In this document: one piece after another, positions 1 through 64,000 of the stretch
How positions within the stretch are numbered: the stretch's first letter is position 1
Layout: each line of letters starts with the position of its first letter
Assembly: GCF_009834535.1 (NCBI RefSeq)
Contig: NC_045696.1
Location: 42,534,001-42,598,000, forward strand
DNA from: Camelus ferus
Lineage: Eukaryota
Direction: 5' to 3'
DNA length: 64,000 nucleotides
The notes under the pieces: model-generated
Databases searched by the model: none
Seen by the model: only the letters and a program-made list of their open reading frames with translations
Told to the model about the DNA's origin: nothing
Position numbers and translations under genes: made by a program

Positions 1-834
1 TGAAAACAGATGAACCCCAAAGGGCAAAATCAAGTGTGAGAGACAGTCCATGCCAAAGGATGCTCAAAGTCACAGACACATGACAAAGAGCAACCAGGGG
101 CTTCTAGTCCTTGAGCAGGGGTGCTGAGCGGAGCAGAGGACGATGAGAAAACCTGGGATGCGGGCAGGGCCAGCACTGGAAAGTTAGATTAGGAATCCCT
201 CGGATTAAAAATTAAAAGCTGTGAAAAGTGTGGATCTGGACTCTGTACTGCCACCACTAAAATATAGATACATTTACTAGTGAAGAAAAAAAATTCTATT
301 TCTGACAAGCCCCTTAGAAGGTTCCATTAGTATTCTCACCTGAGAAAAATGCAGTCATGTTTTTTGATTTGAAATAGCCTTAATGTGTTTATAATTATAC
401 TCAAATTCACGCATTTCTTCACAATCATTGATTGCTTTAGTCCTAACTAGAAATATCACACGGGGTTAAATGGAGAGTCCACATTTCCTTGGCTCTGTCC
501 TGACCAACATTTCAGGGGAAGATTTATTAAAGGCTTGAGAGAAATAAAAGTAGAAAAGTTTGATAAACACAGCTCTTTTTCAGGAGGGCAATTGAGCCAT
601 GTAAATTAATGAGGCAATGCACAATTACAACAGGAAGAAATAAGAAATGTGGCCCCAGCCAGGATAAGAAACACTGCAACAGTTATATGCAAAGTAGTTA
701 AAATAAATGCACAGAAGTAAATGAATAAAATTAAACATTTGGTATCTCTTCCAAAAGAATCTGCATTCCAAATGGCCATAAAGAAACAATTGTGGGCTGG
801 TGTGGAATTTCATTTATTTTCATTAACTCCTTAG

Positions 835-1038
<204 letters not shown>

Positions 1039-1152
1039 TAATTAACTGTGAGGTGAGATAAACTGCTAGACAACTGTAATTTCACAATAGTTTTCTGTTT
1101 ATTCAACTTACACATGACGGGCAATATTATCTTCATCACTTTTCCCTTTACA

Positions 1153-1154
<2 letters not shown>

Positions 1155-1197
<43 letters not shown>

Positions 1198-1230
1198 GCA
1201 CACACAAACACGCACGCACACATGTATACA
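1155..1230. repeat. (CA)n microsatellite with CACG variants
   Basis: Directly visible. Confidence 0.95.
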
Positions 1231-1328
1231 CTACTGGACATGTTATATTTTCCCATCCGGATCCACTCTGCCCTTCCCTGGCCCATGTGAACAGCATCCC
1301 CTGGCTGCCCCGGCTGAATAGTTTCTGG

Positions 1329-1354
1329 CTGCACTTGTCCAATAGGTGGCGCTG
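1329..1354 (+). promoter_or_regulatory. Candidate CTCF site (intronic)
   Basis: ctgcacttgtCCAATAGGTGGCGCtg: close to the CTCF core plus an upstream TGCA module. Confidence 0.45.
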
Positions 1355-3649
1355 TCCGAGGATGAGTGTGAAGTCCATGCAGCTCTTGCCAGACAAGTCT
1401 CCCCATACTACTACTGAAAGTTCTGGAAACCTTCCCCGAACCCATAACTTGACTCTCTTGTGAATTCCCTCCATCTTTATAAGTAGTCCTATTAAACCTC
1501 CTTAAATTGCCTGTTTGGATACCATTTGCAATATCCCCACCAGTGCGCTCATTTGTGCTCATCAATCTAGTGGACACACCTGTTCATACACATATATTCT
1601 CATGTGTACATCTGTGCATGCATTGTCACACACACTCTCCAAATGGGATATTGCTTAATGAGCATAAACCCAGAGACATACAGAATCAGCTGAATAAAAC
1701 AGACATGCCTTATAAACAACACATACAGAAGTCTGAAAAACTGGTTCCGGTTCCAGCTTTTGTCCTAACAAGATGTAGGACTTGGGAGTTCACTTCTCTA
1801 GGCAAAAGTTTCTTCGTTTTAAAAATAAAGGTTTATAAAAGTAGCCTTTGATACTCTTTCTAACTCTATAGTTCTAAAGTTGTCTTGAAAAACACAGCAG
1901 AATTCTGATTTGGATTATACACTAATAATTTTTTCTCTATTTTATATTAGCCACTATCATTATGTTTCAGTTAGATTATCTTTACCTTTTCTTCCACACC
2001 TCCTGTCCCACAATGAAAAGAAAGTTTTACCTGAAATGGGTAATTAAGCAAAAAGTCACTTGGGCCTGAAATCCAAACAATTGCTTTAATTATTCATTCA
2101 TTACTGTTTGTGCAGACATATTATTATTTTAAAAATAGGCCCTTTAAAATGCAGAAGTTTATTAAATATGAAATTTCAAACTTAGCCCATGCTCCCTGAG
2201 GGTCTGATATGTTTTGAATGGTTTGAAAATGATTGATGTGTGGTTTGTCAAAGGCTCAATTCTTATCTCCATCAAGCTGTCAGAAATAGCTCATAGAATT
2301 ACACTGCATGGAAACTCAGCTCTTGTTGCCAATAATTAGGAATACTTTGGGGTAGGCCCAATAAAAGAAAATAATCCATATTTCTGTGGAGCATATCTGG
2401 GGTCAGTTTGCTGTAAGAAAACAATGTTGAAAGTGACAACTCTCCATGTTGAGTAGATGACTTTTCCTCCTTATTAACTTCCTTACTTGAACCAAATCAA
2501 ATTTAAATATTACAAATTGTAAATAATTTGCTAGTGATGATAATTTTATAACTGACTCAAAATTATTAAGACCTCCAAATCCCAGTAAAGATGGCCAAGT
2601 ACAAGTTTCTAATCCTACCATAACTAACCAGCCATCCGAAGTTACCCCCCACAGCACGTCTAGTCATCCAAAATATCTATGCTCAAAACTCAAAGAGCTA
2701 ATAATGCCTTTGATAACAATGCCTCTGATGTCTTGCCTGGATTTCTTCCTTTCCAATTTCCACCTGTTTCCACCTTGAAGATGACATTTATTTCCCAATG
2801 CACTAGGGTTATCTCTGTCACCTTGGTCTCTCCACCAGCAAAGCCTCCGAAGAATCGTGTTTAAACCTTCCAGTTCCCCTTGATTCTCCTCTCACTCTCT
2901 GTGGGTTTATTTCTGGTAATGTTCATAAATAGCAGTAAGGTGGTCCTTATTTTTGGATATCATGGTGGCCTCACCACCTAGAGGACCATGTGTAAAAATA
3001 TTTACATTATAATACTATAATAATCCATGCAAAAACATTTATTTTAAATTCCATATAAACATAACTCAGGAATCAAGGTCTATCCATCCACAGGCAAGTT
3101 CTATGCAAACTTCATGTCCAGCTTAATGACCAGGGCTCCCTTCTTCACTTTACCTTTACCTTAGTTCCACTAGAATTTATCTCTGCCGATCCTGAGGCCG
3201 ATTTTCGTAGACAAGTCCAATTTCAAGCTTAATTTGCTCTCTCAAAGCTCTCTGATACTTAGAATTTTTGCTGTTTGCTCATTGAACCACTCCTTCCACT
3301 AGATGTCTGGCTTAGGTCAATTTTAATAAATTGTTAAGCCTCAGAACTTCTGTTTTGCTTTGTTTTAATGAAATCAAATACTTGCTGTTTTTTTTCCTCC
3401 CCAACATTGTTAATCTTTTTTGTTAGTTGATTTAGGAAAATATTCACGTCCTCAAAATTCAAAATCCTCAAAATTCATGAGGTGTTCTTTTTAAGCTCTG
3501 AAATGCTAAAACTATTTGGTAGGGAAATGCTTATCGTTGGGTACAATTCTGGAAATTTAAAGGTACAGTCACTGGATAACAGTAGTACCTAATTTTTTTT
3601 AACATAAATTTCTACTCTTGTCCAACTCATGTTTTATGGGTAGCTAATA

Positions 3650-3800
3650 ATTCATTCTAGCATGTTTATTTAGCCCCTGCATGGGACAGACACTTTGCTA
3701 GGAACTAGAGATACAGTAGAGAATAGGTCACGATCTTTGCCCTCTGGGATCAGCATTCAAAGGTGAAGATAGACTATTAACGGACATAACACAGTGGAGA
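3650..3800 (-). mobile_element. L2 3' fragment
   Basis: ttcattc..catgtttattta..actttgctaggaactagagatacagtag..ctttgccctc pattern typical of L2 tails. Confidence 0.6.
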
Positions 3801-5274
3801 GTAAAAAGTTTCCAAGGCTCTCAACTTGAAATATGTGGTTCATTTTACTGCACAGTTAACTGAAGATTTAAAAAATAGTTTTCTTGTGCTCTGAAAGGAA
3901 AAATATTCATTCTGCATATATCTTTGCACTGATGTTCACTTTTCCCATTTATTTCAGCTGCTTATAAGAGAGAAAAGCAGAGAATGGCAGTTTATCTGCC
4001 ACTTTTGGTTTTCAAACTGCCATGGTGTTGCTGCTATCACTTGCCTCCTGTGGGTCCTCGGCTAGCTATGTGTTTTGTTGAAGAGCTCACCAAATTTAGA
4101 ATTCCAGTCTGTTTAAATTCCAGAGGTTTCTTTCAGTGTATATGTATATAAGACTAGCTTGGTCTGAGAGAAAAACAGAAGTGTGTGGTGATAGAAAGCT
4201 CCTCGAAAATGTCTAGCTCCCCTTTCTAGACAGCACTTTGATTTTCTTTTAATTGCAGTGATCCTAAAACTACAGGATACCAGACGCAGCAGATAACAGA
4301 TAGAGTTGTTCTTGCTACCCTTATTCACTATCAAACTACAGTTTCAAACAATATCCAAACATGACACACGCTGATTTCAGCCACCTGCCAAAGGTAGGAT
4401 GCTTTCAGTTTGTCAGAGCCCTGGAACCTGGAGCGGGTGTGGCTCACTTGGCATTTTGTCCCCACATGGAGATTTTGTCCACAGCCAAGTCCTCGTGGGT
4501 GACACCTGGGATGGTCTTCTTACAGAAGTGCTGGTGGTAATGTAAGAAAGGAGGAGATATTCTGACTTCTTTTATTAACCTGAAATTGCAGAAAATGGTG
4601 GGGGCATCCATTATAGAACTTTTGCCTAATTTGGGACACATAAGAGGAAGCTTTCTATTCTTTAACATAAACCTTTTTTAAAGCAAATAAATGTGATTTC
4701 TAAACAAGGACTAACTTTTTAAAAGGAGTTTTAGAGCATTATATATTCTCCTCCATGTTCCAGTGAGGCATCCTTGTCTTGGGAAAGGGGCACACAGATC
4801 TTTTAGATGAATTAGTCACAGTTGCGCATCCCATCTATTTACATGAGAAAGAATTGTCCTTATAGGGTGATGTTGGTTGGAGGTTAGGATTTTCTCAAGG
4901 ATGCCCTATAATGAAAATTTGTATTTTTTTTCTTTTTGTCCTACAGCAGTGTACTGCACCATTCTAAATAATCCTATGAATAAGTGCTCTATGTATTTTG
5001 GACTTTGTACTTCAGGATCAAACAGCAGAACCGTCATTTCTGCCAAGACTCATGTCTGAAAAGAAATGGCATCAGATGTTTTATAAATATCTCACCAGCT
5101 TCTCCCATCAGTTGTTTCAAATACTAATCCTGAAGTTATGTAGTTTGAGATATTCATCTCTTACACTAAAAATATTTCCCATACTTTTATAGTTTATATT
5201 ATTTTAGAAAAAGGACTCTGAAGCTGAGCTTTTATTTAAGCATATGTTTGCTTTGTCATGGTGGCTGTGACAGA

Positions 5275-5400
5275 TGGAGATTTCTCCATCTGCAAAATGG
5301 GGGTAGCAGTAATAGCTAAACCATATGGCAGTTATGAGAATTAAATGTGATAACATATGAGATAGGACTTTGTAAACAGTATGGCATTACACACATTAAT
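5275..5400 (+). mobile_element. MIR fragment
   Basis: catctgcaaaatgggggtagcagtaatag..gttatgagaattaaatgtgataa, the MIR core. Confidence 0.7.
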
Positions 5401-6206
5401 TGTAATAATATTTATACTCTAGAATCAGTCAACTGCACACATTTTATGGTTCAAATAACAAACACAGACACATATACACCCATGTTTTTAAACGCAAATA
5501 TAAAACCTACTCTTTGTACAATCTCAAGGGTTGATTGCTGTATGATTACAAAATGGGTAACAAAAATTGGGAAACCAAGTGAATGTGTTCGTTGCGTCTA
5601 TTACGTTTGCCAGGGAAAAGTGAAAAATCAACAGCTTCAGTCTTTAACAGATGCAAATAAAACCACAATTCAATCTCAGGAGTCATGTTTTCCTTTCATT
5701 TAGTCATTAAGTGTGAATTTATCCTCTTGGAACTTAAAATGATGTTTTTGCAGATTATGATGGGCAAATTGACAATACTTAAAATAGAGTGGCACTAAAT
5801 AATGAATATTTCTCTGTAGCAGAATAACAAATGACAGGTTATAGGGCTCTAAAAAATGTAATAGCTGTTCACAGTTCCTGCCCCCACTAACATGACTGGA
5901 GAGAGAATGATGAAGCAAAGTCGGCAGGAAAGAATACAGCACAGCGCATTTTGTGATTATATTTGTGTGCCCAGGGCAGCGGCAGGGCATGGGCTTGGGG
6001 GAACGGACAGATGATAAAATCTCAGACATATGAAACAGGAAATGGGAAAGCAGATGGTTTAGGGGGATTTTCATTATTATTTTCCCCAGGAAGCTTGTAC
6101 GTGAAGGTGAGGGGACATCTAGATAAAGAGTAATTACAGAATTATAACAAACGTAGGTAAATATTTGGAGTCACAATGCTTTTCTTTTCCTTTTTTCCCC
6201 CTCCAG

Positions 6207-6236
6207 ATGAGACTCCAACCAACAATTCACAGCTTG
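6207..6236 (+). CDS. ZPLD1: ZPLD1 penultimate coding exon, 30-nt microexon (D)ETPTNNSQL(G)
   Basis: Long polypyrimidine tract 6180-6204 plus CAG, donor GTAAGA at 6237; phase 1-1 keeps the frame with both neighbouring exons. Confidence 0.93.
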
Positions 6237-6640
6237 GTAAGATAACTAACATATATTGAAAATGAAAGTATAATTTAAAAAAAATGTTAAGTATTTTTTG
6301 GTGATCAGTTACAAAGCTGTAGTCAACAACATGTAATGAGCCCTGATTTTACAAGTTTGTTATATTGTAAATCACAGTTTACTGAGGATTTCTGAGCTCA
6401 TATGCAACCTGTTGGTCAATTTTTATAGCACTTTATAGATGATTTTTTTTGTCTGCCCAGGGAATACCAGGCCTCTAATATATACAATCCTTTGGCATTG
6501 AACTGAATTATAATCAAATAAACTATAGCACAATCCAGTCTCATGCTGTTATTCTGCAACATACTGATGAAAGATGCTTTGCAGATGTAAGTTGGAATAA
6601 GATGAGATCAATCTGATATTGGACCTTCCACTGTGTGTGA

Positions 6641-6829
<189 letters not shown>

Positions 6830-9215
6830 CTGTAACAGGCTCTCGGGAGGCGTCACTGGCTGTATCGTGTGTAACTGCAGTCAGTGTTCTATCTGAATTG
6901 AATGCCAGCCAGCATTTGGTATTTGTAGGTTTGAGAGATTTCACAGTGTAGCTTGTCAGCATGACGTTAGTGAGAGAATTGTGATAATATTGCTCTTGTC
7001 ACTTATGTTTGTGGTCAGCCCTATTTGTATGGCACCAGTGGGTATACTGACAATAAGCAAACACCATTCAGGACTTAGTTCTTAGTCATTATTTCACTTT
7101 ATTTCAATTTTCTTTTGATTAGTGGTTTTATAGATAAAAGATAGGCATAGAAAAAAAAAGAATTTGTTGCATTTTATCCCTAAGCATTAAAACCTGTTGT
7201 GATGGCATTTAGATTTACATTTGTGGTCCTGAAATGAAAGTTGCTTTTTGTTTTTTTCCAGATAATTGCAGCTTGGGGATATGTTTTAATTGGAATGGCC
7301 AATTTAGACACCCGAGATTTAATTTCTCATTCTATGACCTCCTATGTTTTTGGCTGATTTCCATGTCTGAAGACATTCCTTTAAAAAAAGAAGAAGAAGA
7401 AGAAAAGAAACCTCTTAAAATGTATCTTAACCTGGGGGAAGCATCCATTTGTGTGGCAAACAGTAAAAATAGTCGTGAACTTCCAAAGGATACTAAGTGA
7501 CCCTAGATCATTATTCATTTGCTCCAAATGGCTATGATCCATTTTCTCCTTCTGGTTCAAGTGGAACATCAGCACACGTTCACTCTGCTCCCGGGTAAAC
7601 TACACCAGCTGCCATTGCAGCTGCGCTCCTGGCAGTGCAGCAACTGCCAAGACGATTCTTAATTCAGTAACCGTTACCTGGGAAAGCAGACAGCAGTCGT
7701 GGGAAGAGGCCGTTGGCCCCACACACAAGCACGGCGTTCCTGTTTGCATTTTTAACAACCTAGGTTCCTTTTTTCTTTTTTTTTTTTTCTGTTTTTCTCC
7801 TAGAACAAAAGGAAACAGGTTAAATGTGCTTTGCAGAGCTTTGTTCGCATCTCTACAAAAAAAAAGATTCCCTTTCTTACAAATTTCTGATGCAGGTAAG
7901 ACATACGGTCTGGAGGAAGCCTACCTTTTAAGGTGTCTTCTTGAAGGTGTCATGATTGCCATGGAATAAACAGTATTTTCCTCTAGCAGTAAACTGCGAA
8001 AAGCATTTTATCCTTTATCTGTTTTTCAAAAAGTTTCAAAAGCCAAGTTTTAAGCCTATATTCTTACCAAGAAACAATCTTTCCTTTGTTCAATCTAGCC
8101 TTTGCGCAACTGAACACATAAAAGGATTCAGTGACAAACACCAGAACCCGGGATGCACAGCTACTAAAAGTGCCATTTTTCACATAAACATTGCTGTAGA
8201 GATGAATTTCCGTTTAACATTTGTGACCCATTGTTCAGGACTTAATTAATTTACTGAACTACATGCAGATCACTATGCAATTTTAGATTTGTTTCAAATG
8301 AAGTGCCTATGCTCTGAAGTTAATAATTAAATCAATCGTCAAATCAAAAAACACCTTTTCTCCAATTTGCCCGACTAGTTCAGAAGAAAATATTTGTATT
8401 GCAATAATCAGCTGTATAATTGCCTCAACTTCTTCTTTCAAGGTGTAGACACAGCCAAAGGGAAATGGCATCTGGAAAGTCTCCAGTTAATTTCTTCAAT
8501 GTAACAAGGTCTAACACTTAAAAAGCGAATCTCCTCTTCCTCATGTTACTTAAAAATAACTTTGAAGTGACCATTCTGAACTTTATCTGTGTTAGCAAAT
8601 TTATTTACTAATTTAAAGGGGAAAATCCTACAGAAAAAAAAAAATGGACCATGCCACTTATGTGACCCTCTGTATACATGGATAGTATTGAAATATCCTG
8701 GTAAATCTATTTCAGATACTTTAAGTGAATTGCCATTGATCCGAGGATTAAATCCTGTGAATAGGACACTATATCACTGAAACTGGTTTGTCAGTTTGAT
8801 TTTTGTGCTTTGGGGATAATTACTGTTTCAGCTGTTAACCTGTTAAATTCTATACACCATTTTATAAAACTAAATAATGGACGTATCATTTTGCAAGCAA
8901 CTTAAATCTCATATATTTTTTGCTACCCTTTCATCATAAATGGGAGATCCACAGCTCTAGTGAGACAAGCCAGGTTTGCTTTATATAGCTTTGTTCTTAC
9001 AGACCTGCAGTTATAGGTTGTACTGAGTTATAGTGTGAAATTATTACACAATTATTATAGTGTGAAAAAAAACCTTACAAAATATGTGCAAATGTTCCTT
9101 CAGTTTTAATACCTCAAACTGTTTTTTTTTTTTTTTTTTTTACACTTCAGGGGTAAGGTCTGATGACATGTAAACAATGATTGTTTAATAAAATAATTGT
9201 AAATGAATATCTTTA
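6830..9215 (+). other. ZPLD1: ZPLD1 3' UTR (end approximate)
   Basis: Follows the stop codon; AT-rich and free of recognisable interspersed repeats up to the AATAAA at 9187. Confidence 0.6.
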
Positions 9216-9275
9216 AAACAGTGGCCTTTTCTTGTTTTTTTTTTTTTGTTGTTGTTGTTGTTGTTGTTTTGTTTT
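9187..9275 (+). terminator. Probable main polyadenylation signal with U/GU-rich downstream element
   Basis: AATAAA at 9187-9192, followed ~35 nt later by T-runs and (GTT)n at 9227-9275. Proximal alternatives are ATTAAA at 7186 and AATAAA at 7965. Confidence 0.55.
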
Positions 9276-9686
9276 TAAGATAGTTCTCCATCCTCCTCTC
9301 AACATTCTTGTCAGCTGTGGAAAATGTGAGGCAGTGAACTTCTTGAAGTGAGAAAAAAACAGGAGAACAAGTAGGTGGGAGATACTTGTTTGTGAACACT
9401 CATGAGGCATAGAGTGAAGACATCTCAGAGGACCTGGCAGGAGAGAATTGTCCCAGGATGGGGAGGCTTCTATCCTGACAGCGGGGGCTATGAGGCTAGC
9501 AAACATTTGCTTTCATTTTATATTTATAAGAAAAATAGCAAGCTGACCATAGATCAATTGCTTTTGCAAGTAAGATTCCTCAATTATTTATAAGTGGGGA
9601 GACATTTAATACAAAACAATCCAAATTTGTAATTTAGAAAAAAATATACTTGGGTTGTAAATGAAGCAAACACCAGGGTTAGCTGG

Positions 9687-10176
9687 TGTATTAGCCCTGG
9701 TTCTCCAGAGAAAAAGAACTAATAGGATGTATGTATATACAGAGATTTATTTTAAGGAATTGGTTCACGTGATTATGGAGGTGACAAGTCCCAAGATCCG
9801 CAGTGGACAAACCGGAGACCCAAGAGAGCTGGTGATGTATGTCCAGTCTGAAAGCCAGCAGGCTCAAGACCCCAGGAAGAGCTCTTGTTTCAGTTCTAGT
9901 CCTGAGGAAGGAATAAACTGGTGTCCCGGTTAGAAAGGCAGTCAGGTGGGAGTAATTCCCTCTTAGTTACGGGAAGGTTAGCCTTTTTTGTTCTATTCAG
10001 ACTTTCAGCTGATTAAATGGGTCCACTCACATTAGGGAGGGCAATCTGCTTTACTCATTCATTCAAATGTTAGGTCTCATCCAGAAACATCCTACAGACA
10101 CACCCAGAGTAATGTCTGACCAAATGTCTGGGCCATCCTTGGCCCCAGTCAAGTTGACACAAAATGAACCATCACA
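9687..10176 (-). mobile_element. MLT2-type (ERVL) solo LTR
   Basis: Termini tgtattagccctggttctccagagaaa ... cagtcaagttgacacaaaatgaaccatcaca; TG...CA ends; near-TSD gctgg/actgg. Confidence 0.85.
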
Positions 10177-12039
10177 ACTGGCAGATTTGTAAACACACTA
10201 TCAATATGTATCACGCTGCTAACATACTGAAACATAAAGGGAATTAATAATAAAAGTATTACAAAACGTAACAGTTTCCACATGAAATGATTTTGAAATA
10301 TTTAATGTCTGGAGGCAGGGCTTGTGGGCAGAGTCCTCTTTTATAGTAGTTAAAAGGATGGATCAAATAGAAAAAAGACAGGGCCATGAGTAGATGGTGA
10401 GTAGTGTGTTCCAAAATTGCCCTGCATTAGCCCACATTATCAGGAGAAACAGGGCAGAAGGAATCCTAGCATCAAAGTCCTGGTTCGACCTATGTCCTGC
10501 AGCATTGGTGCTGAGGGTGCTGGTAGCCACGGCGTGGAGGGAGTGGTGAAGTTAGCAGTGACAACAGACCAGAAACAGTGAAGAACATCAGGCAGCAAAG
10601 CGGAGACAATGGGGAGCAAGTGCACCAGGGGAAGTGCTGGACCCTGGGAGGAGAGGCAGCTTCTTTGGTAGCAGTTTCTACCTAGTTCACCGATAGAAAC
10701 AAAAACAAGCCTCTGGTTGCTGTTACCCATATTCCTCATGATGGTGACTTGTCTTGTCAAAGAAAATGCAAACTGGAAAAACATAAATTAGGTTTTCATG
10801 TTTGTGAGAGTATCTTGCCTGGTAGCTTGTAAAAAGTGTCAGTCTTTGCAAATTTGAAGAACAGGGGAGAACTAAAATAACCTTGATTAATGCCCCATTT
10901 TGCTGAGATAGCCAGGAGACAATTGGTTTGGGGAGCATCTCTTCATGGGTACTAGACATATTATTTGGAAATCTCTGTTCAGTAAACTTCATTTAAAAAT
11001 GCTTTGTATTCTTGGCAAAGTGAAATTGAGAACTCAGATGATTATCTGCCCTGTCAAACCTCCAATTCCCTTTTGCCTCAAGTATCTGGATAGGTTTTGT
11101 TTTACTTAAATGGCCAACATAATTACCTCATTTTCCCTTTCATTTTCTATGTTGAAAAGAGAAGTAACATCATTATATGAAGGTTTAATCAAAGGCAACC
11201 TGGCCCAAATTTTGAGGTTAGTTTCCAGCAGGAGCATAGCTGTATTAGAATTGCCCGAAGCAGAATCTACTACTGGATAATCCTGCTGGTTTGGCTAATC
11301 AGCTGACGTTGGAAGCACCTGGGAGAGTGTGTGACAATTTCATGCAACTCTGACTCAAAGTTATACAGATCCTGAAGCTATTTCTCCTCTGGTATGTAGT
11401 TTTGCAAATTCAGAAATTATTTACCACTTGGGGATTGGACCTGATTTTATTTTATAAGCTATTGTTTTGCTAACATATATTTTGTTGTTTATAAAATGAG
11501 ATGGCAGAGAATGATGCAGAGTCCTGGTGAGAGAGAATTGAACCCAGCCATCTCTCTTAAATCCTGTGGAGATAAATCACAATCTTTTTGCATCACCCTC
11601 ACTCTTGAAACACAATATGGAGCATTAAAAGATTTACTAAAACTTTAATGCTTTTTTTCCAGTTTGTCAATGGATCCGTAACGAGAATTTCTCTTACTTC
11701 TTACTCCACCATCTCTGGTCCCACACTAGCCCTTGTCCTAGGGTCCAAAATGGAGAAGGGTCCGAAGTAGAGGCAAAGTAGAGGCAAAGATGGTCAGACA
11801 CCATCAATAGTTTAAGGAAATTTCCTGGAAGCTGCCACAGGAGACTTCCTTGTACTTCACTGGCCAGAACTCCGTCACACAGTCACAGTACCACAAGGGT
11901 GTCTTGGGAACTCTGGGTATCTGTGTGTCCAGCTGTCACCAGAGGATCTGACTTAAACCCATGTTACTCAAATAGGGTCATCATTTTACTCACAGCTTTA
12001 AAACATTAGATACATTGATTTATGTACAAGGATGTTATA

Positions 12040-12270
12040 TATAATAATATGTAAATATATAAAATCAGTTATAGAAAACCTCTACCCAGTGGGAAAATGT
12101 TTATGCTATAATATAAAAAGAAAAAAGCAGAATACAGAAACATATATATAACATGAGCACATAGAAAAGCAACAGGAAGGAAATTGATCAAAAGATTAAC
12201 TATGGTCAGTTAGGAAAAATAATTGATTTTTATATTAGTCTTCTTATATTACTCTCTAGCATGTTTTATT
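12040..12270 (+). mobile_element. Old L1 (L1ME-like) 3' end fragment
   Basis: gggaaaatgtttatgctataa..aaaaagcagaatacagaa..ggaaggaaattgatcaaaagattaac. Confidence 0.5.
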
Positions 12271-14314
12271 TCTTTCTTTTTGAGAAACTATCCAGATTAA
12301 TTTAAACCAGAAAGGAATTTTAGTGGTATGGTAATTTGGAAGTTGAGGAAAATGTTTTGTCTATATTACTGAAATAATTGTATCAGTTCTCAGCTTTATT
12401 TCAGCTACTGAAAAACAAATTCTTTGTATCTAATCTAATGAGCATATACAGCAAGAAAACAGAAATCCAAACCTGAGAGACAGTGAAAATGCAACTGCTT
12501 TGTTTATTCCTAAGCGACTAACATTTTACTCAACATGCAAATAGTCTGCAATGCACTTTAGATTATACGGTGGCAGACACTAAGCAGGTTTGAGAGAACT
12601 CTGGCTTCTATTGACAGCAATGGATGAGCTCTCTGACTCATTGTTTTTCAGTTGTGCATTTGTTTTGCCCACATCACTAGCATTTATTATGGTCACACAG
12701 CCAGGCTCACTCCGACACTGAGTTTGTGCTCTGGGAAATGGCTGAGAAGCATCATCGTCTTCATTATGTCAGCCATGAAAATTATGTTTGTCTGTTCTCT
12801 CTGGAGTTGATGGCTGGAATGTTGGAAAACAGTATCAAGGCATTTTCCCTCTCACCCTGAGGGAAAAAAAAACAACACATGCCAGCATTATTTTTTTATT
12901 TTACTAATAACCTGTTTTCCCCTTGCCCTTTAGAGCTGAGAAAAGCTGCATGTAATGAATGCTTATTTGTACATAAAGGCAATTTCCAGAATAAGGATAA
13001 TGCCACTGCCTGTCAATTCTTGAGAGAAATGGCACATGAAACAGACAGAGAAATTCTCCAGATTACCCCCTTTTGTTGAATGCTACTCATATTTTGAAGT
13101 AAACAAATAACCATTTTCTGTGCATTTTCACCTCACCCCATCGCCCCATCAGAACAGTGATAATTGCTTTGTGGACTCTTCGTCTTCCCTCCATTACCTA
13201 CTAAGTACCCCTTGGAAGGGGGTGGCCAGGACGGCACTGTAAATACAGCTCTGAGTTCTCAATTCCCGCAGATCTGAGCAAAAAGGCTGCAGCAGCTTCT
13301 CTCCCTTAACTCATGAACTTTATGTGTTCAATTTTTTTCCTCAAAAAGGGATCTTCCCTCAAAATGGCAACCAGCGAAAGATCTTTATACATACATACAT
13401 GGTCTGAAATAATGCCTTGAAGACTGTGGTTTTTCCCACATTGTCAACTGTAGGGTTCAAAGGGGTCGCATCTGGCCTCAGCTTAAAGATCATCATTTTT
13501 CTTTCTTCAGAGGGGATTAAGAAAATAACAGAGCCAAGGGTAGCACATCGATGTGTCCATTTGGCTCTTCAGTTCAAATTACGTCCCCCAGTACCTAAAC
13601 TCCGTACTAACTCTAAATGGAAGGCAAGAAGCAAAGCCTAATGTGCTGTTTTAAATGTAGGTGGAAGAGAAGACGTTGAGGCTAAATTTTAAAACCACAC
13701 CAGGATATATTCATTCTGCTCTCACATTTAAATAATGCTCACATTAAATAATTGTTCCAAAGGAACTGTCAAGATGAAACAGTCAGTTACAGCTTCCCCG
13801 AGCTGAGCTCTGACATCTATAAAAGTCTACGGCTCACAGTGAAGCTATGAAAATAATTTTTTAAAAAACTCATTTGCAAAACATGAGCAAAACCTTATTT
13901 CTGTCTGATATTGGCAGAAAAATGAGCATGTTTTATAGTATTGATTAGACGAAGCTTTCGAGATTATATTGATCATGCAGGGCTAGCCCAAAGGATCTGA
14001 GCCAGGTGGGACAAAATTGAGTTTTGAGGACCTGTGCATAAATTGCAAAGGTATAGGCGTTGTAGCTTTAACTTTTAGCCTAGATATCATCTTTATCTGT
14101 GCTTCTTTTGCTCAGGGAAAACGTGGGACTGACTATGAAAGGCAGAAGCTCGTACTCAGTGCCTAGAGCCTCTTGGGGGTCGTCTTGACGTCGAGGGACT
14201 GAGCACTTTGCTTGTGAAGCAGGTTGCTCACTCCAGAGAGGTGATATGGGATTATGGCCAGCACTGGTGTGCCGTTAAGAGAAAAATAATTGGAAACTTG
14301 CGATAACTCTAGGA

Positions 14315-14502
14315 CCCTTGTCCTCCACGTGTGGTCCCCTGGCCCTCTCCGTCAGTTTTACCTGGTAACTTGTCAGAAATGCAGTTTCTCAGAACCCCGT
14401 TCAGATGTACTCATGCAGAAACTCTGGGAGTGGAGCCCCAGAGTTTCTATTGAGCAGGACGTCAGTTGATTCTGCTGCCTGTTAAAGTTTAAGAACCACT
14501 AC
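14315..14502. mobile_element. MER5A-like hAT-Charlie MITE
   Basis: gtgtggtcccctgg..acctggtaacttgtcagaaatgcagtttctcag..aaagtttaagaaccact. Confidence 0.75.
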
Positions 14503-14994
14503 TCTGGAATAAGATCGAAGGCAATTCCAGAAAGCTGAAAAGAGATCACCATAGACAGGTGACATCATCTGTCTGTCCCCAAACAGAAAGAAGGAGCCAC
14601 TCCTTCCTGGAGTCTAGTGCTGGAAATGCACCTCCGTGAGGAAATCAATCTGTTTTCTTCTGTCAGTGTTTTGACCTAAATGGTTACACTTTTTTTTTTT
14701 TTTTTTTGAATGATCACCAGGGCTGATTCAGCTGACCTGGCTGGGCAGGTGTGTACTTTCTTTCTCATGTCTCCTTGTTTATTATCTATGCTTAGTATTT
14801 TATATGCTGAGTTAAAGGGGATGAACGTTTCAAATTGAGAAAGATGTTCTTTGGTCAGACATCCACACATCTCAGTTCCTCTGTGTCATGTTCCCCAAGG
14901 ACAGAAAATGCTCCAGGACATGGAAAATTTCTACTGTTTAAATTGTGTAGAGTTGGTCTCTAGAAATATTTGTAGTGGAAAAAAAAAAAAAAAC

Positions 14995-15790
14995 CTGTGC
15001 TTTGGAATCAGACAGACCTATTTGAGTCACAGTCTGTCCCTCGTTAGCCATGTGACTTTGAGGAAGTCATTTAGCTTCTTTGAACCGCAGCTTCCTCATC
15101 TATGAAGTGAAGAGTCTCATACCAACTTCTTGGATTCATTTGAGGACCAGGGATACTCTATGCAAAGGCCTGGCACCTGGTAGGTGTTAGACCTTCCACT
15201 TTCCCGGACTTTCCCTTATTACTGCACCCGCTCTTTGCCATTCCTAGGGTTTCTGACTTAGTTTGTTTCTACACAGCATGGTGGATGGTTAGAGCATGGG
15301 CCATGGGGCAGCACACCTGGGTTTGAATCCCAGTTCTGAAATATATCTTTGTTTTCCTCATGTGCACAAACCGAAAAGCACTACTACTTACCTTCACAAG
15401 TTGTTCTAAGGAATAAATGAGTATAGAGTGCTCATCAAATGACTGACAGTAAGCACGCCATTCATGTCAGCTGTTACTGTTACCCCCATTCCTCAGCCCT
15501 GTTGTGACTTCACTTTCTTCCTTATTCTGCTTGTACCTTAAAAATAGTACTTTAGTGGGAAAAAAAATCTGTTCATTCATTCATTCAGCAAATATTTTTG
15601 AGGCTCTACCACATGAAAGGACTTGAGCCCAGATAGATCTCTGCCGCAAGTTTTTGAAGATAGATTTGCGTTTATCACTTACTGCTCCTCCAAGTTAGTT
15701 TCCTAATCTGGAAAATGGGGATAATAATAATTCTTTCTGTATCCATGTTAGAGTGTTGTAAATAAAATGAGGTAGTAAAGGGGATGCCAA
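14995..15790. mobile_element. Cluster of three MIR fragments (about 14995-15190, 15280-15480, 15680-15790) and an L2 tail (about 15570-15620)
   Basis: Repeated MIR motifs (gctttggaatcagacagacct, tgtgactttgaggaagtcatttagc, cctgggtttgaatcccagttct, ctggaaaatggggataataata) and ttcattcattcattcagcaaatattt. Confidence 0.7.
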
Positions 15791-18700
15791 AAACTGAAAT
15801 GGAAAGCTTCCAGGCCTTATGGTAATCAAACCATAAACAGCTCCTCAAAGAGCACAGCATCGAGGCGGAGGAATACAGCCACTGCTCCTTTTTTCCAGAC
15901 GCAGCCCCCAGTCTCCTGTTTGTTTTTGTTCTTTAGCACTCTGAGTAGGATGGGATGAGGGAGAAGAACAATCCATTTAACAAGTATGAAATAAATAAGT
16001 CGAAGGACCAAATTCACAAGGTTTTCCTCTTTTCAGGGACTTAAACTAAATCTCTAGGCACTGCTTCAAATATGTTGTGTATTACCAAGGTTATTTGGTG
16101 GGAAGAATGTTTATCTGCCACCAAGGATTACCCCCTGAAAACAAGATCTCGATTTTCGAGCACATTTGAGCGTTGAGGGAAGTGCAAGTCCTTGCCTGCG
16201 CCAGGCGGCCGTACTCTGGGTTCCTGCAGATCTGTCTCAGAGCCAAGGGGACAAAGCTGGCTGGGATGGGGCCCCTTCTCCATCAGGGTCATGATGCTAG
16301 GGTCTTAGGTTCGTCTTGCTGCTCCTCAGACCCATTGCCCCTGGATGTCTGGGTGTCCGTCAGGCTGCTCTCTTTCCTGGTACCTGTCACCTCTCATGAC
16401 TGAACTCCAGTTCTAATCCCTGACTTGTTCTCCACTTTCTTGACAGCCTGCATAGCCCTTTCCTCTGCCTCTATTGCTATCAGTTGCTACCAGGTCCTGT
16501 CCTGCTAGAACAAGAATCATGAGCTGCAATTCTTCCGACCAGAGTGTCTCCAGTATTGGAAGATTCCTCTTCTGGGTCTCCCCTGTCTCCCCTGTGGAAT
16601 TTTACACCAGCCCAGGTCATGTCGAAGTCTGCCCAAGGTTTGATTTTGAATTTTAGGTGGTTGGCCTCCTGCCAGGGAGCCAGTGGCCGTGGGTTCTTAA
16701 CCATGCTTCTTTGCAGCTTCTTTCTCTCACGCTGTAGTCTGCTGAGCAGTGGTGGCATCTGACAGCCTGGATCATGTGGGTCAAGACAAGGGATCTTTTA
16801 AAGAGAAAAAGGGTCATTTCAAACTTCCCTAGACAGCAATTCAAGAGAGCCAGGACTTTCAAATCATAAAATTTCTAAGAAGACAAGCAAAAATATTGTT
16901 AATTAAATGTTTAATCTTTATTAGAGCTAGCATATTAATTTTAAGTAGTTTTAATTTACAGTATAGCACAATCATGTATCCGTTGTAGCACAGAGTGCCC
17001 TCTCGTATAATCAATGCGTGTAGAATATTTATGCTCATTTTATTGGACTCTGGGCATAATTTTAGTATTGAATATATGGAAGGATTTTATGCTTGTTTTT
17101 ATGACATTGTTGGCTTAAGCTAGCCTTACTTTTATGCCAAGTCTCTTGCCAAGAACACAGCTCTTAATCTCAACATTGTTTCAATGGGAAAATACATAAA
17201 TACACTTTCATGAACATTTGCTTGTCTATAATCTCAATAAAGCTAATGGACAGATACCTAGATTTTTTTTCATTCTGTTGGGACTCTTTTTTCCTTGTGT
17301 TTCCCTTTTAGGATAATGATTTTCCTTCAGGTTATGTGACTGTGTTATGTGATGCTTAAGTCTTTTACTATGAATGAAGCACTCATTTTCTTGAGATAGA
17401 AAATTCTCAGGAAACGAATGTCTTAAAAAGTGCACACATGTGTATGTATGTATAAGTGTTATTACAACCAAACCAATCCTTAAGTAGAAAACAATTTCAA
17501 TTTAAAAGAAAGCTATTGAAATAGAAAATAAAAGTTGATTTTACCCATCTCTGTTTTTTATTGTTAGTACTTTAACTCTTCTCTCAGTGTATTTCAATTT
17601 GCAGCCTCGTTCAGAGATCTAGATTTTATTTGGCCAGTGAGGCCTGAAAATCCTCTCCCTGATCATCTGGAACAAGATGGAACCTGACAGGTATAGCTGC
17701 AGTGCATAATGCCCTCAACAACCTTGAACATCTGGTGGTCGGTAGCAACGTAAGTCATACCCAGGGTCTTAGGTAAGACGCAAAGCAGGAAGTGATATGT
17801 TATAAGTAATACATTATAGAAAAAATGTTGAACAAAAAGTTGAGCATTCACTTTGGCAAATCATAATCTCCCAAAATTTCCATTGGATTCCTTTTGGTTG
17901 AGCTTTATTAATTTCCTGTAAGAAATGCAATAAGCATCTTTTCTACTTCATGTCTCATACTACTTTAATATAATAACATTTTAATAAAAATAGTATAATT
18001 ACCTGTGGAAACATATGCATTGTAACTTTAAGTTTTCTGCTTTTGGAGAGAGGATAACTGTTAAGCCTAACCATGAGGACAGGTTAAGACAGCAATAAAT
18101 GTAATTTGTTATTTTAAAATGCCCACTTTTAGACTTTATATAATAAACTATACATGCTAGAATAATAAGATCTCATAAACAGCAAACACTTAATCATCTT
18201 TTGTTTGTTATTGAAAACTTTTCATTTTATGCCAGTTGTTGTCTTAATATATTGTAAGATGCCAAACCTCACCATAATTTTTTCATACTAATGAAAATCA
18301 TATAAATTTAGAAACTATTTTATTTCATCCATGCAATGTTCATTTCAGTCCGAAGAAAGCAAACATTTCCCACGCACACAGTGAATCTCTGTTAGTCCCA
18401 TTTTAAGCTTGTCAGGTATTCTGATTTCAATCCTATTTGACCAATTTAAATTGCAATTTAAATGGTTAGATTCTAGCATTAGATTTTAATTACCTTCAAT
18501 TCTATCAGAGTGGGTTCCAGCCCTTTGTAGCAAATTCATTTCCTGCTTAACCGGAAAGACAATGCTCTTTAAACAGGCTTTTCCTGGATACTAGTGCTTG
18601 CTTTCCCTGGAAAGAAATTGTTCTCACACACTCTGCTGTTTATTTCCTCTTATTCCAGGACAAATTTTTGAATAAAATAAGTAACACACACCATGCAAGG

Positions 18701-19749
18701 AAAAGACAAGATGAGAAACATGATAATATTCACTTCATGAAAAAACATGCTCATCATTTCTTTAATATATGTGTGGATTAAATATATTAAAATCCACATA
18801 TATTAAAATATATTAACTCCACTGAGTGGATTTGTCATTTTAACTAGGATACATGAATGCTCCAAATATTAAGACTCTGCACCTTTAAACCTTTCTTTGC
18901 ATAGGTCATTTCAAATACAAGCTTTCTCTAGAGAATATAATTGTGTAATTAAATAAAGTACATAGAAGAAAAGAAATCCTCACTAGTGGCCTGTGATTTC
19001 AAGCACAGCATAGATTAAAAATCAGAGACCCCTTTTGAAGTGTGCACGTGTATAGTTATTTGAAATACATTGTAGAAGATGTAGCAATTGAAAGTTTCAT
19101 TTTTACTTCTGATTTAAGCTGTCACCAGGCATTTCTGGACGAGTCACTAATTGCTTCATGCCTCCAAGGGCCCGCTTAGTGCACTGAAGCAGTAACCTTC
19201 GAAGTGGTCCTACTGATCAGGAAGATTTAAGTTAGGCCCCAGAAGAAACCCACAATAGCATATACAGGAGTGCTAAAGTCAGGCATGCTGGAAAGGTCTT
19301 TGTGACTGCATGTAATAATTTTGGGAATACAAATATTGTCATATGTGAATAGGCGGATAAGGAACATGATTTCCTTTCCTCAACGCTTGAAGGATTTTCG
19401 ATGTAATCAGTGACTAAAAGTGAAGGTGACTCTATTATGATGCTGCAGCATCTTGACAGAAAAGCTTCCCATTATTTGTACACCATTTTAACCAGATTCT
19501 AGTGTAGTGAGAGATTGCCAATTTCTTTCAATGGGATCTGTTGCCATTATAATCAAATCTGATGGGTTCTTGGCTCATTTTTAAAAGGAAGGACTGTTTA
19601 CCCTTGAATAAAATAAGGAATAACCTAAAAAAAGAGTCAAATTAAAATTTTTATGAGATCTGCATCTCTCACATGATACATGCAGATATAAACAAAGAAC
19701 GTACTGCTGGGCCTGCCACAGACCAGTATTACGGAAGGTACTACAGGCA

Positions 19750-19960
19750 AAAGTGGTTGATAGCTTTGGAGTCAGATGGGTCTTGGCTCTGCCACTTGCC
19801 AGCTGTGTGATCTTGAGCAGACTTCTTAATGTCCCCTGAACCTCAGCTTTCTTATCTATGAAATGGGGTGACCACAAGTAGCTGTGAGGATTAGATGAGG
19901 TTGTCTAATATACATTCTCAGCCCAGGGCCTAATGCTTAGTGTGTCCTCAATATGTTGGT
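19750..19960 (+). mobile_element. MIR
   Basis: gctttggagtcaga..gctctgccacttgccagctgtgtgatcttgagcagacttcttaat..ctgaacctcagc. Confidence 0.85.
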
Positions 19961-20544
19961 GGCGGTGATGATGAGGAACAGCTCTCAACTCACACTGAAG
20001 TCCTTTGACAGCTTCACCATGGTCCACATTCAAGCAGTAGTCAGCTCCTTTTCTGCCTCTACAAAGCTACAACATCTGTGCTTTGTTTTTAGTCCTACCT
20101 TTCTGCCCTGTATCAAGCTGCATTCGAATGAGGCTGTGTGTGAGAGTGAGAGAACTTTGTAGATTCCAACACCCTAAAGAATTATTGGTTATTTTTAACA
20201 TTTTATTGGAACTTACTAGAACTGCAGTAATTAATTAACTGGTATCTTTGCCTCTAGTCAGTACACATTCTAATCCATTCTTAACAGTGCTGCCACAGGT
20301 ACCTTTGGAAGCATCTCTTTTTAAATGACTCCCTTCTTCAAACACTATCCATCGCCCCTAGGCATGATGGACTGCAGTCTACAGGAAGTGGGTCATTGTC
20401 TCTCTCTATAACCTTGTCTTCCAACATTTCCCCTCAAATACCACTAATACTCTGCTTTCCAGCACTTCAGAAAGATGCCCTTCTATAAATCTGTTCTAAC
20501 ATTGCCTTAGACGAATAGTTTATTATTAATTAATTAATTAATTT

Positions 20545-20815
20545 TTTTTACTGTTTAAAGATTTTATTTATTAAGGTATAATTGAGATATATCATATTCA
20601 TTGATGAAGGCAAAGGGTTGTTTCCATATCTTGGCTGTTGCAAATAATGCTGCAGTAAACATGAGGGTGCGAATATCTTTTTGAGTTAATGTTTTTGCTT
20701 TCTTTTGATAAATACCCAGACGTGGAATGGCTGGATCATATGCTAACTACATTTTTAATTTTTTAAAGAAACTTCGTACTGCTTTCCATAGCAGCTGCAA
20801 TGGTTTCCATTCCAT
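20545..20815 (-). mobile_element. L1 3' fragment, internally deleted
   Basis: ggttgtttccatatcttggctgttgcaaataatgctgcagtaaacatgagggtgc..gataaatacccaga..ggctggatcatatg, antisense of the ORF2 C-terminal region. Confidence 0.8.
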
Positions 20816-23319
20816 TGTGTACATAGTAGATAACTCTTTGATTGGATAAACATTGATTGAACAAATTTTTGTATGCCTTCTCTCAGTACCAAATGGTCTG
20901 TTACTCTTTGGATTACTTAAATTCCTATCCTCCAAGGCTCTACTTAATTTTTTTTTTTTTAAGTTTAGGTTTCTTGTATCTCTCAGGTAGGAATCAACCT
21001 CTCCCGCCTTGTTCTCTATTTTCCAGACTATATTCATATCCACCCTTTCATCTCAGTTTGCCATTTACAGCACAACCTGAGAAGTCAGGAGGGCGAGGAC
21101 TGGGTTACTATTTTCCCTCCACCCTCCACAGTGACTAGTGGAAGACCTTTCACAAGGAAGGTGCTAAGTCAGGAAAAAAAAAGTTTTGTCTTTTTCTCTA
21201 TAGGTGTATTTGCTAAATCTACACTGTATTAAAGGAACAGAGAAACAAAACATAGAGCAGCAGCTGAATTAAAAAAAAAAAAACACCCAACCCCCGCCCC
21301 AGAGAAGACAGATGGGCTTTGATGCTCCCTTCTCTTTTTTCATGTGCTCCTCTTAGGCTGTACATTCTTTTGATGTTTATTGTAACCAGAATTCACTAGG
21401 ATAAAAATGGTAGGTGAAGGTCATGGATGAAAGATGGAAGGAGAACAAAGTTTCTCCCCAAACCGAAATTCCACTGTGGACCAAGTCTTTGTTCTGAAGT
21501 GTTTTACTAAGACCTGTGACACATCCTCACTGTCATACAGCAACAACAAAAAAGCACATTCATAACTCTGAAATTCTGTTGCTGTTGGATGACAACTTGT
21601 ATTAGCCTGACCTGGTCAGTCTGGTATTCAGAGTAAAGTGAAAATTCATCACAGAACAACATAGCATTTTACCAATGGCCATTCTTCTCACTCTGTGCAT
21701 CCTATCTCTACCCCAATATTTTATGGTTCTCTTTAGTCCCCAATTGCTTTTTTTGTGTGAGATGTTGCAAGATTGAAAGATGCAGTTAGAAAACACTTTC
21801 ATGGCTTTCAACATCACCAGCATGCAGAATTATCAGTCTTTACAACATCTACCAATCAGGCAACATTGAGAAGATCGCATCAGGCTTCTCAAATCTTCTT
21901 TTATCCTTCATATAAATCACAGGACCCTAGTGTGAACTGTGCAGGAGATGTAATGGGAAGGGTCGTTGGGGGATCACAGTATTGATAGCTGTGGGCAAGA
22001 TACCATTACAAGTGTCATACCTTCGATAGAGTAATTAACTGGATAAATTGGCTAAATAGTATTTTCCCTTTAAGGATTTTAAAATCCAGTCTGAGCCATT
22101 CATCTTTCTAAATAAATGAATGAAATTGGTCAGCAGCTACAGCTGCATCTCGCTCTATGGACAGTAAAAACTAGACATCTTTTACTGTGAGGAATGCATG
22201 ATCTTAATTCTTCCTGTTTTAAGTTCCAATTTAAACATAAGATTAGCTGGACAGAAGGAAAATGAAAATATACTGATTCTCAAATTAGCAATGACGCTGC
22301 GCCAAATGAGTATGTTCGTTGTTGGCAGATTGCTTGACTGACAAACTAAATTGGAGTGGGGAAAGCATTGCCTTTTTTTTTCCGTGTGTCAGAATGTTGT
22401 TCTGGGTTCCTTGGTTCCTGAAATGACTCTACGATGAGGACTTTCATTCTCCTGACATCGCACAAGTTTTACTTTGCGATCTGATTGGAGAGAGAGATGC
22501 ATTGAGCGCTTTTGTTTCTGTGACCAACTCCTCTCCTTTCATTTAAAGTTGCGTTAAACACAGTTTACAAGGGTATTCAAATCACGCAGGTTTTCCTTTT
22601 AAAGTTTTCCACTTGACAGACCAGAGCAACCATACCATAGCTACCTTGCTATCTGTACTGAAGCCACTGTTTCAGGAAGATACTGCCTGCAAAACTGCTG
22701 CTAGCTATGAAATGAATAAAATATCAATGCCGAGCTGCTAGGTACACACCAGATGTAACCAGGTTTTCTGGAAACCATGCCCATCGACAGGAGCTACGTG
22801 AGAAACTGGCCCTGAGCTCTTTCAGCCTCGTGGACAGGACTCCAGTTAGAGCGCTGATAAACACTTCAACATCTAGCGGGCAGAGTAAGCATTCTGTGGT
22901 TTAATTTATATAATTCTTCTGACATTCCCTGGTAGGAATGATAAACCGCACTGTTGATACCAGGCTTTCATGGAAGCAATAAGAACATGGGCCAAACTCT
23001 ATTTACGAGATAAACTCATTATGCTTCCATCTTGAGCATCCCTGCAGATGATGAACAGGGACAGCGCAAATAAATGCCATACAGATGCTTGTCTCTTACC
23101 AGCTTTTAGTTTTTAGCATGAGATTCCTTGACCTCTTATCCTTTTACTAAGATGCTTTACTGTAACCTGAGATAGGGACCCACGTGGGCTCTGCTGTCAC
23201 TCCCTGCCTATTGTTGTGGAGATATCCCAGGCTGTTGCATATTCCTGGAGTAAGCTCATCTTGGACCAGGGACAACAGGTTGATTTTAATTAATTAATTA
23301 ATTAATTAATTTGCAGTAC

Positions 23320-23670
23320 ATATACTTTTTATTGTACCATTGTTAATTTAAGATTCATAATTTGCTGGTGTGCAATATACTGATTCACAATTTTTAAATG
23401 TTATAAACCATTTATAGTTATTATAAAATACTGCTTATGTCTCCTGTGTTGTACTTGTAGCTTGTTTTATTCATAAGAGTTTGTACTTCTTAATCCCCTA
23501 TGCCTATATTGCCCCTCCCCACTTCCCTTTCCCCACTGGCAACCACTAGTTTGTTCCTTGTATCTGTGAGTGTGCTTCTTTTTTGTTATAGTCACTAGTT
23601 TGTATTTTTTAGATTCCACATATAAACGATACCATACAGCATTGGTCTTTGTCTGGCTTGTTTCACTTAT
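23320..23670 (-). mobile_element. L1 3' UTR fragment (cetartiodactyl type)
   Basis: ccccactggcaaccactagtttgtt..tatctgtgagtgtgcttct..tttttagattccacatataaacgataccatacag. Confidence 0.8.
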
Positions 23671-23679
23671 TGAAGCTTC

Positions 23680-24110
23680 TGTGTGTTAGGTTCTTTCAGG
23701 TTGCAAAGAACAGAAGGGTATGCAGGTTTCTTTTCATAACATGAGTTTTTGGTCTGGATTCACACAGAGGAGTCAAGGAAGTGCTGAACAAAGTCTCAGC
23801 AGATACTTAGTCAGGTGTCCTGGAGAACTGGAACTCAGGAAGAATTCAAGCTGCCCTAGGGATCCAGCAATAATTCCAGTCATGAATTATCCCCAACTCA
23901 GTTTCGTGCTCTCTGTACTTTCTTTCTTGACTTCTGTTTCTGCTGTTGACTAGGATCAGGCTACCTCCTGGCCTTCATTTGCTCATGGCTCCTCCTGTCT
24001 CATGACTCCTGCTCATTGCACACTCTCCATGTGTCTTTCCTTCTGTGCTACTGTGCCTCCTCTGTCTCTATTCTTTTTATGCAAGTTTCTCAGGAGAAGA
24101 GATCCTAATC
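23680..24110. mobile_element. Old ERVL/MaLR-type LTR fragment
   Basis: Begins tgtgtgttaggttctttcaggttgcaaagaacagaa, resembling LTR33/MLT1-type termini; family uncertain. Confidence 0.4.
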
Positions 24111-27100
24111 AGGACAGATAATCATGGTTGGGCACAGAGTACCTATAACTGAATAGATGTTTAACTCTAGGATATGCATCAGAGGCCATGTAAGTCATTG
24201 TAGGGTTTGGTGCCTTTGGTTCACGGGTTCTTCAAGTATAACAAAGACATTGGGGTGATATGGTCCAAAGCATGATGGCAAATGCATTGGCACTTAGCAT
24301 CTTTGGTTATGGAGAAGCCACTTATATCATTTATGAGCATTGAATTGTGAGCAGACAGTTCCAGGAAATTGATGAAGCATGATATGGAAGAAATAGAAGG
24401 ACTAAGAAGAGGAGGAAGAATAAATGGCTTAAAAAAGTATATAAAATTAATACTTGGCCCTCTTTATGTTTCATTTGAAACTGACAATAACAAATATAAC
24501 TTTCTGGGAAAGCTCTTTTTAGCTCCTAAAAAAACTTAGGTATTAAAAAAATTGTCAACCAAATTGTCCATCCAAAATACAGCATGTGATTGTTAAAATT
24601 AGAACTTTGTTTGCATTTGATTGAGAATAACCTCAAAAAAAAAAAAAAAAAAAAAAAAGCTCATTTGATGGTCCTGCCACTCTAGAGGAATTCCGGTATA
24701 AGTACGCTGGAATTTTATAGCTTAATGGTTACAAGGGGATATAAGGTGGTTTTACTCAAACCACTTATTTTGCTTATTTTGCAGTGGAAGAATAAGCTAA
24801 AAGAACGGGCCACAATCACACAGCTGATTCGTGTCTAGCTGCTACATTATAAGGGACAAGTTTAATGGGCTCAGAAAACGTTTCTCCTCTAGATTCTGTG
24901 CTTAAGCTAGAACACTGCGAGCAGCACTTCTGCATGCTTCCAGGGGAATCCGATTAGTTTCAAGTGATTACTTCACCACTTACAACCCTTAATCAACAGA
25001 TCAAAGAAAGGCCACAGAATTCATTTGAGTTGCTGACAAATGGCTAAAATAGCTATTTTTCTGCAGAGTAAAATACTTAAACTCATTTATTCCTCCATGT
25101 TTATACACCCTAAAGAAACTTTAAATAACAATGCCATTTTGCATTTTTCAAAGGATGTGATCTTACTGTTAATCACAGCATCAAGACAGTTCATAAGTGT
25201 TCTCTCTTTTTGGTTTGATTCGTGGGCCACATTTAAGCTTTGCAAAGATACATGCAAGGCCTTAGGCCGGGAATCAGCAGCATTGGAGGTTTCACATATC
25301 CTGATTACCCTTTATTATAGACATTGTTATTTATGTACTCCCAATGACAATTTTGCAATTTTACCTTCCATAGAAAATCTAACACATCAAGCCGGCCTTT
25401 TAAAGCACAAGAAATTAAATCAAGCTGAGAAATCCTGGGGCATAAATTATGTCTGTTTAAGTAGTTTCAGGTGCCCAGCTTAAGTGATGGATGTCTGATT
25501 CTCTCAGGTTCACCCTTTTCTCATCCCTGTGGCAGCTCAGCTTTTTATTAGATTCCTGGTCCTTGAGAAAACAGCCAGCTTTCTGCTTCATTTGGAGGAC
25601 ACAATCCTAAAGTGAAGATAAAATCATTTTCCGTACCACTTAATACCTCTTGAAGCTGGGCAGAGGAGAGTGGGGCTTTGAGGGTAGAAAAGCAATAGTG
25701 ACATCTTGTTGCTAAGCAAAGAAAAAGTACCTACACCTGTTGGGCAATAAAACAAAACCCCCTCACCCATCAAATGACCACTCCAGCCAGCAATAGAGTT
25801 TAAAGTGCTCCACAAGGCCATCCTAAGTTGGCCACAGTAAATTATTGAATTCAAATGCATTGTTGGTATTCAGAGCCTTAGAGCAATCCTCAAGTCTCAG
25901 CTTTGCTCCACTTAATGCTCATAGATTCCGTCAGTTATGGCCAACAATCACCTAATATGTTTTGACTGTCAAACTTTTATGAGTTGGTAATGATCCTTCC
26001 AAAATGGTTTCTGTGACCAATGAAGCTTTCAGCCATAAACTATAGACTCAGAGAGGAAACTAGGAATGACCAAGGCATTTTGTGTTTGCATTTGTATTCA
26101 TTTGTGTACAGACCCATAACTCCTAATGGTGCATCTTTTCGTTCTCTAAATGTCACTCTTAAAAACAAAAGTAATGCCCATGGTTCCGAATAACACCAAG
26201 GATTTAAAAATGAAACTTTTGTCCTTGTTACAGCTTGGATTATGATTATCTCAACTATTACCAGTTAAGACAAAGACATGAGGTAAGTCCCAAAGCTACC
26301 GACTTCTCGTGCCTAACCTTGTTATAAAAAGATGGTCATATTCAGCAGGTGTAGCACAGTTCATCAGTGGGTAATTCAGTAAAGCTGTTCTCATCAGAGA
26401 AGTTAAATACGTGACAGAGGTTACTGGAGCCCAATTACAGGGAATCTGGAAGGGAGGAAAGCCAGGATTCACCATCGACCATTTGGATCTCCAGGTATGA
26501 AAGCAAACCTACAAGTCTGGATTTAAGAACAAGAATCCAGCCTCAGGAAGATAGAGCTTAACTGGCAGGATGTTCAAAGTAAACGGGGCAGAGGAGTGGA
26601 TTGGGGTAGTGGTTGCAGTAGTACTAACGCCATTGACAACGATAGCTGGTGTAGTTAAAGCTTTTACTGTATATCAGGTGCTTTGCTAAATACTCTTCCA
26701 TGAACTAGCTTTATTTATTTATTACAGTAGTTCTGTAGCTACTGTTATTTTTATTCTAAAAGTAAGGAAACTGATGTCTAAAGAAGGGACTTGACCAAAT
26801 TCCCACTGCTTATTTGCATTTTTATTTACTGTTTCAGTTAAGCTCTATTTGCTCCTTGGATCCTTCTCCACCTTGATCTTTACCCTAAGAGGCTGATGGG
26901 AGGAGATGAGAAGGGAGTTAGAGAGAGGTAGGGAGGAAAATGAGGTCAAAATGTTTTTTTCCCCCAGGTTCGTCTTTGTAGGGTCGTGTCAGGCTGCCTG
27001 TGTCCCTTGTTTCACTGAGCATCTGATACTGGCGCACATAATGGGGCCACGGTCTCTAGGCAACCTGAAATGCACATTGTCATAGTCTAGGAACAGTTCA

Positions 27101-27195
27101 GAGAGAGCTGAACAACACGGGGTGCAAGAACCCGGAAGGTGGGGCAGGAGCTTGGATCTCCTTTGCTGTGATCCCAGACCTGTGTGAGCTGGACC

Positions 27196-27212
27196 TGCCA
27201 GCAGGGGGCGTC
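27196..27212 (+). promoter_or_regulatory. Candidate CTCF site
   Basis: TGCCAGCAGGGGGCGTC, a near-consensus CTCF core. Confidence 0.5.
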
Positions 27213-27748
27213 TGCTGGCTTCCTCTGTGGTGTCAGGACTCAGCTGGGCAGCAATTCAGCTTCTCGTGACATTGTGAGACTTTGACTCTCTACCCAATAA
27301 GGTCCACTGGGAAACATTTTTTCCCTCTTATTAGTTGTTTTATCTAATTATTGTTATGATATCATGATAAAGTGAAGGTTCCCCTAGGAACTTTGAAATG
27401 AGGAAAATCTAATTGCTCTCCCTGCTCTAAGAGTAAAATTTGAATGTCAATTGAGCTAAGAAATGCACAAAACTGCCAAAGAGGCAAACTAGCTACTGGG
27501 CCTGCAAGACTTGATAGTAATTCAATGGAGTATATTAATACCAATTTAAAAAGCGTTTAATCTATCAAAAGAGAGCACTAACAGCTCCAAGACAAAGGCA
27601 AAGGGGAGGAAGGTGAATGGACACTGGATCAATGTTGGCACAGTCTGGTAAGGGGAAAAGATCTTTGACCAATGATTTTGTCTATTTCTGGCTCTTTTGT
27701 CAAGACTGTCCATATGGGAGATGGTGGTTTTATATGAGTATGCAAATG

Positions 27749-27920
27749 TTTTTTAATTGAAGTATAGTTGATTTACAATGTTGTGTTAGTTTCTGGTGTA
27801 CAACAGGGTGATTTGGTTATACACACACACACATATGTATATTCTTTTCATATTTTCCATTATAGGTTGTTACAAGATATTGAATATAGTTCCCTGTGAT
27901 ATACAGTAGGACTTTGTTGT
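27749..27920 (-). mobile_element. Older L1 3' fragment, left half (split by younger L1)
   Basis: ttttaattgaagtatagttgatttacaatgttgtgttagtttctggtgtac..atacagtaggac; the sequence resumes at about 32695. Confidence 0.85.
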
Positions 27921-30900
27921 TTTATTTTATTTAATTTTTTTTTTATTGAGGTATAGTCAGTTTACAATGTTGTGTCAGTTTCTGGTGTACAGCACAATGC
28001 TTCAGTCATACATGGATATACATATGTTCATTTTTGTATTCTTTTTCACTGTAAGCTACTACAAGATATTGACTATATTTCCCTGTGCTATACAGAATAA
28101 ACTTGTTTATATATTTTATTTATACTAGGCAGTATCTGCAAATCTGGAACTCATAGTTTATCCCTTCCCATGCCCTCCGCTGTGGCAACTGCAAGTCTGT
28201 ATTCTATGTCTGTGAGTCTGTCTGTTTTATATATAAGTTCATTTGTCTTTTTTTATTTTAAATTCCCCATATGAGTGATATCATATGGTATTTTTCTTTC
28301 TCTTTCTGGCTTACTTCACTTAGAATGACATTCTCCAGGACCATCCATGTTGCTGCAAATGGCATTATTTTATCATTTTTATGGCTGAGTAGTATTCCGT
28401 TGTATAAATGTAATTGATTCTTCCAATCAAGAGCATGGGATATCTTTCCATTTCTTTAAGTCTTCTTTAATTTCATTAATTAATGTTTTGTAGTTCCCCA
28501 TATATAAGTCTTTCACCTCCTTGGTTAGATTTATTCCTAGGTATTTTATTACTTTGGGTGCTATTTTAAAAGGGAGTGTTTCTTTATTCTCTTTTCCTGT
28601 TGATTCATCCTTAGTGTAAAGTAATGCAACTGATCTTTGTACATTAATCTTCTATTCTGATACCTTGCCGAATTCTTTTGTTAGCTCTAGTAGTTTTTGT
28701 GTAGAGCTTTTAGGGTTTTCTCTATATAGTATAATGTCTGCATATAGTGACAATTTTACCTCTTCTTTTCCAATTTGGATCCCTTTTATTTCTCTCTCTT
28801 GCCTGATTGCTGTGGCTAGGACTTCCAACACGATGTTGAATAGGAGTGGTGATGGTGGGCAACCTTGTTGTGTCCCAGATTTTAGTGGGAAGGTTTTCAG
28901 TTTTTCACCATTGAATACTATGCTGGCTGTAGGTTTGTCATAAATAGCTTTATGTTGAGATATGTTCCCTCTATAGCCACTTTGGTAAGGGTTTTGTTTT
29001 TTTTTTTATCATAAATGGATGTTGAATTTTATCAAATGCTTTTTCTGCATCTATTGAGATGATCATGTGGTTTTTGTCCTTTCTTTTGTCGATGTGGTGT
29101 AACATATTGATTGATTTGGTATGTTGAACCATCCTTGTGTTCCTGGGATGAACCCAACTTGATCATGGTGTATGATCTTTTTTATATGATGTTGGATTCT
29201 GTTTGCTAATATTTTGTTGAGGATTTTTACATCTATGTTCATCAGTGATAATGGTCTTTTCTGGTAGTGTCTTTGCCTGGTTTTGGTATCAGGATGATGG
29301 TGGCTTCATAGAATGAGTTCAGTAGTATTCCCTCCTTTTCAATCTTCTGGAAGAGTTTGTTTGATATTACACAAGAGATGTAATATCCTCATCTTGTATT
29401 TCTCCTTTAATCATTATATAATGTTCTTTATATTTCTTTATGGCCTTTGTTTTAAAATCTATTTTGTCTGAAATCATTATTGCTACTCCTGCTTTCTTGT
29501 TATTTCCATTTGCCTGGAATATCTTTTTCTATCCTCTCACTCTCAATCTATGTGAGTCCTTCTCCCTAAATTGGGCCTCTTGTATGCAGCATATTGTAGG
29601 TTCTTGTTTTACTATCCAGTCTGCCACTCTGTGTCTTTCCATTGGAGCATTTAGTCCATTAACATTTACAGTAATTATTGATAGATAATTATTGATATGT
29701 TTATTGCCATTTGAACTTATTTTTGCAGTTGACTTGGTATTTCCTCTTTGTTCCTTTTTCTTGTGTTTTGATAATTTTCCTTTATATTGTCTTGGTTTCT
29801 TTTTAGTCTTTGTGACTCTATTGTAAGGTTTTTGGTTAGCCTGTTTTGTATGTATATTAACCCATTACTAAATATGTTTGTTTTAAACTGATAGTGATAT
29901 AAGCTCAAACCCATCCTACCAAGAATAAAAAAAAAAAAAACTCTATATATTTTTATGATTTAGATGTCCTCTTTTACAATTCAAGTTTATTCTGTTGCAA
30001 TTCATCGTAGTTATCACCATTCCAATTATGGCTTTCTCCTTTCTGTAGCATCCTGCTTCTTTTCTAGTTAGAATAGACCTTTCAATATTTCTTATAGCAT
30101 AGGTTTCATGTTGATAAATTCTTATAGTTTTTGCTTGTCTATGAAGTTCTTTATCTCTCCTCCTATTCTAAAGGTTAGCCTTCCTGGATAAAGTATCCTA
30201 GGTTGCATCTTTTTTTCATTCAGGACTTTGAATATATCTTGCCACTCCCTTCTGGGACTGCAGTGTTTGTGTAGAGAGATCAGCTGAAAGCCTTATGGGG
30301 GTTCCCTTGTAACTCACTCTTTGTTTTTCTCTTGCTGCCTTTAAAACAATTTCTTTATCCTTAACCCTGGCCATCCTGATTATAATGTCTTGGTGTGGGT
30401 CTGTTAGGGTTCTTCTAATATTTGGACTCCTCTGTGCTTCCTGTACTTGGATATCTGATTCCTTCTTTAGGTTTGGGAAGTTTTCAGTCATGATTTATTC
30501 AAATACCTTTTCAATCCCTTTTGCTCTTCCTTTTCTTTCTGGGAACCCTTTTATGTGTAGGTTGGCACACTTTATATTATCCCATAGGTCCCTTGTATTG
30601 TTTTCATTGGTTTTTATTTGTAATTCTGTCACCTGTTCTGATTGGATGACTTCTGTTGTCCTGCCTTCTAAGTCACTTATCTGTTCCTTTGCATTATCCA
30701 GCCTACTTTTTATAGCCTTTAGCTCAGCTCTCATCTCAGCATATGAGTTTTCCAATTTTAATTGGGTTCTCTTTATAGTTTCAATTTCCTTTTAATATAT
30801 TCTCTGTCTCTATTCACAATCTCTTTTAGGTCCTTCAGTACTTTGAGCACTCCTTTTTTGAAGTCAGGATCTAGTAGACTATCAAGGTCTATTTCATTGA

Positions 30901-32690
30901 TTGTTCTTTCAGGGGATTTCTCATATTCTTTTAATTGGGAGTGGTTCTTCTGCGTCTTCATTTTACATATATCTCTCTGGCACTATGGATTATGGAATAT
31001 CAGTCATCTACTGTGGTCCTGAGGGGGTTTATTTGTTTATTTATCTAAAGTGGATTTGGAAATAAAACTAAAAGATTTGAAAACAGTATAATCAATAACA
31101 GAAGAACAAAACAAACAGAAATAAAAATCAAATAGAGAAATTTTTAAAAATTAATAAAAAAATTTTTAAAGAAAATTTTAAGTGATTTAAAAAATAAAAA
31201 AGTTTAAAAAAAAAAACTAAAAAAAGAAAAAGAAAAAAGAAAGGAGAAAAAAAAGGTCAGTGTGTTCCCGTGGAGGCTGCCTGCTTAATAATTTTGTCAC
31301 GAGGTCCCTCTTAAATATAGGTGGTTGCCAAGTCTTCCTTCTAGGCCTTTCGTCTGTTATCCCTTTGGCTGGGGGTGTGGCCAGTGTTGTGGTGTGAGAG
31401 CCTGCCCTGGCTATTGAGCTGGGCCTTTTTGTTCTGTGGTTGTCGCACTTACTGCCCTCACCCTCTGAGGGAACTCTGCTACCTGGTTCCAGAGGTGCTC
31501 GGGTCGTGCCTCAGGTCTGTGCAGGTAGGCGGGCGGGTCTCGCCCCCTCCCAACACTGCTTTCCGGCGCCGCGCTTGCGCATGGTAGTTGGGCGCGTCGC
31601 TCCCCATTCAGTGACCTTTAGGTGGGCGGGCTGCGCCCCAGTCTGTGCTGCTCTCAGTGCAGGCAGTGGGTGGGTCGCACCGCCTCCCAACGCTGTGTTC
31701 TGCTGCTGCGCTCCCGCATGGTAGGTGAGTGGGTTGTTCCCCTGTTTTGTGCCACTCTTCGCACTGCAGTAGGGTCTGCACTCCTAGGCGGGCTTGGAGA
31801 GAAGGGCGGCACCAGCCCTCAGGCCTGTGTGTGTCAGAACTCAACTCCTTGTTCCTGTGTCTTAGAGGCGCGAGTTTATAGAGACACTGCGGCAGAACAG
31901 TCCCTTCTGCCTAGGGCTGTAAACAAATCTCTGTCCTGCCTGGCTGCTAGGTAAGGATTCGGGTTTCAACCCCACCTCCGCCTGGGAGCGGTGCCCCAGG
32001 GAACATGGCGGCTGCGGCTGAGCCCCGCCTCTCTTCTCCGGAGAACACGGCAGTAATGGCGCCAAGGGTCTGCGGAGACAAAGGCTGCGGCGCCCCTCCC
32101 CTCAGGACACACTAGCAGTATTGCTTTGCTTTTTTTTTTTTTTTTCTTTCATTTTTTTCATAGGCGACCCAGGCTATTCTGATCTATATACCCTCCCGGC
32201 CATGGCGCACAGCACACACACTGCAGTCCCCCGAGGTTGCCTCTGTACAGCCAGGCCCGAGTTCTCCCGGCTCGGCCATCTGTCCTGTCCCGCCCACCAT
32301 TGCCAGTTCATGTGTAGGGCTGGGGGCCACGGGTGCCCTTTGTGCCCGTTTATCTTAGTTCTGTCGGTTAAGCGCTATTCCATACAGATCCGAGCCTCGG
32401 AGGTTCCCGCTCCATCCCGCTGACTTCTCTGTTGGAGAAGCGGAGACCCAGTGAAGGGGCGCTGTTCCGCCTTTGCCGCTCCCTCCCCACGGGACCAGTC
32501 TCGCACTGTTTTCCTTTTTCTTCTTTCCTCTTCTGCTACCAGATTTGTGGTGTATTTTGTCTTTTGAAGACTGCGATGTTAGAGTTCAGCAGGTGTTCTG
32601 AGTGGAAGGGTGGGTCTGTGGATGTCAGTCTTGGGGTATTTGTGGGAGAGGGTGAGCTACCAGCGTCCTTCTACTCCGCCATCTTGTCCC
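27921..32690 (-). mobile_element. L1 with intact 5' and 3' termini (about 4.8 kb), disrupted ORF1, ORF2 with two large internal deletions
   Basis: T-rich tail and 3' UTR at about 27921-28260. ORF2 C-terminus about 28260-28410, RT region 28410-29360, endonuclease N-terminus 29380-29710 (ATG at 29710). ORF1 pieces in the ORF track (MKTQKNHSQLKE.., ..RDLWDNIKCANLHIKGFPE, MTENFPNL..KAAREKQRVSYKGTPIRLSADLS). GC/CpG-rich 5' UTR beginning with the YY1 motif CAAGATGGCGG (32676-32686). Confidence 0.95.
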
Positions 32691-32694
32691 TTCT

Positions 32695-32870
32695 CATTTT
32701 TTTTTATATATGTTTATCTGCTAATCCCAAACTCCTCACTTTTCCCTCCTCCCCTTTCCCCTTTGGCAACCAAAAGTTTATTTTCTATGTCTCTGAGTCT
32801 CTTTTTGTTTTGTAAATAAGTTCATTTGTATCATTTTTTAGATTCCACATACAAGCGATATCATAGAATA
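32695..32870 (-). mobile_element. Older L1 3' fragment, right half
   Basis: tatctgctaatcccaaactcct..ctttggcaaccaaaagttt..tttttagattccacatacaagcgatatcata continues the 27749-27920 fragment. Confidence 0.85.
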
Positions 32871-33209
32871 GGATTATCCAGGTTTTTGATTGTACTCTCA
32901 TTCAGGAACCTTTTGTCTTTAGGGAAATAATGTGTCAGATAGAATTGAGAAACTGAATCAAGTAGCTTTTATACTAAAATAAATCATTTGTCAATCTGGT
33001 TTTATTGATCATTTCTTTGAGTTCAGTTAGTGCAAGCCTGCATCTGAGAGAAAAATCGCTGCAGGTGTGCTGACATTCAGTCTCTTCAAGGTGAGGGGCC
33101 AGGGGCTGCCGTGGGACACGTATTAAGCTAATCTCCCCACAGAGCATTTTGGGGGAAGCTGGTTGGCTATAGGGAACCCCTTCCCCTCGACAGTAATCTG
33201 GGCGTTTGG

Positions 33210-34560
33210 TTATTTATTTATTTGAAAAAGGTGTTAAGTATCCCTAAAGCATCAGACACTGTGCTTTGTACTGACAAAGTAATGGTGGTCAAGACACAGT
33301 CCCATCCCTCAGAGGCCTTAGAGTCTAGTGACATCACAAGCATGCGATGCCTCTTCTGTCCTAACTTCCGCCTGACTCAGACTGCGAACACTGGGGCCAG
33401 TTGATACGTATGAGGTGCTGTGGGATCCTGTGTGGATCAGTTGCTAAGACAGGAGGAACATCTCTTGGTTCATACAAAACTTGGTTGTCAAGCTTCTGTT
33501 ATGACAGGGGTCCATACAGTTTTGTAGGATCCAGGATTCCCCCACTGCCTGCTCCCTTAGAGTTAAATTTTCTGAACTTACCAGGTTTCCTGGGCCACCC
33601 TCACCTGGCACTGGGAGAGCCTTCCCACCTTACTCTGTGCCACAGGTGAACTCGCCCCATCTTCTCCTCCCCTTAGGCCAGACTAGGTCCACAGATACTC
33701 TTTCCTGGAGGGGAGGCCAGATAATATTCTAAATACACTGTCAACTGTTAGGACTGTTGTTACAAAAACATTAAAAAAATAATTCTTTCCCTTGGTTAAT
33801 GGCTCCATTCATTAGTTCATCCCTTTGTTCACTTGATGTTCTTTGAACAAGTGCTGTGTGCAAGGCTCCCCGGTTTTTTCCTTTTTACTGCTTCACCCTA
33901 GAAAAAGAAGTAAGCCACATATTACTATTGTATGCAAGATATTTATACAGATTCCTTGTGGGAACATTGGGGCATTAGGGAATTTGTGGAGTAGGTGGTA
34001 TTGAGACAGCTTTGAAGTATGAAATATGCTTTTACTGGCAGAGACAGCAGGGCCTCAGGAAGAGACGACTGTAGTAATGGGGAAGAGGAAAGGATGCTGC
34101 TTTTGAAGTCCGATTGACCTCTAACCCCAGCTCTGCCAATTATCATACATGTGACCTTAGAAAAGTCAATTTATCTCTTTCAGCTTTCATTTCTCCTGAG
34201 CAAAATGGGCTGAACATACCCACCTTCCCACAGTTGTGAGGATTCTGTGTAATAATACATGTTAAATTTTCCTGGAAACATTAAGTGCTATGTAATGTAG
34301 GATTTTGTTCACACACAGTTAGCAAAAGAAAAACTCAAGAGGAGTTGTGGGGTGTGTTCTAGGAACAGCAGGTGTTTTGGTTGTGAATTCTGGTTAGGTC
34401 TTGATGCTCTCTCTCATTTGAATTGACCCTAGAAAAGGGTTACCCCCTTTTTCAATCCCTCAGCTGGAAAATGGGAATGCTAATTTCCACTCACCAGTGT
34501 TATAGACACTGTGATTACTAAAATTAGATTATCTTATAAAATGCAATGAACATTTGGAAG
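33210..34560. mobile_element. Scattered L2 (about 33210-33330 and 33800-34070) and MIR (about 34100-34300 and 34380-34560) fragments
   Basis: aagacacagtcccatccctcagaggc..gagtctagt (L2); ccccagctctgcca..tgtgaccttagaaaagtca (MIR). Confidence 0.55.
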
Positions 34561-36422
34561 TGAAGAACTAATGTAAATACACTCAACTGAGTACATGTTT
34601 CAGCAAAGAAATATTCTGAAGAGATCTCTTTTAATGTGCTACTGTTCTCTTGCTAGGAAAATAGGAAATGTTCAACAAAGCTCTTGAAATGACAATAGAC
34701 TAAGAAAATGCATTAAAATTTGATCTATAGTAGGTGACTGTTCTTTTAAAAATTGTCAGTTTCATTTTTTAAAAATTGCAGCATTCTAATACTTGATTTT
34801 GGTTAATTATCATCAGAGCCATTTGGGGATTTGGGCATGAATTTCATTTTAATAAACATATCAGCCTAATTTGGGAATGACTTTTATTTCAAAATTGAAT
34901 TCCTAATATAAATGTCTGAGAGAAGCCTCTATAAAACCCAACACATACACAAGAGATATGTCTTCTTAATGTAAATGCAGCCTAAAATTGCAAAAAAGAC
35001 ATAGACATAAGAATTTTGGAACAGTCATTTGTAGGTGACTGCATAATTCCTAAGGTTTCATCCCTTTGTTTTCCGAATGGTGTCTTTAAGCTCGGCTTAA
35101 TCTGTTTCTCTGACAGTTGGGGGTGTGTGTGACACCTACAAAAGAAGTATTTTCTTCACTATTGCCCTTACGAGCAACATCTTAGTATATACAAAAATGG
35201 CATGAGGATGCTAATTGGAATGGCTTCTGAGACAACATCAACACTGCTGACCCTATGGCATTGTGTACACCAAACCAAATCCAGTAATATGATGCCTCAG
35301 TACATTTGTGAACGCTAACACACAGGTGCATCAACATAGCACTGCCTCAGTAGCAGTGCGTTGACGCAGAAACATGCTGGTTTAAGAGCAGAACAGTTCA
35401 AGCATTAATACAAAGAATGTGTTTATCATGTATTTATAATTTGTAATGTCGCTACCTGTCAGTCATAAGCTCTGCTGATATAATGACACTCTTTCCGTCT
35501 CACTGATCCCACAGGTTTTGTACATGCTAATTCAAGGTTAGATTTGCCCATTTTGAAAAAGGTGATGCCTTCTCTGTGACATGAGACATGCTTGATTATT
35601 TTAGAAAATATTATCAATTCAGTTTCAAATTTATGAAACAAATTAACTAGGTGGTAATTATTTCATTTCTACAGTGATTATTTTCATGGAGAAGGAAATA
35701 CACATAGGACTCAAAGTCCCTTTGGGGACATATAAAATAGAATTTATGTATGAGTATTCAGAAACATAAAATCATTTATAATAGTAATTTTCCCACCCTC
35801 CTGGTGTCAGTAAATGGCATGCAATAATACTCACATAGAATTCCTGCATATCTAAAATAAGTCATCATTTTTGCTTTGCTCAAGCTGTCAGTGGGGAAAA
35901 GACACACATGTACTAGTACAGAAATATAAAACTATGATAAAACAAAAAATGACTAAGTCACAACTATAGTGCTGGCAAAAAAAAATTGCTAGTCATATTC
36001 TAGTCTGTGAATCAGAAAGGCAACCAAATAAAACCCAGCTGAGCACGTGTTTCCCTAAAGTAGTCAACAGTTCTTAAAGAATCTAGTGGGATGTGTTTTG
36101 GGGACAAAGTTATCTTTTAAAGAATTTTTCTGCTGAGTTTTAGAAATGTTGCAGATAGTAATAAGTCTTTATTATTTTGATGGTAAAAGATTGGTAGTTC
36201 AGGACCTTTCTGTCTGTTTGGGGGATTAACACTGAGAGTGTTTACTACTCTTATCATTGGAGGTTTAGTCATGAGTAAGTCTTGAAACCAACTCTTGAAA
36301 TGAACTTAATAAGAGCTTTGCTGACTGTTTTCCCCAAATCACATAGTATAAGGCTATATTTAGGACTGTTCTTCTGAATGGAATGTGTGGTACACTGAGC
36401 AGAGCTTTCTGGGAGGAGTCTG

Positions 36423-36986
36423 TGTTGCCGGAGAGCAAGTTCTTGTTTCATCACAGAAAGAATTCAGAAATGAGACAAGGAGGTCAAGAAAGCAAGGCAA
36501 GGATTTACTAAGGATAAATAACACACTCTCAAGGGGAGAGCTGGCAGACCCAGGTGGGTAGCTGCCCTCAGGTTCTTTGGCAAGCTTGTTACATGGGTGT
36601 AAAGATGAATGGGCACAATATTCATCAGTAGGGAGGGCTTTGAGGTCATCTTTCCTGATCTTCATCCCAGCTTCACCTTATTTAGTCTTGACTGGGGAGT
36701 CAGAGTCGGATGAGGGCATAATGAGCAAAAGGTTACATTCAAAGGGGAGTATAACCAGCGAAAGGTTACATTCAGATGATGGAGATTCCTGTCTTGTCCC
36801 ACCTTTCTTTGCTTGCCTCAAGGACACTTGTCACCCCACAATATATGATTTCTGATCAGTCCAGAGGTTCCTGTTTTGCTTGGTCTGTCCAAGGACCCCC
36901 TTTATTCTCAAGATGTGTGGTTTCCTGCCATGTGTCCCCGTGTCCCCCTTTCTCTGCTCAAATCTAGCTGCATGCCTGCTCTAACA
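36423..36986 (-). mobile_element. ERV1-class solo LTR, 564 bp
   Basis: TGTT...AACA termini, 4-bp near-TSD tctg/cctg, variant polyA signal AGTAAA on the minus strand near 36505, internal direct repeat aaaggttacattca twice. Confidence 0.75.
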
Positions 36987-39754
36987 CCTGGACAATAAGG
37001 CAGCAGGGACACCAGAGCCTATTTCCCTCCTCCTGGTGGGGGGGGGCGCATCTAAACTCATCATCTCATGGATGCATAGCGTTTTTTACTCTGCCAGCAT
37101 CCTACAGGCCATGAGGTTTCCACACATTGGGCAGCCAGCTTTCTCAGACAGTCTTGACATCCAAATTCTAACTCTTGGTACCAAACAGCTGTGTATTCTT
37201 GTTTGGACAAGACTACTTTTGGTTCTTAAACTATAGGAAGGGAGGTGACCTCTTATCCCCCACCTCCCCTACCTCCCCCACCAAAGGCAGCAATTCCACA
37301 TTGCAACACAGGGTTAAGGAATGTAACCCGCTACTGGGCACGACAAGGAGCAGCTGAAGAAATCTCCTGGCATGACATGATGCATTTGGCCAGTCCCTGG
37401 CTGGTGCTGTTTATGGACCATGTGAAGTATAAGGATCCACTGATTCCCAGAGCTCTCAATTGTGTGATAAAAGATCAAACTACCATCATATTGGCTGTTG
37501 ATGAAGCATCTTTGATGATTAAATTCTGGGAGAAAAAAATACACTTTATAATAAGCAGCTTATAATGTTATATTTGGGCTAGTTATAGGGAACTCTCCAA
37601 TTAGGAGGGTTTCTCAAATGCCCAGCAAGTCCACTACAGCTACAACCATGCATGCTTCCAGTTTTACTAGATGGCAGAATCAGGGACAGATTCGAGGAGG
37701 GAAGAGATTGATAAAGAGTGGCAACTAAAAGGATTGTCTCAGCAGTATAGAAGAACCCTTCAGCATCTCAGTGTGGTGGTTTTTATCATCATGGCAAAGG
37801 ATGGATTTCACATTCTGGTTGCCTGCCTGTCATTTTATAAAGCAAGCTCTGGGGCAGAATTTTGTTCTGAAATGCACATGTGATTCCCACTAACATTCTC
37901 TTCAATATGTTCCCTCTAGTTAGGAAATTCATATGAAGCAAGGGCCAGTATAATCTAGTTATAGAGAGGTAAAAACTACTGTGCGATATACCCATTAATA
38001 TGCTAATGTGTATTTGTGTTTTTGGAAACTTGCAATTCAATGACTCTAAGAGTTGAGTCCTTTCCCCTGAAGGTCATTACTGCTACTCTTAGCCCTTGAA
38101 TAGTTCCATTAATGATGACTCATCTCCCTTAGGTGATGATGGTAATGGCAGAGCAAGCCAAGAGACACAATTCAAAAAGGTCTCAATTTCAGGAGAATGC
38201 AAATAATTTTATACAGTGGACTCCCTGTATTCCTATGCGTCGTACTTCTTTATCTGCCTACTCCATGAGGTCTGCCTATTTCTAAAGAGTAAGTAGAGTA
38301 ATGGCAATGATGAAAACTAAATTCAGTTTGATCCTCGTAAAATTAAATTGCTCAAAGCGGGGAGTAAAGATGAAGATGTTCAAGTCTTTTGCTTATGTAT
38401 TGGGTAAAATAGTAGTGTAACTAGAGCAGGGAATTTCTGCCTGATCCAGAGAGTATGAGTTACATTGGAGGATTTACAGTTGTCTCTTGAAATTGCTTTA
38501 TAGACAGTTAATATAGTTCAGACTGAAGCATCCATCTTCATTTCTCATGGACAATAAATACTAAATGGTCCAAGGTCTAAATTGGCCTTTTTTTCACAAT
38601 TGAAATTCACTGAAATATTTAATTACCAAATCTTTATTTGGTGTTGGCAGGAGATAAAAAGAGGAAGATGAAGCTCTTCAGAACCAAAATTCATCTGCCA
38701 CCAATACCAGCCTTTGTATTTAAAAAGCAATCAGTGATAGCATGACTTTCCTTCTTTGTACTATTTTTGTATTTTAGTTATTTGGGAGGAAGGACATTTA
38801 AAAAATTGGCACAGTATCAAAATACAATGCAACGAAAATTAAACTTCATGGACTTTGGGAGGAGATAAAGGGAAAATGTAATATATTCAATGTAGGACCT
38901 CCCAACCTTGACTATATCCTGTGTGTCAAATAGAAATGAATGGATGGATTTTGGTGATACTTAGCTTTGTAGTAATAAGGACTGGAAATGTTAACATCAA
39001 TAACTTATTACTGCATAAACTACATTTGGAAAAACCGTCTCTTTGAGACAATATTACTTTGGCTCTTATTCAAATGAGCAGGAACAAATGAGACATTTAT
39101 ACAGTTTTTCTTTTTTTTTACTCAAATCAAGCTAAATCTCATTAGGAAATGATTCCACCAAAAAGAGCTTCTGCAATTAAAAATAATTTAGATTAGAGAT
39201 AATCTATTTGACAAAAGTATATGTCCTATATAGATGCACTTATTCATTATGTAAAACAGAAATCAATTTTCTGTTAAGGGTCATTCACTCATAACTGAAA
39301 CAGTTTAGACCTAATTAATGGAAACATTTTTTTTTTCCTGCCAGGTTCTATCATCAAACAATGAGATAGATTAGTGAAACCTAAATGCATTTGATTAAAA
39401 GGAAAAGTCCCACCTCTTTTTATGTTGTTCATCCTATATATATAGTTTTTAAAATATAACTGCAATTTGGCTGCCAATTATCTACAAATAAGTTAGAAAA
39501 ACTTTAATATGATATTTGAAATCAAATATAGGGATAGAGTGACTCAGTGGATTGAATCAAGTATAGGAAGCCTGGCAATTGCAGAATTAATCTCAGTTTT
39601 GCCCAGTTATCTTTGACCTCTTGGCAGTCATACTGATGGTAATGGCAGAATCTGTGGGTCTGTAAGAGGAGTTCCTCTACCTCCCACCTCCAGCTCTGTT
39701 GTTTGGAAGGTGATGAATATCTTTTTCCTAATACCTTAATTTTGTTAAACTGTG

Positions 39755-42700
39755 TTGGCACCTTTGCTGAATCAGTTGATTTATATGTGTGGGTCTATTT
39801 TTGGACCCTGTATTCTTTTCCATTGATCTATATGCTTACCTTTATGTTGGTACCAATTATATATATATAATACCTTTATGTTAGTATTACCTAATACCAC
39901 CCTGTTGATTACTGTAGCTTTAGAGTAAGTCCAGTAAGTCATCCGACTTTGTTGTTTTTCAAAATTTTTTTCTATCCTAAGTCTATTGCCAGATGTTTAT
40001 TAGTGATCTGTAGAATACAATTGATTTTTTATATTGACCTTTTATACTTCAAGCTTTCTGAATTTGTTTATTAATGCAGTATTTTTCAGATTTTTTAAAA
40101 AAGAATTTTCTATGTAGATAATTATGATGTCTATAAATAGAAACTTTTTTACTTCTTGATTTTCAGTATGTACACTTTTTTTTCTTGCCTTATTACATTG
40201 CTAGGGCCTCTAATACAATAAAACTGAAGTTCTTGCCTTTGTTCCTAATCTAAAGGGAAAACATTTAGTCTTTCACCGGTAAGTATGAGGCATTTTTTTA
40301 GAAGATGCTCTTTGTTAGGAAAGAAAAAGTAAAAAGAGAAAATTAGAGTTTGTTTTATTTTAGGTTTTGAGGTTTACTAACACTGGGTTTTAGATTTTGT
40401 CAGATACTTCTGTAATTTTTGAAATGATCATATGACATAACCTTTATTCTGCAAAGGTGGTAAATTACATGATTGAGTTTTTAATGTGAAAATAACCTTT
40501 CACTCCTTATCTCTATCCTCTATTATCTTTGCATTATCCTTATAATATCCTTGTTTATTCTTTATATAAATTGCTGAATTTGATTTTCTGACATTTTTGA
40601 GGATTTTGTTGTCTGTGTCATGAAGGATATTGGGAGCTGTTGTTTCTCCTTGTCTTTCTCAGACTTTGGTATCAAGATTATACTCATTTTGTAAAATGAG
40701 TTGGGAATTTTTTTTCTCTGCCTCTCCTTTAAACAAAAAATTTTGTAAATTAGTATTACATTTTCCTTAAATGTTTGATAAAATTCACCAGTGAAACCTA
40801 CTCAATCTGAAGTTTTCTTTTGGGGAAGATTTATTTTATTACAAATTCAAATTTTAAGTAATTAAAAAAAAAAGAATTAGAGGGTTATTCAGCATCACAG
40901 TTTCTTCTGGTAAATTGTATTTTTCAAGTAATTTTCTATTTAATCTAAGTTATAAAATTTATTATTGTAAAAATTTTCATAATATTCTCTTACTTGTTTA
41001 ATGCCTCTGATACCTAAAGTAGCATACTTGTTTTTATTCTTTATTATATAAACTTTTTAAATTGAGTTACAGTTTTTATTCTTGATAGTAGTACTTTTTT
41101 CTCTTATTTCCTAATGATGTAGAGTTTATTAATTTTATTGCTTTGTTAAGAATCTTTTAGTTTTTAAATTTCCTATATTTTTATTTTATACTTATTTGAG
41201 TTCTGTTCTTATCTTTACACTTTTTCTTTCATTTAATTTGATTTCAACTTGCTTATTTTTGTAGCTTAATGTGAAATATTAGATCATTTAAAATCTTTCA
41301 TTTCTAATAGACATTAAAAACTATAAAATTCCTTCTAAATGCTGCTTTAGTTGATATATTGTGTTTTCATTATTCCTCATTTTGAAATTTTATCTAATTT
41401 CCCTTGTGATTTCTGCTGTGATTTATGGGTTATTTAGAAGTGTATTAATTAAGTTCTGATAATTTGGGGGTAGTTTTCTATATATTTCATTGTTTTGATT
41501 AGGTATCTCATTTTAATAACTAGAGAACATATTCTATGACTTAGATATTTGAAATGTTTTGAAACTTATTTTATTGTCCATATTTGGACTGTCTTGATGA
41601 ATGTTCCGTAAGCACTCTATATCCTAGAGATAATTGGCTGTGGTGTCCTATAAATGTCAATTGGGACAGGTTCAGAAATCCATGTATTCACTGACTGAAT
41701 TTGGTTTTTTCTTTCTATCCATTACTGAGAGGATGTATTAAAATTTCCAGCTATTTGTAGATGTGTTTACTTCTCCCTTTAGTTTTTTTTTTTTTTTTCT
41801 ATTTTTGCTTTATTTGCTTGGACATTCTTTTACTAAATCTATACATTTTTAAGATTTCAGTCTTCCTTATAAATTGTCTTATTTTCATTATCAAATATCC
41901 TTCTTTATGTCTTGTAATACTCTTTGACTGTTATTGAGGTAGTCATTCCAGTTTCCTTGAACTTAGTGTTTTCATAATATACTTTTCCCCCTCATCCATT
42001 AAATTTTAGTCTGTATGTCTTTTTATATAAAATGCTTTGTTTGGAGCCTGTATTCAGTTGGGTCTTGCTCTTTATCCAGACTGATATTCTGCCTCTTAAT
42101 TGGGGTATTCAGTTAATTTATATTTAATGTAATAATTATTAATGTGGTTACATTTATGTCTAGTATTTTGCTATTTCATTTTTGAAAATATGTTTCAGGT
42201 GTACAGTATTATAATTCAGTGTCTTTATGCACTAAAAAGTGATCACCACCACAAGTCTACCGTCCATCATCATAGTTGACATGCTTCATCAATTTTACCC
42301 AACTCCCAGCCCCCTTTTCCTCTGGTAACCACTAGGTTCTCTGTATCTATGAATTTGTTTTTGTTTTATTTCGTTTGTTCATTTGTTTTATTTTTTTTTT
42401 AGGTTATATAAGTGAAACCATACAGTATTTGTTTTTCTCTGACTTAATTCACTTAGCCTAATACCTTCAAGATCCATCCATGTTGTAGCAAATGGCAATA
42501 TTTCATTCTTTTTTATGATTAAGAAATATTCCATTGTTTTTATATATATTTGTTTATACATATATACCACACACATCACAGCTTCTTTATTCATGTGCAT
42601 TCAATGGATGCTCAGGTTTTTTCCATATCTTGGCTATTGTAAAAAAATGTTGCACTGAACATAGGGGTGCATATATTTTTTTCAAATTAGTGTTTTTGTG

Positions 42701-45350
42701 TGCTTTGCATAAAAACCCAGAAGTGGAATAGCTGGGTCATATGATAGTTTTAGTCTTAAGTTTTTGAGGAATTTCCATACTGTTTTTTATAGTGATTGCA
42801 TAAATTTATAGTCTCAGCAATAGTGTACGAGGGTTCCCTTTTCTCCAAAACCTCTCCAACATTTGTTATTTTGTGTATTTTAGAGAATAGTCATTCTAAC
42901 AACTGTGAGGTAATATCTCATTGTGGTTGTGATTTGTGATATTGAGCATCTTTTCACGTGCCTGTTGGCCATCTGTATGTCTTCTTTGGAAAACTATTCA
43001 TATGCTCCGCCCATTTACTTGGGTTTTTTGTTGTTATTGAGTTGTGTGGATTCTTTATCTACTTTGTGAATTAATTCCTTATTGGATAAATGTTTTGTAA
43101 ATATCTTCTCCCATTTAGTAGGATACCTTTTTCATTTTGCTATTTATTCTTCATTTGTTTCCTTTTACCTTTTTAGGTCTTTATTCGTTTCCTACCTTCT
43201 TTGAGACTAATTCAGTATTTTTAGTACTAAATTTCTTTTTTACTTATTTCTATTCTTTTCCTAAGATTTATTTATTTATTTGTTTAGTTGTTGTTGTTGT
43301 TCTAGGCCTAAAAAATATGCAGCCTAACTTACTGAAGTCTGTGTAACGTTAATATTGCATGACTTCCACTTCCTACTTTTCACTTCACATCTGACACTTC
43401 CTTCCATTTCCTTCTTGATACATTTAATAAACTTACAACAATTTAATTTCATTTACTCACATCTTCATTTTTATACTATCATTTTCACATTGTTTTCTTC
43501 AACAAATGTCATAAAAGTAGTAGTTTATTTTACCTCTTTATTTACCGTTTTCAGTGTTTTTATATCTTCCAATAGAGATGAGTTTCCATCTTGCATTATG
43601 TTCCCTCATTCTGAACATCTTTGTTTTTACATTTCTTTTAGTGAAGTCTTACTGTTAAAGAATTCTGTCAGATTTAATTTATTTGAACATGCCTTTATTT
43701 TATTCTTGTTTTTGAAGGGTATTTTCACTCGATACAGAATTCTGGGTTGACAGATTTTTTCTTTTAGCATTTAAAAAAATGTTCTTGTGTTATCTTCTGC
43801 TTTCCATTATTTCTCTTGAAAAATCAGCTATAATTGATATAATTGTTAGCTCTCAGTTGATTGTTTTCTCCTTGTATGTAATGGGTCTCTTTTCTCTGAC
43901 TATTATTCAAGAATTTCTCCTTATATTTTCTTTTTAGTAGTTTGAGTATGATGTAATAGATGTTTTCTTTGTATTTAGCCTGTTCAAGGTTTGTTGAGTT
44001 TGAGTACATAAATCAGTGTTTTTCATCAAAACTTGGAAAAATTGGACCATTATTTCCTCAAATACTTCTATGTTACATTCAGCATCTCTTCTACTTATAG
44101 AACTCAAGTTACATACATGTTAAGACCATTTTTCTATCATCCAGGTCACTATTGCTCTCTTCAGTTTTCTTCAGTCTTCTTGCTATTCTTCAGATTGGAT
44201 AATTTCTGTTGACCAATCATCAAATTTGCTGAGTCCTTCTCTCATCTGTTGATAAGCCCTTTCAGTAATTTTCTTTTTTATTTCATTACTTTTAAGTTAC
44301 AGAATCTCCATTTGATTCTTTTTTTATTTTAACTTTTCCTTTTCTGCTAAAGACCCCTTTTAGTTTACTTATTAATACCATATTTTCCTTTAATCTTTGC
44401 ATATATTTTTCTTTAGTTCTTAGAATGTATTTACAATAGTCTGTTTAACATCTTTGTTTACACTATATTGTTTACACTAAATGTACACTACATTTTGGAT
44501 AATACATTGTAGAGAATATGGATTCTGTTATCTTCTAAGTGTCTTAATTTTGTTCTAGTAAGAAATTCAGTTGTTCATTAAACACCTTGATTTGTGTAAG
44601 CATGATTTTTGCTTGGTTAATGCAGATCTGACAGAACCATGAAGTATTTCCCAAGACACCACAACATTCCAGCATTCAAATTCCTCCAAATTACATATTT
44701 CTTGATGTTGGTTGTCAGGGCCTGGTTCTTCATTTTTTTGGGCAGGTCTAGAGCAGTCTGTACCCAACTTTGTAATGTCTCAACTGGATTGCCAGGATAC
44801 CCCTTCTGTTTTATTACCTATGGATCTGTATCTCTGTCTGAATAAGACTGAAGCTTCCAGCAGTATTCAACATCTAATGTTGAGCTCAACCCTATGCCAC
44901 CTGTTTTCTGGTAAGTCTGATAAAGTCTCACCTTGCACATAGGCAGCCCAGCCTTTAATAAAGGGCTAGCCCGAACCCTCATACAGACACTTCTGCCCAT
45001 CCCCTCCATTGTTTCTTCCTGTTTGATGCCCTGGCCTTCAGAATTCAGCTGCTCCAACTCCCCTAAATCCTATTATCTCCCTCCTTAACTCAGTAGGACC
45101 TCCGTATTCTCTCTGAATTCCAGCTCACTGTGCCAAGGTCAGAAAATTGTCTCCAGGATGAAAACTGGGGTGATTTTGGGACTCATCTCATGGGATTCCT
45201 CTTCCCTCAAGGTCTGCAGTATTGCACTGCCTGTCATCCAGTGCCTAAAAATAGGGGTCTCATACATCTTGTCCAGCTTTATAATTATTCATGTCAGAAG
45301 GGATTGATTTAGTATTAATCAATCCAGATAACTCATTGTATCTAGATACA
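39755..45350 (-). mobile_element. Ancient L1M-type element (ORF2 5' part, ORF1, 5' region), interrupted at 42177-43133
   Basis: Very T-rich; antisense L1 motifs such as ttgattactgtagctttagagtaag, aaattcaccagtgaaacc, acagaattctgggttgacag, cttcagattggataatttc. Confidence 0.85.
42177..43133 (-). mobile_element. 5'-truncated L1 (about 960 bp) nested in the older L1
   Basis: Encodes ..TMEYFLIIKKNEILPFATTWMDLEGIRLSELSQ (ORF2 C-terminus); 12-bp TSD attttgctattt at 42165-42176 and 43134-43145. Confidence 0.9.
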
Positions 45351-48300
45351 AAAGTCCCCTCTATTTATAAGATTTTTAAAAAGATTATAATATTCTTGCA
45401 CAAGTCTTCAAGGATATATTCAAAAATCCTGTTTTACTTGCTCTATAAACTGTGTTTATCTCAGATATAAGTGAGAGAGGGAGGAAATTAATCATTTGGT
45501 TAACGATCTGACTTTAATTTCTAGCATCTGTATATTTCTCATGGTTTGTTGATTCAGTGCCATTTCTGGTGTTGACCACTACATTTCGCTGTTTTCCTTT
45601 GACTTAGTTTAACTTGGGTCTGTCAGTTACCACAAGAAGAGTCCTAACTAATTCTGACAAAAAAGAGTCTAGGGAAATGAAGATTAATTCAAGCGAATTT
45701 ATTCAACATGGATGGGGCAACCTAAATTTTGCTAGTTAGATGGATTTTTTTTAAAGGAATTTAGGCCTTGGTACCTGCTGTTTTGCTTACAATAAAAAGA
45801 TTAAGTAAATGTATCTCTTTTATTCCTCCACATTCTTTCCCACACCTGCTAAAGGGGAAATATTTTGGCTTTGTTTACTTTGGGTTTCTCAGATTTTAGC
45901 TAATCAACGAAATAGGAATGAAAAGTATCATTAAGTGTGCTTGTTCACCATCTGATTTCATTGGATATTTCATATCTTGTACACTGTGGTCTAGGGCTTT
46001 GCTTGATTTAAATCTTTAAATACTCCACATATTTTAAATGCTTATCCTAAAAGTGATTCCACTCATAATCTTAGGCAAACTATCTATGTCTCAACTCTTT
46101 AAAGATTACCAATTTTATCACTACTTATGGAACAGAAAGTTAAGGTGGTTAATGACTGCCGAACACATCTCTATTTGTAGAACAAAGAACTTGCTATTTC
46201 CTCTTCAGGAATTGATGGTGGTTAATTACATTACCTATCTTCACGCAGAATAATTAGGACCTGGTATAGAAGCTGCCATATAAACTATTTGATTGCTTGC
46301 ACAGAGTTTCAAAAGGAATTATGTTTGTTAGCATGAGAAAGGCATAGCATATTCAAATTGAATACTTATTAATTAGCTATGTTTAAATAAAAACTTACAC
46401 AAGTTTAAGGCATGAATGTAATGTTCCCTTCTTTTTAAATTTTTATTTATACTATTTATATGAACAGGCTATGGTAATGAGATGAGGGGATGCCTTAAAC
46501 AAGTCAGAACCAAATTTTATACCTTGGCTAGGGGAAGGAAAACACTAGAGCTTTTAAAATAAGACTTACAATGAATGTTTATGGAACTAGATTCAGGAGA
46601 GGCTGGTAAGTAACTGCCTTTAACTCACCAAAGGGAAATAAGTAATTTTATCCATCAAGGTGAAAAACTAGCAGATCCAAATGTACATTCAAATCATTTA
46701 TCACTCATGAATTTAATCAGAAAATTAGTATGTATTGAAGATTCTGGCATCTAATTTATGCCTTAGTCTGGTGGGTATGTAGGGAATTGGAGACTCTGTC
46801 AGGTTGAAAACAAGTATGGTTTCTGTTGAGGGCTGGGGTTACACAAGGTGTACAGCTGATCCACCTACATTTCCCAGTGCTGTGTCCTTACCCTGTAAGC
46901 CATTTTTATCCCTTCCTATTTTTTCTGATGTTATTGAATATGAGAACAAAAGCATCTGTCTGAAAAAATACATTTCGGAAAAGGCTACATAAGGCAAGTT
47001 CATCCAAGCATACTATGTTATTTGCTCCCAAGGCATTCTTTTCCACTTTGTTTTGATTATCTGTCTTAGCTTGCTGTTAGCATCAGTTTTAGATTTTTGG
47101 TTGTCTTGTGCAAACCTTGGTGTGTGTCTGCATGTGTGTGGAAGGTGTAGAGGAGAGTCAAATCAAAGAGAAGCATGGTTACAAGATGAGAGATTACTTT
47201 TTATGGAGGCGGTTCACAGGGCCAAATCCTGGGGTAGTTCCACAGTTGCCAGCACCCTCTCCAACAGTCACGTCTACTGGAAGCTAGATGTTCTTCCTGA
47301 GAATGCTCTGTCCCACATGCACACAGCTCTACACCCTCCCAGCACTCACCACAGTGTCTGGTGCCTGGACCCCATCAGTCCTTACCTGACAGTGAGGATC
47401 TGCACAGTGTGAATCAGAACTAGTCAGATTCTTCACCTCTAGCCTGTCTCCCTTGTCAGCATTTTGCTTCCATAGTTTCCTATGATAAGCCTCGGAGGTT
47501 TACCCAGGAGTTGGGGCTTTGAGGATTGCTGCTTTTTAGGGGCACTGGAACTTTGACTGAGTTTTTTGGGGGTGGTAGTGTTCCTATGAATGACTACTGG
47601 ATAGAGTTCCACCCTTATCAGGAATTGGAAGAAATGGATGAATCATTCATTCATTGGTTCAGTGAGCACTGGCTCTGAGCTCAAATGGCTAGACAGTGAC
47701 TTTTGCCAGAAAGAAGGGGTGGATGACAGGCCTAGGCCAATAATTTAAACTTAAAAGGAAAATGTCATGGCAAAGATGGAAACGAGAGAAAATGCTCCCG
47801 GGGTTTAAACCACACTGTGAGGTCTGGATCGTATTACTGGTGCTCTTCAGAAAGGGGCCTCTGATATCTTTGTGCTTCTTTACCATGAATCAGTTATGCA
47901 AGCTGTCTTGTTAGTAAAATGTATTTATCCGTGTTTCTTCTTTTGTTTTCCTTCTTCTCTGCCTTCCAGCAATCAAGCCACGGCCACTCTTCTTTGGTTA
48001 TGTTCATGTTGTTTATATGAGCGTTACCTACAAGACCAGAACATGCTTGAATTTTCCATACCATGTGAGGCCAGGTAGAGCCATTCTCCCTGTGCTCTGC
48101 CATCCTTTCCTCAAGGTAGTTTTGATCATACTTCAGTTAAATGCTTGTTTCTCGTTGAAGCATCTGTTATTTATAATCGTGCTACAGCACTTCTGAGCTT
48201 TTCGTATGTGCCTGGCCCTAGGCATTGACAGGGGATGTATCAGTGAAGAGGACGCAGGGACTGTTCACCCCTTTTCTGACCACTTACGCATGGCTGGTGT

Positions 48301-51300
48301 GCTTCCCTCCAAGTAAAGTCAGCCTATCCCAGGCATTCCCAAAGGACCATTCTTTCCTTCATTCTGTCTTCATACTCCTGCAAGTTCTTACCATCCTGGC
48401 TCGCCAAAGCCCTGATTCTTTGCCTGGCTTTCCATATCCATGGCTGACACCCCAACTTTGCCAACATTTCCTTCCTTCCTCTTTTGCCTTACCGGTCTTG
48501 CTCTGCAAACTCCTTTGATTGTGGCATTACTGGTAACTTCTAGTTAAAGTAATGCATAGCAGTCTTCCTTACAGAAGAGAGAAGATGAGCAGTCACTATC
48601 TGGAGCTCAGAAGAAAGAAAAGGAATTATTATGTGTTAGACAGTGAGAAGTACCTCATTTATATTATTTATTTTAGTATAGTACCAGAAATATATGAAAT
48701 ATATGATGCCAAGTGAAAGAAGTATACGTAGAATAAAGGGATAACATAACAGAGGGAGATACTCTATCTGGGTCTTGAGGGTGTGGCTAGATGCTCTTTA
48801 TACATGAGGGGAGTGTTGTCTTGGTGACCATGAAGATGGTGCTGGCCAGCTACTGGGTAGACACAGCATGTCTACTTATCTCCTGGCCTCTCCTGTTGTC
48901 CTCCAGTGCATCCTACACGTGGCCGCCGGAGAGAATAAACCTCAGTGACTTCCCATTACATTAGGATGCTCAAATTCTTTCAGGGGCGGACAAGGATGTT
49001 GATCTGGCCAGTCCTTCCAAATTCAGCTCTGCCCATGGCCGCTCTTTTACTCACTTCACTCCAACCACGTTGGCCTCCTGGGTTCTCAGAAAGGAAAGGA
49101 ACTTCCCGGCCTGGGAGACTTTTCACATGCCTCTGTCCCACAGACGCTCCCCCACCCTCCCTGAAGGAATGGGCACGCTGTTGGAGTAGAGCTTGTGCGT
49201 CAGGCTGATTACCAGACTGGAGGCATTTCCAACCAGTCTGTTCATCATACACAAGAAATTCTTATCTGACAACCCGTCCTGGTAAGAAATTTCATTTCCT
49301 AAACCCTTAAACTGAGATCCTCTGTTTCCCTCAGAAATACTAGCAAGTGACAAAGTTGAGTTTACTTAGGAAGTGGGTTTGCTTATGGTTGAGGATATCA
49401 GTTTGAGTTTTTAGCTTATCTTTGACAATTTAGACCTGGAAGTTTCCTTGCTCACATTAGCAGTGTTGTGCATGTAACTGGTTGTGGACTTTGAATTTGT
49501 GATCTCTGGTTCCTATTGCTATATTTTGTGTAATTGTTAGCTGTCATTGAATCAACAAACAATGAGCTAATCACATTTACTGTAACTGAAATTAGTACCA
49601 GGCTACCACCTGTCTCATTTCCCTAGATAACCTGGATTTTAGAGATTATTTTACTGTGGGGAAACTCTTAAGCTGTCCAGGAGGAATTGGTTTAGTTGGG
49701 ACTGTTTTTCATATGTTGTGTACTTTTTTTTTTAGCTACTTTTGCTTGAAAATCCCAGTGGATGTAATTTGGTAAATGTACTTCTTGGGATGGAGGTTGG
49801 AAAGTAATGGGATGATTAACAATGCAGGTGCTTTTTTTACTCTTCATTGGAAGACATCCACTTTGTATGTAGTTTTCTGAATAATTTCAATCATTTAAAA
49901 ACTGTCAGATAGCTTTATACAAATGTTACATCTAATGCTCCTCTCTCTGATTTCAGTTTTTTTTTTCCCCCCAAAATGGAGCTTTTTTGGTAACTCCAGC
50001 TTTGCACTATGAAATCATGATTCTCAGAATCATAAAATATAAAGTTGTGAAGGAATCTTAGAAATTATCAAGTCAAATATTTCCTAAATTTAGCTTGTTA
50101 AAAAAAATCACACATGCCAAATCCACTGAATTAGACTCTGGGGATGGACCAGGGCCAGATATTTATTTCACTTCTCAAGGTGATTTTGATACAAACAGTG
50201 AAAATCATTGACTATTCTCCAGAGACAGATCTCAGTTCTAGAGAAACTCAGCAACCTAGCCAAGGTCACAAAGCTGGTTTGGATTAGTAAGAACTAAAAT
50301 TTGGACACCTGGGTCAGTGGGAGTGTTCTCTCTAAGACATCAACAAATTAGACAAGTTAAAATATAAATTTTCTCTCATTGTGAATGTAGTAGATGCTAA
50401 CGACTGCTACACTTCGGCTAGTTTTAAGTTATGTGAATTTCACCTAATAAAAACAATATAAAAGTATTAGTTTTATTCAATCTATATGGAAGCAAGTGAA
50501 TTCATTTTCTAAATCTCACCTAGAATGGGAACATATGTTATGTCTGGTTGGTGTTATAGCCGACAGGGAAACTGTTGATACGGATCATTCAAACTACTGA
50601 ATCAGTTTTCTGGTCTGTAAGATGGGGGATGGGGATAACATCTTTGTTGTTGAGTTAATGTCACGCTTTGAAAGAGGATATATGTGGCTGGTACAAATAG
50701 GTAGTCACTGCTAGTTTTGCTTCAGGATGTATAGCACGTTGTATGCTTTTTTCCTCTCCTCATCTTGCCTACCATAGTGTCTTCCACATAGTAGGTGACT
50801 AACGATTTACTGATTGACTCACTGATTGATGTACACACATAGAAATCAGCCCAGCCTTTTATTGGATAGAAAGAAATTTCCTTGAAACCTCCATTTGAGG
50901 GAGAGTTCAGCAAATTCCATTTACTCCATATGTGAATGTTCTGCTTTCCTGAGTCTGATTAGGTTACAAGTTGTAAAGGCAGGGCTTGTTTTGGGGTAAT
51001 TACAGCATTAAATGCACCCAGAAGGCTATTATACACTGGCCATATCCAATGCATATAATAAATAATTAATTGGGCAAATAAATAAATAAAAATTACAGCT
51101 CATAAAAGCTCTCATTAACTTGCCTAGGACTAGTCTGGCTCTTGCAATTAATTTTAAACTCTCTTGTTTCTCCTTTATTAAGTAAGCTGAAATGAAATAG
51201 AAATGATATAATTGTTTTTGCTTTCTCATTTGGAGAAATACGCAGGCGGGCTCAGATCTCTCAGAGCACAGAAAATGAGCCTAGACCATCCCCATCAATA

Positions 51301-51354
51301 CACAAATAACCTGAAGTTCTGAACAAAGATGGAATCACCCTTATCCCAGTGAAT

Positions 51355-51384
51355 GTATATATACGCACACACATACATATATGT

Positions 51385-51430
<46 letters not shown>
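51355..51430. repeat. (TA)/(CA)n microsatellite
   Basis: Directly visible. Confidence 0.95.
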
Positions 51431-52676
51431 TCCAATGCAGAAGATAAGGTTGCCACATGTTTACAAAAAAAAAAAAAAAAAAGATTTGTCATTACCAAAT
51501 CATTTCAGGGAAATAATTGGAATTTATCCCCTTTTTGTAGCCACTGTTTTGTGAAGCTTCTTTGACAGAAAGCCCATGTGCTCTGTTTTAGTGGAGAAAT
51601 ACGCACATGGGCGGACTCGATATAGATTCATGTCTTAGTGATGACGTGTATCCTCCATCCCCAAATTCCTGGTGGTAACCGTCAGAGGATGGAAAAAAGA
51701 ACCCAGAAGTGAAGTTTGCCAGTATGTCTTCCAGGAAAAGTACTGAGTGAATGATTTCGTCTGTTCTGTGAAGACCAACTGATGTAATATTCAGGAAACT
51801 GAACATGATGTGGTATTGTTTTATGGACTTTCGTAGCTCTTAAGGGAGCGTGGTGGTGGAAATGAACAGTGTTGGAGAGAGACCACTCCTCAGCACTGGT
51901 TTTACAGACTCTCCTACAGGATGTTACAGGGACTCAGGCGGAGGACACATTCTATCACAAGTCTAATTCTGTAGATAGGGCACTAATTATCTATGCAGGA
52001 ACACCTCTTTCCAGCTCATTGTTCTGGGCTCCTAAGAGCTTCAAATGTAATTTAATAATTACTTTTCTAATCCAAAAATCAGCAGATGAATGTCCCACAT
52101 AGTTCATCTGAAGGGATCTTAACATGATTAAAATGAATCACCCAGGCTCATTCAGATGCCTTGAATGGGCAATGCAGCACAGTGCAAGGAGAACCAGTCT
52201 AGAAGCCAGGATAGCTGACCAAGGCTGGAATCTCCCCCAGCAAGCTGTATGTGATGTTTAACTCTCTCTGTCAGCTTGACTGGGCCACAGAGTGCCCAGA
52301 CATTTAGGCCCAACGTTACTATTTTGGGTTGTTGGCATGGATCTTTCTGGAAGAGATTAGCATTTGAATGGGTAGACTGGGTCAAGGAGATTGTCCTCCC
52401 TAGTGTGGGTGGGCCCCATCCAATCACTTGAAGGCCTGAAGAGAACGAAAAGCTGGCCATACCTCAACTAGAAGGAGAATTCCTCCTCCAGCCTGAACAG
52501 GAGCTAGGGCACGGTTTTTTCCTTACCTTCAGACTTCAGTGGAAACAATGGCTCTTCCTAGGTCTCGAGCCTGCCAGCATTCCGACTGGAAATAGAAACA
52601 TTTGCTCTTCTGGGTCTCCAGCTGACTGCAGATCTTGGGACCTCTCAGTCTCCATGATCATGTAAGCCAAGTTCTT

Positions 52677-53030
52677 TTTTTTTTTTTTTTCAATTGAAGT
52701 ATAGTCAGTTTACAATGTTGTGTCAATTTCTGGTGTACAGCATAATGTTTCAGTTATACATGAACATACATATATTCATTTCATGTTCTTTTTCACTATT
52801 AGGTACTACAAGATATTGAATATAGTTCCCTGTGCTGTATGGTATAAACTTACTGTTTATCCGATTTGGTGAGGACTTTCTTTGTAATTACAAAAGTAAG
52901 AGATACTCTACCAAAGTTCAGTAGGTGTTTTGTGTGAATTGTTCCATATGTAGATGTAGTTTTTTTTTGTATTCATGGGAGAGGGTGAGCACCGTGTCCT
53001 TCTACTCCACCATCCTGGTAGTCCTCCCCC
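52677..53030 (-). mobile_element. Mini-L1: about 170 nt of L1 5' UTR fused to about 170 nt of L1 3' end plus poly(A)
   Basis: Poly(T) to 52690; 3' end resembles 27945-28110; 52861-53015 resembles 32540-32686; TSD AAGTTCTT at 52669-52676 and 53032-53039. Confidence 0.9.
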
Positions 53031-53107
53031 TAAGTTCTTATAATAAATATTCCCCCATGTATGTATGTATATATGTATGCATATATATGTATACACACAC
53101 ACATATG

Positions 53108-53145
<38 letters not shown>

Positions 53146-53147
<2 letters not shown>

Positions 53148-53351
53148 GTTGACCCTTGAACAACTAAGGTTTAAACTGCTCGGGTGTACTTATACATGGA
53201 TTTTTTTTTTTTCAATAAATACGTATTACAGTACTGCATGAGCTGCAGTTGGTTGAATGCACAGAAGTGGAAGTGTGATGCAGGGAAGGCTGACTGTAAG
53301 AATTTCTGACTTTGTGGCAGGTCGGTATCCCTAACCTCCACTTTGTCAACT
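53146..53351. mobile_element. Tigger2/MER8-like MITE
   Basis: ta-CAGTTGACCCTTGAACAAC start and degraded ...cctaacctcca..GTCAACT end (terminal inverted repeat). Confidence 0.8.
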
Positions 53352-55695
53352 CTCTCTCTCGCTGACTAATTCACTTTGGGACCTTGGGAAAATCAACACA
53401 GCTTTCTGAACCCCAGTTTTCCTTATTTGTGGAGTGAAAGAATTCAACAATATAAGGTCCATTGTAGCGCCAAGGTACAATCTAGCTCTTAAATTTATAA
53501 TTTATATGACATTTCTTGGCTCCCTCAGAAACGTTTGTCTCATTATCCCTGGGAAGCGAACAGAATGTATTTGTTTTCTTTCATCTCCCCATTTGTCAGA
53601 GGCCTTTGAAAAATTCCTCTCTCTCCCTTCTTGATGTTCTGTTCTACCCTAGGCCACCCTGTGGACAGAGCAAATGCCTCAGACAGGAGCCGTGACTGGC
53701 TACACTCACCCTCTCTCTAAGCTGCTCTGCCAAAGGAGAGGCTTCCTCTCAAATAGAATGACTAGCAATAGGTTAGTTATGTTGGAAAAAAACAGCGAGT
53801 TTATTCAAGTATCATGGTCCTCAGTGAAAGAAACACGGAAGGTACTGCGGTGCTGAAGTAGGTGGATCTTTTGTTATTATTTGCAAGGCTCTCCCCGGTG
53901 GGCACTGCCCAGACCAGCCTGACGCCCCTCGTCCTCGTGGCTGGCAGCTGTGGAGCGCAGTCAGTTCCCTGGTTCTCCTCCAAGGTGAGCAGGGTCAGCT
54001 TTAAACAGCTTTGCTGTCAAGCAGCCTCATATTTGACTCCAAGCCCCTGACCTCACAAATCTTGAGGCTGGCACGGAAGTCGGTGAGTCCTTCTGCCTCC
54101 AGATTCCCCACAGGCCCTTCTCTCCTCTTACAAACAGTGCCTCATCAAGGCTCTGCCAGCCCACAGCAGAGCTGCAATTAGTCAGTGCAGCCATATTTCA
54201 ACGGTAATACAGTATTTTCTTTCACCGGGCATCCTTTCTTGTGGTCCCAAATTAAGCACCCACGAAAGAAAAACTGCCCTTGCAAATTTGGCCCTTCCTA
54301 TTAAATCACAGAGCCGACTTTGAGCTTTGTCAAATGATTGTCAACAAAGAGGGTGAGATTACACTGTCATTTTCTTATTAGCATTTCATTTAAAACATTA
54401 CCATATCAAACTGAGTTAATTCTCCTCCGGGTATAAATATTTAAATTTTCCAAGCTCCCATTATGTTCCTCGCCCCCATTTTATTCTTCACACAAGACAA
54501 AAATGAACATGATCCATGGAAGTGTCTGTTAGTCTCACTTAAGGCAAGGAGGAGATGGAAGAGGAACTGGTTCATGAGACGACAGATGTCCCAGGAAGGA
54601 AATATCTCCAAAATAAGACTCCTATGTCAACTCCTGTCTTCTTAAGTGACAGGGATGTTCCTAACTAAAATTATATCTGGCATGTCATTTCAAGTAAATG
54701 AGCTAAATAATGATGATGTCTGCAGATAGATACGTGTTTATATGTAATAGGTTACTTGAAGGTACTTACTGTCGGGGCAGAACCCTTTTGGGATGTGCCC
54801 ACTTGATCCTACTCTGCTCCCTTGTGTCACTGACATCTCCAGGTCACCACCAGGAAGCTAGACACTCCATGGGAACAGTCCTGGAAAAGGAAAGAAAAGA
54901 TCTAGTTTCCACTTTTGCTTCTGCTTCCGGAACTGTGGGCCAGCAGAGCACTAACGGGTCGGTCTGTATGGATGGGGCATTGTGTGGACCAGCTCAGAAA
55001 GATTGACGGTTCCAGTTCTCTGAAGTTAGTTAGTGGCCAGAGATTGGACTAGAAGGACAAGGGTGAGCAATCTGCTTGTCCAGTTTTTGATTTGCCCGAC
55101 CACACGTGTCCACTCTCTTACTTTTGACACCTGCAACCATAAGTTAAAGATTGATGATGAAAACACTTGATCATCTGGGAAGCGTTTTACAAAATCCTGT
55201 GTAGGCTTGTGGCATTCCACACTAATGCTATGAGGTTGTTTTTATTTTGCACGCAGCTGTGTAATAACTGAGCCCTGGGACAGCCCGCGGGACAATTGTG
55301 AATATAGCAATGCTTGTCTTTGGTCTCTCTGAGAGAAAAAAATATGGAGAGGTGTGGCTATTGTGCTGTATTAACATTTAGTTGTGCACCAATGACCAGG
55401 AGAGAATTGCCAATATCTGTGAGTAGGGCTTTACTTGAAGGTGTGATCACTCTGGGTATGAGTCTACTGGAGAATCTACATCTTTTAAAATGAGGACAAA
55501 AACTCAAAGGGTCTACACAGGTGAGCTACAGAGTTTGAATCTGTCTGTCTTGGTCTTGATTATAAATATATCATATGTATGTGTAAAATGAAAAATTATG
55601 TGTGCTTGTATATGTCTATGTTTACTTCATGTGGAGGCCTTATTTCCCTACAAACTTTTCCAAAATGACTGAAGTAGTCTCTAAAATGCAGTTCT

Positions 55696-55859
55696 GGAGG
55701 AGAGGATATAGGTCAGTGGTGGAGCGCATGCTTAGCATGCACGAGGTCCTGGGTTCAATCCCCAGTACCTCCATATAAATAAATAAATAAAAACCTAATT
55801 ACCTCCCTTTCCAAAAAAATAAATAAATGAAGTAAAATCAATATTTAAAAAAAAAAAAA
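55696..55859 (+). mobile_element. tRNA-Ala-derived SINE (camelid Vic-1-like)
   Basis: A box-like taggtcagtggt, cttAGCatgc, B box gggttcaatccc, aacctaattacctccc body, A-rich tail, TSD gcagttct (55688-55695 and 55860-55867). Confidence 0.9.
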
Positions 55860-57014
55860 GCAGTTCTTATGTCAATCACTTGTGATGATTTTTTCACACC
55901 TGTAGCCTTCTGGATAACGTCGAGGGGTTAATTACACCTCAGATCTGTCCTGTTGAGGCTGCAGACTGTCTCCTTAGTCTCATCTCTTACCCTGGCACTC
56001 TCTACATTATTTTCTAGTTACATCGAACTGTTTGCTTTGCCTTGGCAGTTGCATTTTCTCAAGTCTCCTTGGACTTGGAGTTGGTGTTTCCACACACCGT
56101 AAAGCTGTTTCACATATAAGCCTGGCTAACGCCTATGGATTTTCTTGAATTCGATTGCTCCTTCAAGGAAAGTGCATTCGCTCTCTACCAGCACTCAGAC
56201 CCCACCTGAGATTTGTGCTCCTCCTGTCTGTCCCTTGTTCATTTAATTATCATCCACTACATTGGAAATACTTTCTGGATAGGAATTGTATCTTTTATTT
56301 ATCAGCCTATCACTCTCAGCTGTGCTGGGCACACTGCATGTCAGTCAGCGTTTGTGGAACAAAGCGATGGAGGAAACTAAGGGCCAAGCTGGGAGGGACT
56401 TGGAAAGGGGCCTTCGGAGGGGCCAGCCCTCTGGACTCCAAGTAGATAGCTCAGTCTTTGAGTAGTGGTTCATTTTTGTGTTTTTCTGTTTGCTGCCCTT
56501 TGTCTGCCTTGATAGTGAGTTAAATCTTTTTTTAAAGTCCTGGCCTCCCTCAACTATTCTTAGAAGAAGACAGAAGAGATTTTGACTGTACTTGGGACAG
56601 AGCAGAAGAAGGGCACCCCACACCTCTGGGGCTAGTGAGATGGTGGAGCAGTAATGAAATGAGAGACTCGCAGGGGGGAAGAAGAGACTCCCGGGGAGAC
56701 TGGCCAGCCTGCTGGCTTGGCTATTTTCCCCCATGGAAAAGCCTGGGGGTTTGAGGGTTTGTTTCAATGAAGAAAACTCTGTTTTCTTAGAGTGCGTTGT
56801 TAGCTCCTACTTTGGGCCACATCCTCCTCTCTTTGCCAGGCTGTTGAGAGCCACCGTGTGGTCCTTCGGTTCCCAGAGAAGCCTCTCTGAGAGGCTGGAG
56901 CCTGCTTGGCTTCCTGCACCTGCGACGGGCAGGCTCTTCTCCAGGCAGCAGTCGCTTACCCAGGGCGTTTACCCTCACAGGTGCTAAGTGGTGATGGCTG
57001 ATAAAGACTAAGAT

Positions 57015-57435
57015 GCCATGTTTCACAGGGGCAGCTTCACTCTAAAACTTAGTGCCTTAATACAACAATCATTTGGTCTTCTCTCATATTTCTGTGTGTT
57101 TACTGTGTTAAGCTGGCCATTTTTCTGCTGGTCTCTCTTGAGGTTTCTCAGAAGGATGCGATCAGATGACATTCACATCATTGTCTCCTCTTGTGGGAGC
57201 TGGACCAGGGGAGCTGACTTCTTAGGTGGCAGCTCAGAGCTACCAAAAGTGAGCAAGGAGCAGAAGTTGTGAGTCCTCTTCAAGTCTAGGTACAGAATGC
57301 TCAAAAGGTCACTTCTGCTGCATCTGTGGGTTAATGGAAGTCACCAGGCAGCTCAGGTTTAATGTGGGAAGGACCACACAAGGTCATGAATACCACAGGG
57401 CAGAGTTCCTTGGGGACATCTTTTAAGATCAGTTA
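57015..57435. mobile_element. MLT1-type (MaLR) LTR
   Basis: ctaaaacttagtgccttaatacaacaatcattt..gtcacttctgctgcat..aagtcacca..gaccacacaaggtcatgaatacca..ggggacatctt. Confidence 0.75.
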
Positions 57436-58595
57436 ATAGTTAATAGGCCATAGGATACTTGCATATTAATAAGTGACAGATATTTTAAAAATAACTTTAA
57501 CTACTAATACTGTGGTGTGTTTCTTCCTTCTTGTGAAACTCTCTTCCTTTCGGCTTCCAGCTCTAATTCTCTCACCTTCGCTCAGCACTGTCCCCATCAC
57601 GTCTGTCTTGTGACCTTACTCCTCTTCCTTACTTTCACTGTTTCTGCTTCCTTTGTCTCCCCCCAAACAAAGGGGGAGACCCAGCCTCTGGGTCCCTGTC
57701 CCTCTCTCTCATCAGCCTTCCACTCTCTCCCCTTCCCGGAGCTCTCTCATGACTTCTCCTTGACCTTCTTGACCAGGCCCATCTTGAATCACTTCTCCTT
57801 TGCATTCCACACGTTGGGCATTTTGAACATTTGCAATTCGTTCTCATCTTTGTGCTGTGACATTTCCTGTTCTTCTCACAAGAAGGTGGGACTGTATTTC
57901 TCAAATGCTCAGTAACCTCCATTCTGCCCTTGGGACAAGCCTTGTCCCCATTTTAATTCTCTACCATTGTTCTTTCAACTCACTCCCACCTGCTCCGCTT
58001 TCTCCTTTCTCTGAGCTCTGTTGGTAGACATACTGTGTCAGAGCCACTTTTCACTAAGCACTTTCCTTTGTGCTTTACCAACAGATGTGCTTCTTGAGGC
58101 TAGAAACCATGGCTAATTGTCCTTAGCAGCTGTCACTCGGTCAGTGTCCAGCTCAGGGCTGACCATGTAGTGGGTGCTCTAATATGAGTGGATCAGTTAC
58201 ACAAACTTGCAGTGAGACTTTTCTGGGTCATCACCTCTCACCAGTGGAATTCTCAGGATAACTGAAGGTAACAAGGAAAAATAGAGGCTTCTCAATGTCT
58301 CCAATTCCCAGATGAGGTGTTTCCTACTTTGGTTCTGGATATTGGAAAATAAGAGTAACTAGTATTTTTATGGAATTCACAGCGTATGAAGCACAGTCAC
58401 TGACATTCACTTACTCACAATTTTCTAACTTCCTCCAGAATTGCTATGCATGTTGGGGCTAGAGGTATAATGTGTGATGATGGGATAAATGGAGGAAGTA
58501 GGGATGGGGAAATTTGGGTTTAAAAAATGTTCGAGAGGAGATTATTCCTTGTATTGGCCCTAAGGAAGGCTATCTCTTGAGTGTTATGTTGAGAA

Positions 58596-58730
<135 letters not shown>

Positions 58731-60479
58731 CAGGGTTTGCTTCTTTAATTTTCAGCCAAAAAGATAATTCCAGATATACAGACATATAAGGAATAGATAT
58801 CAGTATTGGTCAGCCCTCAGGAACCAGGAACCAAAAGGCTTAAGTCTTTCAAGATCCAGAGGGATTTTGAACCCCTCTTCCTCAAGCCAGCTCGTATGGC
58901 TTAATAGTTTTCCTGTTATAAGAATGGGGCAGATGACACAAAATTTCAGTTGTGAAAGGCAGCAAAACTGAAGCGAGAGAAAAGTAACATTGGAAATGAA
59001 AAATGTGTTAGCGCAAAAACCGGAGAGCTGAGGCTTTTGCACCAGACTGTGGATGCTGATTTTTAAGATTATGTCGCCACCTAGTAAGTCAGCATAGAAA
59101 TACACCCACAGCTAATGGCCGCCTCAGCCTGATGCTGAACACTGCTCCTCTGGTTAGCAGTCCCCGCGGGCACCTTTCTAAACATCTGCTAGCGCAAGAG
59201 TGCAAGTGTACGACCTGCCCCAGCATCTCTGAGTTCTCAGGTTTTCAGCCCCTGCTCACATTCTCCTGCTCATCCAGGCTCATGTAACGGAGAAGTCAAC
59301 AGCACATACTTGAGACATGAAACTGTGTCAGGAATTTCTCTCCATCTCTGTTATCTACCCTTGAAAAATGATTGGTTAAAAACACGCATATTATCACTTG
59401 CCTACTGTAAATAATTTTAACTCTGAGTTGTTCATTAGTGAAAACGTTTTGCGTTTTCTGCTTTCATTTCTGCCTAGTAAAAGAAGTGGTCTAATCATGA
59501 TATTTCTTTGTGAGGAAGCATTGAAATTACGGAATTACAAACACTAAACAGAGAACCCAACGTTTTAGTTGTTAAAGCCACATCTTTAGTTTTTCTGTTA
59601 TTTTAAAAATCTCTTGTTTCTCCTGCAGTGGTTGTTTGCACTGAATACTTGATCACTCCCCCTGATTTTGTTTTTATAAGGAGATCGTTAGCTTGATAAA
59701 ATATTACACAGGGTTTTAAGGTTTGGTGTCTACAGATGATTGGTTACCAGGAGTGGCATCCTGGCTATATATATACTTCTTGCTAATCTCAATTTTTCCC
59801 TCTGTGAAATGGGGACAACGATAGTATATATAATACTGGATTTTTTGGATGATTAAACTAAGGTGAAGTGCTAAAAAATATTAGCTATTATATTAACAAC
59901 AAAAATACATTGATTAAGAAATGGTAGAAACCAAGAATAGAAACTAATTTCATCTAGCCACTCACAATAGATCAAATACTTTAGCCAAATAAATAGAGCA
60001 GAGAGAGGGGGCATATAGTCTGAGACCAGGAAACCATCCACTTTTTAAAACTCCAAGTGATTACATTTAAAAAATTATTAAATGTTAATGATTATAAAAT
60101 TGATTAAATTCAAGTGCTTAAAAAGCCTTGAGAATGCACCCCCATTCTTTTTTCTATACTTTGTTCCTTCCTTATAGAAAACTATCCTCATTTCAGCCCT
60201 CCAAATAGTATCTACTCTTTACTTTAAGGACCATTCAGAATATTTTGACTGAAGGAACCAAGAGATTAGGGTAGAAAGTAGGGGAGGGGGCATTTTTGTT
60301 TTGGGAGCCTTTAACATTGGGGCTGTCAGTCATAGAACCATCAATTTTACTTCAGACATAACAGAGTCTGCCATTTGTCTTTTAATAGCCAGTTTTATTT
60401 TTTCCTTAAGAAAAATTTGGCTGGCACATAACTACATAGCTAAATATGTCTGGTTTCCTCCTGAAATAAATGTGGCTTT

Positions 60480-60810
60480 TGGACTTGTGATATGTCTAGC
60501 ATCTGGGTCATCTCCTTATGAAGCACACATGTGCCCTCCTCCCTTACCTCCTTCTCCTTTTCTCCTGACTGGGATGTAGATATGATGGCAGGACTAAAGC
60601 AGCTATTATGGGCCAAGAGATGAAACCTAAGTTTCAAGAGGAGCAGAGCAACAAGATAAAAGCAGCCTGGCTTCCCAGCACTGCTCTTGGGCCCTAGGAA
60701 CCCTGGAGTGCCTATGTAGACTTGTTGATGAGAGTGAAGCCAATGTCTATTTTACTTAAGCTTATATATTTTTTAATCTTTGCCATAGCAGTCTAAACTG
60801 TATTATAACA
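60480..60810. mobile_element. Old LTR fragment (LTR16/LTR33/MLT1-like)
   Basis: gagcagagcaacaagataaaagcagcctgg..tattttacttaagc..tgccatagcagtctaa. Confidence 0.45.
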
Positions 60811-61043
60811 AGCTAACAGTCTCAAAGAGTAACAAGCTAGAAATATGAATGTAAAATTACAGATTTTAAGTAAGAAGCATGCAAGGAACTCCTTCCCAAA
60901 GACTGGTCCTTTAAGGATGTTGAACTAGAAAAGACTTCTCATGTATGCAGAGAGGAAAATTCTCTTCTTAATAGTTGGTAGGAGAATTCTATTGTGTGGG
61001 GCTAGGGGGGGAGGAGGTCCTGCTTTCCTTAAAAGAAGCTGTG

Positions 61044-61145
61044 GGGGGAGGGTAATAGCTCAATGGTAGGGCCCTTGCTTAGCATGCACGAGGTCCTGGG
61101 TTCAATCCCCAGTACCACTGTAAATTTTTTTTTTTAAATTGGAAA
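61044..61145 (+). mobile_element. tRNA-Ala-derived SINE, short form
   Basis: ggggagggtaatagctcaatggtag..cttagcatgcacgaggtcctgggttcaatccccagtacc; perfect 13-bp TSD aaaagaagctgtg (61031-61043 and 61146-61158). Confidence 0.92.
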
Positions 61146-61404
61146 AAAAGAAGCTGTGAAGGAATTAAGTCAGGTAAAAGGATGGCTTGGCTGACACCCA
61201 AGTTTCACGCAGAGCAGTGAAACAACTCTGCATAAAAAGGAGGGGGAAAGGAGGGGCTATGGCTGAGCACTGTGTGTAGAGAGAATCAGGGAAAAGGCCA
61301 TGGTGGACAGACTATAGACGGCCTTTGGGAGAAGATAAAAAACATTCATTGGGGTTTATTAGGATATCTGCTACCTGGATTACAATGTAGATATCTGTAT
61401 CCTC

Positions 61405-61650
61405 TAATAGTAACTAAGCACTTTTAAACACTTCCTATGAGCCAGACATTTTTCTAAGAGTTTTACATCTGTAACACATGTAACCCTTACAGAAACTCCC
61501 TGAGGCAGGTGATACTATCATTATTTTGGTTTGCCAGATAAATAAACTGAAGCACAGAGAGGGAAATTAATTAGTAACAGTCATACCTGATGGTAATGTT
61601 TGGCATTTGAACTCAAATGTTTTGCCCTAACCAATATACTCTACTGTCTT
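61405..61650 (-). mobile_element. MIR
   Basis: ctatgagccagaca..ccctgaggcaggt..cagataaataaactgaagcacagagagg..atttgaactca. Confidence 0.8.
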
Positions 61651-63739
61651 TATAAAATGCTTACGTGATTCTTTATTGCTAACCATTATTTTCAGACAAG
61701 TAGAATTTGGTGACATAGGGGCTAGAGAAAGAGGGCAAACTGGACGCTGCTGTATTTAGTTAATCAGTACACATTAGCATACTAAAGGCTTCCCAGTAAA
61801 TAAATCTGCTTAACTCTGTTTAATTCAGAATTTTTCAAGTGTGCTTGATCACAGAACTATTGCGTTAAGCACTGCCTGTTAATACCCCCAAGAAGCTAGC
61901 GTTTCACTGAACATAATTTTTAAAATTCTAGGGGAGAAAGATATATTGATCTGGGGGATCTGGGGGTCAGGAGGTCAACCACATAGTCCTGATTTGGTGC
62001 TTATTTGATCATGTGGCTTTGAGCAAGTCACTGAAGATTTCTGGGCTTAGATTTCTTGATCTAGTAAAACAGTGGCCTTGAACTTGATGAAGAGATGACC
62101 AGTGACACCTGATCTTAAGGACCAGCCTTGTATGTGGAAAAGGCAAAGTGGAGATGCAGATATGAAGTCAGTAACTAAGTCCAGTTTTAAGCTGAAAAGG
62201 TAGAAGGTGGAGCCAGGAGACTTCCTCAAGCATTAGAGTACTGGCATCCAAGAATATATATGGTAGATGCCCCCAGAACTTTTAGGTTCCACATTTAGAC
62301 TTCATAAACATGAGAGTGTCACTGATTTCCATGTTAGCTCCAATCCCACTATACTTCCAATTAGTATCTTTCTCCAACTTGTGACCCAGGACATCCAACC
62401 AGTTATTTTACATTTATCTTGTTCATGTAGAACCTTGACAAAACACTATAGGAACAAATCAAACAGAATTGACAGTTGATCCTTGGCCAGGTGTCCACGG
62501 TAGACAAGGTATTCTAGCAGAGACAGTAGCATATACAAAGGCTTGAGTGTAAGGGATGGTTATGTAGGTTTGGTTATCCCTGAGCAGTGCCCTGGGTGAG
62601 TTCAGGGGGCCGTAGGTGTGAGTGTCGGCCAGGAAGGAGAATCACATGGAGAAGTGGCCGGAAATATAAGCTAAGTCTGGGTGGTGGAGTTTGTACCATC
62701 ATTGTATTAAGGCTGCCTTTCTCTGCATAGAATCAAGTTTTAGTTCCATCTCAGCAGGAGTTTCCAACAATTAAGCACAAAATAAAACTCCCTTCATTCT
62801 AATCAGATTGCATGTCTTTTGCTTTATCTTTCTCAGAAAAATGAAAATAGAAGTTAGGATATAATTAATTTCACAATTTGTTCTAATAGAATAATTCAGT
62901 CATCGTAGTGCTGAGATGGGATAGATGATGAATTTTCAGATGTTTGTTTATTTAGATGGAAATAGCTTCCTCTGTATAATAAGATATCTTCTACAGGAAG
63001 TTCCTCATGAGGTGGGCTGCTTTGTAGCTAGGTCTACTGCCTATGATGTCATCCTTTTGGAACTATTGCAACTAAATTCATCTCTGAGTGGGACCAGAGA
63101 TTTGTGTATTAAATATAATTGATGCTGTTGCTGGGGACCACTGATGAAGGCAGATCTGGTGAATGCAGAGGAAACCTTGACTTTAGGAAGCAAAACACGC
63201 TCCTCTTCCTGGTCTCAGGTTACTGATTCAGTCTCTTTCATCCCCACCTGCTCCTTTTTTACCTCACAGTCCCACTCATCTACTCTCTGCCCACTCTGGA
63301 TGCCTCCCTGTTCCCCTTACATTCCTGCCCTTTGATGCTAAGCTTTTGGAGATGCTATTTTCTCTACCTGGTCCAGGTAGGGGCTTCTCTTTGGCTGTTA
63401 TAATAATGCTTTGATACAATTTAAGTTATTCTCGACATCAATTCCTTGGCGTCAATCGGTTCAGCTATCAGCTATTATTAGCCTTGTGGTTTGATTAGTG
63501 GAGGCGAAGGAATTGGGGAAAAACGGAATTAGAGGGGGATAGAGAAAAGAGACTCCTCCCCAGGCTTCACTTTTCAGAGATAAGCTCTGTAATCCACATC
63601 CATAACCAGCAATTTAGAGGAGAAATACCCTTAACTGAGATCCATCTGGAGAAAAGGAAGGACGGTTGGAAGAAGGGAAGGGAGGGAGAGAGGGAAAGAG
63701 AGGTGAGGGGAAGGAGCCAGGAGGAAGGAACCTACTTCA

Positions 63740-63950
63740 CTTAGGCACTCTTCTTCCTAAATCAGCGCAAATGATTTCATTAAATCCTTGCTACAATCCT
63801 GTGAGGTTGGAGTTGTTACTTCCATTTTCCTTTGAAATATATAAGACTTAGAAAGTAAATAACATTTCCAAGGTCACACAGCTTATAAGATAATGAAGCT
63901 AGAATTTGAATCCAGTGTTTTTATGTCTTAAAAGTCTACATCTCTCTTTC
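63740..63950 (-). mobile_element. MIR
   Basis: cattaaatccttgctacaatcctgtgaggt..ccaaggtcacacagct..gaatttgaatccag. Confidence 0.8.
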
Positions 63951-64000
63951 CATTTCAACAACTACCAACAGCTCTGGTTAGTGCCTTATTACAGATGAGG

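What the first reader, a model, noticed from the sequence alone, without database searches (positions are those of the whole stretch)
52669..53039. Apparently spliced, retrotransposed mini-L1 (5' end joined to 3' end) with its own TSD; possible non-autonomous family
Seen: a ~355-bp insertion with a poly(A) tail and 8-bp TSD (AAGTTCTT) made only of the first ~170 nt and last ~170 nt of an L1. In element sense the junction at 52861/52860 reads caccaaatcgg|ataaacagtaag. The long L1 in this window reads caccacaaatctg|GTAGCA at the homologous 5' point (GT = complement of 32539-32538), so the break falls exactly at a GT. Recalled: the cetartiodactyl L1 3' consensus has aaaatAG|ataaac at the 3' point (the copy near 28110 has aatat|ataaac). 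Inference: the whole ORF1-ORF2 region was removed as one intron and the RNA was mobilised in trans. This resembles primate spliced L1 insertions (SpIREs) but is more extreme. Because it keeps the promoter start and the tail, it could have amplified as a SINE-like parasite of L1. Caveat: the presumed acceptor is A-rich with no polypyrimidine tract.
Basis: partly seen in the sequence, partly recalled or inferred. Interest (0 to 1): 0.75.

Follow-up and report, generated by a model that had tools for sequence, protein, structure and literature searches.

The report
Probably spliced, gene-less mini-L1 insertion
This 355-base insertion holds only the two ends of an L1 jumping gene, most likely because its whole protein-coding middle was spliced out of the RNA before it was copied back into the genome; whether it belongs to a large family was not shown here.

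Summary
Window 52677-53031 (minus strand) is 171 nt of L1 5' end, 170 nt of L1 3' end and an A14-16 tail. It lies between 8-bp target-site duplications at an L1-endonuclease-like site in an old LTR.

The 5' break falls on GT in two references: the long L1 of this window and pig L1B consensus sequences. The AG at the 3' break was not seen in DNA: the window's L1 reads AT and pig L1B reads GG. Translated L1 tails from public assemblies split into an AG-compatible type (22 of 150) and a GG type (27 of 150). The closest hit is AG-compatible.

Best reading: a spliced L1 RNA, retrotransposed in trans, an ORF-less extreme of human SpIREs (0.6). Rivals: plain internal deletion (0.2) or a self-amplifying SINE-like family (0.2). 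Both splice sites are weak, and a neighbouring L1 has a non-splice deletion.

Unchecked notes from this scan describe similar families of hundreds of copies in other genomes.

The parts
53032..53039 (-). Target-site duplication, 5' copy (AAGAACTT in element sense); the + strand reads TCTT/A at its edge, one mismatch from the L1 endonuclease site TTTT/A
   Evidence: site consensus as quoted in PMC5860796
52861..53031 (-). L1 5' end, 171 nt: one extra A, G5 start, decayed YY1-like box near 53017-53009 (motif recalled), ends in CGG at the presumed donor
   Evidence: 74% to long L1 32686-32583; same 5'UTR type as pig L1B consensus heads, compared by eye
52860..52861 (-). Junction CGG|ATAAAC; parent 5' side continues GTAG, parent 3' side is preceded by AT (window L1), GG (pig L1B) or inferred AG
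52691..52860 (-). L1 3'UTR end, 170 nt
   Evidence: 85% to long L1 tail 28104-27927
52677..52690 (-). Poly(A) tail, 14 A (16 with the AA of the TSD)
52669..52676 (-). Target-site duplication, 3' copy
52269..53050 (+). Old LTR that received the insertion (MLT1-like; name recalled); paralogous copy at about 9743-10159 lacks the insert
   Evidence: 71% over 425 nt; flank mapping
27927..32690 (-). Long L1 used as local reference: both ends present, ORF2 lacks about aa 112-494 and 810-1220; donor-homologous GT at 32539-32538, 3' break homologue at 28111/28110

Best explanation
A full-length L1 was transcribed by Pol II from its 5'UTR promoter. The spliceosome joined a cryptic donor about 170 nt into the 5'UTR (GG|GTAG) to a cryptic acceptor 170 nt before the poly(A) site (inferred AG|ATAAAC), removing the rest of the 5'UTR and both ORFs as one intron of several kb. 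The 340-nt capped, polyadenylated RNA encodes nothing, so ORF2p from another L1 copied it in trans by target-primed reverse transcription into an old LTR, leaving an 8-bp duplication. Being short, it was copied to its very 5' end. Fixed splice sites would make the same product again and again from active L1s, so more copies with this junction are expected. Each is probably dead on arrival, because about 90% of the 5'UTR is gone. Shown: anatomy, TSD, GT at the 5' break in two references. Inferred: AG in the true parent, splicing itself, trans-mobilisation, recurrence, lack of promoter activity.
For: TSD, tail, endonuclease-like site and G-run start. GT exactly at the 5' break in the window's long L1 and in 7 of 7 pig L1B heads shown, of 14 motif occurrences in that file. 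GT occurs at only 3.0-3.5% of positions in that 5'UTR. At the 3' break, 22 of 150 translated related tails have Leu (fits sense AG) against 27 with Pro (sense GG). The best hit P0001 (65%), the only in-register hit with the mini's KL tail type, has Leu. The window copy (AT) and pig (GG) are each one change from AG. The two break contexts in the long L1 are no more alike than random pairs (3 of 10, 6 of 16, 7 of 20 matches; p 0.48, 0.21, 0.23). Rough joint chance of GT and AG at a random deletion: 0.035 x 0.078, about 0.3% per register (frequencies). Precedent: human L1 RNA is spliced from a 5'UTR donor to several acceptors and the products retrotranspose, some in trans (PMC5860796; PMC2896524).
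Against: AG was not read in DNA of any parent. Leu could also be TTA/TTG, and the organisms behind those peptides are unnamed. The donor is weak: 5 of 9 matches to the U1 consensus, tied for rank 5-10 among 59 GT sites of the 5'UTR. The acceptor has no polypyrimidine tract (45% pyrimidine in 20 nt, A-rich). With a pig-type parent the two breaks share TGG, a usable microhomology. The neighbouring long L1 has two deletions of over 1 kb; the one that could be checked has a shared TA and no GT..AG against pig consensus. The finding was picked because a GT was seen, so the chance figure is too small. No second junction copy was found: 0 in the window with up to 3 mismatches, and 0 of 150 peptides run on into the 5' head.
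Confidence: 0.6

Rival explanations
1. Ordinary internal deletion, single copy. Either the reverse transcriptase jumped from near the 3' end to near the 5' end of an L1 RNA (or onto a second L1 RNA), or a full-length L1 inserted and later lost its middle by double-strand-break repair. The GT at the break is chance.
For: The TSD cannot separate a short insertion from a later deletion (inference). The long L1 20 kb away has lost about 380 and 410 ORF2 codons, and its second deletion has a 2-nt microhomology and no splice signal. Splice sites are weak. Pig-type break contexts share TGG. The mini's head is only 74% like the long L1 while its tail is 85% alike, so two templates are not excluded.
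Against: GT at the break in two references, 3% expected per position. An AG-compatible tail class exists and includes the closest relative. No excess similarity of the break contexts in the local L1. No filler bases at the junction.
Confidence: 0.2
2. A self-amplifying, ORF-less, bipartite non-autonomous L1 family. One or a few integrated minis stayed transcribed, from the 171-nt head or a neighbouring promoter, and served as source elements, spreading like a Pol II SINE at the expense of L1.
For: It keeps the extreme 5' end and the tail, as bipartite non-autonomous LINEs do (PMC5786205). L1 proteins mobilise poly(A) RNAs in trans (PMC5860796). A human SpIRE regained activity from a host promoter (PMC13174262, passages).
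Against: No copy data here. The long L1's 5'UTR is about 1.7 kb and only 171 nt remain. Human SpIREs with smaller losses have weak promoters and are dead ends (PMC5860796). This copy's YY1-like box and poly(A) signal are mutated (motifs recalled). The RNA folds no better than shuffles (z -0.01).
Confidence: 0.2

Closest known systems
SpIREs, spliced integrated retrotransposed elements of human L1 (Larson et al. 2018, PMC5860796; I saw passages, the author summary and part 1 of 2 of the Discussion)
   Same: L1 copy with TSD and tail whose internal deletion starts at a GT in the first 200 nt of the 5'UTR; loss of promoter sequence; the 5'UTR/ORF1 class needs protein in trans.
   Different: Described SpIREs end at acceptors in the 5'UTR or ORF1 (97/622, 97/790, 97/853, 97/976) and keep ORF2; 131 of 6,609 full-length L1s. 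Here the presumed acceptor is in the 3'UTR, both ORFs are gone, the element is 355 bp, and the lineage is not primate. The AG is inferred, not seen.
Bipartite ORF-absent non-autonomous LINEs (Bov-A, RIME, NARTc, RTESINE, Vingi derivatives; Kojima 2018, PMC5786205, passages seen)
   Same: Only the extreme 5' and 3' parts of a LINE, no ORF, presumed Pol II transcript moved in trans.
   Different: That paper lists only the RTE, Ingi, Vingi and R2 clades as producers and ascribes them to internal deletion. An L1 case made by splicing is not among them. Family status is not shown for this element.
HAL1 (half-L1; known to me from passages in PMC5786205 and a pig consensus label in PMC6501411 supplement 1)
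   Same: Non-autonomous, internally deleted L1 derivative in mammals.
   Different: HAL1 keeps ORF1 and is kilobases long; this element has no ORF1 sequence.
SpORF2 and other spliced human L1 RNAs (Belancio et al. 2010, PMC2896524, passages seen)
   Same: Long-range splicing from a 5'UTR donor, found in testis and ovary.
   Different: The acceptors reported there (1837, 1920) lie before ORF2; a 3'UTR acceptor is not in the passages I saw.

Membership tests
SpIRE | TPRT hallmarks: TSD, poly(A) tail, endonuclease-like site | tested here: met
SpIRE | Deletion begins at a GT donor of the parent L1 | tested here: met
   GT in the window's long L1 and in pig L1B heads; the true parent was not available
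SpIRE | Deletion ends at an AG acceptor of the parent L1 | tested here: inconclusive
   AT in the window copy, GG in pig; 22 of 150 translated tails AG-compatible, including the best hit
SpIRE | Same junction in independent insertions | not testable with these tools
   No genome held; microbial and viral collections hold no copy
SpIRE | The spliced RNA is detected | not tested
   RNA runs hold the locus but no reads were laid
SpIRE | Described classes splice within the 5'UTR or into ORF1 and keep ORF2 | tested here: not met
   No ORF1 or ORF2 sequence; the junction leads straight into the 3'UTR. It works like a SpIRE but is not one of the described classes
Bipartite ORF-absent non-autonomous LINE | Only the 5' and 3' ends of a LINE, extreme 5' end kept, no ORF | tested here: met
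Bipartite ORF-absent non-autonomous LINE | Amplified as a multi-copy family from its own source copies | not testable with these tools
   No genome held; no second copy reached
HAL1 | Keeps ORF1 | tested here: not met
SINE (Pol III) | Head derived from tRNA, 7SL or 5S RNA | tested here: not met
   No Rfam match at E up to 1; the head is L1 5'UTR

The most novel reading that the evidence does not exclude
This is one copy of an undescribed family of ORF-less mini-L1s born by 5'UTR-to-3'UTR splicing, some of whose members were themselves re-transcribed and amplified: a Pol II, SINE-like parasite of L1, in a clade not listed as producing bipartite ORF-less elements. Its birth would hinge on one base in the L1 tail (AG-type tails can make it, GG-type tails as in pig L1B cannot), which predicts which lineages carry it.
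Probability: 0.2. Interest if true: 0.75.

Novelty: new variant of a known kind. Interest (0 to 1): 0.48.

Why it matters
If the splice origin and recurrence hold, L1 can lose its whole coding body in one splice and the leftover RNA still gets copied into the germ-line genome. That extends SpIREs beyond primates and to an ORF-less extreme. It also gives a concrete route from L1 to a short bipartite parasite, which a 2018 survey found only for other LINE clades. The AG versus GG tail types give a simple cross-species test, and the ratio of spliced to unspliced heads would record how often ancient L1 RNA was spliced. If it is a single deletion, it is an ordinary broken L1.

Tried and rejected

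Searches for further copies in microbial and viral collections found none. The 5'-motif/gap/3'-motif pattern in metagenome contigs gave 2 loci, both chance matches in bacterial-looking coding DNA. Tail patterns in viral contigs gave 0 and 0. The head pattern in viral contigs gave 3, all chance. Tail patterns in GTDB contigs gave 0 and 1, the one an archaeal MAG matching 23 nt only. Plasmids and phages: no match. These collections are not expected to hold mammal repeats, so the blanks say nothing about copy number.

Word-indexed protein searches with readings across the junction found no candidate, although HMMER found 178 relatives, so those blanks are not informative. None of 150 peptides continues into the 5' head; the single E<1e-3 match (P0144) lies inside its tail part and is spurious. 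In that frame a sister copy would stop two codons after the break, and minis would be a small share of all tails, so this is a weak test.

No depth across the junction was obtained from reads or contigs, so copy number and RNA evidence remain open. RNA runs X8 and X16 hold flank and element alike (0.82, 0.70), which fits DNA carry-over or intronic RNA and is not evidence of an element transcript; small shares (X17-X20) were not used.

No structure signal. No Rfam family. No camelid L1 tail DNA was found in full texts or in the supplements of PMC4476161 (3 files searched, 1 not searchable), PMC12849490, PMC10756906 and PMC7830431. PMC8605555 has no readable supplement, and its camelid repeat libraries could hold a matching consensus. 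Belancio 2006 is not held. Earlier scan notes gave no sequence link to this element.

Full report
Anatomy. On the minus strand the element reads: TSD (53039-53032), one extra A, a G5 start, 171 nt of L1 head to 52861, 170 nt of L1 tail from 52860, 14-16 A, TSD (52676-52669). The head matches the long L1 of this window at 32686-32583 (74% over 105 nt) and the tail matches its end at 28104-27927 (85% over 178 nt); an older tail at 27922-27749 matches at 75%. No ORF1 or ORF2 sequence is present, and the longest stop-free sense reading across the junction is 45 codons. Rfam gives no match and the RNA folds no better than shuffles.

One insertion event. The insert lies in an old LTR with a 71% paralogue at 9754-10159 (the name MLT1 is recalled). 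Aligned separately, the left flank ends and the right flank begins on the same 8 bases of that paralogue, so the 8-mer was duplicated on insertion. The + strand reads TCTT/A at the edge, close to the endonuclease site quoted in PMC5860796. Of 24 runs listed, 16 hold half or more of the words of a 751-base stretch that is half flank and half element; 12 rows labelled with organisms A, B and C hold 0.78-0.85. The insertion is therefore real DNA shared by three species labels, not an assembly artefact. Earlier notes on this genome call it camel (not checked by me). A TSD shows that both ends belong to one event; it does not show that the insert was short when it landed.

The 5' break. The mini ends its head with CAAATCGG; the long L1 has CAAATCTG and continues GTAG at 32539. 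Pig L1B consensus heads are of the same 5'UTR type and read CTGG then GTAG at the homologous point in 7 of 7 places shown, of 14 occurrences of the motif (PMC6501411, supplement 1, passages; compared by eye). GT occupies 3.0-3.5% of positions in the long L1's 5'UTR. As a donor it is modest: 5 of 9 matches to the U1 consensus, tied for rank 5-10 of 59.

The 3' break. The long L1 reads AT before ATAAAC. To sample more parents I searched the antisense reading of the tail (52705-52869, +) with HMMER: 178 hits, 150 listed, spurious translations of related L1 tails (ten looked up came from ENA and Logan assemblies, without names). The residue over the break is Leu in 22 (fits sense AG), Pro in 27 (sense GG) and another residue in 13; 27 are out of register, 58 end earlier and 3 have no anchor (its printed Leu count of 24 includes two cluster mates added). 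The best hit, P0001 (65%), is the only in-register hit with the mini's KL tail type and has Leu. An AG-type tail thus probably exists, and AG is the single step between the window's AT and pig's GG. Limits: Leu may be TTA or TTG, the organisms are unknown, and no polypyrimidine tract precedes the site (45% pyrimidine).

Splicing or deletion. In the long L1 the two break contexts are no more alike than random pairs (p 0.21-0.48), which does not favour a homology-driven jump; with pig-type sequences they would share TGG. GT and AG together are expected at about 0.3% of random deletions per register (frequencies), but the finding was selected for its GT and the AG is inferred. Against splicing, the long L1 itself lacks ORF2 residues of about 112-494 and 810-1220. 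At the second deletion the ends share TA and no register gives GT..AG against pig consensus; the first has filler-like bases and could not be resolved. Large non-splice deletions thus occur in this lineage. I put a splice origin at about 0.75-0.8 overall.

Family or single copy. This could not be decided. No genome is held, no depth across the junction was obtained, and the collections searched hold no mammal genome. The window has no second junction, and 0 of 150 peptides run into the head, both weak tests. Four earlier notes of this scan describe 350-390-bp head-plus-tail mini-L1s with one hundred to several hundred copies in other genomes (e1-8045153, e1-7855650, e1-8044763, e1-8045108). 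They are unchecked, give no organism, and no sequence look-up linked them to this element. They raised my expectation of recurrence, but they are not evidence, and they show that the idea is not new within this scan.

Mechanism. Most likely: Pol II transcription of a full-length L1, one splice from the 5'UTR donor to a 3'UTR acceptor, capture of the short poly(A) RNA by another L1's ORF2p, and target-primed reverse transcription. Fixed splice sites would yield the same product repeatedly without the integrated minis being active. Self-amplification is possible but less likely: about 90% of the 5'UTR is missing, and human SpIREs with smaller losses are dead ends (PMC5860796), with a known exception driven by a host promoter (PMC13174262, passages).

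What is known. Human SpIREs use one donor and acceptors in the 5'UTR or ORF1. Spliced RNAs reaching to just before ORF2 occur in testis and ovary (PMC2896524, passages). Kojima 2018 states that ORF-absent bipartite non-autonomous LINEs are reported only for RTE, Ingi, Vingi and R2, while HAL1 keeps ORF1 (PMC5786205, passages). A camelid repeat survey lists no such element in the passages seen (PMC8605555; supplements unreadable). Ten searches of the paper library (listings and abstract starts only, apart from the papers named) showed no description of a 5'UTR-to-3'UTR spliced L1 copy.

Verdict. It is best filed as a new, ORF-less variant of the spliced-L1 retrocopy kind, with the acceptor inferred and the copy number untested. 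Interest 0.48; 0.75 if it proves to be a self-amplifying family.

Noticed in passing
window 27927-32690 (-): L1 with both ends intact but only 4.76 kb long: ORF2 lacks about aa 112-494 (junction near 29370, about 20 filler-like bases) and about aa 810-1220 (junction near 28405, shared TA). It could be a single doubly deleted copy or a member of a deleted family.
   Followed up: partly
window 32700-32865 and 27749-27922 (-): The long L1 is nested in an older L1 tail and interrupts it at almost the same A-rich point that forms the mini's 3' break.
   Followed up: partly
P0001-P0150: Related L1 tails fall into two types at one position (Pro, sense GG, mostly with a DL motif; Leu, AG-compatible, mostly with a VL motif), a possible subfamily marker that would decide whether the cryptic acceptor exists.
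   Followed up: partly
P0001 residues 84-89: After the break residue the best hit leaves the tail and reads SAII, like the antisense reading of an L1 start; it could be a still shorter head-tail join or chance. No DNA was available.
   Followed up: no
window 55681-55769 and 61028-61116: An 83% direct repeat of about 90 nt, not identified.
   Followed up: no
window 31516-31605 and 31654-31742: An internal 74% tandem-like repeat in the long L1's 5'UTR.
   Followed up: no
window 53059-53145: A compound TA/CA microsatellite 20 nt from the mini's 5' TSD, at the point where the paralogous LTR has a short TA-rich stretch.
   Followed up: no
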